The notes below the pieces were generated by a model, which was given only the letters and a program-made list of their open reading frames with translations, searched no databases and was not told the origin of the DNA. Positions 1 through 64,000 of a DNA stretch of 64,000 nucleotides are shown piece after piece (position 1 is the stretch's first letter; each line of letters starts with the position of its first letter). The position numbers were made by a program, and so were the translations under genes. Origin of the DNA: Isurus oxyrinchus (lineage: Eukaryota); assembly GCA_026770705.1 (NCBI GenBank), contig JANJGN010000002.1, positions 45,694,001-45,758,000 on the forward strand, written 5' to 3'.

Positions 1-519
1 CAGCTTTAATCTATAACCTACTTGAGCATGTATGGGCTGATAGTTCACCATTCTACTCATTTCCGATAAGATGTCAAACTGTATTCCTGTTTGGTGGTTT
101 AATTGAACATTAAAGATCCCAGCCATTTGATGAAAACTTGTGAGTCCTGGACAACATTCCTCTGTAAACCAACACCAGCAAAAAAAAAAAACAGCTGGAC
201 TGTAGACTAGTCTTTATTTTCATTGCTCCATGTGAGATTTTAGGGCAGAAGTTGGTGCTTTCCTTGGAAGCAGACTGGGAGACAGGGGGCACTGTTTAAT
301 CAGGTGGGAAGGCTTCCAAATTCCAGCACCCCAGCCCCGCACCCAACCCTGATTAAGTCAGGGTCGGGGAAGGTGGAGGTAGAAATTCAGACCAACTGAG
401 TAAGGGCCTCATCTCCCATTTTATTCTTCAGGAGAACTTATTCAAAAATGTAGTTGCCCATACTCACTCATACACTGACCTATACCCTATCAGACCATCT
501 TCTCTAAGATGTACTGCTT

Positions 520-830
520 CTCATCTTGACTTCGAAATTCTTTCTGTGTTCTCAAATTCCTCTTTTGCCTTACTCCGTCCCATTTTATATCAACCAGTTT
601 ACTCCTCTCCTCTCAAATACATGTCTGGTTTCCTCTGTTGCCACCCACCTCTCTGTTTTCAAGAGCCTCCGCAAATCTCTTCTCTTTGATTATGCTTTCA
701 CCTCTATAGCTTCAGCCTATCCATTTTCCCTCCATGCACTGATTTTCCCTTCTTGGTGTAAAATGTTTTGAGATGCCTCCCTGCATGCGAGGAGTGCCAT
801 AGAAATGTTAGTTGCAGTTGTTTGTTGTTG
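520..830 (+). mobile_element. Decayed LINE (L2-like) 3' end fragment
   Basis: Pyrimidine-rich stretch ending in gtaaaatgttttgagatg...gccatagaaatgttagttg(ttg)n; similar tails occur at ~9175-9240 and ~33335-33390. Confidence 0.4.
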
Positions 831-1576
831 GTTCCTAATCAGTTCCTGATGCTTGATACAGTGTGTTACTGCCCTTAAACGGAGGTTCCAGCTTTACACA
901 TTGAATGCATCAAAGTGTTTACAGCTCTTTAGCCTCATTTACTCAACGAGCATTTGAGCAGAGCAGAAACAGCAGGCCGAGTGTAAACCATTGCAAGGTA
1001 AAGGTTAAGGGGGAGTTTTAAAGTAGGTTGTAAACTACATATATTTCAAATTAGAGCATTTTCTATTCATTTAAGAATGGACAAAGTCATTTCCAAGTTG
1101 AATAAAAAAAAACATTTGGTTCAGGTTAAGCAAACAAGAAATTATCTGCAGCCATAGAAAAAACTGCCCTTTGTGTGCTCATATTTCACCTTAACTCTCC
1201 TATCACAAGTTTCCTTAATATTATGTATTTGTTGGCAAGCAGCTGATAGTTCTGCCTTGGGACTCAGCAACAAAGGTAAATGCATAAATAAATTGAAACT
1301 ATTATTTTGGTTTTAGTGATCTTACTGCCTCAGAATCCTCTTGACATTTGTAGGGAGAAAACAATACTTTCGGAGTAATAGTTATGTCAAAACTTCTGCT
1401 TTCTATCATTTTTTCAGTGTACAAATTCAATGGAGAAACAGAAATAATTTTGAGCACATTATTAAAGAGGAATTTTATCTAACAGACATTAAAAATTTGT
1501 AGCAAATCCATTTCCAGAAAGATAAGGACAAAACACCTGAATATCTTTAACCCTAAACAATTTGTCAATACACATT

Positions 1577-3235
1577 GGCCACAAAATTGGGCTTTGCAGT
1601 GCCCATAGTTTTGGCACTACTGGTGCTGTTTTGGCATTTGTGGCATAGGCACTTGTGGCACTTTTTTATGTGGCTCGGGCAGAATGCCATCTTGGCGAGG
1701 ATATTAGCATGGGCATTCGGAGCGTACGCTGGAAGTATGCAGGATTGGTGGATTTTGACATGAGTCAGCATGTGATGCTTATTTGATGCCAGCACCGACA
1801 TCATCAACTGTTCTGCTGCACCTAACACCCTCTCTTAAACAGCTAAACATATATTCATCAGCGTGTGTGACCTCAAACTCTGGAGAGCTGGCAGCTGAGT
1901 AAACCTTTTCCACTGCCATGGCTGCAGGCCACTCGTGCCTGGTGATTCATCCACGTGTCAATCCCGCTTTTATGCCCCTCACTAATATATACGCGGTGCC
2001 AGTGGTTGGACTGGTGGTTACGCGTGTGAGTTGAGCAACGGTGTTTCTCCTTCATCAGTCTTTTGCACTTTAAGCTCTCGCACCAGGTGACATATGTTGG
2101 CTATCCGAAGGAAGAAAGACACAAGGATAGTGTTGAGGGAAGAAGGGAAATGTTAAGGAGTGCATGCTTATACCATCTGCAGCTTGTAAATCAGAAGAGA
2201 TTGCAAATGATGGTGAAGTGGGATGTGAGAAGGTGGTTTAGATAGGAACATATCACCTTGCTCTAGTGTTTTAGCCCCACCTTTAGCCACAGTCACAAAT
2301 GTGGCCACACCAATCATTTCTAGCACATTATCCTCCACCATGATGAGGACATTCAGCTGTGCCTGTCCCCCACTGCATTGGTACATGTGCCTTTGATAAT
2401 GGGCCACCTTGTCCTGAAAAAGAGAGAGTGAAGTGTGTCAGTGAGTGTGGTGCAATGTGTTTGGGTGATCTCCTACTGTAGTTGAATAGCTGGCAGTGTG
2501 TGTAAGCTGTGAGATGTGAATGTGAGACTTAAAGCTATGCTAAGTGATGACGAGGAGATAAAAATGTTTGATTTGTGCCATGCGTGATAGAGACGGTTGG
2601 GAGGCGAGTGAAGGGGGAAGGTGGTAAATTGAGCAGTGTGTGTGGTAGTGTTTCATTTGCGATATGTCAAATGAAGATGCATTCACTGACCTTGACCACT
2701 CGTGTGAGATCTTTAAACTTTCTACAGCACCGGATCCAGGTACAAGGAGCTAGAAATCTGGCATTGACTCTGATAGTTATCTGCTCCCACTGCCTTTGTA
2801 GAGTCTGCTCAGTACCCCCACCAAGGCAAGAGAATCTTTCTCCTCCTGTCTACCTTCACACCAAGGCCTCCAGTGCCGGATCAGAAAACCTTGAGATATG
2901 CTATCTGGTCTCTTGTGCCATTTCCACTCCTCTTTCTGCTCATAATCTCTTCCGTGATTGGTTCCAGCAATTGCTGCTGTCTTAATGCACTTTGCCTTTA
3001 AGGCTGGCTTTAAGTATTGCAGGCTAGCTCTCAGTAGTGTTACTCTTGAACAAACTTGGACCCATTAATGAGTTGTGCAGGAACATGACAGCGTGCTTAG
3101 TGCTGGGTTGCACACTAGTATCATTTAAATTAGCTGACGGCACAAAGTTTGTGAGCAGCTTGCTATGAGCGGATGCTGGTCAAACCATGCATAATGACCC
3201 CACACCCATTTTTCAGCCATATCCAATTTTTCCTT
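1577..3235 (-). mobile_element. Degenerate PIF/Harbinger-derived element retaining only the Myb/SANT-like gene
   Basis: Weak terminal inverted similarity (ggccacaaaattgg ... ccaatttttcc) and an internal Myb/SANT-like pseudogene; no transposase motifs seen; boundaries approximate. Confidence 0.55.
2257..2921 (-). pseudogene. Myb/SANT-like DNA-binding protein pseudogene (Harbinger accessory ORF), two exons
   Basis: Exon 2921-2691 reads MAQETR*HISRFSDPALEALV/.../QRQWEQITIRVNARFLAPCTWIRCCRKFKDLTRVVK then a GTCAGT donor; exon 2413-2257 follows ttttcag and reads DKVAHYQRHMYQCSGGQAQLNVLIMVEDNVLEMIG; has a stop and frameshifts. Confidence 0.75.
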
Positions 3236-3984
3236 CAATTTAGTTGCAGTGATAAACCTCTCTGGCTGAATAATCTGCCACTCAGCATGGTTAACACACT
3301 GTAGTGCTTGGTGAAAGTGAGGTTTAATTGTTGCAAGTTCCTCAGAAAGGCAGCTGCCACTAGCAGCCTTTGGGATTGCTGTTGCCTGCTGTCAGCAATT
3401 TTCTAACTGGAGCTAACAGTTCTCCCTTTATGGCAGCATAAGTGTTTTACCTGAAAAAAAAACAGTTTTAGTTTAAGGAAACAACTCATGTCTTTGCCTT
3501 TTCCATATTTTGGCACTCATACATTAGAAATAACCACCAGTGGTTTGACTAGCAAGTATCCAAGGTCATATATGTGTTAGGTGTACAGCTAATATCAAGC
3601 TCAATGTGTTGAAAAGTTTTATTAGTTTTATGACAGGCTGGTTTACTTTGTCCTTTCAAGGTTCCATGAATAATTGCAAGCTCAGATCCTTCCTTACAGT
3701 TGTGCAGTTTAGTCACTGGATAGGTGTATCTTGACATGCTGCAATTTCAGTTTACTGTTGTTTTTTTTGAATGTGTTGACTTTTGCTCAGAGATAGTCCA
3801 TGACCACTGAAAACTATTCAGGGTCACATCCAAGTGGCCATTTTGCATGTGTGTGTTAAGACAGTGAGCGCTGATGGACTATTCAACTGAAGGCTGTGGG
3901 TGTCAGTGAGAGGACAGCAGTTGGATGGGTTATAGAAGCTGAAGTCTGAATCTGTTCAAACATCATGTCTGCACACAGCACCTT

Positions 3985-4247
3985 TGTAGTCATTATGGTT
4001 TTATTTAGTGTGTCATGTACCTTTAAGAATAATAACTGATAAGAAAGATCACATGATCTGTAGCAACCAATAGGAGAGTAACGTGGGCTAACTCAGCAGA
4101 ATGTAGAGAAAGAGTCGGAGCTGAAAGCACATGTGTAGTAGCTGCTGAGTAAACTGTAAATAAACTTAATGAACTTAAAATAAACCCAAGATGTATCTGC
4201 AGATCGACTCTATTATTAATGGCAACAACTTGGCCACCCTCACAACA
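3985..4247 (+). repeat. 5' LTR of Gypsy element 1
   Basis: Starts tgtagtcattatggttttatttag, ends gccaccctcacaaca; aligns with 7703-7795 and 8165-8240. Confidence 0.88.
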
Positions 4248-4250
4248 AAC

Positions 4251-4263
4251 TGATGATGAGGAT
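4251..4263 (+). promoter_or_regulatory. Primer-binding site, decayed, tRNA-Ser(GCT)-like
   Basis: tgatgatgaggat resembles TGGCGACGAGGAT, the complement of the tRNA-Ser(GCT) 3' end, with transition decay; lies just downstream of the LTR. Confidence 0.6.
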
Positions 4264-4351
4264 AAAATGGGATTTAACAGAAGAAATCAAGTTAGAAAGA
4301 AATCAGCACTGTACCTCGCCCAGTGATGGTAAGTAGCAAGCTCCATTAGAA

Positions 4352-5545
4352 TTGAAGAAGTTAACTTCTCTCAAAGTGCCACAATTTGGGAGAATTGATC
4401 CTTTTGAACCAGCCACAGATGATTGGTCTCATTACATGGTACCCCTCACGTTCTTTTTTCAAGTGAACGAGATTATGGAGGAAGAGAAGAGGCGAGCGAT
4501 CCTCTTAAGTACATGTGGGAGCAAAACCTATAGCTTGATTTGAATTTTGATGGCACCCAGTGCCCCAGATTTGAAAAATTTTGATGAATTGGTGGGCCTC
4601 GTGAAGGGTCATTTCTAACCTAAGCCCTCAGTCATGATGCAGAAGCTCAAGTTTAATTCATAAATAGAGCCCCAGGTGAGACAATTACATGCTATGTGGA
4701 AAATTTGTAGCAGCTAAAAGAACATTGTGAGTTCGGTCTGACTCTAAACAACATGCTCAGAGATCATTTAGGGTGTGGTGTGATTGAGGATCCTATTCAG
4801 AAAAGATTATTGTCTGGAGTGAATTTGGATTTCAAGAAGTCACTAGAGATGGCACTGGCCATGGAAAGCACAGTAAGAAATTCAAAAGCAATGCAGGATG
4901 CATAAAATGGCGCCAGCCTTCATATTGGATATCGGAAACCCCAGCCAAAAAGGGGCGAAAATGCAAGACTCTGCCAAGAAACGGGAAACAGCCCCTGCTA
5001 GCTGAAGAATAAAGAAAAATAACTTAGCAGCAAAATCAAAGAATAATTTTAATACAGGTGGAAACAAGCAGTCTTTTAGCAATTGGCAGTTTAAAAAATC
5101 AAATGCTACTATTATCACAGAAATGGACATATAATGAAGCAGTGCAGGGAAAGATTCAAACAGGAATGTAAACAAAAGAAGAATCCCAATGAAATCTACA
5201 ATGTAGAAGAGTCTGGAACAACAAATTTAGGCATTTACTTGCTGTTTAATCTGAAGAACCAATATTTGTCACTGTGAAAGTAAATGGCAAACTTGTTAGA
5301 ATGGAAGTGGACACAGGAGCTTCCACTACAGTAATTGGGAAACATACCTTCAGATATCTGAATAATGGGGAACATCAATTAAGTTTAGAAGAAACAGCTG
5401 TCCAACTAAAAACATTCATGGGGAAAGACATTTCAAGTAAAGGGCATAAGCATTATGGAAACCAATCAGCAAAGTTACCAGTGTGAGGCAGAGGACCAAG
5501 CCTTCTAGCCGAAACTGGCTAAGGAAAATCAACCTTGATTGACCA
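4352..5545 (+). pseudogene. gag plus aspartic protease of Gypsy element 1 (disrupted)
   Basis: GRIDPFEPATDDWSHY...KRRAILLSTCGSKTYSLI gag motif; decayed zinc knuckle CYYYHRNGHIMKQC at ~5104-5145; protease MEVDTGAS; GRGPSLL/RNWL tail; many stops. Confidence 0.88.
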
Positions 5546-6148
5546 ATGAGATTCCAAAAAGCAGCTGAAAGCATTCCTGTTTTGAAAAAGGAATGTGTTA
5601 GGACTCAACAGCTTGAAGAAATGCAGGCTGTCTTAAGCCAAAACCTGGAAGAACAACAGAAGAAACTCAAAGAGACCCTGCTTGATGACAGAGTTCGAGA
5701 TGAGGTGAACAACCTTCGATGGGAAAAAGAGAATCTGTTGAAAGACCTTCAGACAATACAAGATTCTCTCAGTCAAAGTTTGTACCTCTGGAAAAGTATG
5801 AAGAAAAACAAAGAATTCAGCAATTCTCTGAATAAACTGAAGAATGAGTTGGCAGAGAAGACACAACAACGCTCAACTTTCCAGGAGGCAGCAAACAAAT
5901 ACAAAAGAGAGATGGAAGAGCTGAAGACTCAGCTAAATGAATTCAAAGAGGCTTTGGAAGTAAAAGCCATAGAATTTTCCACGAAGCAGACAGATAATGA
6001 CATTTTGGGAGACCCAGCCACTGAGCTCAGACAAGTTGAGCTGGCATCTGAGAGAAGTCTGGCCAATAGTGAAGTCAAAAAGAAAGCCGAGAATAAAGTC
6101 TGTGCTAGAAAGAAGAAGACATGTAGAAAGAAGATACAGAAATACTAA
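5546..6148 (+). CDS. Open 200-codon K/E/Q/L-rich predicted coiled-coil segment occupying the RT/RNase H position of the Gypsy pol
   Basis: Uninterrupted ORF with heptad-like leucines and no RT motifs; in frame with upstream RNWLRKINLD* protease tail, so the ATG may not be a real start. Confidence 0.55.
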   Translation: MRFQKAAESIPVLKKECVRTQQLEEMQAVLSQNLEEQQKKLKETLLDDRVRDEVNNLRWEKENLLKDLQTIQDSLSQSLYLWKSMKKNKEFSNSLNKLKNELAEKTQQRSTFQEAANKYKREMEELKTQLNEFKEALEVKAIEFSTKQTDNDILGDPATELRQVELASERSLANSEVKKKAENKVCARKKKTCRKKIQKY

Positions 6149-7330
6149 TAGGGCCTTAATTCTGGCAGCATATAAGTACACTTTCGTACATAGGCCTGGA
6201 AATCAAATTGCAAACGCCGATGCCCTTAGTCGTTTGCCTTTACAAGAAAATGATGAGCATGTCCCAGTTCCACAGGAACTTGTTTTACTCTTAGATTCCT
6301 CGTCAGTATGCGCTTGACAGAACAGAGACTGGACAAGCCGGGACCCACTCCTATCTCAAGTACGACAGCAAGTGCTGCATGGTTGGTCACAGGAGCCCGA
6401 ATCTGATGAAATGAAACCGTACTTCAACGGAAGACATGAAATAATCACCTAGCATGGCATCTTATTGTGGGGAGCACGAGTGATAGTTCCTCCAAAGGAA
6501 AGGGAACCACTTTTAATTGAACTACACAGTGCCCATCCAGGAATTTTCCGAATGAAGACCATAGCATGCTGCTATCTATGGTGGCCTGGGATGGATGGCA
6601 AAATAGAGAGTTTAGTAAAGCACTGTGTGCAATGCCAGCAACTGCAAAAGTTGCCAACGACAGCTCTGTTACACCCTTGGGAGTGGCCAGGAAGACCATG
6701 TGTGAGGTTACACATTGACTACGTGGATCTTTCCTGTGAACTATGTTTCTGCTTATTGTCGATGCTCATTCAAAATGGTTGGACATATATGAGGTGACAT
6801 CACCAACGTTGGCTGCTACAATTGAGAAACCACGTCAAAGTTTTGCCATTCACAGATTACCAGAAGTAGTTGTTTCCAATAATGGCACAGCCTTTACGAG
6901 TGCTGACTTTCAGTGGTTTATCAGCCTCAACCTTATCACTCATGTAAAAACTGCATTGTACCACCCTTCCTCAAATGGACTGGCCGAAAGGGCGGGTCAA
7001 ATGTTCAAGGCAGGCATGAGAAAGCTAAATGACAATTCCTTAGCAACCAAGCTAGCACGCTTTCTTTTTCATTTCAGGACTACCCCTCACAACAACAGGT
7101 CTCACATCTGTGGAGTTATTATTGAAACGCCATCTTAGGACAAATTTGAGCTTAATAATGCCAAATTTAGGGGGGAAGGTGGAAAGGAGTCAGGGAAGCC
7201 AGAAAGCTAGACACGAGTAGCAAAGTCATGAGAGGAGATTTACCATGGGAGAGATGGTATACTTGAAGAACTTTGGAGAAGGAACAAAGTAGTTACCGGG
7301 TGAAATAAGTCCGGTAACTGGACCTCTATC
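6140..7330 (+). pseudogene. RNase H C-terminal tail plus integrase of Gypsy element 1 (frameshifted)
   Basis: ALILAAYKYTFVHRPG..IANADALSRLP; H2C2 LHSAHPG...CVQCQ; core RLHIDY, VDAHSKW, VSNNGTAF, YHPSSNGLAER. Confidence 0.93.
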
Positions 7331-7702
7331 TTACCACGTAGAGGTGGAAGGCCAGATCATCCAGAAACATGTGAACCATTTAAGGAAGAGAGAGGCAAAT
7401 CACCAAGAGTTGGTTCCACCAGTGATCATGACCAGGTCTGCATTTCAACCCAGGACTGACATGTCTGATGTTCCTGTAAGAGTTGAGGATACAGAACTGC
7501 AAGTGCTCACTGAGACACCAGATGTTCAGACAACTCCGGAAAAGGAGGTTCCTGACAAAGTGTGGAGCTGTGACATTCCACATGTATCAGGAAACCACCT
7601 GAAAGACTGAACTTGTAAATTCCTTACTCAGTGTAAATATTATGTTGTCTTGAAAAATTTGTACTTGTAAATATATATATAGCCGAGTTAAAGGAGGAGG
7701 AA

Positions 7703-8240
7703 TGTAATAATTATTGTTTTATTTAGCGTGTAATGTACTTTTAAGAATAATGCCAGTTAGAGAAGATCGCATGATCTGCAATCACCAATAGGAGGCACAC
7801 GAGATGGGATATGTTAATAAGAAACACATAAAGTTTATTAATTTTTTAAAAAACGGACATGAAACTTCATCCCGCCATTGGATGAAGTTTCATGAATAAT
7901 CAGGAGCCCGCTGGGGCTCCTGGTCTACCCGCCAGCCTTAAGCTTGGACGGGCAGGGTCTTTAACAAGGTTAGTTATCCTGTCAGTGGCTTTTATTGGCC
8001 ATTGACAGGTTGGCAGTGGACAGCTGATTTTGCTGTCTGCCCGCCTTCCTGAAGATTTAAATGGACCGAGATGACATTGGGGGTTCCTCCTGATGTCATC
8101 CCGTGTCATTTTCCCCTCGGCGAGTGAGCCCCGCCCCCAAATTGCTGAGGGGAAAATCCTGGCCTTAATGTTTCCACCCAAGAAGTATCTGCAGTTCAAC
8201 TATATTATCAATAGTAGCAACTCAGCCACCCTCACAATCA
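7703..8240 (+). repeat. 3' LTR of Gypsy element 1, interrupted by a MITE fragment
   Basis: 7703-7795 and 8165-8240 match the two ends of the 5' LTR. Confidence 0.85.
7795..8164. mobile_element. Partial Harbinger-type MITE
   Basis: Ends in aaaatcctggcc TIR; shares catgaaacttcatcc and ccttaag motifs with the MITE at 26390-26993. Confidence 0.75.
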
Positions 8241-8439
8241 CCTTCTGGCTGAGTTAAAGTAGGTAGTGGCAGAAGTGGAAATTTGCCTGAGTTTTATTTC
8301 TTTCCCTTCCCCATTTAAGGATGTTAAGAGTGACTGCTGCTACACTCAGCCCGGCTAAGACAAGCAAACCTGCTCGAACCTTGGTCTATATGGCTCAATA
8401 CACGGTGGTCGTTTCAGTTACCCAGTAAGACAAAAGGAA

Positions 8440-8670
8440 CAAAACAGAAAATGCTGGGAAGACTCAGCAGTTCTAACAGCATCTGTGGAAAGAAAAACAG
8501 AGCTAACGTTTCGAGTCCATATGGCTCTTTTTCAGTATTCTGAAGAAGAGTCATATGGACTTGAAACTTTAATTCTGTTTTTTTCTCCACAGATGCTGTT
8601 AGACCTGCTGAGTTTTTCCAGCATTTTCTATTTATGTTTCAGATTTCCAGCATCCGCAGTATTTTGCTTT
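8440..8670. mobile_element. Fold-back element built from two inverted Penelope-like termini
   Basis: Arms aaaacagaaaatgctgg...ttcag and ctgaa...ccagcattttc are reverse complements around tatt (8536-8539); homologous to the terminus at 40860-40980. Confidence 0.8.
8533..8577 (+). ncRNA. Minimal type I hammerhead ribozyme relic
   Basis: CUGAAGA, stem II gagtc/gactt, GAAAC, helix I cagtatt/aattctg; an antisense copy at 8508-8535 has CUGAAAA...GAAACGUU; both carry substitutions. Confidence 0.6.
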
Positions 8671-9669
8671 AATCTAACACCAAAGCAACATTCAGTCTTA
8701 CTTCAATTGTCCGCTTCATCATTTACATTTTTGTTAAATCGGTGCTGATCAAGAGGAAGGACACCAATGCCAACATTTAACAAAATCAAGAGTGAGAAAA
8801 GGCCATTTGGACAATGAAAATCTGTGCAATTATTCTATCATGGATTTCCTCCCACATCTGATCCCTTACTTTAGGAAGAGCAAAGCTCTCTCCCCAACTG
8901 GTATATTTCAACTGTCAGCTTTTTATGCCAGCTTGTCAGTGTTTTACATGAAAAATGAGTTTACCCGCAGATTGGAGGCTGTCAGTATCAGCTAAGCAGA
9001 TTGGAAGGGCATAAAGATAGAACGGCAGATCAGCTGAGTCAGTGTAAAGAGAAAGGACAGGGGATGCTGTGTCAGTGGACACTTTTCATCAGAATGGACT
9101 GAAAGCTGCTAGAAGCAATCCATCAGCCACCACATGTAACAACAGTTACTGCCAGTGAAAAGTAACTCGCTGATTGTGGAGCATTTTGAGATAGCTTGAG
9201 GGCATGAAAGGAGTTATATAAATATAATATTGTTATTGATGGTTATATTTAGTTGTCAGCTTTTTAGGGGGCTCTGCCAGTTTTATTTTTGAAGCGGTTG
9301 CCCAGGTTTTGTCAGTTTTCTCTGTTGCATGTCCACCTACCCCTTTTGAAAAGAAAATGAAATACTGTCCCATTCTTTTTGTGCCCAGTGTTGAAATCAA
9401 CCTCCCCAAGGTTAAGTGTAACACAGCTCAGTTGGAATGGAATGAACACCCGGGTGGGTTCTATAAAAGGTGGCTGAACCACTCAGCTAGATTTCTGCCC
9501 CAGCAGTGAAAATGAAAATCTTCCCCATGATACTATTTATTCATTGAAGGCCTGAAAAGCTATCACTAAACTTGAAAAGAACAGGAAAAGAAGTCAAGGT
9601 AGATTGCAAGGTAATAGTTAGGTGATGTCAAAGCTGAAGTTTAAAAGCCTGAAGAATGTGAGTGGAGGG

Positions 9670-9775
9670 AGGCAGGCAGGAAAGTGGAGTTAAGGCCACA
9701 ATCAGATCAGCCAAGATCTCATTGGCTGGATGGGCTGAATGGTCTACTCCTGCTCCTATTTATTATGATCTTATG
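9670..9775 (+). mobile_element. CR1 LINE 3' end fragment
   Basis: cagatcagcc...gctgaatggtctactcctgctcctatt tail, as at 18815-18900. Confidence 0.75.
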
Positions 9776-9809
9776 AAATGGAAGCTTTAGGGATATGCAC
9801 AAGAGGAGA

Positions 9810-10153
9810 CATTGGCATAGCAAGGATGCCACTGGACTAGTAATCCAGAGACTTGGAGTAATGCTTTGGGGACGCAGGTTCAAATCCAACCATGGCAGCG
9901 GGTGGAATTTAAATTCACTTAACAAAAAAACCCAAAAATTTGGAGTTGAAAGCTAGTCTCAGCAACATGAAGTAGCCATGAAACCATTGTTCATTGATGT
10001 AAAAATCCAGCTGGTTCACAAATGCCCTTTACTGCCATCCTCACCTGATCTGACATATGTGACTCCAGACCCATAGCAATGTGGGGGTTGACTTTTAACT
10101 GCTTTTTGAAATGATCTAGCATGCAAGTAGGGGTGGAAGACAAATGCTGGCCC
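9810..10153 (+). mobile_element. tRNA-derived SINE (family A)
   Basis: ggactagtaatccagag head, B box ggttcaaatcc; body matches copies at 10862, 49372 and 61405. Confidence 0.8.
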
Positions 10154-10861
10154 CAGGGCCTTGGAGAGAGGGGTGCAGATGGTACTAATCACTGGGGACC
10201 TTGCCTTTAGGGGACACCTTGGTCACAGACAACATTGTTGAGGGACTAGACTGGGGCAGGACCTCAGGACTTAGAGAGTAGTTTGGGAGGGGAAGAGCCT
10301 TGGGTCATGGTCATTGGAACTGTTGAGAGGAGTTTTACTTTTGAGTTCTGCTACTAGCCCCTCCAACATGAATTTTATCTTAATTCTTTCTGCAGGTTAG
10401 TTTTTCATTGGCTTGATTTAATTATAACACAAAGCAATGAAAGTGAGTTCTGGGTTCCCGATGTTCACACTTCTATCCCATAATATGCACCATTCTCCTG
10501 TTCTGCTGGTGAGGTGGGTTGATGGAGGTATATTTGGATTAGTGTAGCTATGCTTACATTTTTAAATGAAATAATTTTTGTGAAGCATGAAAAATAAAAT
10601 ACAAACTACATCTATCTGCTGAACTTAAAAATGAATGAGTAAATGAGAGAGAGATGTGCAATCCGCATTAAAGTGGGATACTCATTTTCCTGAACAATCA
10701 CAGATTCCAAGTCAAACATTTCCATTATCAGTCCCATTAATGGGCTTTCACAGAGCTGTAGACTGGGGCTGGGGGCAGGGGTAAATCTCCGGCTCCAATA
10801 GGTGGACTGGCTGTTGGTAAATTGGGAAATTTCTACCAGTGGCCATCAAAACAGTGTTATT

Positions 10862-11206
10862 GGGAGCCAATGGTGTAGTGGTATTGTCACTGGACTAGTA
10901 ATCCAGAGACACAAGGTCATGCTCTGGGGGCCTGGGTTTGAATCCTGCCATGGCAGATGGTGGAATTTAAATTCAATAGAAATCTGGAATTAAAAGTCTA
11001 ATGATGACCATGAAACCATTGTCGATTGTTGTAAAAACCCATCTGGCTCACTAATGTCATTTAGGGAAGGAAATCTGCTGTCCTTATCTGGTCTGTGACT
11101 TCAGACCCATGGCAATGTAATTGACTCTTAAATGTCCTCTGAAGAAAGGCAATAAATGCTTACCTCGCCAGTGATGCCAACATCCCATGAACGAATAAAA
11201 AAAAAA
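10862..11206 (+). mobile_element. tRNA-derived SINE (family A)
   Basis: A box tggtgtagtgg, B box gggtttgaatcc, LINE-like tail catcccatgaacgaat and poly(A). Confidence 0.88.
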
Positions 11207-12134
11207 TCTGACTTAGGGGGCAGTACAACTGCCACTTTCTGCTCCTCCAATCACAGCCTCATATTTTCTCCGTCCACTCCTGTTTTCCCAGTTGAGTTTT
11301 GATTCTCTGCTTGGGTGCATCCTTCAGCTGCCTACACTCTATAGCGGAGCATCACACATTCCTCAGCTCTGTGGCTGAACACCCTTTTCAATTCAATATA
11401 TCTCATGGTAAAAGGTGGAGCAGGCCAATTGAAAAGCACTCAAATAATACTCTAACCCTAATGGGAAAGCACAGGGGGTTTCGACAGGTGGAAGCAGAGA
11501 GTGACAGGTGGCACGTGGTGACATGTTATTGTCAGAAGAGTTTAACAGGAATCCGGATAACTGAGTGGAACATCTGAATCCACATGGGCATCTGACAAAA
11601 CACCCAAGTCTAATGTACCCAATTTTTTTTTTCGGTGAAAAGCATAAAGATGTGGAAACAGTGAGGAACTTGAGATTGGGCAGGAAGACGGTTCCTTGAA
11701 TTGACAATTCATGAGATTGCTTTCTGACTGGTCTGTGTGAGGGAATAAAAGGAAGTGCCCTGTGATAATGATGTGTCAATAGTGACTTTAATCCTAACAC
11801 TAAACCTAACCACAACAACGTTGAGAAGAAAGCTTTTTATGACGAACCCTAACCTACCCCAATCGATTCCCAGCCCCAAGTATCATACTGAAGCCATAAC
11901 TTTCAATGGGTTTTATAAACAGATGCAGAGTACAAAAGCCCAAAACATTTTTCTAAGGTTTTATGAAACAGTCCGACCCCCAATGTGACTATGGTTCCCA
12001 AATCTGGGTGTCCGAAGGATATAATTTAGGAAGGTTATAGGAGCTTGGGGGTTGGGGGGTGGGGGGAGGGGTATTGTGGAGATAAGGGACCCAGAAGCAG
12101 GAGCAACACAAGGGTCCATGATTTCTCTCTCTGT

Positions 12135-12190
12135 CCTGGCTGGCCTTGCCAGTGACGCCCACATCCCATGAAAGAATAACTAAAAACAAA
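12135..12190 (+). mobile_element. Isolated SINE/LINE 3' tail
   Basis: gctggccttgccagtgacgcccacatcccatgaaagaataa. Confidence 0.65.
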
Positions 12191-14025
12191 TTGCAGGGAA
12201 AGAGCGGGTTGAGGTAAAAGCCATTGTGATGAGTCTTGATTTCACCACGTTGAAGATTTAGACAGGAGGAGAAACACGTGGGATGTTTTACAAGAAAACA
12301 AGAGAGTTTCTTAATTGCAATCACTTTGTTTCTTAGTCAACTTTGTACAACACATTGTGCACTCAACCTTATTTGTTGACAACAGAGTTTCTCACTAGAA
12401 CACATTTGTCAGGAATTGTGCAAGGCATTCAATACTTTGGAACAGTTGTAATAGTAAACTGATTCAGGTTACACTATTAACTGTGAGGATGATGCGTGAA
12501 CAATTAGGCCCAAAATAGCTGGCATCCTGCTTTGTCACTGTAACTGTGGTGGAATGGGAATTGAGATACGCCATTGGGAGCAGATCAGAATCTTGCCAGA
12601 GTTTCCCTGACCAGGCAATATAAATAAATTAGATAGGCATCCACTTCTGTAATGGAGCAGCTTAGGTGCCAGCTGAGGTGGTGGGTGTGGGGGATGGGGT
12701 AGTGGGGTGCAGGGAGTAGAGTGTTGGAACGCTGCTTGACAGCAAAGGTAAGACTGGAAGACATCAAATAACTGTGAGATTGACTCCCCGTATGGAGGGA
12801 CAATTAACATTTTTCAGCTTGTAATTGTTTGGAAGGATTGAAGCGATGGCGCCACTTCTCCTGATCTGGACGCTGCAGGGAGGAGGCAGGAGTGGAGAAA
12901 TCTAGTGGAAAATGCCATCTCGTTAGCTTTCTTTTTTGAATGCCAACTGGAACTTAGTCTTGCAGGAAACTTTCAAAGTTTGGTTGGAAAGTCAGCATCA
13001 CTGGATTCTGCAGCATTGTCCATCATTGCCAGTTTAGGACCACCAGAAATCCATCTTGGGTACATCACTACCTCTGAGGAAATTTGGGGTCTTATATGTT
13101 TGTCAACTAAATGACAACAGCCCAAACCTTTTGTTCCATTATGTCAGTTTTTCAGTAGATCTAATTGGAGATGGGTTGCAACTCTTCATCCCTGTCTCCC
13201 TTTGGGTTGGTGCATGTAAAGTTCATGAAATTGAGTCAAACATGGTATCTGCCAGGTTTTCCATCATTTGCATACTTTCAATGTTGGGCCATGAGACACC
13301 TTTTAAGTCCCGGCATCCAGGGTTTAGATTTTGCTGGAGGAAAGTTCTGTCCAAAAAGGGAAAGAACGCAACAGTGCACAGGCCCCATTAGTTTAAACCA
13401 ATAGTTTAAAGGGCTAACAAAAATTCAAATCATGCAGTTGGTCACTTTTTTGTTCTCTCACTGTGACAAACCCTCCCAGCATGTTGTGGAAACTCTGACC
13501 CTGTACCTGTTGACTTCCAGAAAAGGCCAGGGGTTGCCTTTATGTAAATGTATATTGTTTATGTAAATGATCCAGGGGGAAGGCATAAGGCGAGGACAAA
13601 TGGGGACCCTCAGGAGTAAGCGGAAATGTCATCCTGCGAGAGATCTCTCCCAATCTAAAGGGGTGCAGAAACCCTAGGCCAACATTCCAAGCTACAGTTA
13701 ATCAAAATAAATCTCCTTCAAAGCACCAATATGTAAAAATGTAACCAATATGTTAAAAAGTGCAAATAGAGGCAGGATCATGAGTATTGAAAGGCTTCTG
13801 CTATGGTGCCTTCACTGCACTTCCACCAATCGGTCATGCCAATTTTAGTATTAGCATAAAAATAAATATTAGGTGACACTGTTAGAGGTGGGAAGAGCCA
13901 TCTAAAACTACCAGAAATGAAGTTGTAATTTGTGAACTTTAAGAAACTGGGCCTGTGTAGTTTGCTGCCATAGTACTGTAACAATGTTGGTATAATCAGA
14001 AAGAGACAAGCAGATACTTGAGGAT

Positions 14026-14176
14026 AAAAACAAAAAAAAACTGCGGATGCTGGAAATCCAAAACAAAAACAGTAAATTACCTGGAAAAACTCAGCAGGTC
14101 CGCCAGCATCGGCGGACTCGAAACGCCAACCCTTTTCTTCTCAGCCGATGCTGCCAGACCTGCTGAGTTTTTCCAG
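14026..14176. mobile_element. Short inverted Penelope-terminus insertion with target-site duplication
   Basis: Inverted arms ctggaaaaactcagcaggtc and gacctgctgagtttttccag; flanking direct repeat cagatacttgaggat at 14011-14025 and 14174-14188. Confidence 0.82.
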
Positions 14177-14720
14177 ATACTTGAGGATGTTTGTAACTAC
14201 TTAATTCAGTAGGTGGAACAGAAGAAAATCAGCCATGATTCTTTTAAAGATGTCATAATTTTGTTGGAGCAGTCCTGAGTCACAGGATGTTTCAGGTTGT
14301 TTATGTTGTGAAACATGCAGAAATAAAGATGCTGAGCAATGAAGAACAGTAAATGCTGTTGTCACGGACAGAATTTATGTGTTTTCTTACTACCCATGAT
14401 CAGTGTTTTTGTATGTAAAAGAGTGTATTTTCTTACCCTCAGGGTGATTGTTCCAATTTAAATTATCTCAGCAGCAAGCTTTTTGTGAGTTTTTAAATAA
14501 AGAAGGTTTTTTATTATAAAACACTTGCCCTGGAGGTTTAAAACACAATGTCTCACTCACTTGACTCACAGGCAGTATCATAAACACAAAGGTTAGTTAC
14601 AGATGAAAGTAAAACAATACAATTATGACTTATGGATTCAAATCTTCTGATCAGCGTTGGAACCACTTTGTCCAACATCGATCAGACAGAAAACTACCCA
14701 CTTACTGGCATACGATATTT

Positions 14721-15288
14721 TGGGCCAGATCTCCAATCCACAATGCAGCAGAACTCCCTCAGTGGAGGAATCCATGAAGAGAGCAGTGGAGAGAATCGGT
14801 GCTTTGGTGCTGAAGCCATGCTCCCTTTTTATGACACTCGCTGCTGTTTTCTGGTAAATATTTAAAGAACCGAAAGCTTTGCGGTGTGTTAGTAAATGAG
14901 TGAATGGATGAATGGGTAAGTGGGTATATGTAGGTGTGTAAGTGGTTAAGTGAGTGAAGTAAGTGGGTAGGGTAGCTGTGGGTAAGGTGGTAATGTGGCA
15001 GGTGGGTGAGGTGGCATGTTGGCAGGGGGGCAGGTGGATGAGTGGGTATGTGGGTTGGGTGCTAGACGTGTCAGGTTGGTGGTGGGGGCTAGTCAGGTTG
15101 GGAGGGGTTATCGGGCGGGGGTTTGTTGGGTGGTGGGGGCTAGTCAGGTTGGGCGGGGGGTGTAGTCAGGTCAGGGTGAGTCAGGAGGAGTAGGCAGGGG
15201 ATCGACTGAGAAGTCAGGGAAATCAGTTTAAGTGATGGGGAGGTCAGTTGTATCGTTACCCAGGAGTTAGACTAGGATTTTTCTGTCC
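14721..15288. mobile_element. Possible non-autonomous DNA element with a G/T-rich low-complexity core
   Basis: gggccagat... start and ...ttttctgtcc end resemble Harbinger TIRs; internal direct repeat ggtggtgggggctagtcaggttggg. Confidence 0.35.
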
Positions 15289-15869
15289 AATTACCAAATT
15301 TCAGTTTTTCTCTTTGCTAGTTCCACTGCATTTCTCTCTCATCTTTTTCCCTTTGTATTTGTAACTGGGACTCTAATTCCACTTTCCACATCGCAAATTC
15401 CTTATCAGTTTGGATTCTAACACTACTCTGTCAGTTTCTACTTCTATGTTTATTTCCTCTGCTTCTGATTCAATGTCTGTGATTAGCTAGAATTTGAATG
15501 ATTTCGGGCTACCTATCTTTTGGCCTTCTTTTGGCCTTTCATTTACCTGCATGACCACAGCTCTTAGTTCCTCACTAGTTAATGCTTTTAATGTACCCCA
15601 CGAGGCCTGCAAGTCTGAGTGTCTATAATTGAAATGGAGAGGGGCAGTCATCAGCACCTGGAAAGGTCATTTGTATTTCAAATGACTTGCCCAGGCATGA
15701 GTTGGTCCCTGTGTCTGTACAGAAAACACAAAAGATCATCACCTAAGCCCATGGACTCCATATTGTATCTAGGTAAATTGTCCTCCTATATTCTGTTTTT
15801 TAAACATAGAGTGTCCATCTTCATAACATTTTAGACATTTTATGCGGACATTGCACCACTCTACCAGGT

Positions 15870-18800
15870 CTTGGATGAGCCCTTCTTTGTTGGGATTCAT
15901 AGAAAGCTTTCGAGATAGTTTCTTAAAGCAGCATGTTCTGGAACCAACCAGAGAGCAGGTTACATTGGACTTGGTAATGTGTAGTGTGACAGGATTAATT
16001 AATGACCTCAGAGAAAAGGCACCCCAAGGTAGCAGCGACCACAATATGATTGAATTTTACATCCAGTTTGAAAGTGAGAAGAGTGGATCTAAGACTAGTA
16101 TTTTAAACTTAAATAAAGGTAAACTTAATGTAGACATGAAAGCTGAGCTAGCTGAAATGAACTGGGACACTAGGCTATAGGATAGATCAATAGAGAAGCA
16201 GCGGCGGACATTGGAACTGATATTTCAGAATACTCAGAATAAATATATTCCTACTATAAAGACAATTTCTAAGGGGAGGACCCACCATCTGTGGTTAACT
16301 AAAGAAGTTAAGGAAGGCATCAAACTTAAGGGAAAAACATAAACCTGTGCAAAGATGAGTGGCAGGTCAGATGATTGTTGAGAATATAAAGAACAGCTGA
16401 GAATGACTGAAAGGTTAATCAGGGGAAAGAAATTAAAGTAAGAGAGGAAGCTAGCTAGAAATGTGAAAACGGATAGCAAGAGTTTCTACAGGTATTTAAA
16501 AAGAAAGAGTAAGTAAAGCGAATATTGGTTCTCTAGAGGGTGAGAATGTGGACTTAATAGTAGATGATAAGGAAATGGTGGATGAAATGAACAAATATTT
16601 TGCTTCTGTCTTCATGATAAAGGATACAAAAACATTCCCATGATAGCTGTAAACCAGGATGTGAAAGGAAGAGGGTAACTTGATGAAATTACAGTCACTG
16701 GGGAAGCAGTACTGAGCAAACTGATGAAGTCTCCAGGTCCTGATGGACTTCATGCTAGGGTCTTAAAAGATGTGGCGAATGAGGTAGTAGATGTGTTAGT
16801 TTAATTTTCCAAAATTCGCTAGACACTGGAAAGGTTCCATCAGACTGGAAAGTAGCAAATATAACCCCTCAATTCAGGAAGGGAGGGAGGCAGAAAATGG
16901 AAACTATAGGCCAGTTAGCTTGACGCCTGTTGTGGGGAAGTTATAAGAATCGGTCATTAAGGAGGTCATAGCTAGGCACTTAGAGAAACTCAAGGTAATC
17001 AGAAAGAGTCAGCATGGTTTTATGAAAGGGATATATTTAACAAATTGTGGATTTCTTTGAAAGAATAACATGCACTGTGGATGAAGGGGAACCTGTAGAC
17101 GTACTGTACTTGAATTTCCAGAAGGCATTTGATAAGGCATGAAAACTAAAAGCTCAGGGTGTAGGAGTAACATATTAGCAATGGATAGAAGGTTGGCTGT
17201 CTGGCATAAATGGGTCTTTTCCTGATTGGCAGGATGTGACGAGTGGAGTCCCGCTGGGTCTGTGCTGGGGTCACAGCTTTACAATTTATATCAATGACTT
17301 AGATGAGGGGAGTGAAGGCATGGTAGCTAAATTTGCAGACGGCAGAAAGATAGGTAGGAAAGTATTTTGTTGTGAAGAGTATGTAAAGGAGGTTGCAGGT
17401 GGATATAGATAAGTTGAGTGAGTGTGCCAAGCTCTGGCAGATGGAGTGCAATGTGGGAAAATGTGTAAGTTGTTCACTTTGGCAGGAAGAATAAAAAAGC
17501 AGAGTACTTAAACAGAGAATGGCTGCAGAGTTCTGAGGTGCATCCCTGCCCTAAAAAGGCATACTAGGGTTGGAATTTAGCCCTCGTCAATGGGCTTGGC
17601 GGGGGTGGACAGGGCATTCAAGAAGCTGACCATTGCCTGCGATCAAGGCCAGATCAAGCCTGCCGAGCATGAAAAGTGAGCGGCAGTGCTCAGTGACGCC
17701 TGTGCGGGAGTGGGGGAAGAGGGCAAGCTGGGCAAGCACAATCTTCGTGCATACACGTGAGTGCGCGCTTGAGAGTCTCCCTGAGGCACAAAGCTGCCTT
17801 GGAGAGATGAAGAGTTTTTAAAAAAATAATAAAGATGTGAAAAATGTTATGAAACATGTCCCTACTCATGTGAATGTGGCACATAAGTAGCGACATGTTA
17901 TAAGTGAAATTTAAAAAATTTTATTTTATTTTTATTTAACGTTGGAAACCTCATCCGTAGGGTTGGATGGGCAGTGAAAAATTTAACTTATTTGATTCTT
18001 TAATGGCCTTAACAGGCCTTTTAATTGTTGGCAGGCAAGCTGCCGATTCCTGCTCGTGCCCACCAACCAAACAAACGCGCAACTGCTCGTTGACGTCAAG
18101 ACGCTCGCCCGATGTCAACACGCATCATTTCACACTCGAGTGGGTTGGGTGCGTGCATGCCTGCCAAGGTAAAAATTCCGCCCTAGGTGTTCTGGTGCAT
18201 GAGTCACAAAATATTAGCATGCAGGTACAGCAAGTAATTAAGCAGGCTAATGGAATGCTGTCCTTTATTATGAGAGGAATTTAACGTAAAAGTAAGGATG
18301 TTATGCCTCAGTTATACAGGGCATTGGTGCAGCCACATCTTGAATACTGTGTGCAGTTTTGGTCTCCTTATTTAAGGAAGGATGTAAATGCGTGGAGGCA
18401 GTTCAGAGGAGGTTTACTAGGCTGATATCTGGAATGAGTGTGCTCACTTATAAGGAAAGGTTGGACAGAATAAACTTGTTTCCATTGGAGTTTAGAGGAG
18501 TGAGAGGTGATTTGACTGAAGTAGGTAAGATCCTGAATGGTCTTGACAAGATGGATATTGGCAAAGATGTTTCCTCTTGTGGGTGAACCCAGAGATTAGG
18601 GGCATTGTTCTAAAATTAGGGGTCACTCTTTTAGGACAGAGAAGAGGAGAAACTTTTTCTCTGAGGGTTGTGCAACATTTGAACTCTTTGCCTCCAGGTG
18701 GTGGTGGAGGCAGGGTCATTGAATATTTTTAAGGTGGAGTTAGATCGATTCTTGTTAGGCAAAGGATTCAAAGGTTATCAGGTGTGAATGGGAATGTGGA

Positions 18801-18900
18801 ATTCAAAACACAAACAGATCAGCCATGATCTTATTGAATGGCGGAGCAGGCTCAAGGTGCTGAATGGCCTCCTCCTGCTCCAATTGCATATGTTCGCATG
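15870..18900 (+). mobile_element. 5'-truncated CR1 (HER1-like) LINE ORF2 pseudogene
   Basis: Endonuclease tail FLKQHVLEPTREQVTLDLV...SDHNMIEF; RT motifs NYRPVSLT, QHGF, FQKAFDK, KFADG (decayed FADD); CR1 3' tail; interrupted by a MITE. Confidence 0.93.
17568..18183. mobile_element. Harbinger-type MITE inserted in CR1
   Basis: TIRs ggttggaattt / aaattccgccc; 3 bp TSD TAG (CTA if shifted by one base); reverse orientation relative to the 26390 copy. Confidence 0.85.
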
Positions 18901-20049
18901 TCAATAGTTCCCTAAAAGAATTGCTGAAAACCACTGAAAAATGACTGCAAAATTGAAAATATGGTAGTTTCTTAGATGCAGAAGGAACAGAGTGTTCCTC
19001 CTTGCTAAGAAAAGATGCAGGTTGCTTCTGGCCCAGGTTTCCCCTCACTTAAGAATGGATTCCCCTCACTTCCAGGTCACTCAAGGGCTACTCCTTCATT
19101 ACAACCTGCTCAAATTGTGACTGAATCAAGGAGCTGCTCCTTTATACCTGGTAGGCTGCAGCAGATCACTGATTCTATGGAGAAGAGCCCAGATGCTGAG
19201 TTTGGAACAGGCTTCCCACTGGCACAAATTTTTGACCACTGCCCCTTCCTGTCTATGACCCTGATTCACCTTCCTGCATTGCGACTTACCAAGAGGGAAC
19301 CGATTGCAGCTAAGAAGGGAAATCTCAGCAGCACTGCCATGGGACCACCAATGCAGCAGTGGAAGGGGCATATTGAAGCATGCCTTTAAGGGATATCAGC
19401 ATGACACCAGTCTTAGTTTCACTTTTGCTTTGAGCAGAGCACAAACACACACTATAATATTACGACATGATGATCAGCGGTGGTCATACAGGTGGCAGCA
19501 AGATTAAGTGCAGGTACGACATGGTGAACAGCCTTAGATTGTACTACATGGCATGAGATTACCCTCAACGTTTTGGTCAGACTGCAATGAGTTTGCAGCA
19601 TCAAAGTGTTAAAAACACAGCATAGGACTGTGCAGAGCAGCTTTGAAGACACGGCGCTGAGCTAGTGCTCAAGTTAAGAGTGGGAAGCAGATGGATCCCT
19701 TGCATACCCTGTCAGCTCTGTGAGTGGGACAGCTGCATCGAGAGGACCAACAATGGGTTAACTGCGTCGGGAAAGCAAGTGACTGGGGCATGGGCCGGGT
19801 TGATAGCGAGCGAGGGAGAGTCCAACAAAAAAAAATCATAAAAATCAGGCCAGAGAAGGTTGCGATTATAATGAGTGGCTTTGGGAATTACTGAACAATA
19901 AATAGTGTAAAAAGCAAAGAAGCCATTACTCCGTGGTGTGTTCCCACCACAACGCACCTTCATGGGTGAAGCTTCGGAAAAGTGCACAAAAGCAGCTACA
20001 GTGACACTCATCCCAGGTACTACAGAAGAAGGAAACTCAAAGGATTATT

Positions 20050-23000
20050 GTCAGAATGCCCACAAAATCCCAATTTGAATTGGGATGCAGCTAACCTATT
20101 ATCTGAATTCAAAATGTTTGAACAGCGTACAGTTTCTTGATTCAGGTGTGTCTGAACTATGCAGGCAAGCTGTAAATATTCACTTAGCACAAGGGAATGA
20201 AGGTCTACACAGGCTATACATATCAGGATTAACAGAAGAAGAGCTTAAGGATCCTCAAAAGATATGGGCTACATTGGAAGACCGATTCAGAATCAAGTTA
20301 AAAAACTGTATTCATCAGCTAGAGTTTCATGTCATTTCGACAACAGCCTACAGGAGCCATAGACCACTTTGTCAGCAAGTGCAGATAAAAGAGTAGGCAC
20401 TGTGATTTTTCAAGTGCAGAGCTAGCAGACAGAATTGTTGAGTTGGTGATCGCATCCATTTCCTTGGAAGAATTCCATTAAGATATGCTAGACAAGCCCA
20501 AAAAGTATAGCGTGAGGAGCTACTCCTGGATGGAGCTAAGTACAAAATGACTCTTGCAGGTTGACAAAGCTTGCATGTCCTAAGTACAACCTTCATTGCT
20601 GACGCACTCACCAGAACACCCAAACCTAGCAAGATATGTAGAAGGTGTGGTCTTTTGCATGCCCAGCTTTTCATCAATTCCATAAGGCATTTGGCAGAAA
20701 GGGCCATTGGCAGCGACAGTGCTTGAGCAAAGGCTGGTGTAGCTATATAGAGCAGTGCACTGATCCAAACAGACCATACACGATAGATACCTTCAAGCAA
20801 TAAGACCATCTGGTGTCCCGTCAGAAACATATACATGAGGCAATTGACAGACCTGAAAATGTCGATGATGTGTGTGACGAGACGAAGAGCAGTGAGCACA
20901 TGTTTCACACCGGTAATCTTGTGGAAAGTATACATGCCGTCACGCCATCTGAAATGTTTGCCAAGATTAGAATTATCTGTCCTAAAAGAGTTGGTAATTA
21001 TTCATCATTGACCTAGATTGACACAGGGCAAGTGCCAACATACTACCTCTATGAATTCTAAAAGAGACATGTCCACAGATATAGAGGGCCATGGCAAAAC
21101 CTACTGCTGTGAAATTTTCCGTATGCAATGGTTCACTAATTCCACATGAAGGATCCATTATCCTGCAGTACAAGTACAATCAATTCTCTTGGGTGTCACA
21201 GAGGCTCTATATTGTGGAAACTGAAGGCCCAGCGATTATTTAAAAATAAGGGATTGCCCATTTAAGACAGAGATGAGGAGAATTTTTTTTTGAGGATAGT
21301 GAGTCTTTAGAACTTCCTTCCTCAAAAGGTGGCCAAAGCAGAGTCTTTGAATACTTTTAAGGCAGAGCTAGATTCTTGATAAGGAAGGGGATGAAAGGTT
21401 ATCAAGGGGATAGATAGGAATGTAAAGTTGAGGTTACAGTCAGATCAGCCATGATCTTATTGAATGGTGGAACAGGCTCAAAGGGCCAGGTGGCCTACTG
21501 CTCCTAATTTGTATGTTTGTATGTATGTTCATATGTTCGATTGCAGGTCTACTGGCATACTGTGACCTCACACTAGATACAATCCATGGAATCAGTCAGA
21601 CAGCACAAGGCAGATCAATCTCAGAAAATGCTCCCATCATCTCAGTTCATGGCCTAACATCAAAATATCCAGAATGTTTCAACAAAATTGGCAGTTTCAA
21701 GAGAGCTACAACATTACACTTGCAGGAAAATGCAAGTCTGCCAATTGATCCACCATGTAAGTGCAGCATCCACATACAAGACAACTTGAAGGTTGAACTA
21801 GACAAAATGGAAAAAGACAGAAACATTTGAAGGGTGTAAGAGCACACAGATTGGTGCAGCTCAATCACGTGTCATAAAGAAGGATGGATCATTGAGAGTA
21901 TGCCTTGATCCATGACTTAAATGGAGCTTTAAAACATTGTCCTTACAAAATACCCATATTAGAAGAATTAAATCTGAGATTTGAAGGTTCAAAATTCTCT
22001 CAAAACTTTATACCAAACATGGTTATTGGTCAATACATCTCACGAAGAAGTCACAAGGGTTTACTACATTTTGTACCCCATTTGGATGATACTGTTTTCA
22101 ATGACTTCCTTTTGGGCTATCTGTTAGCCAGGATCTCTTTCAAGCTCACTTGGCCTACAATACATGAACTATGCTAGGATGCACCTGTATTGCAGATGGT
22201 ATTGCTGTTGTGGGAAGAACAAAGCAAGAACATGACCATAATCTGCACTTATTGATGCAAGTGACACATAATGAAGGATTGGTGTTCAATAGTCTGAAAT
22301 GTGACATCAATGTGCAGCAGATCAATTTCTTCAGCTCTGTTTATTCTAGCGCTGGTTTATGTCCTGAACCAAGTAAAATAGAGGATATTAAAGCCAATAT
22401 GACTAGGTTTTTAATTTCTTGTCTCTATACATTCCCAATTTCACTCAAAAACCTTCATCACTAAGGGAATTGTTGAGAAAAGATTTGCCTCTCCTGTGGC
22501 AGAAGACCACCTGTACCTTTTTGAAGCACTGAAACAGTCATTATCAAAAGCATCAATTTTGCAATTTTATGATCCTAGGGAGTCAGTTACCCTGGAGATA
22601 GATGCCTCACAGAAATGTTTGGGAGCATGCATAATCCAGAAAGTAAACTGATTGCGTTTGTTTCAAAACCTCTGTCCGTAACAAATCAAACTCCTTCAAC
22701 ATTGAGTGGGAAACATTGGTTTTAGCATTTGGAATCATGCATTTTCATACCTATCTCTCTGGCCAAAGATTTGTGGTGGAGACCTACCAAAAGCCACTGA
22801 AGATGATTTGACAAAAAACATTGACAAGTGCACTGCCAAGATTGCAACATCTCTTGATAAAGATTCAAGGTTATGACTGTGACATTACGTACAAGCCTGG
22901 TCACCTGATTGTCACATTAGATAGTCTTGGCAGATTGCTTAACCCAATGAAAATGGAAGGTGTATCCTTGGATCTGCAAGTTGATTTAATTGACCTCGGA

Positions 23001-24110
23001 CTTGAAACATCTCCAAATTGACCTGGTGCATTTTGTGCAATGCAAATGCCAGCAGGTATGACAAGAAATGGCAAAAAGTTCCACACTACAGATACTATGG
23101 AAAACTGTCATTGAAGGATGGCCTGATTCAAGTCAACATGTCCACCAACACATGAGAGCATCTTAGCCTTATCGGCATGAGCCAGGAATCTCCTGGGAGC
23201 CATTTTTAAAGGTAGGCAAGTCGTCATACCCGAAGCTTTGCAACCTGATATTCTCCAGCAACTTCATCACTTAAACATGGGCATAGATCAGATTCGCAAG
23301 AGAGATTGTCTATTGGCTGGGTATGAACTATGTCATTGAAGTTGTCGTCAAGAAGTGTGAGGCATGTCAAGAGCATATACCAAGTCAGCACAAAGTACCA
23401 TTGATTCCATATGAAGCTCCTACCTATCCTTGGTCCAAAATCACATCCGACCACTCATGTCCAAAGCACTGACTTCATCATCATTGTCAACTACTTTACC
23501 AAGTACCCCATTATTCGACAATTGCACAATACATCAGTCACAACTGTCACACACACTCTTGTGCAATTATCAGTTTATTTGGTGTGCCTCAAGAGATCAT
23601 TATAGATAATGGTCCACAATGTATTGGTAAGCCATTTGAAGACGTGTGAGAAGTGGAATATTGATCACATTACTTCTTCTCTTCTACCTAGATCTAATGG
23701 CCCAGCTGAATGAATGATTTGCACAACGAAATCCATAATTCTCAAATGTAGACAAATCAAACAAGATCTACACTTTGCAATGTTACATCTGAGAGCAAGA
23801 CGTTTAAGTCCATCACTGGCAGAGCTCATGTTTGGCAAACCAGCATGTACCATTTACCTACTTTTAACCATTCCATTCTCTCAGAAACTAGACAGCAACT
23901 TTTAAAACTGCAAGAAACGATGACTAATGTGCATGATGAAAATGAAGGCACAGTATTGTCAAGTTTACAGTTGGGACAAGTTCATATCCAGGATCACACA
24001 GATGATACATGGCAACCAGCTGAGGTGACAAGTATTTGTTCAGAACCAAAATTCTATGAAGTTTCTGCACACAAAGGCACAATAGGAGGTGTAACTGAGG
24101 ACAAATAAGA
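20050..24110 (+). pseudogene. gag-pol of Gypsy element 2 (many stops and frameshifts)
   Basis: gag GNEGLHRLYISGLTEEELKDPQKIWATLEDRF; knuckle KGHWQRQC; protease IDTGASANILP; RT CIADGIAVVG..EHDHNL; RH DASQKCLGA and PRLQHLLIKIQGYD; IN DNGPQ and SNGPAE. Confidence 0.9.
21238..21537 (+). mobile_element. CR1 3' fragment inserted in pol of Gypsy element 2
   Basis: CR1 tail with (tatgtt)n; direct repeat CGATT at 21233-21237 and 21538-21542. Confidence 0.85.
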
Positions 24111-24542
24111 TCCGTTCCAGCCCCTCAACCACCATGCAGTCCTATTGCAACTAGAACAAGATCCCAAATACAACCAGGAACAACATACAAGAATGACAAC
24201 CCTATAGATCACGGTGAGCCATTAAAGAAACCTCCAGACAAGGATACCAGTACAAGATTTGGACGTACCAGCAAATTACCTTTATGCTTTGGTGACTCAT
24301 TGATTTATGCACTTATGTAATGGTAACTAAACATGAAAATGTACTGTAGCTAGTCATACTTCTTTGGAATGGGGGGAAAATATCTTTGAAAAGAAACCAG
24401 GATGTAATATGCCTTTAAGGGATATCAGCATGAAATCAATGGAAGGGAAATGTGTCATGTGATCCAGTCTTAGTTTCACTTTTGCTTTGAGCAGAGCACA
24501 CAAACACAGCTCTGATGTCTTCAAGCTTTGTACCTATGTATA

Positions 24543-25143
24543 GCTGTTCACCAAGCTGAATCTTCGGCTTGGTGAGCAGGGGCGGGGCCTGCTTGCCAGG
24601 GAGTAAAATGACCCGTGGTGACGTCAGGCGTTTGTCCTGACGTCATGGCGCATCATTCAGACTTTCAGTTCGGCGGGCGTGCACCCAAGCTGGCTGTGTG
24701 CCCGCCGAACTGTTAAAGGCCTATTAAGGCCATATAACTCTCAATTAAAGTAATTAAGGGAGCTGCCCACCTAACCTTAAGGTTGGCAGGCAGGTGAAAA
24801 GCCCAGGTGGCCTTCTCATTTTTCATGGAACCTCATCCACGGGTGGGATAAGGTTTCATGAATGATTTTAAATTTTGACAAAAATTTTTGTTGAAATTAA
24901 TGCACATGTCCCAGCTCATGTGACAGTTTCAGATGAGGGGACATGTCATAAAAATTTCCTAGCCAGTTTATTAAACTTCTTGGACTTAAAACTAATTTTG
25001 CATGCACGAAAGAGTGCACTCCTGACTCAGTCAACCCCTCCCTCCCCCGCCCGCATAGGGTGCGCACAGCACTTCCAGGTGTGCATCACATCTGTACTCC
25101 TCCCGCCCAGCCCCCCACCCCCGACAGGCAGAAAATTCTGCCC
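24543..25143. mobile_element. Harbinger-type MITE inside the 3' LTR of Gypsy element 2
   Basis: Right TIR aaaattctgccc; left end eroded; probable ATA TSD; internal motifs shared with the other MITEs. Confidence 0.8.
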
Positions 25144-25639
25144 ATAATGTGTTTACCCATTCCCTTTTGAGCGGTTAGTACCTTTTATATTATTATAATA
25201 ACATGACAGCAGGAAACCGTTTACTGGAGGAGAATCTGTTCAAGGTCTTCTGCAGCTTTTTAACTAAAAATCTCAGCTGAGACTGAAGCCTTTAGTAGGT
25301 GAGGGATTAGTCCACACTGCAGGGAAAAGTGAATGTTACCAGGTCCACTGATATTTATGGCAGGTGGGGATGGGGCAACCAGTAGTAATAGTGTTGGCAG
25401 GAGCAGGTCTGCAGGAGGGAAACTAAGGATGGGAGGGGAAGGCAGTGATAAGCCTGGCTGCCCGGTATCCCTTTTTGTTTCTATCGTTAAACCATTCAAT
25501 TTAGGGCAGGGTGGCAGAGGGAAATGCAGGCTGAAATATCTTTGTGGAAAAACATTCGGTCTTGAATTGGTTATAAATTGAAAATGGCAGAGATTTGGCT
25601 GCAGTTTTTTTTTGAAGGAAATACTGAATACTCATTAGA

Positions 25640-25793
25640 GAATTATGCCAGTAACATCTGCAAGAGTTTTCTGATCTCCCGCCATAACTTTTATGGAAGA
25701 TCAGCTGAAGCCCCAGGGAGCCTCCAGGGTTTCTGCCAATCTTCCGCCAACATTAGGGCCAGAGATCAGGGAACCCTCATGGAAATTCTACCC
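25640..25793. repeat. Short palindromic (hairpin) element
   Basis: ctgatctc...ggaagat / atcttcc...gagatcag inverted arms; ends ggaaattctaccc. Confidence 0.5.
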
Positions 25794-26389
25794 TATAATA
25801 TCAGGATTGGAGGAAATACTGAGTGAAATGCCTTAGGGCTCAGTGCCGGGCACGCTGCTGTTTAGTTATGTGTAATTTCTCTAATTGATCTGGATTCAGA
25901 TACACAATACAAAATGCTCACGATACCAAACTAGGAGAAGGAGTGGAATTGGAAGAGGCATCTCAGAAATTGCAGAATGAGTTGGATAAAATATAAAGGT
26001 GGGCAGAACAATGGCAGATTAAATTCAGCGTTAGCAATTATTAATGACAGATGTAGGGAGGAAAATAGATGGCACGTGGCCTTCCTGAACGGTTTCAATT
26101 TTAATGGCCGGGTCTCATTCAATTCCCGGCATCCTATCTGTTTCAGGCAAAGAGCCAACAGGAAGTAAGCTTGGAGGTCACCCTCTGACAACAATTAAGT
26201 GGCAGGATTGGTGGCTGAGTCATCTCGCACTTGCATTGGGGAGTCAGTTAACAGCATGGGGTGACTAAGCTTTCTTTGTGGCAGTCAGAGAAGCACCATT
26301 GCTCATTCTTGCCCCTCAAGAAAAGTAAATGTGAAAACTCAGCATTTTGGGTCTCTTTTGGGTTGACAGGAAACTCACTCCCACTTACT

Positions 26390-26993
26390 GGCCAGAATTT
26401 TCCCGTCGGCGATTTGAGGGCGGGGCTCGCTTGCTGACAGGAAAATGATGTGGGATGACGTCAGGAGGATGGGCCATTGACAGGATAATTAAGGTAAGTA
26501 TAGGCCCTGCCCATCCAAACTTAAGGCTGGCGGGCAGGCCAGGAACCCCAGCGGGAAGGAGAAAAAACATGAAACCTCATCCACCGGCGGGATAAGGTTT
26601 CATGTCTGTTTAAAAAATCTTTAATAAAGTTTATGTAATATTTATTAGCATGTCCCATGTTGTGTGACATTGTCACATGAGGGGGGGTCATATTAATAAT
26701 TTTTTTATTTTTCTATTTTTTAAGTTTACAAACCTTTCAGCCCTCTCCCTGAGACAGCGCTTAGTCTCAGGGAGCAGTGTGTGCGCGAAAGAGCGCACTT
26801 TGACAGTTGGGGAATCCCTCCCCCTCTGCACCGGATGCGTAGAGCGCTTCCCACTGGGCAGCCCGCTGGGCGGGCCTTAATTGGCCTGCTCACTTAAAAT
26901 GGCGGCAGGGCCCGTTTCGGCAGCGGAGTTCAGCTGCCCGCCCGCCGCCGAGCCAGTGGGGCCCGCCCGCCCATTGAGGGCTAAATTCTGCCC
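26390..26993. mobile_element. Harbinger-type MITE, complete and CpG-rich
   Basis: TIRs ggccagaattt / aaattctgccc; exact 3 bp TSD ACT. Confidence 0.9.
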
Positions 26994-27289
26994 ACTGTTC
27001 AGGCTACCCAGTAAAAATTTCTGTCCAATCCCACGGCGTCACAGGAACCCGAAAAGCAGTTGTTAGAAAAAAATCCTCATCAGCTTTGGGGTTTCCCTTT
27101 CTGTGTGCTCAGCTGCACAGGCTAAAATTGAGATTGTTTGGTTTCTGGTGGCTTCAGAGCAGGAGCAATTTTAACTACGCATCCATTTGGTTTCCACCAG
27201 ACAGGCAGGGTTAAAGTTGCCCTCACATACAAAATTAACCTGGAATATTATTCTAAATTAAACTGTGCGATTAGAACTAAGGGATTCAG

Positions 27290-27520
27290 GGTCGAGTAAG
27301 TAAGAGTCTATTTTAGGACCGATATCAGTAAATTCTTGTGCGCACAAAGAGCAATCAACATGTGGAATAAACTTCTCAATTGAGTCTTGAGGCAAAATAT
27401 CCTAGAATTATTTACAAAACTAGTTGAATAGTACAATGGGGTAGGGAGGGGTGCATTGGGATCCCTATAAACTAGTTAAGATGGGCTGAATTGTCTTCCT
27501 CATCTGCAATTATCTTGTGA
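27290..27520 (+). mobile_element. Old CR1-like 3' fragment
   Basis: tttaggaccgatatcagtaaattc...tgtggaataaact...gatgggctgaattgtcttcctc. Confidence 0.5.
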
Positions 27521-28655
27521 ATTGCTGCCCTAGGGATAGCATAAAATGCTGCCAGATTGAATACAGCACGCCAGTTGTATTACACCACTTCTGTGCATTG
27601 CCCTGACAATGTGTTTTAGCTGTATCTTTAGAATCAAAGTGCCAGTTCTATTCTCCACAAAATCTCTTTGAATTAGCATGGCTGCCTGGTCGGAGTAGGT
27701 GTGGGGCAGATATTCTGAAACCCTAAAGTAAGCCAGGACATGTACGCCAACAACAGTAAAGGATGGGAAGTTTGATTTCTTTGTCCTTGGTCCTTCTGTA
27801 TCCTTTGAGCTAGAGTGAGTTAGCAGCTGGTTTCTTGCTGTGGATTAATGAGCACAGAGTTGATTGAACTGCACATTTTATTAGGAATTTAACAATCATG
27901 GAGCGATGCAATGTCAGCTTAGGTAGGTGAAAGGGCATCCTTTTAATTCCTTATGGCACCTGTGCTAAATCTGATTCTACTTCCTCTATCTATACAATTT
28001 TATAGCCATCTACCAGATGTTAGCTGTGACCATTGGAACAGTACCAAACAGTCTACCGTGAATGTGTCCCGGAGGCTTATTGACAGAAGTAGAACTTAGC
28101 TCAAAATGTTTTACGAATTTGACTTAATGAAAAAGAATCCACTTGCAAGAAACTTTGCAAAGTCACTTCTGCTTTAAACTTTTCTTTCAGAAATCTTCTC
28201 AATCTCACTAATTGATGAAAGGTTAATCCTGCCATTGCTCATGCAAACCACAAGGTGGCAGAAAATATCAAATATGTCTTTGGTTTGATTATCAAACTAT
28301 GCTTGTGATATGCGGAATGCTGGATAAGCTCAATCTATTTAAAATCATGTGAAGCTAAGTATGATTTGACCTCCCCAGCTGACTGATCATAAATTGTGCT
28401 TAATCTTAATTGTTTTGGACATGGAAATAAAAGCAGATTTTGAGCAGATATGAACTTATCAAAATTATCCTTAACACAAGTGGATTGGCTGACAGACCAA
28501 AATTGTTCCCTTGCACCTTCATGACAAAACAGTGAGACTTTTGCTCTTTAATTCTGCAGATTAGAATTTTTCAGTCTTACTGGAGACACTGACAACTAAA
28601 TATATTACATTTGAGAGATTTTTTCTTTAATTAGGTTCTGGGAAAACAAGCAGAG

Positions 28656-29232
28656 TTTTTTTTTATTTGCTCATGGGATGTGGGCGTCGCTGACTAGGCC
28701 AGCATTTATTGCCCATCCCTAATTGCCCTTGAGAGGGGGGTGGTGAACTGCCTTCTTGAAGCGCTGCAGTTCATGTAGTGTAGATACACCCACAGTGCTG
28801 TTAGGGAGGGAGTTCCAGGATTTTGACCCAACGACAGTGCGGGAATGGCGATTTATATCCAAGGCAGGATGGTGAGTGGCTTGGAGGGGAACTTCCAGGT
28901 GGTGGTGTTCCCATATATCTGCTGCCCTTGTCCTTTTAGATGGTAGCAGTCATGGGCTTGGAAGATGTTGTCTGAGGAGCCATCGTGAGTTCCTGCAGTG
29001 CATCTTATAGGTTGTACACAGGTGCTGTTACTGTGCTTCGGTGGTGGGGGAGGGATGTGGTTCCAATCAAGCTGGCTGCTTTGTCCTGGATGGTGTGGAA
29101 CTTCATGAGTGTTGTTGGAGCTGCACTCTTCCAGGCAAGTGAGGAATTTTCCATCACATTCCTGACGTGTAGCTTGTAGAGGGTGGACAGGCTCTGGGGA
29201 GTCAGTGTGTGAGTTGCTCCCACAGGATTCCT
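28656..29232 (-). mobile_element. 3' fragment of a CR1/L2-group LINE (putative partner of SINE family A)
   Basis: ORF2 C-terminal-like LTPQSLSTLYKLHVRNVMENSSLAW...IQDKAASLI; 3' tail shared with SINE family A; poly(A) on the minus strand. Confidence 0.82.
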
Positions 29233-29427
29233 AGATAAACATTTTTCCTAGGGTTTTCATTTTCCTAGGCTTCTTAGGGATAAACATTTTTGTCATCACT
29301 GTGTCAATCAATGGCCTTCAGGTTAAACAGTTATCTAGCATTTTACTGGATCAGATAAGATATGAGTTGGATATGTTCCAGTATTCTCTTACATTCACTT
29401 AAATAGAAATCAGAAGGTGCCATTGCT

Positions 29428-29570
29428 CTGTAATTTCCTCAGAACTGCTCTAGCTCTGTTCTCTGTTGCTATAACTTCGCTGGAGAAATGTGGATAAATG
29501 GGCTTTCTATCACATTTCCGCCAAAGTTACTTCGGCAGAGTGGGAGTAGCTTCCAGGAACTTCCCAGTCA
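29428..29570. repeat. Short palindromic element similar in layout to 25640-25793
   Basis: ctctg...taactt...gaaatgtg / cacatttc...aagtta...cagag inverted arms. Confidence 0.5.
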
Positions 29571-29917
29571 TTGTTCCTTTGGATGATTTTACATTTCAGG
29601 TTGTTACCCTTTTAAAAAAATAATCTTCCTTTTTCTTTTGATTTATTTATGTAATTTATCTATCCTTAACTAAAGAGGTGGACAGGCAAGCCACTCCTTC
29701 ACCTCCGACCATTAGTAGGTGGGTAAGAATGACTGTTGTTGACTCTTCCATTGACCTATTCTTTATCCACTCGAAAACAACAATTTGGCTTCTCTTTTAA
29801 TTGCCTGGCAGAGATTAAGGACTCATCCTGTAGGAAATCGTGGAGCTGCAAGGGCAAGAGGCCACTCTTTGGCTTGATACATTACTATTATAATAATAGC
29901 TGGAGCCACCAGACAAA

Positions 29918-30071
29918 AGCTGGAATTTTACAGCCCCCCCCTCCCCACCCCCATCCCCTCCCCCCAAAGGCGGGTTCCCCCACGGCAGGGCCAGCGAACC
30001 ATTGAAATCTCTGTTGACATCGACCGGATTGGAAGATCCTGTTGGCGTGAGGGGCTGGAGAATTCCAGCCA
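29918..30071. mobile_element. Short Harbinger-type MITE remnant
   Basis: agctggaatttt...cagcccc at the start and ggggctggagaattccagcc at the end. Confidence 0.55.
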
Positions 30072-30329
30072 ATCTTTTCTATAATATTGATGTATCATGA
30101 AACTGGAACAATTGGTACTGTCTAATGCAGCAGACATGAATCATTTCATTAAAATAACCTGAAATGTGAAATGTACAAAGGCAAATCTGCTGGTCTGGAA
30201 TATTTCTTGCGATCTATGAGTTCAAAAATGAAAATATAGATATCACAAGCTAACATTTGCCAGCACAGTTTCATTGAGGTGTTTGGAATTGGGGTTTCAG
30301 ATGATTAATGTTCAGTACTCCAACTTTGT

Positions 30330-30813
30330 CAAACAAAATAAAAACAGAAAACACTGGAAAGATCAGCATTCATGGAGAGAGAAACAGGCTTCACACGTTT
30401 CATCAAAACTGGGAAAAGTTAAAGATATAATCGATGTGCCCTGTACAGTTTTTTTGTTGTGCATGGTCTGTTCATTTTAGTATGCAGTACCTACAAATTT
30501 GTTTGCGCTGTCATGGTTACGTGTGTGTAATGTTTTAAATGGAGCAGCTCATGAGCTGCCTGTGTGGTATCTTCTGGGCTGTTGAGTGGCCATGAGCATA
30601 CACAGCTTTCAGGGAAGATTGGAAGTAATTGGTTTTAAGCAAATACAGAGGCAGCAAAAGGGTTTAGGGAGGGAGAGAACAAAAGGGAAGGCCATTGATC
30701 TGAAATGTTAATTCAGTTTCTCTTTCCACAGATGTTAATGCCTGACCAGTGACGATTTCCTGCGTTTTCTGTTTTTATTTCAGATTTTCAGAATCCACAG
30801 TGTTTTGCTTTTG
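30330..30813. mobile_element. Penelope-terminus derivative with an inverted arm, interrupted by a small DNA element
   Basis: 30330-30431 and 30622-30693 resemble 40880-41060; 30694-30813 is the inverted terminus (tgaaatgttaattcagtttctctttccacagatg). Confidence 0.7.
30432..30621. mobile_element. Probable hAT-type MITE
   Basis: Imperfect TIR cgatgtgccctg / cagggaagattg (9 of 12 match); imperfect 8 bp TSD gatataat / gaagtaat. Confidence 0.5.
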
Positions 30814-31724
30814 TTATTAATGTGTCATATTAGTCACTATTTATAGAAGTGACTTAAAAATACTATATTGATGAATATGGAGGCAAATGGGATTCATGTA
30901 CGAATCAATATAACGACTTCTCCTCCTCTGAGTCAGTTTCCTTTCTCTTCCCTAGACAATCAATGGCTACCAAAACCATTCCTTTAAAGAGGTCTAAATA
31001 AGAATTGATTAAAAATGGGATTCAACCTTGCGCCTAATTGTCAAGAAGCTAAGATTCCAGCAGCAAGCAACCATTATTGCAGCTTTAATATTAAATTTAT
31101 GACTAAGAAATATTATAACTTTAATATCGAATGGAGTCCTTATTTTTAAAAACTGATTTTATGCCACTGAAAATAATGTTGTATTAAGCCAAAGGTTAAA
31201 GGAACGTCGTCATTAGAATTTTATTACAGTGAATAAACCTCCCACTTGTGCCTATTTTTAGATTGGCTTATGACAAGGCGTTTTTGGTGTAAATGAGTGA
31301 TAAGATAAGACAATGTCAACAGCAGCCTCCCCACAAAAAAGTCGCAGGAAAACAGGGGAGGAGGCAATGGTTAAAAGGGCCTTTGTGTTTGGGGGCTGTT
31401 TCAATCCCATCAAATCCTTGGAGACACAAACGAGTAATGGAAGAGGTTGCTAGGCAATTGAATGCAATTTTCAGATAACTAATAAGAAGATTATATTCGA
31501 TGAACAAACAGCTGGAAGTGTCCCAAGGCAGCGAAGACATTCAAACCAGTTGAAGACAAGGTTTCTCTGCTATTTTCTTTGGAAGGAGGTTTAGACCTTG
31601 AAATGTTTGCTATCACAACTAATACTTATAACTGTCTTCAAAAAATGCTTTTGACATTTACTTTTACGTGCATGAACAAAATAATATGGTGGTATGGTAC
31701 ATTTCAGGAAAAGAAGAAAGAAAG

Positions 31725-32172
31725 GATGTGCAATTACATAATTCCTTTCCCAACCTCAGGAAGTCCCAATGTATTTCATAACTAGAAAAGTACTTTTGAA
31801 CTATAGTCACTGTTGTAATGTAGGTGAACATGACAGCCAATTTGCACATGGTAAGTTTCCCAAAACAGTAATGAGTTAATGACCAAGTAATCTATTTTGT
31901 GGTGCTGGTTGAGTGATAACAATTGCTTAAGACACTGGAAGAACTCTCCTGTTCTTCTTTGAAAATTGCCATGACATCTTTTCTGTCCACTTTAGGAGGG
32001 AAAAATAGCTCCTCAGTTTAACATCTCATCCAAAAGACGGCACCTTTGATAGTGTCGATTACATTCAGTAGTGCCCTGAAATATCAGCTTCGATTATTAT
32101 TTCAAATCTCTGGTGCAAGACTTGAACCTACTACCTCTAACTCAGAAGCTCAGCGTGCTACCGCTGAGCATT
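31725..32172 (-). mobile_element. Deu-domain-like tRNA SINE (SacSINE1/AmnSINE1 superfamily-like)
   Basis: Minus strand head gctcagcggtagcac...ggttcaagtc; central ggatgagatgttaaactgagg motif; L2-like tail. Confidence 0.72.
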
Positions 32173-32179
32173 TAAATGC

Positions 32180-32500
32180 CATTGTTCACATCCTTAGGAC
32201 ATCACAAACCACTTGACAGATGATGAATTACAGGAATCTCTTTTTGATGGTGTTGGTTGCATGATATTGATCGGCTAGGACAGCAGCAAAGCGCTTCTGC
32301 TCTTCCTCAAATAGTGCTGGAGGACTTTTATATCCACTAGGCACAGGGAGCTTCAGTTTAATGTCTCATCCAAAACATAGCTCCTCCAATAATGCAGTTC
32401 TATACTGATGCGTCAGTCTAAATTACAGAGTGGAGTGGAACGGGGCTTGAATTTATAAGCTGATTCAGAAGTGTGAGTGCTACCACTGAGCTAAGCTAAC
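32180..32500 (-). mobile_element. Second, internally deleted Deu-domain-like SINE in tandem
   Basis: cagtttaatgtctcatccaaa and gtgctaccactgagc match the adjacent copy. Confidence 0.68.
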
Positions 32501-32616
32501 ACTGCAAACCTGAAAGATATCAAGATGCCTAGCTAAAAATCCAAGACTTGATATAAAGAAACCATGTGGTATACCGCTGAACTACATTCCCAAGTGCTAT
32601 TTCCCAGATAAATCTA

Positions 32617-33200
32617 GGCCAGAATTTTGACGTCAATGTGCCAGGCCCGGCACGCCGGTGTGTAAAATGGTGCTCAGTGATGTCAGGCATGCATCCCGAT
32701 GTCACCGCGCATCATTTAGATTTTTCGTTCGTCGGGTGCACTCCTGAGGCAGCTGCATGCCCACCGCACTGTCAAAGGCCTGTCAAGGCCATTATGGAAG
32801 TGATTAAGATAATTAAAAGCGCTGCCTGTCCAACCTTAAGGTTTTGATAAATTCTCAAACATGTCCCAGCTCATGTGACAAAGCCACATGAGAGAACATG
32901 TGTAAATAATTTTTAACTTTATTTAAAAATTTCAATATGAACTTAACCTCCCTGAGGGAGATTTCTGTGCTCTTTTGCGCATATGCATATGCATGAAAGA
33001 GTGCAGGCCCCGACTCCCCCTTTTCCCCCTACCTGCATAGGTAGCACTGAGCGCTACCGGCTGTGCGTCATGCTGGCTGGGCCTTAATTGGCCCGCCCAC
33101 ATAAAATGGTGACATGCAGCCAATCGCGGGCAGCAATCAGCTCTGTGCCCGCCTGCGCCAGCTCCCAACCAGCCCGTCAGACATTCAGAAAATTCTCCCC
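32617..33200. mobile_element. Harbinger-type MITE
   Basis: TIRs ggccagaatttt / aaaattctcccc; exact TSD CTA. Confidence 0.88.
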
Positions 33201-33390
33201 CTAGGTACTCTTCTTGTTACCCATGCACACTATTCTCTGGACAGTCTTCAAATTATCCCAGTTACATTTGCTTTCTTCCTCTGACAAGGCAATCAATTCT
33301 TACATTATAACAGTCGGTACATTTCATTGGCCTTAATGCGTTTTGAGATGGTTTGAGGTCACGAAAGGTGATATATAAATGTAAGTGTTT

Positions 33391-33641
33391 TGTGGTAATT
33401 TGTGGTGCAATACACCTTTAAGAGAATGTGAACAGATTGCCTACATGACTGTATGACCCAATTGCTGTATAGGACGGGCTACATTGTTAATCAGAATTTT
33501 AGAATGTTTTGGTTCAAGAAGTACGCATGTATTTGTGTTTTGTTGCTATATGAATAAACAGCATGTGTTTCACCTCACAAGGTCTCTTCGTCCACATCGT
33601 TTAGTTTACCAACCAACACCTCAGTAGATAGGCGTGCAACA
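33391..33641 (+). mobile_element. Probable solo LTR (Gypsy-like)
   Basis: TG...CA ends; cctttaag, acatga, ccaat and aataaa motifs in the same order as the 3985 LTR; flanks gtgttt / atgttt. Confidence 0.5.
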
Positions 33642-34182
33642 ATGTTTGCTGAGCAGAGTGAATCCAAAATAAGAACATAACATCTTTCTTTCTTCTTTGC
33701 TTTGTCCATTAGTCCAAAATATTGTTGAAGTGTTTTCTTTTTGGACTCTTCTTTGCACTCATCTCAATCCATTGCCTTTCATATCAGACACAGCAGCCAT
33801 TTCTCCCTTACTGCGAGGCTTCGTTGAAGTGGTTTGTGACACTATATTGATTGGTTTGACATCAGCAGCAAAACGCTGCTCAATCTAGGTTTGCAGTATT
33901 CATGGACAAAAAACCTTTAACATAAATTTGAGAAATGTTTGCTAATTCAAATGACAGCTGCCCCCAGCAACTGCTTCCATTGTTTTCAATTTACAGCCTG
34001 AAATCGATTCCTGTTGTGTTAAACTGTTCCTGGAAAACGGTATTTAGTGGTGATGCCAGAAGAAATACGATTACTTCCAAAATTACCATTTTCTCCATGC
34101 CAATAATTAAGTGACAACATTACTTTGTAACTGAAAACATTCTCCCCCACTATCCTCCCTTTTGTTATTTTCTCCATAATCC

Positions 34183-34685
34183 TTGTCCCTCACCATGGAA
34201 TGCTTACCATTTTCCCGTCTGAGCAGAGCTCCAGCAACATTCAAGAAGCTCAACACCATCCAGGACAAAGCAACCAACTTGATTGGCAGCCCATCCACCA
34301 ACTTAAACATTGCCTCCCTCCACTACTGGCACACAGTGGCAGCATTTTGTGCCATCTACAAAAAGCACTGCAACAAAGCACCAAGGCTCCTTTTTCAGCA
34401 CCTTCCAAAGTCACAACCTTTATCACCTAAAAGGAGCAGGCTCATGGGAACACCATCAGCTGCAAGTTCCTCTCCAAGTCACATACTAGCCTGACTTGGA
34501 AATAAATTGCCATTCCTTCATTGTTGATGGGTCAACATCCTGGAACTGCTCATCTAATCGTGCTGTAGGTGTACCTTTACCAGATGGACTGCAGCGGTTC
34601 AAAAATGCAGCTCACCACCACCTTCTCAAGGGCAATTATGGATGGACAATAAATGCTGGCCTAGCCAGTGACGCTCACATCCAAT
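34183..34685 (+). mobile_element. 3' fragment of the CR1/L2-group LINE; its tail resumes at 39805-39823
   Basis: APATFKKLNTIQDKATNLIG; same family as 28656-29232; tail split by Harbinger element 1. Confidence 0.82.
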
Positions 34686-35856
34686 GGGTGGAATCATCCA
34701 GTCCTGTTGGTGGTGGGTGTTATGGAGGGCAGGGGGAACAATTCAGAGAGAGGGGCAGAAATCAGTTTCAGGCTGTTGTGAAACCAATTTACTATCGTCT
34801 GCTCTGCCCGTCAATGGCGGGCTGCGTTTCCCACCGCCACGCATCGGAAACCTAATTTCAATACTTTAGCATCTCATTATAAGCCTTGCTTTCTGGAATC
34901 ATGGTCCCATGTCAAATTTACTGCGCATGTCGGCATAGCTTCAGAATGGCGTGCTTCACTACTGCCTTGAAACGGCATGCACCTGGTGACGTGAACTTCG
35001 AGGGGAACACGGAGGTGAATGCACACAACGTTGCGCAGTACTTGCGAGCATTGCCCACAGGATATCAAGGAAGAGGTGCCGTGCATTCAGTGGGTTGGCA
35101 CAGGCACATTGCTTTTTTCCACTGGCTTTCAGTGTGGTGCAGGGACAAGGGCTCCAGTACGGGTCAGGATGGGGGGAGGGTGAAAGGCAAGGCAGCACTG
35201 ACTGAAGGAAGTACTCAAGCATGTACTGGGAGGGTGGAGTGATTGGGGTGAGGAATGCAGTCATGCACTTGGAAAAGCTTGTCAAAAGTGAGCATTCTTC
35301 CATAACTGAGACCGTTCAGCTGCTGCTCCATTGACATGCTTGGAGTCGAGTCTCTGAAGCTTTTTTGCCCACTCAAGCAACGCAAAAGCATGAAAGTGTC
35401 ACCAAATGCTCCAGAACTTTTCACCCTTGGGTGCAAGTAAATGTGCATTTTAGGGGGCAGCAGAACACTTGGACAATTGGGCAGGTTGTAGAATTCCTTT
35501 GCTTAAGGTGACCATGGAGCAGTCACTTGTGGAGGCGATCATAGCCCCTTACAAAGTCTTTATTAAGGTGTGGAGCAGTATCCCTCATGGTTCAAGCTAA
35601 CAGCGCAGACTTGCAGTATGGGGCGAGGAGAATGCCTGTGCCCCAGCTGAGAGCACAGCAAGCTGTCAAGTGGTTGAAGCTGCCGCCAATCAGTCAGGTG
35701 GAGTGAGGCGGAGGTGGGTGGGGTTTCGGACAGCCAATGACCGCACTACACACTGCCATCCAAGTGGTGGCCAGCTCTCTTCTGTATGCGTGAAGGACAC
35801 ATATGCTAACCCACACATGTCTCTCTTTCATCTTGCAGGAGGAGAACATCAGGATC

Positions 35857-37088
35857 ATGGAGTCTGGTGATTTAGCCGCATGCCTCATGGCTTACAGAGG
35901 GCAGAGAAGAAGAAGAGTGCAGCAAGGGAGCCTGGCTCGGCAAAGGGAGGAGCACCTCCATCAAGATGAAGGGGCGACAGGGTCTGTTGCGCATGCAGCT
36001 GAAGATCCACAGAGAACTATCGCTCGTATGTGCCTTGCTAGAGCCAGGGTCTATCAACGGCGCTTGTCATACCTGCAGATGACTGAGAAGCAGTGTCACC
36101 AAAGACTGTGCATGTCTAGGGAAGTGCTCGGTCACATCTGCCAGCTACTGCAGGATTTGGCACCGCGGGGACATGGAGGGCATCCACTGCCAGTGGCCAT
36201 GAAAGTGACCGCGGTGCTCATTTTTGATGCCAGTGGCTCCTTCCAGGGCTCCACAGATGACCTGAGTGGGATCTTGCAAGCCTCCACGCATAAGTGTATC
36301 CAGGAGGTCACAGATGTAATCTTCATAAAAGCACAAAACTTTGTGCATTTCATCCGGGATTAGGAAAGTCAGAAAGGAAGAGCGCTTGAACTTGCGCAGA
36401 TCGCAGGTTTTCCACAGGTGCAGGGTGCCATCAACTGCATTCAATTGGTGTTTAGATCCCTGTGGCAACAAGCAGTCAACTACATCAACTCGCTGAATGT
36501 TCAGCTGGTGTGTGACCGCTGCAAACACTTCCTACAGGTCTGCGCTCGACTCCCAGGGATCGTCCTGCATCCTGCATCTTTAGCAGGTCTCAGATCCCTG
36601 GCATCTTCCAGGGTCCAGGGAGGCTGCAGGATTGGCCCCTTGGGGACAAGGGCTACCCACAGAGGACATGGCTGATGACGCACATGCGGCAGCCTCAGAC
36701 TGAATCAGAGCGATGGTTTAATGGCACTCATGACACGACCCAGACTTTGGTGGAGCCAACGATAGGCACTTTGAAAATGAGGTTCCAATGCGTCGACAAC
36801 TCCAGTGGATCACTGTAGTCCCGTCCACAGAGGGTGTTGCACATCATCATTGCTTGCTGCACACTACACAACCTGGCGCTGAAATGGGGAGGACCCAGCT
36901 GAGGAAGAGATGGAAGAGCTGCAAGTCTCCTCAAATGAGGAGCATGTTGAAGGGGATGACAAAGCTGAGGTCCTTGAAGGCAAGGATGCTGGTGATGAAG
37001 CCAAAGCTGTGGCCAAATGAGGCAGGCACGCTCAAGACGCCTGCATAGCCACAAGATATGTGGATGATGATGATGATGAGATGCAGGG
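35857..37088 (+). pseudogene. Harbinger DDE transposase (HARBI1-like), disrupted
   Basis: QCHQRLCMSRE, LPVAMKVTAVL...SGSFQ, GFPQVQGAINC (D to N), SLNVQLVCD, LGDKGYP, LVEPTIGTLKMRF; stop at 36361; splice acceptor at 35838 upstream of the ATG. Confidence 0.92.
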
Positions 37089-37811
37089 AGGATGGTCCTG
37101 ACATCCTCACCTTGCATCTGTGAATGTTTGACTCCTGTGTGGCTGACAGCAGCGCACATAACCTCAATGCTCAGGCTCATGTCATGGAGACACAGCGGAG
37201 GTCCTAATAGTCACTAGAATCCAGGAGGATGGTGATGACATGCAGTAAGAGGACACCCCATAGATCTTCACATTGCCTCTGTGAATGTCTGACTCCTATC
37301 TGGCCGAGGGCAGTTCAATTGTGCTCTGTGATCAGGGTTATATCATGGAGATGCAGCCGTGAAACTTTTAATAGATTTGATCCTTTGTCAGCCTTCAGCA
37401 CCTGATTCCTTCAGGAGCACAGTGTCACTGGTCACAGGTGCTGAAGAGATGGGGGGCCAGCCTCACCTTAAAGGTGTTGAAAGCAGATAGAGAATGACGG
37501 AACTCTGTGACACCTGGCTACAAAATTCTGGCAGCAATGACAAGCACCATGGAGGTACAAGCATCACTTATGTGTCCAGTGAGTGTGAAGCCAGACCATC
37601 ACTTTGGTCTGAAGGTTACACACTGCAGGGAGGAGGCCCTGGACTGAGATACTTGCCTTTATCTTGCGCAGGAACCAAGGTTTCACTTCTGAGTGACATG
37701 AACACTGCTCATCAGAACAAGCAGCCATAGACAGGGGGACATTCTTGGGAGTTTATTTACAATGGTGAACTTTAGGTACAAGTGATTAACACCTGTGCCC
37801 AGGCTATGTAA

Positions 37812-39521
37812 CTATATCTTCTTAACCTTCCTAACCCTTGGTCTTGGTGCTCCCTGGCCATCCACAGTGGAGGTGGAGGCAGCCTGCTGACTGCTATGCC
37901 CTGTCTGTGATGACCTTGATGGGCGTCCTCTGGAGGGCTGAAACCTGGAGGGCCCCACCCTGCTTTCGGGGCCCTGCTGTGTGGCACCCTCCTCAGGCTA
38001 CGGAGCTGGAGCTGCAGGGGGCACAGGAAGAAGGGATTCAGATGGGCCAAACACTCCTGGAGTTACCTGGATGAATGGCCCTGGGGTGTGCATCTACTGA
38101 TCCTCCTCCTTATGGGTGCCCAATGGCCCCTGGCTGAATCCTTGAGGAGAAGGAGTGAGATTGAGCTGCCCCACACCCCTATCATGTTTACACTGTTGGA
38201 GGCCAACTATCGCGTCAGCAATGGAGATTAGCTCATGCAGCAGTGCAGGGCCGATGTCCTGGCCCAAGGTCTCCATGGTGGCTGCCATCCTACCAGTGTT
38301 GACCTCGGTGCATTGGCATGCCGGCGCTATCACCTCAGACTGAAGACAGACAGACTCTTCCATCGTGCCTTGCACTCTGAGGAGTATAACAGGCATCCCT
38401 TCCTGATGTTCTCGAGCTTGCCTTTGCATCTCCAGCAACTGAGGTATGGCCGAGTCCAGAGGCTCATCATCTGACTTGGACTCAGCAATTCCCTGGCCTC
38501 CAGCAGTCCTCCGAGTGCCGGATACCTGGGAAGCCCCTGCCACCACCTTCTGTGGATCAGACAGTGCGATGTGCTCACCAGATTGTGACCCCAAGGCTAT
38601 TCTAGAACTAGTTACCACCGAGGTGTGTATCTCTGCTCTGGTGGAGGGTGTGGGTGAGCGCTGTGATGGGTCATCAATTAGGGTGTCATCCGATTCTTCT
38701 TCCGAGGTCTCTTCAGGGCTTGAGTCGAGGACCTGGGTTGTGGACCCCCTCGGCTGCTTCCCAGACGTGCCTGTGAAAGCAAGGAGAGATAATTAGTGCT
38801 TGGCAGGGGACTGCGGAACAGAAAAACTCACTCACAGCATGGATGTCTGATGGATGTTGCACTGCTGGATCCTTATTTGGTTGAGCATTACTGACCTCAC
38901 TGTCAGCACAGAAATAGTCCAAATCATTGCCGGCCAGCTGGATGACTCTATTTTCAAAGTCTGTGAGGACCTTGATGTCGGGCATTCCTCCATCAGTCTA
39001 TGACCTCTCCCTTTGGTTGTGTGCCAGCTTGTCCTGCATGAATACAGATGGAGAGAGTGTAAGCAGGATGCCTGCCAAGCCAGATGAGAAGGATGCCTGG
39101 CAAGTGCGGGAGGTGAGTGGTGCAATGGATGAGCTGAGGACATGGTCCGCAGGTCAGATGAAGGTATGTGCGAGAAAATGAATGCTGATGTCCCTTGAAC
39201 TGGCAGTGAGTGAGGCCCCTATGGATATGTGATGGTTTGTGGGTGTGTGAGTTGAGAGTGATGAGAAGAGTGACTTACCCAGGTGGAATGGAGGAGATCA
39301 TTCATCCTCTTTCTGCACTAGGTTGCTGCCCTCTTTTGCAGGGCATTGGCGCTGACCACCACTGCTGCTGCCTCCCATGCTGGATTGGTGACCCTGCTTG
39401 CTGGTCTTTGTCAAGAGTGGGGGTAGAGGACTTCATGGTGGGTCTCCATTGCATCCAGTAGGTGCCCATGGGAGGCATTGTGAAATTTGGTTGTAGTATG
39501 TTTTCTTCCTTTGGCAGCCAT
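37812..39521 (-). pseudogene. Myb/SANT-like accessory gene of Harbinger 1, three exons, disrupted
   Basis: MAAKGRK...PAWEAAAVVVSANALQKR..CRKRMNDLL then GTAAGT; second exon with TDGGMPDIKVLTDFENRVIQL; long S/P/Q-rich third exon. Confidence 0.82.
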
Positions 39522-40859
39522 GACTTTCTACCAGCTTTCGATCCCTTAGAGAGTACTAGCTCTGTGCAGGGACACCCTTTTTAATATGATGCCTGGATTA
39601 TCGATGGCCTGAGGTGACGGTGGGGCATGTGAATCAGAGTCCGTCCTGCCAGCGATCTGGCGTGTTTCCCGTGAACGCATTATTAATATTGTGGGACGCG
39701 CCGGGAATGGGATGATACAGTGCGAGATCCCCATTGCGGCCGGCGGGTAAAACTTTTTTCACGCCCGCTACCGCACTTAGTGCAAACCTGGGATGATTTC
39801 TCTCAATGAGTGAACAAAAAAAAGTAGGAATTAGTCATCATCACAATCAGTCACAACTTCTTCAGCTCTAGGATGATACCATATTTGACATGGGCAGCTC
39901 CCAGTTTTCCTGGCAGAAGAATGGTGCCTCTCACTAGCACATTCTACTTAGCAGAGAGGAGGTAGCGCCTTCTGAGTTGGTCCTTAACACTGTCCAGTCA
40001 AAGCCTAACTACGATTAATGCTGAACTTGTACTGTGAATGGACTGTCTATCCCTGGATACAATGAGCCTACTCCCAAAGTTGTTGCAATTATATGTTATA
40101 ACCAGGGGCTTTCACTGAATGTCATATTATAGCTTTATTCTATTTCACAATGCTATTACTGACCTTGTCAGAACCATTTCTGACAAACTTTGACTCCAGG
40201 TTTACACCTCGTAATTTCACTGTGTGTTGTTTTGGAACATCAGCTGAGACCACAGCTCTTGTGCTAACTGGTTGCTGTTGGGAGCGTGACACATGTACAC
40301 GGCATTCTTACTGGAATTAATCCACTGCTTGAGGTTTTCTTTGGTGCTCAAATACATTGGGCCATCTGTGCGACTACATTCCTCAGTAACATACCAGCAC
40401 TGTGGTTCAGCCACTGAAGTTTACTTAAATTGCCGAAGATTTTTTTTTAGAAAAAACATTCCTTCTACATTCCAGATAAGCAGATGTCATTCCAAACTCA
40501 TGGTTGCATGTTATTATTTGTTAGGCTTTAGAACTTTTGCGTGATTCAGGCAAGTTTTCCTTTGAAGAAGTAATAATTCCTAGAGATCACAATCCTCGAC
40601 CCATGGCAGTACCTTTGTATGAGACAAATACTTAAGTCTGCAACCGAACGTCGGTGTGTATTCGCTCTCATATATGGTGCAAAATGCAACCAGCCCAGCC
40701 TCAGCCCAAAGATTTTTTTTCTTCTCATATCCCCTTTCTCTTAAATTTCTTTTATCCTTAAAATTGGGGCTTGTACTTCTGTTTGCCTATAAAGTGCAGT
40801 GTGTATGGACTGGGGCTATTTTCACAGGCCTGAACCTGGTAGAAATCATGAGGACGAAA

Positions 40860-42420
40860 GCAAAGCACGGCTGATGCTAGAAATTTGAAATAAAAACAGA
40901 AAATGCTCAGCAGGTCAGCTAGCATCTATAGAGACAAGCAGAATTCATGTTTCAGACTGATGACCCTTCACCAGAACTCAAGAAAAATAAAAATGTGATA
41001 GGTTTGAAGGAAGTGGAAGAGGGGGAGTGGGGGCGGGAAGAACAAAAGAGAAGACCTGTGATAGGGTGGAACTGGGCAGGAGAGATTAAATGACAAAAGG
41101 TTTCACATTGTGCAAAACCTTAAGAGAGAGGTAATGGGTATGGTAAAGAAAGATGTGTCTGAATGAGACGTGAATGGCTGCATAGTAGCTGTCTAATGCA
41201 GTGTGAAAGGATAAAAAACAAACTAAGACCAATCCAGCAAAAGAAGGGAACAAAATGGAGGTATGAGTTATGATCTCAAGTTGCTGAATTCACTGTTGAG
41301 TGCAGACGACTGTAAAGTGCTGAGTCGAAAGATGAGGTGCTGTTCCTTGAGCGTGCATTCAGTTTCATTGGGTAAGCCATGGACAGAAAGGTCAGAGGGG
41401 ACCAAGGTGGAGAATTAAGATGATGAGCGACAGGAAGCTCTGTGTCATGCTTGAGGACTGAATGGATGTTCAGTTCCACAAACAGTCATCAAGCCTGCAT
41501 TTGGTCTCCTCAAAGTAGAGGAGACCACATTGTGAGCAGCAAATACAGAATATTAAATTGAAAGAATTACAAGTAAATGGCAGTTTCACTCGGGAGGAGT
41601 GTTTAGAGCATTGCATGGTGAGAAGGGAGGAGGTAAAAGTACAGATGTTGCATTCCCTGTGCTTGCATGGAAAGGGAGGGGCTGTTGGGGTGACTGAGGA
41701 GTGGACCAGGGTGTCATGGAGGGAATTGGTGCAAGGGAGGGCAGGGCAAAATGTGTTTGGTTGTGGCATCATGTTGGAGGTGGCAGAAATGACAAAAGAT
41801 GATCTGTTGAGCATGAAGGCTGGTGGGCTGGAAAGTGAGGACAATGGGGAACCCTATCATGATTCTGGAAGAAAGTGGAAGGGATGAGAGCAGAAGTGCG
41901 TGAAATAGATCAAGCATAGTGGAGGGCCCTGTAAACCACGCTGAAAGGGGGATTCCTCGGTTAAGGGAAAAGAAAGACATGCTGAGACTGCTAGTATGGA
42001 AGGTTGCATCGTCTAATTAGATGTGACAGATACGGAGTAACTGGAAGAATGAATTAGAGGCCGTAGAGGAAGTGTGGTGTGAGGAAGTGTAGTCAAGGTT
42101 GTTGTGGGAGTCCATAGACTTGTGGTGAATATTAGTTGACAGCCTATCTCCAGAAATGGAGACAGAGAAGTCCAGGAAGGGAAGGGAAGAGTCAGAGATG
42201 GACCAGGTGAAGGTGAGGAAAGGTGGAAATTGGAAACAAAGCTGATGAAATTTTCCAATTCATGGTGAGAGCAGGAGGTGGCACCGGTACAATCAGAAAT
42301 AGAGATGAGAGAGGAGGTCTGAGTAGGACTGGAACAAAGACTGTTTTACATATTCCATAAAAAGGCTGACATAGCTTGGCACCATGTGGGTACCTATAGC
42401 AACACCATTGGCCTACCCTT
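40860..42420 (-). mobile_element. Penelope-like retroelement, 5'-truncated and decayed (RT plus GIY-YIG endonuclease)
   Basis: RT pieces (GVAIGTHMVPSY-like, ENFISFVSNFH, LPFLD-like); FTCNSFNLIFCICCSQCGLLYFEETKCRL and PVAHHLN endonuclease motifs; terminal repeat at 40860-41000. Confidence 0.88.
40940..40978 (-). ncRNA. Hammerhead ribozyme relic in the Penelope terminus
   Basis: Minus strand agttCTGGTGAagggtcatcagtctGAAACatgaattc; core mutated. Confidence 0.45.
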
Positions 42421-42737
42421 CCACCTTACCAGCCTCTTGTGTTCAACGGATCATCCTCCAACATGTTAACTCTGTTTATCTCCACAGAATTCATGAGGAA
42501 ACTGCTGTCTTGGACCCAAAGGTACAATCCCCAGGACTAAGATAACTTTGCGGGGGAGGAGGAGGGAGGGTGTTCTGGTAAAGGAATTGGGACAGAAGCC
42601 TAGGGCAAGGGAGGAATAATGATTTTTAGAGTCTGGAAGAGCACTTCTGCTCTCGGCCCACAAGAAAAATTCAATTTTACTAGCTTACCTGGTTTCTTCT
42701 GGTCACTTTCCTGTTTCCTGTCAGGTTCTGTGAATGG

Positions 42738-43830
42738 TTCATAGGAATAGGAACATAGGGCCGTGTAGCAGGAATAGGCCATTCAGCCCTCTGAGCTTGC
42801 TCGATCATCTATTTAATTCTCCCAATTACTCCGTGTCCATCGCATCTGATCTGATTGTGGTCTCAACTCCACTTTCCTGTCTGCCCACCTTCCCACTTGA
42901 CTCCTTCATCTATCAAAAACCTATCTAACTCAGCCTTGAATAAATTCAAAGACCCAGCCACCACTGCCTTCTGGGGCAAAGAATTGCGCACACTAACGGC
43001 CTTTTGAGAGAAAAAAATTCTTCTCATCTCTGTTTTAAAAGGGACTTTTCCAGAGCCACTTCATCCAATTCAGGGAGTCAGAGCCTATCCTGGCAGGCAA
43101 TGGGCACTAGGCAGGGTACATCCATCTATCACAGGGCAGACACTCACATTGAGGGACAATTTACCATAGCCAATCTACCTAACCAGTATGTCTTTGGGCA
43201 GTGGGAGGAAACTGGAGCACCCAGAGAAAACCCACACAGACACAGGGAGAATGTGCAAACTCCACACAGGCAGACACCCAGGGTCAGGACTGAACCTGGA
43301 TCCTTGGAGCTATGAGGCAGCAGCACTAACCACCGTGCGCTCAAAAGGGAGACCTCTTATTTTTAAATTATGTCCCCTACTTCTAGTTTCTCTCATATGA
43401 TTCAATAAAATCATCTCTTATTCTTCCAAACTCCAATGGGTAAAGTACCGGCCTTTTTAACCTTTCTTAATAAGCTGAGCCCTCTAGTTTGGGAATGAGT
43501 CAAATGAACCTTCTCTGAACTGATTTTAATGCAATTATATCCTTTTTCAAATAATGGGACCAAAACTACACACAATACTCCAGATGTAATCTCACCAACG
43601 CCCTGTACAGCTGCCGTGCAGCTTCAGAAATTTTATATTCCATTCCACTTGCAATAAACGCCAACATTCCATTTGCCTTCCAAATCGCTTGCTGTACCTG
43701 CATACCTTTTGTGATTCATGTACCAGGATACCCAGATCCCTCTGTACCTTTGAGTTCTGCAATATCTTTCCCTTTAAATGGTATATTGCTTTTCTGTTCT
43801 TCCTGCCAAAATGGACAAGTTCATATTTTC
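42738..43830 (-). mobile_element. CR1 LINE 3' fragment
   Basis: Reverse complement of the CR1 ORF2 C-terminus and tail; interrupted by a V-SINE. Confidence 0.88.
43045..43342 (-). mobile_element. V-SINE (HE1-like tRNA head and V domain)
   Basis: Minus strand gcacggtggttagtgctgctgcctca...tgtggagtttgcacattctccctgtgtctg; 8 bp TSD AAAAGGGA at 43037-43044 and 43343-43350. Confidence 0.9.
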
Positions 43831-44648
43831 TGACTCTGTGCTATTGCCACAATTGGTAGTCAAAGTTACATTGGGTCCTGGTTGTGTCGCAGGTCAATGG
43901 CATTCAATTATTAATAAGGCCTCCGAATATCTGGTGAGCATCTTTCCTGCAATCGAAAGCTCTGTGATTAAAATGTCGGTGGGTGAGAATCCATCGGGAA
44001 TGCAGCAGAAATTGCACAGCAGCCATTTTGGTAATCCCTGCGCCTGTTCCTGTTGATGTTCAGAGGTAAAATTAGGCCGGATCCTTTCCCTTCAGGATTG
44101 GTTCAATATTGCTAACAACAATTTCTGCTTGGGAACAAAGCTCAAATTCATTAAGTTGCCTCAGCCAAGGTTTAGCTCCTTAAGTATAAACATGTCTGGC
44201 TGCTGGGGAAGTTCTGATTTCGAAAACAAAACTTAATCCTTAGTTTGCCACAATAGTAGTCATGTAGTAGCCTGTAAATTCTAGCCTTTGCAATGTAAGC
44301 TTTAGTATCATTACTTTGTAAGTATTTTTGTGCGCTAGTGCAGGAATAATTGGTCCTATAGCAGGAGTAGTAAATGAAGTAATATCTATCTGTAATATGT
44401 TAAAGTTCTGAGATCAAAACTCCAAAGTGACATGAACCTGACAATAATGGTGGGCTGAAATCTACTGAGCTGATAGAGGTCCTGCCATTAAGGCTGAAAG
44501 AGGGAGGCAATCCTGCTTCTGCCGGTGGAGGAAGCAGGATGCATATTGCTGGCAATGGCTGAATAAGTGGCGGTGACCCACCCCGCACCCACCCCCCCCC
44601 CACCCCCAACCTGGGCAAAAAGCCCACAGGTGTAGGAAATTGCCCTCA

Positions 44649-45306
44649 TATCACAAGGCTATGCCCCTTTATTTTTGAAAATATGATGTTTAAATTTTTA
44701 ATTGCATGGAAATTTTGCAATTTGAACTGAGAACATACTGCTTAAAAATGCAAGGCCACATTCCAAGGTGAATGTGAGAAGTAAAGAAATCACCCTAAGG
44801 GTGGAGTGTGAAGAGAGAGACATTTCCTATAATCCAGGCACAGCTCAAAACTATCTATGGAAGAGGCATTAAAAATGCAAAGTAGTGGATATTGAAACAA
44901 TGCCTGAATATAGACAGATACACCTGAAAACTCTTGGAAATACACAATGGGTGAAGTATTTCAAGGCAAGGCTGCCCAGCCACCAGAGAGAGATTGCAAG
45001 TGACATGGGCTGTATCAGGAAAGTTTTCAGCAGAGGAAACAAGCCGAAGGCTGCTTTCTCTCCCCCTCTCTCTTTTGGAATAAGTGAGTTATCCGGTTTG
45101 AGAAGCCAACTCTACCAGAAACCTACCAGCAAACTGAGATCTCGTAATAATTGCAACATTTTCTACATCTGACTGCATCCAAGAATTCAGCTAGCTTAAA
45201 TCAGGCACAGCATTTAAAATTTACACCTCAAGGACAATCAAAGGACACCTAACTATATATTCTTTTACCCTTTTATTGGACTCTCACTCCCCTTATTTCT
45301 GATACC

Positions 45307-45349
<43 letters not shown>

Positions 45350-45602
45350 CTGATTGAATGCATGAGGGCCAAATGCTTGACATCGTGTTTTTATTATTTT
45401 TCTCAGGTTCAGTGGTTAATAAATTTGCTCTTTGTTTGACTCAAAACCTTGTTTGATTGGCTCCTTATTTCTCACAGCTTATATAGTTAAATGCATTCTG
45501 ATTTGGAAAAGGCATATCCAGAAACTTAAAACCTTTGCTGTGGCCAACCGAGGAGGTTGAATAGAGGGGAGCCAGTTCACCCCTTCTTGCCTAGTCGTAA
45601 CA
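44649..45602 (+). mobile_element. Probable solo LTR (ERV-like)
   Basis: Ends in gtcgtaaca; starts tatcacaa (decayed TGTCAC); flanks ctca / ctta; internal aataaa. Confidence 0.5.
45309..45348. repeat. (TG)20 microsatellite
   Basis: Directly visible. Confidence 0.97.
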
Positions 45603-46929
45603 CTTAATTGGTCCTTAAGTGGCTTATTTGGCTTCCAGTAAATGGTCAATGTGCTAACTTTCCCACTGCTGGCAGAACAACAGGCAACAGGAAGACATTG
45701 AGCATGCCCCCTGGTGCCTTCCCCTGCTATTTTTCCAACCTTTCTACCTCCCAGCCCGTCACCAAAGGACTAGTAAAAATTCCAACCACTGCCTCTGATA
45801 CTGACCTTGCCAGGGTTAGAGGGGTCAGTGGTGAGTCCCAGTTTGTTTTCTGGCCCTTCTGCAATATTTTCAAAAGAGTTCTGGTGGGGGTGTGTTGAAA
45901 ACTCTGTGGAGCTTCATCCCTCTTGTGTGTAACATGCTCTTCTATAAGCATTATATTAGCTTCCTGTCTGACTTTATTATCATACTTCTTTCATTGTGCT
46001 ATTTATATGTCATGATGGTCTGATGCTTTTTATGTTATACTTAAATTTTCTACTTTTAACACTTTTTCTTACATTTAAGTCTGGCTTATTCTTCCCATGT
46101 GACTCACTCTAGCTCTGGTCCTCCTAAATCCCACTGTGCAACTCCCAGCTGTGAGCTCCATGTTTAGAGCAGCTGTGCTTAATTATGATTATTTGCATAA
46201 AGATTTATTTATGCCATTTCAGGGAAACGGAACCATTCAAAAACACTTACTTCACTGTCTCTAGACACAAGTCTTAGAAACTGGCGTTGTGCTGCCCTCT
46301 TCACTTCCCTAGCCCAGTATCCCCCTTGCTACAGCTTAATCTCTGACTTCCCACGAGCAATGCCAAAGAACATATGTTAGAAATTTATTCAAAATAATAC
46401 CGCCAAATTTCCTCAGCCAGTTCAGTGTTAGAATGGGATGTATCGGAAGTAATGGAGGGCTGCACCTCTCAAAAGCAGGTTTTCCACAATATTTGCAATT
46501 GTTCATCCTGTATTGGGCCTTACCTGCCCCCATCTCTCACCTGTGGCTCCAAATAGTTTTTTGCATGTGACAGCAGCCACACTGCAGTAAAGAATTTTGG
46601 GTAGGCCAAACCGCAGATGAGTGTTGCCGATGGGCCTACTACCCTTGTTGGCTTAGGGATTTGTCTAGCCTGACATGTGAAGACTGATTCCAGCAGACTG
46701 GGTAGATGAGACAAATCTAAGATCCAATGGTCTTGAGGGTGGTCAGCACTGTGCTGTGAAATGCACAGGGCTTGTAAAAACACACAAGACAACTTGGGCA
46801 CCCGCTGCCTTTGGATCTAACTCCAGTCGTCTAGACTCACCCTGCCACTGGGCCAAGATAGGTCAGGACTCTCCCTCACTATAATCCAATTCGCATGCAA
46901 GTCATGTTTGGTTTCTTTCTATCATCTGT

Positions 46930-49372
46930 CATCTATCATCTGTTACAAGTCATGTGGCGATGGGTGAGCGACATAGTAGCATGTGTGGATTCACTGGGAG
47001 CTGTAGCTGTGAACCTGCATACAGCGGCTCCAGACATAGGGTCGTTTTTCTCCGGAAGAAAGTGGAAGTGGAGATCAGCAGCCCTCTGAGCGACTGAGCA
47101 GCCCTTTCCAGGACCATACTGCTCACCTCCCTAGTATGGGGATAAGACAAGGAAAGATGGCCTAAACATTATCTGCCTCATCTTCCTAGACAGCAGGCAG
47201 CGGCTGGCAGGGATTCCATCAACTGTAAGTCAATCTCAAAAAAGAAAGTAAAAGTATCACCTGTAACTGTAGGTGCATGGAATGTGTGTACGCTCAAGGA
47301 AAACTCCACAGCTGATATACCTGAGACTGCTCTTGTTGGCAGCCAGCTGGCAAGGTATAGAGTCCAGAGTGCTGCCCTCAGCAAGACTCACTTACCTATT
47401 GAGGGTCAGCTCAAGGAAATTGGTGCAGATTGCACATTTTTTGGTCTGTCTGTGGAAAAGGAGAATGGTGCAAAGCTGGTGTAGACTTTGCTGTCATGAA
47501 CCAGTAAGTTGACTTGCCTTCTCAAGGATGTTAATGATCATTTGATGGTGCTTAAACTCCTGTTGCATGGCAACAGGCAAGCAACTCTCATCAATATGTA
47601 TGCTCCTACCATGGCCAACTCTGTTAAAATCAAGGATAAAATCTATGATGACCTCCACTCTTTGATTGCTACTGTGTCAAACTCAGACAAGCTAATCTCT
47701 CTTGGTGACTTCAGCGCAAGAGTTGGTGCATATCATCAGGTGTGGGAAGGGGTCATTGGAAAAAAAAGATTAGCAGTTTTAAGAGCAATGGTCTCCTCTT
47801 GCTGAAGATGTGTACTGAGCATAAGCTCTTAATCACCAACTGTTTTTTGCCTCCCTAATTTCAACAAGATATCCCCAATTTCCACCTGTAAAGCTGAAAG
47901 GGACTCTTCCATCTTGTGACAATCTAGAAGAATCTCACTTTTCTCCATCGCCGGCAAAACCTTCACCAGATTTCTTCTAAACCTCTTAGTGCAACATCTC
48001 AATCAGGATCTGTTGCTAGAGTCAATGTGGTTTCAGAAAAGGTCGAAGAACCACTGATATGGTATTTGCAGTTAGACAGCTCCAGGAAAAATGACAAGAA
48101 CAGGACATAGATCTCTACACCACGTTTGTTGACTGACCAAGGCCTTTGACACAGTTAGCAGTGAGGGCCTTTGAAAAGTAATGGAGAAATTCAGCTATCC
48201 TGAGAAATTCATCACAATGGTTCAACAGTTCCATGAAGGCATGCTCAAGTGTGATCTGGATGATAGTAAGTTTAAGGACCATTTCCAGTCACTAATGGAA
48301 TTAAACAGGGCTGTTAGCTAGCTCCAACCCTCTTCAGAATGTTTTTCTCTCAAATGCTCTCTGATGCCTTCAACGATGGTGATCTTGGTATCAAAATCAG
48401 TTATTGCGTGGATGGGAAGCTGCTCAACCTGAAACATCTCCAGGCAAAGACCAAGGTCTCCATGGAATACTTCATGATTTTCTGTTTGCCAATGATGTGC
48501 ACTAGTTGCTGGTGCAGAGCTGGGCATGCATTGTATCACGGAATGTTGTCCAATGCATGTGACAACTTCAGCCTTATGATCAGCACGAAGGAAACTGAAG
48601 TAATGTACCAGCCTGCCCCAGAAAAGCCTTATCTGAAGCCCATGGTTTCAGTCCATGACCAGAACCTGTCAGCAGTGGATAAGTTCACTTATCTCAGCAG
48701 CACACTCTCTCAACTGGTCTATATTGATGATGAAACATCTGCAAGAATTGCCAAAGCAAGTGTAGCCTTCAACAGACTTTGAACATCAATCTAGGAATGA
48801 AGAGCAGTAAGTTTGCTTACTAAAATGAAAGCCTGTAGAGAAATAACCCTGTCCACTCTGCCCTACGCATGTAAGACTTGGACTGTGTACCAGCATCATG
48901 CCAAGAAGCCCAACCATTTTCACTTGAGCTGCCTTCAGAAGCTTCTGAAGATCAGATGGCAGGTCAAAATACCCAAGCTGGTATGCCAAGCATCCGCTCC
49001 ATATTGAGACAATCACAGGTGATTTGGGCTGGTCATGTAGTCGGAATGCCTGACATTCATTTAGCAATGCAAATCTTCTATGGAGAGCTTGGAGTCTGGG
49101 GTGTGCTCTCTTGATCGTCAAAGGAAGTGCTATAAGGACACTTGGAAGGCTTCACATAGGAGTTTTGAGTCCTGGGATTGCTGAACCTAGTGTAACCAAA
49201 TTAAAAAAGGTGTGGCCTCGTCCAAAAGCAATCACAGATCAAAGGCAGAAAGAAAACACGAGAGGAAATCCTGAGCCAGCAACTTGTCCAGGCTCAATCA
49301 TCTCTGGTATCCTGTCCTATTCACAGCAGAACCTTCTGGGTGCAGACTAGCCTTAGCAATCACCTATGTATC
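46930..49372 (+). mobile_element. RTE-clade LINE, internally deleted and decayed
   Basis: APE TVGAWNVCTL, LARYRVQSAALSKT, YAPT, LGDFSARVG; jump near 47875; RT TKAFDTVS, GIKQGC.LAPTLF, LFAND, FTYLSSTLS, ARIAKASVAFNRL. Confidence 0.9.
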
Positions 49373-49736
49373 CACTAATAATCCAGGATAATGCTCTGGG
49401 GTCATGGGTTCAAATCCCACAATGGCAGTTGGTGGAATTTAAACTCAATTAATAAATCTAGAAATATGAAAGTAGTCTCAGTAATGCTGACCATGACAAC
49501 TATCATCAATTGCCATAAAAACCCAGCTGATTCACTAATGTCCTTTAGGGAAGTAAACCTGCCGTCTTTACCTGGTTTGGCCTACATGTGACTCCAGATC
49601 CACAGCAATGTGGTTGACTCTTAACTGCCCTCTGAAATGGGCTAGCAAGCCTCTCAGTTCAAGGGCAATGAGGATGGGCAATAAATGCTGGCCTTGTCAG
49701 TGATGCCCATATCCTGTGAAAAAATAAAGAAAAAAA
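49372..49736 (+). mobile_element. tRNA-derived SINE (family A)
   Basis: B box gggttcaaatccc; body and A-rich tail match the other copies. Confidence 0.88.
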
Positions 49737-50049
49737 CCCACCGGAACCCTACCAAATGCCCCAGGTGATGAACATAGTTATCTACATCTCAAAGGACGAA
49801 CAAGAAAGAAAGAATAAATGCTATATTTAGGCTGATGGGTGGGGGGGTGAGTGAGTGTGGTTTAGTGGGTGGGCTAGTCCGAGAGGAACTTGAAAATTAA
49901 AATATATTTGATCGCCATCCTTTTCACCCACTCATGATAAATTCTAGGCCATTTTGTAGCAGATGCCATCTTGCTGCTCAGAAATGGGCTGGTATATGTA
50001 AATGCAGGACATAATGAAATGCCCACACCTCCCTTCCTGCAGCATTGTT

Positions 50050-50195
50050 AAGGCCAAAGACAGGATCTATTTGCTTAAAATTAAGTAACCGTAGAGGAAT
50101 TATCACTCCACTGGGTGTATATTACAGAACATCAAATAGTGGGAAAGGGATAGAAGGCAGGTTTCAGGCAAATTGCAGAAAGGTGCAAGAATATA
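50050..50195 (+). mobile_element. CR1 endonuclease fragment, left part (continues at 55142)
   Basis: SICLKLSNRRGIITPLGVYYRTSNS; rejoins VLIMGDFNYP after the Harbinger insertion. Confidence 0.75.
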
Positions 50196-50470
50196 GGGCA
50201 GAATCTTCCCAGATTTGCGCTAAGTACAGTAGCAGGCGGGGATAAAATGATATTTTACCCGCCGGCTGCGATGGTGGGTTTACACACTGTATCGTTCCAA
50301 ACCCACCACGTTAATTATGCACTCCCAGGAAACATGCTGTTTCCATCGCAGGAGGGCTCTCATTTGTCCACCCATCACTCCGCTGCTGTATTACACTGGG
50401 CGCCATGTTTAAAGTCCAGCTGCAAGCGCACATCTCAGTGCTTCCAGACTTCTGCTGCTGCACGGAAGAC

Positions 50471-52186
50471 ATGGCCCTGAAACTGAAGAAGATTGCAGCC
50501 CCCAGGTTCAGTGACACGTTCCTTGAGTGCCTTCTGGCCACAGGAAGGGCAGCAACAGCAGTAACCCGGCTTGGGAGGCGGTGGCAGTGGTGGTCAGCAC
50601 CAACATCCTTCAAGTGAGGACAGCCACCCACTGCCACAAAAGGATGAATGATCTCCTTTGTTCCGCCAGGGTAAGTCACTCTTCTCTTCGCTCTCAACTC
50701 ACACACTCACTAATCCATCACATCTGCAGGGCCCTCACCCACTGCCAGGTCAGGGACATCACCATTTACTCTCTTACGCATGCCTTCATTGTCCTTATCC
50801 CATCCAAGGGACCACTCATCACCTACACACGTGAGGCATTCTTATCATCTGGCCTGACAGGCACTCTGCTTATACTCTCTCCATCTCTATTCATGCAGGA
50901 GAACGCACACAATAACAGGGAGAGGTCACAGACCGGTGGAGGAATGCCTGAGATCAAGGTCCTCTCCAGCTTTGAAAACAGAGCCATCCAGCTGCCAGCG
51001 ATGATCTGAATTGTTCCTGAGCTGACAGTGAGGTCAGCGGTGCTCTACCAAGTGAGGGTCCAGCAGTGCAACGTCCATCAAACAACCATGCTATCAAACA
51101 ACCATGTAAATGCAGGACATAATGAAATGCCCACACCTCCCTTCCTGCAGCATTGTTAAGGCCAAAGACAGGATCTATTCACAGGTCACTGCCATGCACT
51201 AATTATCTCCCCTTGCTTTCGCAGGCACATATGCCAAACAGCCGACAAAGTCCATGACCCAGGGCCTCCAATCAAGCCCTGAAAACACCTTGGAAGAGGA
51301 ATCTGAAGACACCCTCCTTGAAGTCCCGTCACAGCGCTCACCCCCACCCTCCACCAGTGCAGAGACACACACCTCAGTGGGACCTAGCTTTAGAATAGCC
51401 TCGGGATCACAATCTGGTGAGCACATTGCACTGTCTGACTCACAGCAGGCGGCGGCAGGGACTTCCCAGGTGTCCAGCATTCGAAGAGCTGCTGGAGGCC
51501 AGAAAATTGCTGAGTCCAAGTCAGGTGACGAGCCTCTGGACTCGGTCATGTCACAGTTGCTGGAGCTGCAAATGTAAGCACGGGAACATCAGGAAGGGGT
51601 GTCTGCTGCACTCCTCAGATTGCAAGGCACGATGGAGCAGTCCGTCCGCCTTCAGACTGAGGAAATAGTGCTGGCATGCCAATGCACCAACGAGAACTCT
51701 GATAGGATGGCAGCTGCCATGGAGACCTTGGTCCAGGACGTCACTCCTGCGCGGGCTCAACTCCATCACTGATGCCATAGTTGGCTTCCAACAGTGTGTG
51801 TGCAAGAGGGTTGCAGGGCAGCCTGCTCTCACTCCAGCTATCCCTTCTCCTCAAGGAGTCAGCCTAGGGCCCTTGGGCATCCATAGGGAGGAGGATCAGC
51901 AGTGCAGACTCCGGGGCCATCCATGCAGGTGATTCCAAGGTATCTGACCCATCTGAATCCCCTATTCCTGTGACCTCAGCAGCTCCAGCTCCACAGGCCG
52001 AGGAGGTTACCACTGCAGGACTCTGAAAGCAGGTCGAGGACCTCCAAGTCTCTGCCCTCCAGAGGACGCCTGCCAAGGTCATCACAGACAGGCCGTTGCA
52101 GTCAGCAGGCTGCTTCCACCTCTGCTGTGGATGTCCGAGGAGCACCAAGATGTAGTGGCAGGGTTAGGAAAGTGAAAGAGAATTAG
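50471..52186 (+). pseudogene. Myb/SANT-like accessory gene of Harbinger 2, three exons, disrupted
   Basis: MALKLKKIAAPRFSD; AWEAVAVVVSTN..RTATHCHKRMNDLL, donor at 50671; acceptor at 50898 then HNNRERSQTGGGMPEIKVLSSFENRAIQL; third exon paralogous to 38094-38770. Confidence 0.85.
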
Positions 52187-52896
52187 TTGCACAGTCTGGG
52201 CACGGGTGTCAGTCACTTGTTCACCATTGTAAATAAATTCCCAAGAATATCTCCCTGCCTATGGCTCCTTGTTCTGATGAGCAGTGTTCTAGTCACTCAG
52301 ATGTGAAACCTTTCTGCACAAGATAAAGGCAGGTTTCTCAGTCCAGAGCCTCTTTCCTGTGCTTTGTTCAGCCTCTGGACCAAAATAATAGTCTGACCTC
52401 ACACTCCCTGGAAACATTACTGATGTCTGTATCTTTGCGGTGCTGGTCATTGCTGTCAGAATGTAGTGGGCAGGTGCCAAGGAGTTCTCTCATTCTCCAT
52501 GTGTGCTCTCAGCACCTCTGAGGTGGGGCTAGCCCCCATCTCTTCAGCATCTGTGACCACTGATGCTGTGCTCCTGAAAGGCTCAGGTGCTGAAGGCAGA
52601 CAAAGGATTACATGCTTCTAAAGTTTAATGGCTGCGTTTCTATGATATGACCCTGATCACAGAGCGTGAGTGATCTGCCCTCAGCCAGACAGGAGTCAGG
52701 CATTCTCAGAGGCTATGTGAAGATTTAAGGAGTGTCCTCACTGCATGTCATCATCATCCTTCTGTGATCGAGTGACTATTAGGGCCTCCACTGCATCTCC
52801 ATGGCAGGAGCATTCTCACAGAGGATATTAGCACTGCCTTAAGCCAGATTGGAGTCAAACATTCACAGCTGTGATGTGAGGATCAATGGGGTCACC

Positions 52897-54102
52897 TCAC
52901 TGCATGTCATCATCATCCTCCGCTAATCTGGCAGCTATGAGGGCCTCCCGAGTGCACCTAGCCAGAGTGAGGGCATCATGCCCATAATCGCCGCCTCTGA
53001 GGACCTCCTCACCCTCATCTCCATCAGCATTCTCCTCATCGGCAGAGATGTGCATCTCCTTCATCTCTTCCTCAGCCAGCTCGTCTCCCTGTTGGAGCGC
53101 TAGGTTGTAAAGGGCACAATAGATGATGACAATGTGTGACACCCTCTGCAAGCTATATTGCAGGGCTCCACCAGACCAGCCCAGGCACCAGAACCACATC
53201 TTCAGAATCCTGATGGTCTGCTCCACCAAGTTGTGAGGTGCTGCATGAGCCTCATTATAGCGTCGCTTTGCTGCAGTCTGAGGCAGCCGCACAGGTGTCA
53301 TCAGCCACGGCCTCTGCAGGTTACCCTTTTCCCTGAGGAGCCATCCCTGCAGCTTCTGTGGATCCGGGAAGATACCAGAGGTCGATGACCGATTGAGGAT
53401 GTAGGATTCATGCACACTCTCTGGAAACCGTGCGCAAACGTACAGGAGGCAATTCTGATGGTCGCACACCAGCTGCACATTCAGCGAATCAAACCCCTTG
53501 TGGTTGACGTAGTCCACTATGTGTTGTGATGGAGATCTGAGCACCACCAACTGCAGTCAATGTCGCGCTGAGCCTGTGGGAAACCCGAGATCTGGGTGAA
53601 TCCAATCACTTTTGCATCCTGGATGTGCTGGTCCTGGGTGAAATATACAAAGTTGTGTGCCTCGCAAATATGGCATCCTCATGGATGCATTTGTGGGTGG
53701 CGGATTGTGAAATCCCACAGAGGTCACCTGTGGAGCCCTGAAAGTAGCCACTGGTTTAGAAATTGAGCGCCATGGTCACTTTCGTCTCTACTGACAGTGG
53801 ATGCCCTCCATGTGTCAATGACGCCAAACCCTGCAGTAGCTGGCAGATGTGACTGACCAGTCCCCTAGACACTGGTTCTCAGTTATCTGCAGGAATGAAA
53901 GGTGGAGTATATAGATCCAGGGTGTCGCTAGGTGCTGGCCTGCGATGGCTCTCTGTGGCTGTTGGGTGGCACGTGCGGGAGTTCCAGCTGCCCCTTCTTC
54001 CTTAGGTTGCTGCTCCTGCCTCTGCACAGCCAGGAGCCTCAGTCGCTCTCTCCTCCATTGTCTTCATGCTCTGTAGGCCATCAGGCATTCACCAGTCTCC
54101 AT
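52897..54102 (-). pseudogene. Harbinger DDE transposase (HARBI1-like), disrupted
   Basis: YVNHKGFDSLNVQLVCD, ARFPESVHESYIL, WLLREKG (D to E), RYNEAH...LVEQTIRILKMWF, ALYNLA; 5' half frameshifted. Confidence 0.92.
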
Positions 54103-55141
54103 GATCCTGATGTACTCCTCCTGCAGGATGAAAAAGAGAGACACATGGTTAGCATGGGTGTACTGAGAACCTGTCCTGGTTAAGTGTGATGGCCGCTTAA
54201 CACTTCCTGGGGAGTGTTGGCCACTACTTGGATGGCCAGTGATTAGTGAGCTGCATGACTGCTCTGTTAGCTTGAACCATGCAGGAGAGTAGTCCAGACC
54301 AGGATGCTGACATTGCAAGAGGCTGTGAGCGCCTCCAGCAATGACTGCTACATGGCCAGCTTTAGTGAGAAGATTGTACAACATGTGCAGTCATCCAACT
54401 CTTCTGCAGTCCACTAAAATGCTCATGAATTTGTAGCCTGTGCCGGGCGGGTGAAAAGCTTTGGTGCACTTGTGGAACTTTAATACCTCTGTGTTGCTTG
54501 AGTGGGCAGATAAGTTAGCAGCCCAACCCCAATCATATCAATGCAGCTGCACCTGAACTGTCTCAGTGCAGAGGAATGGTCACTTTATACAGGTGTCCCT
54601 AATGCGTGGCCACTTCCCTTGCCCATCCTATCCACCAACCCAAATGCGAACCCCCCCGCCACCAGAAGCCTCAATTGCAGGGCTGCCCTTGCGCCCCTAC
54701 CCTGCCACCAGCCACTTAAAGGGCAGGGCTGCCCTTAACCCTGACCCCCCCGATACCCGTGAAGCTTGAAGTCCAACAGATGACCCTGGTGAGCGCTGCA
54801 CAACGTTACTGTGCACTCACCTCTGAGTTCCCCACAAAGTGCAGGCCACCAAGTGCACTCCTTTTATGTGCTGTTGCGAAACACGTTGGCATGCTTTCCC
54901 ACCAACATAGATGGATGATCCAGTGGGTGGGGGGTGGGGGTGGGGGCATTGCGGGAACGATTCCGGCGGGCTGGTCTGATATTACAAAGAGGTTCCTGAT
55001 GTCCGATGGTGGGAAATGCGGCCCGCTGCTGGCAGGCTGAGTGGATGATTGCAGGCTGGTTTTGCGCCATCGTAAAACCAATCACGCCATATTGTCCACT
55101 CACGCCACTGATCACGCCAGTGGGCACAGAAAGTTCTGCCC

Positions 55142-56190
55142 ACAGAGTACTGATAATGGGGGACTTCAATTACCCTAATACAGGGTGGGATAGTAACAGT
55201 ATGAAGGGCATAGAGGGGGAAGATTTCTTGAAATTTGTACAAGAGAGCTTCCTTGTTGGGCTGGAGACATACTGATCAAGAAAGAGGCATCCTGGGGTAC
55301 GAAATAGGACAAATCGGTATAAGTTTCAGTGGAGTCGCATTTTGAGAACAGTGGTAATAATATCATCAGATTTAGGATATTTATGGAAAAGGACAAAGAA
55401 CATTCAGATGTGAAAATACTTCAGTCTAGCCCAGGTAAATTGCAATCAAAGATTGGCAGGCAAAACAATAATTGAGCACAATGGGAGGTTTTCAAAAAGG
55501 AGTGAGTTCGGGTCTAGACAAGACACGTTTCCACTAGGGAGAAAGGGAAAGACACCCCAAAGCTAAAGCTCTCTGGATGACTAAAGATATAGGTCCGGCA
55601 TCTGAAATCTTCTGATTTTGTTTTAGAATAAAAAAGCAAGGCAATTATGTTAAACCTTTATAAAACTCTGGTTAGGCCCCAGCTGCAGTGTGGTATTTCA
55701 TACTGGGCACTATAGGAAGGGTGTCAAGGCCTTAAGGTGCAGGAGAGATTCACTAGAAAGATACCAGTGATGAGGAACTTTAAGTTATATGGAAAGACTG
55801 GAGAAGTTGGGGTTGTTCTTCTTAGAGCAAAGGAAGTTAAGGTATTTGATCAACAAAACCCTTTATGGCTTTGAATCAGAGAGAGTAAGAAGAAACTGTT
55901 TCCAATGGCAGAAGGGTCGATAACTGGAAGGTGTAGACTTAAGGTAATTGGCAAAAGAACCAGAGGCAACATAGGGAAAAGTTATTTTATACAGCTAATT
56001 GTTATGACTTGGGATGTACTGCCATTCAATAGGAAGCTGCATAAAGGAATTGGATAAATATTTCACAGGGAAAAAGTTGCAAGGCAATGGGAAAAGAGCC
56101 AGGGTATGGGACTAATTGGTCATCTATTCCAAAGAGCAGGCGCATTGTGCTAAATGGTCTTTTTCTGTGTTGAATCATTTATGATTCTGT
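55142..56190 (+). mobile_element. CR1 ORF2 fragments (endonuclease part, internal deletion near 55600, then 3' end)
   Basis: IMGDFNYPN, FLKFVQESFL; LNLYKTLVRPQL; tail tctgtgttgaatcatttatgattctgtg. Confidence 0.82.
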
Positions 56191-57094
56191 GGTATCTACT
56201 ACAATGTTGAAAGCCATAGCCATATAGCCTTTTGATAAAAAAAGGCTGATTTTTTTTTCCATTGCTTTTTGTGGCTAATGCATTAAAAGCACAGCTCTCC
56301 TTACTCTTAACTCTTGCAGTGGACAGTCTAATTGTGCTGGTAAGAGTGCAAGCACCTGCTTGATTTATATGGATACCCAGAGCATTGGATTTGTGATTGG
56401 GTCAGGGTGCCTGGGCTCATGGGTGTGACAGCCTTGCAGCTCATGCAAATTTGGGCTTAAAGTCTAGTAACCAAGGCATTATGCTCCAGACATAACAACT
56501 TTGTCACAGATGTCCCAACTTTCTCAAAATGCTCAGTGTTTCTGACCTGCAGTTTGCAACTGACAAGTGTGACCAAATAACCACTTGACTCTATTTGGTC
56601 TGTGTTTACTTAACAACAATTAGACTTTGTGGCCTTAAAGGATGCAATTCCACCTTGGCAGAACAACATATTATGCATTACATGGTTATAACACTTGTAT
56701 TGTCAAAAAATGAATCATCTAACTTACAAAAATGAACATCATTAATACCAATATCAGCTTCCAGTAGGACTGTACTTAAGATATATTCATATGATCAACA
56801 CTAGAATTCAAAGTGCTCACTGAAGTGTTTCATTGAAATCACTCAGTCGGCAGTAACTGCAGAGGGCAAGCTAAAGACAAGGTTGAAAGAGAAATGGGAT
56901 ATTGGTAGATTTGACACTTAGCATGTGCCAAAGCACTTTGGAACAACAATTAAAGTTATAAGAGTGCAGAATTGCAATGCTAAATTAATATAGTTCAGGT
57001 CAAACATTTAGGTGTGTATAGTTTCTTTTTTATTCCTTATTGATTTTCTCTACACCTCCTTCTTATTGTAGATTAGATACCGAGAAATAGTTTC

Positions 57095-57415
57095 ACAATA
57101 GATTCACCAATTATCCTTCACCCAAGTGGCAGCTATTGAATTGTGAAGCTTGACAGAGTGTCAGCCAGCTTTGTGACTGTGGAGGCATCATGGATTGGTA
57201 CTGATCATGTCCTTAACTTGTACCAACATGTTTTCACTTTCAACAGGATTTACTGCATAGTAATCAGAAGCAGAAATCCTGGCTAATTTTGCTCCACTCT
57301 ATCCCAGAGGTGCCGAGGGCAGTTAATTAAAACTTACTACTGCTGTGGCTGCAATCAGTGAAATCAGCATAGACCAGGGACTGGAAATGGATGCTTCCTG
57401 ATTTTTACCACCCAG
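57095..57415 (-). mobile_element. Possible old SINE, similar to the sequence split by Gypsy element 1 (3815-3984 plus 8241-8425)
   Basis: Shared ccaagtggc, gacag, cagaag and tRNA-like distal end; strongly diverged. Confidence 0.3.
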
Positions 57416-58344
57416 CTAACAATGGATAACTTTGTTGAACTGTTGGAAGTTCCCCAAATGGTGGTCCTGTGTTCCATTGCACAGGTACACCCCAAGATGA
57501 GTCTGTGTTCCTGATCTGTGCATGCACCAAGTCTTCCAATGGGCAATTGCTGGGGAGAAGGAAGCTTGTTCTGTTCCATGGCAGTGCTGCATTACAGCTT
57601 CATTTGGGTTTATACTGGTTGTCTCCTTGCTGCTCCAGGAACTCAGTTGAGCTAACCAACCATTCAAAGCAATTTGCAGGATATAACCTGTCCTGCCTGT
57701 CAGTTGTGCATAAGCAGTCTCCATCTCTACAGCAAAACCATAAGGCCAAGCCTAATGGAAGTGCAGGTGTCACTTTAAGAGGTAATACCAACACAGTTCA
57801 TCTCCTGTCCAGGAAATTCAGACCTCTGTTCTCACAGTGTATGGAACAATACACACCTAATGTTTGACCTACACTGTATTGATTTAGCATTGAAATTCCA
57901 CTCTTGTAGCTTTAATTGCTGTTCCACAGTGCTTTGGCATATGCTATGGGTCAAATCTTCTGACATCGCATTTCTCTTTCAACCTTGCCTTTAGCTTGTC
58001 CTCTTGCATATGTGTGCAGCAACTGTATGTAAATAAGACGATAGTGGAAAAGCTGGTCAAGATGAAATGTAAAATGTGTTAGCACCTCTGGTGGCACCCA
58101 TAGTGGAATTCCAGCCCATGGTTACTTTTAATGAAAGACCTGAATGAACATAAGATTGTGCTTTTTACAATAAGTTCGATGACATCATTCACAAGACAGC
58201 AATCTTGACAGTGGTTGTTAAAGACCCATATTCGTTAAAATGGCATTGCCATGCTTGTAATTTGGAAAATAAAATTAAAGGAACTTCAAATATGTCAAAC
58301 CCAAAAGAATTCCTCAAGATGCAGTGTATTCTTTTAAAAAGTTG

Positions 58345-59185
58345 AAATGATCAGATGAATGGCAAATGAAATTCAATGCAGAGGAGTGTGAGGTGATTCG
58401 TTTTGGCAGGAAAGACATGGTGAGACAGTAAAAAATAAAGAGAGAGCCTCTAAAGGAGGCGCAGGAACAGAGGGACCTCAGTGTAAATGTACATGGGTCA
58501 TTGAAGATGGCAGAGCATGTTGAGGGAGCAGTTAATAAAGCATATAGTATCTTAGGCTTTATTAATAGGGGCATTGAGTACACGAGTAAGGAGGTCGCGT
58601 TGAACTTGTATAAGACACTAGTCAGGGCTCATCTGGAGTACTGCATCCACTTCTGGATGCCATACTTGAAGAAGGATGTGAAGGCATTGGAGAGAGTACA
58701 GAGGAGATTTACAAGAATGATTCCTGGGATGAAGAACTGTAGCTATGAGGATAGATTGGAGAGGTTGGGACTGTTTTCCTTGGAGAAAAGAAGGCTGAGA
58801 CGAGACTTGATAGAAGTATTCAAGATCCTGAGGGGCATGGACAGAGTAAATAGTGAGAAACTGTTCCCATTCAAGAGGACATCAAGAACTAGAGGGCACA
58901 GATTCAAAATAATTAGCCAAACGATTAAATGTGATGTGAGGAAAAATGTTTTCACCCAAAGGTTGGTTGGAGTCTGGAACAAACTTCCTGAAAGGGTGGT
59001 GGAGGCAGGTTCGATTGGGGTATTCAAAAGGAAATCGGATTGCTACCTGAAAAGAGAGAATGTGCAAGGTTACGGGGATAAGGCAGAGGAGTGGAACTCG
59101 GTGGAATGCTCTTTCAGAGCGCCAATGCAGACTTAGTGGGCTGAATGGCTTCCTTCTGCACTGTAAAGATACTGTGATACTGTGA
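58345..59185 (+). mobile_element. CR1 LINE 3' fragment with an open ORF2 C-terminus (58501-59136)
   Basis: WQMKFNAEECEVIRFG; LYKTLVRAHLEYCIHFW, LERVQRRFTRMIPG, RRLRRDLIEVFKI, RTRGH, WNKLP; tail runs into (TA)n. Confidence 0.93.
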
Positions 59186-59207
59186 TATATATATATATAT
59201 ATATATA
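59186..59207. repeat. (AT)n microsatellite
   Basis: Directly visible. Confidence 0.95.
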
Positions 59208-60294
59208 TCTTAAAAATAAGGTTCCCCACCTTTCCATTAACATGGTATTAAAATGTCCTTGCTAAATAGCATGCTGTAACTCCAACCTCTTTCCAGCATA
59301 AATACTTGCCAAAAGGTTGCAAATAATAACTGATAATGAATTTTTAGTATACTTGGGACAATGCCGCTCTGTGGTCACAAAGTGTTGCAGAACTGCCAGT
59401 ACCTTACTTCAAAGTAGATTTTATGTCAACCCTAGCATAATCTCACACTCAAAAATGAATAAATCAAGCATAGGTATTGCTCTGAATTTCAAAAAGGCAC
59501 CTCAGGTAATGATGTTTTTATGAGGTCTGAGAAACAGGAAAATATAACTGTGTGTGGTGGATGGTGGACCCGTTTGATTAGTAATTTAAACATGGGAACC
59601 AACATAAACATCACAGTCATAAATGAGTGAGAATGGAAATATGATTTGGTTCTCCCATAAAGGATGGATTTTTTTTTAAAAATTGCAAATCATTTTCTCT
59701 TTGTACACACACACATATTCGATTGTTCCTCTCAATAAGTGTGTTTCTGATATCACTCGTACTGTTTCTATGGTTATGGATTAGATGAATCTCTGCTAAG
59801 AGACTTCTTAATTTGACTAGAATTTTTCCCATGGAGCTGGGAAGCAGGAGTCAGGGTTAATCCTGGCATTGTGATCCTGCATCTGTCTTAACAGGGCTGA
59901 CAGGTGGGATTTTCATCTCCTGAAGGGCAGGAAGACCTAGATCCAGGCCTGCTGTCTAAGGGGGAGGTGGGCTGATGTTGAAGAGGCCAGATTAAAAAGC
60001 CCACCTCCATTCTCAGAAATATCAGCTCAGTCCTTCAGATAATTAAAAAGCCCCCCAACACCCTCACTCCCTTAACTCGCCAATCCTCCTCACCCCCTCA
60101 CCTCCCCTACACCTTTCAACACAATTATCTCCTATACCCCTCATCCCCTCAACATCCTCATCCCCAATAGCTGTCTCACCCTCTTTCACTCTCCCTACAC
60201 CCTCACCCCTTTCACTCAGGCACCCTACCCACTCACCCAAAATCCACTTTATAAACAGAATTCACAAGTCCTATAATAACATTTGGAAGTCATT

Positions 60295-60525
60295 GAAAAG
60301 CTATAAATCTGTTGAAATAAACAAACATTAATTGAATATGAATTTTAAAAGCCATTATCCTCTTCAGAAGCTCATAAATCTGTTAAAATAAATAAACATT
60401 ATGATAGGTATTTGAAAAATCATCATTCTCTTTAGAAGCTTGTAAATCTGTCAAAATAATCAAATCACTTGATTGGGCATTTAAAAAATGATTATCCTCT
60501 TGCGAAATTTATAAGTCTATTAAAG
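60295..60525. repeat. Diverged ~69 bp tandem repeat, about 3.3 copies
   Basis: aagct.taaatctgt..aaataa recurs near 60298, 60368, 60436 and 60505. Confidence 0.8.
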
Positions 60526-60534
60526 CTATTAAAC

Positions 60535-60692
60535 TCGCATTCCCCAGGATAGCTGAATAAACAAACTTAGCATTACATAATCTGTTAGTGCTTTGTAAGG
60601 CAGCCAAACCATCAAGTTCACATTCCTCAGGACAGCTGAATAAACAAACCTTGCATTGCAGAATTTATTAGTGCTTTTGAAGGCAGCCAAAT
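60535..60692. repeat. ~83 bp tandem duplication
   Basis: cattcc.cagga.agctgaataaacaaac...ttagtgcttt..aaggcagccaaa occurs twice. Confidence 0.85.
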
Positions 60693-61404
60693 TCTCATAC
60701 ACCTGTCAAAGCTTTCAAACAGTTTCACAGATGGCTGAGCTGTTCTGCAAAGAAAGAATGAAAGCCATGAGGAAAGTTAAAAGAATTAGCTCTGGATCTC
60801 ATGCTGGGCTAGCCTTTCAATGCTGTACAATACAGAATAGCACTCTATCCAGTGGATAACCTATTTGAATGTATTTGAAGACATTTCTACTTTTACAATG
60901 CAGCTCTTTCAATTGATAGCATGTCAGTTGTCAGAAGCAATTTAATGGTCATTTACATTTTCCAATCACAGCACTGTCATCACTCACTTTAGTAAACACA
61001 GATATAACTCATGCTACAGCATTTCATGATGAACTGTAAAAGAGTCAATACCATTTTTACTAATATTTTATACTCCTTTATACTCTTCTTGCCTCCAATC
61101 CATGGTTTATTAAACATGATTTAGAAGGGCTTCCAAAATATGGCCACCTCGATGAAAATTCCAGAAGCCCTAAAATACCCACTAGAATGATGCTGGAAAC
61201 CTTTGAATTCCAGGATATGGGTTTTCCTAGCCACTCTCTTTCTCGACCTGGTGAAAATAGCCAGCACTAGAAATGGGGGCAGGACTTCCGAATCCACACC
61301 CTGGCCACCATTTTTTTCTCATGCCTGGCTCTGTTTAGTCCCAAACGGGACCATGTTTAGAGATATCTCCTTCCTTCCCTCTTTGGACATAGAGTGGAAG
61401 ATGG

Positions 61405-61790
61405 GGGTGTGGTGGTAAGTTATTGGACTATCAATACAGAGGCACAAGCTAATGTCTTGGGAACATAGGTCCAAATCCTGCCAATGCAGCTTGTGGAATT
61501 TAAAATTAAATTGATAAATCTGGAATACAAAGCTAGTCTCATGAATGGTGAGCATGAAACTATGATTGACTGTCATAAAAACACATCTGGTTCACTAATG
61601 TCCTTTAGGGAAGGAAAGCTACTATCCTAACCTGGTCTGGCCTACACGTGACTCCAGACCCACAGCAATGTTGTTGGCTCTTAACCGCCCTCTGAAATGG
61701 CCTAGCATCCCATTCAGTTCAAGGCCAATTAGGGATGGGCAATAAGTGCTGGTCTTGCCAGTGATAAACACATCCATGAAAGAATAAATA
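61405..61790 (+). mobile_element. tRNA-derived SINE (family A)
   Basis: Full body and tail catccatgaaagaataaa. Confidence 0.88.
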
Positions 61791-62482
61791 TGCATAAACA
61801 CAAAATTATAACCTGTGGGATAATTTCCAATAACCACTGTGTGAAACAGTTTCATAAACAAATGTGGAAAGAGGCCTTCTAGTCATATTCCTTACATCCT
61901 GAACATTCTTTTCCATATAGTCCTGTGGAATATTAGTTACATCATCATCTTCTATACTTACCTCTACAATCTCCAACAAATGGAAACAGCTGCATGAGTT
62001 CACAATGCCTATCAAGAAAGGGAATATTCTTGAATATGTTGGCTAGGATTTTGTCATTGGTACTGACACTTGTATTCTCAGACCAATGTAAAGGTGTTCA
62101 CTAAACCATGCCTCACTGAAATCACTGGGAGAACAGTGGCTGAAGAGGAGAAATGAAAGATGAGGTTAAAGAGAACTGGTATCAGTAGATTTAAAATGTC
62201 AGGACACTGTTGAACAGCAATTAAAGCGTGTAAAATGTTCAAGCATTTTTCAAAATCAGTAGAGTACAAGCCAGATAAACCTGAATAGGCCTCACTCTGA
62301 CTACATTTAGAGAAACCTAGGAATTACTAGATGAAGAAAGGCTATGATCCATCTAGATCTCCAGTAGTCACATGGGACCACATCCAACTTGGATACCAGC
62401 TGGACTTTTGTGTTGGGGGTGGGAAACAGGAGATGGGGCTGTTTCTGGATCCTGAACCCATTCTCAGGGGGAGACAGTAAGT

Positions 62483-62958
62483 CCATAAGACCATAAGACC
62501 ATAAAACATAGGAGCAGAAATTAGGCCATTCGGCCCATCGGGTCTGCTCCGCCATTCAATCATGGCTGATAAGTTTCTCAACCCCATTCTCCTGCCTTCT
62601 CTCCGTAACCTTTGATCCCCTTACCAATCAAGAACCTACCTATCTCGGTCTTAAATACACTCAATGACCTCAACTCAACAGCCTTCTGTGGCAATGAATT
62701 CCATAGATTCACCACTCTCTGGCTAAAGAAGTTTCTCCTCATCTCTGTTCTAAAAGGTCTTTCCCTTTACTTTGAGGCTGTGCCCTCGGGTCCTAGTCTC
62801 TCCTACTAATGGAAACATCTTACACACGTCCACTCTATCCAGGCCTTTCAGTATTCTGTAAGTTTTAATCAGATGCCCCCTCATCCTTCTAAACTCCAAA
62901 GAGTATAGACCCAGAGTCCTCAAACATTCCTCATATGTTAAGCCTTTCATTCCTGGGA
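62483..62958 (-). mobile_element. CR1 (HER1-like) 3' fragment, relatively well preserved
   Basis: IPGMKGLTYEECLRTLGLYSLEFRRMRGHLIKTYRIL...RTRGHSL; tail repeat (ccataaga)n. Confidence 0.92.
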
Positions 62959-64000
62959 TCGGATTTTCATGGGGGCATCCTCTTAACTGACATGGAGTTA
63001 GGTTCCTGTCCAATTAAGGGGAGCAGGCAGGCTCTTGAAGGTGGAAAGCCAATCAGAGGTCTTCCAGTTTGAGAAGAGCAGTACCCTGCAATGGATGGCA
63101 AGTAACTAATAGTTCAACATGGAGTACTCTCTCACTAACATTTTTAAAACCTAAAAAAAGACAAATACAACAGCCAGGCAACAACTGTGGTGGGGCAGGT
63201 GGGTGTGGGGTGGGGGGTGGTTGCCGGAAGTGTGGGGGGGAGGAGGAAAGAAGTGTGGAGACTGCCTGGAGTGCTGGCCTCCTGGCCTGTTGCTGGGTGC
63301 CCACTTATAGGCAGATAAACTCCTGTCAGATCAGGAGATGGGTGGATAGGCTGCCTGACAAAAATGGCCAACATTGGGACCGGGGTTGGGAAATCGGCGA
63401 AGCCGGTATGTTCAGGCCCTCTGTTCCCACCCTCAGCTAGGCCTGAAAGTTCAGTCCCAAGAGACAGTAAAAATATTCAAACCCCAAAGGTAGTTCTAAG
63501 AAAAGACATGGGTTTGAATATTTTGTTCCTCAAGCGCGCAGGCCCAGGAGCAGATGGGAAACGGGATCCCGGCCAGTGTGAAATGTCCGTTGAGAAATGC
63601 TCGGCACTGCAGGTGGGGGCGGGACGAGGACGGGTACCGATGTCACCATGGATGCTGGTGAGCGCTTCCAGTGACCTCCCTGAAGGCAGATAGCTGCCTC
63701 AGGGAGCTGCAGGCCTCCATAGAATAAACAAAACAACAAAAATGCTGCAAAATATGTCCTTGCAGCTCAATCAAGCACCTGAAAGCAGACCTCATAAACA
63801 AAAGTCCCCAAATATCTCTTTCCATTTTATTTCCCAACAGAGATTTTACTCTGCCCTGGATTGAGGTTTGAGCACTATTGTAAAGGCTGCCTGGCAGATT
63901 GGCCCTGCCACCAACCATAATAGCTGATGGACCATGAAAAATCGCTTCCAATCGCCTCCTTAGTGGGCTTAATTGCTCGCTTAATTGTCAACAGGCGCTC
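62955..64000. mobile_element. Probable Harbinger-type non-autonomous element(s) running off the window end
   Basis: ggattttcatggg start, GC-rich, ccaattaagg and ttaattg motifs like the other MITEs; an internal gaaagttcagtccc end near 63458. Confidence 0.4.

What the first reader, a model, noticed from the sequence alone, without database searches (positions are those of the whole stretch)
5510..6180. Gypsy element whose RT/RNase H is replaced by an open coiled-coil segment (Gag-PR-coiled coil-IN)
Seen: between the protease tail (RNWLRKINLD*) and the last RNase H motif (ALILAAY...NADALSR) there are about 600 nt with no RT motif. They form a stop-free 200-codon K/E/Q/L-rich frame, in frame with the protease tail, while the flanking gag and integrase are broken by stops or frameshifts. 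LTRs, PBS, PPT and a CCTT TSD are present. Known: Gypsy pol order is PR-RT-RH-IN, and Gypsy element 2 here has the normal RT-RH. Inference: a non-autonomous lineage that swapped RT for a captured host or foreign coiled coil and borrows RT in trans; the segment could act as an oligomerisation or tethering module, or be neutral cargo.
Basis: partly seen in the sequence, partly recalled or inferred. Interest (0 to 1): 0.78.

Follow-up and report, generated by a model that had tools for sequence, protein, structure and literature searches.

The report
Shark retrotransposon with captured UACA coil
This is a dead copy of a widespread jumping-gene lineage that swapped its copying enzyme for a piece of the host gene UACA, kept that piece's protein code under selection for a long time, and likely spread by borrowing the enzyme from intact relatives.

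Summary
The 606-nt insert has 39 further full-length matches among 40 scored (4,118 candidates), with distinct 5-bp target duplications. It comes from one large exon of host UACA, through a separate LTR family without detected pol (family X) with the same 450-nt deletion. RT-bearing members of the same Gypsy family share gag, integrase, LTR sequence and LTR age, and recombinants between the two types exist, so RT was likely borrowed in trans. On the lineage leading here the coil evolved under frame-specific purifying selection (dN/dS 0.27; 1.28 and 0.93 in the other frames). The family frame is Gag-PR-coil-stop, not Gag-PR-coil-IN; integrase lies in a +1 frame that overlaps the last 70 codons and lost all five ancestral stops there (simulated P ≤0.01). 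And this copy's open frame is partly luck: two private deletions cancel out. All 31 copies tested are dead. Host-gene capture and semi-autonomous LTR elements are known; a selected host cassette moving between LTR families is a new variant. The scan noted similar captures (CIN85, Rabaptin-5) in ray genomes, unchecked here. The coil's function is untested.

The parts
3980..3984 (.). 5' target-site duplication ACCTT
   Evidence: sequence; family TSDs are 5 bp
3985..4247 (+). 5' LTR (263 bp), shared by coil-type and RT-type members
4251..4263 (+). primer-binding site, degenerate in this copy
   Evidence: sequence; same position in 17 copies; the tRNA was not identified by any search
4337..6148 (+). 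ORF1 of the family: Gag-protease-coiled coil, ending at the stop 6146-6148; broken here by 7 in-frame stops and several indels
   Evidence: shared-stop scan of 31 copies; lesions
5250..5474 (+). aspartic protease, N-terminal part (DTG at 5310), not distinguishable from that of the RT-bearing type
   Evidence: Pfam; net divergence about 0; DTG position
5475..5582 (+). protease tail and PR-RT linker of an older relative: start of the lineage-specific cassette
   Evidence: net divergence from the RT type jumps to 0.14-0.23 and above; pS 0.78 between types against 0.15 within; homologous residues
5583..6030 (+). UACA-derived coiled coil: two parts of the large host exon joined by an in-frame 450-nt deletion at an 8-nt microhomology near 5920-5927
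   Evidence: 70% and 67% DNA identity to host exon L051 3030-3358 and 3801-3881; stingray UACA E 5e-18; all-helix model, pLDDT 83
6031..6145 (+). tail inherited from family X, not found in the UACA locus; Lys/Arg-rich in both frames in this lineage
   Evidence: K+R share of the last 25 codons 0.46/0.48 against 0.33/0.27 in X; no donor found
6146..6151 (+). tandem stop ending ORF1 at the junction with the RNase H tail
   Evidence: stop in 100% and 80% of aligned copies
5937..7615 (+). ORF2 of the family (+1 frame): 70-codon leader overlapping the coil, RNase H tail, integrase; starts at an ATG present in 97% of 40 copies; broken here by 8 in-frame stops
6453..7138 (+). integrase zinc finger and core
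   Evidence: Pfam Integrase_H2C2 above cut-off; rve below cut-off, E 3e-4
7690..7702 (+). polypurine tract
   Evidence: sequence; same position in other copies
7703..8239 (+). 3' LTR, interrupted and partly replaced by an unrelated repeat at about 7796-8163
8240..8244 (.). 3' target-site duplication ACCTT
   Evidence: sequence

Best explanation
This is a dead copy of a Gypsy lineage in which RT and most of RNase H were replaced, in frame with the protease, by a UACA-derived coiled coil; the lineage likely made its own Gag-protease-coil protein, probably made integrase from an overlapping +1 frame, and likely borrowed RT from RT-bearing members of the same family. Shown: donor, route (host exon, then LTR family X, then the deleted X form, then this family), ORF layout, frame-specific purifying selection, and mosaics between coil-type and RT-type elements. 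Inferred: the two RNAs were packaged together (about 0.9), and template switching at microhomologies repeatedly moved the protease-tail-plus-coil cassette onto current helper backbones. Inferred, less sure: integrase was expressed by a +1 frameshift or internal start near 5937 (about 0.65). Most likely role of the coil (about 0.5): a multimerising rod on the end of Gag-PR that helps it co-assemble with the helper's single Gag-Pol polyprotein, so the element supplies extra Gag and protease and wins packaging of its own RNA.
For: 39 other full-length matches at 88-90% among 40 scored; 19 of 19 fetched are colinear from gag to integrase. 11 of 11 copies with both LTRs measurable have distinct 5-bp TSDs. 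Donor. The coil-type clade (support 100, stem 0.24) nests inside the deletion-bearing X copies. 13 of 29 integrase-selected loci carry RT-RH in place of the coil, in a single gag-pol frame. Gag and integrase trees intermix the types; LTR-pair identity is 85.7% against 85.0%. 5 of 5 mixed loci are coil/RT mosaics, with at least three junction sites, one an in-frame switch at a 9-nt microhomology. Branch dN 0.18, dS 0.66, dN/dS 0.27 (95% 0.14-0.49). Frame control 0.27 / 1.28 / 0.93, third positions twice as diverged. New Pro/Gly are avoided (P 0.002) and charged residues kept. +1 stops: 0 of 5 kept in the overlap against 7 of 9 upstream and 5 of 7 in the other frame.
Against: Family X carries the same coil with no detected protease or pol, so protease dimerisation cannot be the original reason for selection. 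In the overlap there is no codon periodicity and dN/dS is similar in all three frames (0.36, 0.43, 0.54). The +1 result was noticed after the fact, and its simulation started from only 2 of 14 X copies. No frameshift or splice signal was identified. With very strong transition bias (kappa 8-16) a neutral dN/dS of 0.30 or less has P 0.04-0.07, though the frame control argues against this. The shared-variant test is partly confounded: wrong frames also fall. Retention of hydrophobic residues was not clearly above neutral (P 0.07). All 31 copies have at least 3 stops in ORF1.
Confidence: 0.65

Rival explanations
1. Same history, but the coil was kept because it binds host UACA or UACA's partners and so tethers or routes the particle inside the cell, not because it joins Gag molecules together.
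For: The coil was already carried by family X, where no protease or pol was detected, and X copies show fewer amino-acid changes than the neutral singleton baseline (200/80 against 213/55, P 0.03). Surface charge and helix character are kept. The tail became basic, which could be a nuclear or nucleic-acid signal (inference).
Against: The piece is 30% diverged from the host in DNA and has lost 150 internal codons, which would disturb a specific host interface. The scan's unchecked notes describe different host coils (CIN85, Rabaptin-5) captured in rays, which suggests that any coil will do.
Confidence: 0.2
2. Gag-PR-coil is real, but integrase is a silent passenger refreshed by recombination with helpers; the open +1 overlap is chance, and both RT and integrase are borrowed.
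For: Integrase is intermixed with the helper's, so its intactness says nothing about use. ATGs are common in this frame (6 present in 35% or more of coil-type copies). There is no frame-specific dN/dS in the overlap.
Against: All 5 ancestral +1 stops were lost and none gained over 70 codons, while the other frame holds 11 shared stops there; simulated P 0.000-0.010.
Confidence: 0.3
3. The coil is neutral filler: only RNA length or an open frame mattered.
For: Retrocopies inside LTR elements are often in frame and can be copied again without a function (PMC5131818, abstract and passages). In-frame deletions are expected from microhomology alone (62-91%).
Against: dN/dS 0.27 is specific to frame 0. 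Simulations that forbid only stops give 0.65-0.80 at kappa 2-4, with P(0.30 or less) below 0.01. Helix breakers are avoided.
Confidence: 0.07
4. The segment is a one-off replacement after integration, or an unrelated repeat with its own ends.
For: None found.
Against: The same two junctions occur in 19 of 19 aligned copies apart from small private deletions, with distinct TSDs.
Confidence: 0.01

Closest known systems
LTR-mediated retrocopies of animals (Tan et al. 2016, PMC5131818; abstract, passages and section 6 read)
   Same: Host sequence replaces part of the internal ORFs of an LTR element, with microhomology at the joints, often in frame, and can be copied again as a non-autonomous element.
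   Different: Those are young events with one or a few copies; the word 'purifying' does not occur in the main text. Here the piece spread to about as many candidate sites as the helper's RT, changed LTR family, and shows long purifying selection. Capture from mRNA cannot be shown because only one exon is involved.
Maize Bs1 (seen only through passages of the reviews PMC13317346 and PMC7264820; the primary papers were not held)
   Same: An LTR element with transduced host gene segments that form a new chimeric ORF.
   Different: Plant element with three donor genes, discussed as a new host gene. Here the element keeps protease and integrase, has an identified same-family helper, and all copies examined have decayed.
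Semi-autonomous wheat elements RLG_Sabrina_SA/WHAM, BARE2 (PMC9744471, passages and section 17) and RLG_Quinta (PMC11302176, abstract)
   Same: The partner supplies RT while the derivative keeps Gag or Gag-protease; host switching by template switching is proposed; some Sabrina variants carry unrelated short ORFs.
   Different: No traced host donor in what was read. Here the donor exon is identified, the extra piece is fused to the protease, and integrase is kept in an overlapping frame.
Replication-defective oncogene-transducing retroviruses (recalled, no call)
   Same: A gag-host fusion replaces pol and needs a helper.
   Different: Those are short-lived somatic isolates selected for cell growth. 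This is a germ-line lineage without env, selected over long evolutionary time.
Additional ORFs in bdelloid and plant LTR retrotransposons (PMC5408684, PMC7264820; passages read)
   Same: Extra coding sequence, sometimes with coiled coils, present in most copies of a family.
   Different: Those ORFs are added beside an intact pol and mostly have no known host source. Here the piece replaces RT and the source is a host gene.

Membership tests
Ty3/Gypsy LTR retrotransposon | LTRs with TG...CA ends, PBS, PPT, TSD | tested here: met
Ty3/Gypsy LTR retrotransposon | pol order PR-RT-RH-IN | tested here: met
   in the RT-bearing members; this copy keeps PR, the RH tail and IN in that order
Ty3/Gypsy LTR retrotransposon | placement of the RT in a named Gypsy clade | not tested
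   no reference RT set was used
Autonomous element | encodes RT/RNase H | tested here: not met
   absent in the window; replaced by the coil in the coil-type loci
Semi-autonomous LTR element | many independent insertions without own RT | tested here: met
Semi-autonomous LTR element | partner sharing LTR, PBS, PPT and age | tested here: met
Semi-autonomous LTR element | keeps ORFs for some own proteins | tested here: met
   ORF1 and ORF2 open across 31 copies apart from three partly shared stops (44-57%), read as CpG decay
Semi-autonomous LTR element | trans-complementation shown by experiment | not testable with these tools
   all copies examined are dead; mosaics are indirect evidence
LTR-mediated retrocopy | host sequence replaces internal ORF sequence, in sense | tested here: met
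LTR-mediated retrocopy | intron loss (mRNA template) | tested here: inconclusive
   all matches in 20 X loci fall in one exon; no other UACA exon matched in 140 kb
LTR-mediated retrocopy | microhomology at the joints | tested here: inconclusive
   clear at the internal deletion and at mosaic junctions; the founding junctions are too diverged to call
Domesticated TE gene (host function) | a single intact conserved locus | tested here: not met
   0 of 31 copies intact; singleton changes look neutral; only the best-scoring copies were examined

The most novel reading that the evidence does not exclude
Domestication in reverse: Gypsy parasites of cartilaginous fishes repeatedly take host coiled coils as working parts. 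This UACA coil became a selected, portable cassette that hopped between LTR families and across generations of helper elements, evolved a new dual-coding overlap to keep integrase, and let an element without RT match its helper in copy number by steering particle assembly or tethering to host proteins.
Probability: 0.3. Interest if true: 0.85.

Novelty: new variant of a known kind. Interest (0 to 1): 0.64.

Why it matters
Captured host fragments in LTR elements are usually treated as passengers, or as raw material for new host genes. Here the fragment was kept under amino-acid selection on the element's own lineage, over a synonymous distance of 0.5-0.65, with donor exon, intermediate family, helper and recombinants all in one genome. 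That makes it a dated, traceable case of a retroelement putting a host protein piece to its own use in a vertebrate germ line, and it makes testable what an RT-less element gains from a coiled coil and how an overlapping reading frame arises. It also explains spurious 'uncharacterized' coiled-coil gene models in shark annotation (two in basking shark).

Tried and rejected
Word-based protein search with the window frame found nothing. Atlas, Pfam and PDB sequence search gave only generic coiled-coil or no hits. The donor came from the HMMER search with the naturally open frame of another copy. UACA was first a recalled guess from a motif and was then tested.

In-frame internal deletions as evidence of selection: rejected, because 62-91% of microhomology pairs in this exon are in frame anyway. 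Singleton versus shared variants (P 0.0002 raw): downgraded, because wrong frames show part of the same drop; without CpG sites the counts are small (10/12 in frame against 8/14 and 4/18).

The idea that the tail comes from later UACA exons: not supported; no other donor found (weak search). A gag identity for the piece upstream of the coil in family X rests on a recalled motif only; Pfam gave no hit and it did not match this family's gag. No autonomous partner for X was found: 0 of 29 LTR loci had a pol hit within 1.5 kb, using queries from another family.

Expression: contigs of four runs guessed to be RNA cover all 30 bins, mostly under 95% alike; none of the 15 joints shown (141 not shown) was a GT-AG joint into the overlap. 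This shows neither transcription nor its absence. A second laying was not obtained. Rfam: nothing above a family threshold. The tool for contigs encoding a protein was closed, so the basking-shark loci were not seen as DNA. Element 2 of the window as helper: rejected.

Full report
OBSERVATION. The element spans 3985-8239 between two ACCTT copies. Its LTRs match at 80-84% in two blocks; the 3' LTR is interrupted by another repeat. Pfam finds the protease at 5250-5483 and the integrase zinc finger at 6453-6794. Between them lies a 201-codon open frame, 5543-6145, in the frame of the protease tail, with no RT motif. The description is correct.

IT IS A FAMILY. The 606-nt segment gave 4,118 first-look candidates in the 4.98-Gb genome; all 40 scored places match, the 39 others at 88-90% over nearly the full length. 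All 19 fetched loci are colinear with the window element from gag through the segment to integrase, some with later breaks, with the same two junctions. Of 39 copies fetched with flanks, 11 had both LTRs measurable; all 11 have a 5-bp TSD with at most one mismatch (6 exact), all different, and LTR pairs are 82.7-89.4% identical. Queries of equal length gave 4,208 candidates for RT and 6,151 for gag. These are not copy numbers, but they suggest that coil-type and RT-type elements are similarly abundant.

DONOR. A copy with a naturally open frame (L018) hit five proteins at E ≤0.001 among 1.84 billion: stingray UACA (E 5e-18; 44% over 126 residues), two basking-shark models, one unnamed fragment, and a weak unrelated repeat protein. 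The host gene's large exon is L051 (911 open codons, 63% to stingray UACA). The insert matches two parts of it at 70% and 67%, 450 nt apart, joined at an 8-nt microhomology. No other UACA exon matched in 140 kb of the locus, so intron loss cannot be tested. The model is all helix (pLDDT 83, pTM 0.29). That the host is a cartilaginous fish is inferred from these matches.

ROUTE. The UACA search also found family X: 20 fetched loci with longer exon pieces at 74-86% to the host, many of them bounded by their own direct repeats, unrelated to this element's LTR. 14 of the 20 carry the same 450-nt deletion and the same non-UACA tail as the window insert. In a tree of the shared exon part (host, all 20 X, 15 of 40 coil-type, 2 mosaics) the coil-type clade has support 100 and a stem of 0.24 and nests inside the deletion-bearing X copies (support 100 for the inner group, 77 for all 14). 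So the piece went from host exon to X and only then into this Gypsy family. The basking-shark proteins split the same way: P0001 is nearer the coil type (68% against 53%), P0002 nearer X (62% against 51%).

HELPER. Of 29 other loci chosen by integrase similarity, 13 carry RT-RNase H where the window has the coil, 8 carry the whole coil, 2 its 3' part, 5 are mixed, and 1 shows RNase H only (Pfam RVT_1 and RT_RNaseH). In 12 of the 14 RT-side copies aligned, gag-pol is one frame of about 1,350 codons with two partly shared stops (50-58%), read as CpG decay. Gag and integrase trees are star-like with the types intermixed, and distances between types equal those within (52 of 60 rows each). LTR-pair identity is 85.7% (11 coil-type) and 85.0% (5 RT-type). 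Net divergence between the types is about zero through gag and the first part of the protease, then jumps near 5470; in the protease tail pS is 0.78 between types against 0.15 within. The lineage-specific unit is therefore a cassette, protease tail plus coil, much older than the backbone that carries it. All 5 mixed loci are mosaics with at least three switch points; one switches from RT-type protease into the middle of the coil, in frame, at a 9-nt microhomology. Template switching between co-packaged RNAs is the standard explanation (established knowledge; inference here). The window's second Gypsy element is too distant to be the helper.

READING FRAMES. Across 31 of 40 copies (those with one colinear hit of 2,600 nt or more), one frame runs from gag through protease and coil, with only two partly shared stops (44% and 57%, read as CpG decay), to a stop in 100% of aligned copies at 6146 and a second in 80% at 6149. 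The RNase H tail and integrase are in the +1 frame, open from 5937 to about 7615 apart from one 47% site. In the 70 overlapping codons the X copies carry five +1 stops (four also in the host); none is kept and none gained. Upstream, 7 of 9 are kept, and in the other frame of the overlap 5 of 7 are kept and 6 gained (Fisher P 0.010 and 0.027). Simulated divergence from 2 usable X copies (of 14) leaves about five +1 stops, and zero in 0-1% of runs. An ATG follows the last kept stop in 97% of 40 copies, but such ATGs are common in this frame. Against: the overlap shows no codon periodicity and no frame-specific dN/dS, and no shift or splice signal was found. I put integrase expression at about 0.65.

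SELECTION ON THE COIL. Over 149 codons (host, 14 X, 40 coil-type copies), the branch to the coil type has dN 0.18 and dS 0.66, dN/dS 0.27 (bootstrap 0.14-0.49); neutral simulation gives 0.93 and no stop in 0.7% of runs. Upstream of the overlap the ratio is 0.27 in the coding frame and 1.28 and 0.93 in the others, and third positions diverge twice as fast. Simulations that forbid only stops reach 0.30 in under 1% of runs at kappa 2-4 and in 4-7% at kappa 8-16; observed ts/tv is 1.5. New Pro/Gly are rare (0.021 against 0.080 per codon, P 0.002) and charged residues are kept (0.91 against 0.70); retention of hydrophobic residues is not clearly above neutral (P 0.07). Changes found in single copies look neutral (213 non-synonymous, 55 synonymous, 13 stops), and every one of 31 copies has 3-12 stops in ORF1. 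Selection acted on the replicating lineage, not on inserted copies. This copy has 7 stops in ORF1 columns, 8 in ORF2, and two cancelling deletions inside the coil.

MECHANISM. Shown: architecture, donor, route, selection, mosaics. Inferred: a semi-autonomous element that gave Gag, protease and probably integrase to mixed particles and took RT from helpers. Because the helper makes one long polyprotein, extra Gag-PR from a partner would be useful; this logic is proposed for wheat Sabrina/WHAM (PMC9744471, section 17). The coil most likely multimerised Gag-PR or stabilised co-assembly (about 0.5); tethering to host proteins is the main rival (about 0.2 overall), helped by the fact that X carried the coil with no protease detected. 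No call tests binding.

WHAT IS KNOWN. Host sequence replacing internal ORFs of LTR elements is described across animals (PMC5131818; abstract, passages, section 6), Bs1 is the plant precedent (review passages only), and semi-autonomous partners are known in wheat. A search for 'UACA' with 'retrotransposon' listed 10 papers, none on capture by title or abstract start; searches (listings only, except the papers named) showed no shark case. Repbase and most subscription journals were not searchable and supplements were not read, so the family may already be catalogued.

VERDICT. Real, family-wide and selected; a new variant of a known kind. Interest 0.64: the selection, the jump between LTR families and the probable new overlapping frame would surprise a specialist, but all copies examined are fossils and the coil's role is untested.

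Noticed in passing
L122-L141, L156-L185 (e.g. L141 2283-5730): Family X: LTR elements of about 3-5 kb with a different LTR (2,608 first-look candidates), no pol found, carrying up to 1.5 kb of the UACA exon in nested deletion and rearrangement variants, 74-86% identical to the host; 14 of 29 LTR-selected loci have UACA within 1.5 kb.
   Followed up: partly
L116-L119 (coil-to-RT junction): Four mosaics share nearly the same switch from the coil into the RT thumb/RNase H, so this may be a third propagating sub-lineage; two show an A AAA AAG run at the joint, a possible -1 slip site (motif recalled).
   Followed up: partly
window 7796-8163: An unrelated high-copy repeat sits in the 3' LTR; the same repeat lies in the 3' LTRs of L039 and L043 in the opposite orientation, and a relative at window 26390-26666.
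   Followed up: no
window about 21870-23460, + strand: A distant, degenerate Gypsy element with RT-RH-IN order (27-39% protein identity to this family).
   Followed up: partly
P0001, P0002 (basking shark gene models LOC144682709, LOC144678955): Annotated 'uncharacterized proteins' that match the coil-type element (68% on average) and family X (62%): probably element-derived gene calls, showing both lineages in another shark.
   Followed up: partly
window 8442-8633: Inverted repeat with 94-nt arms, 87% complementary, just downstream of the element.
   Followed up: no
L137 1-2184: A coil-type copy lies directly upstream of an X element.
   Followed up: no
window 53556 (- strand) and 58432 (+ strand): Stop-free frames of 219 and 234 codons that look like a Harbinger-type transposase piece and a LINE RT piece (recalled motifs, not tested).
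   Followed up: no
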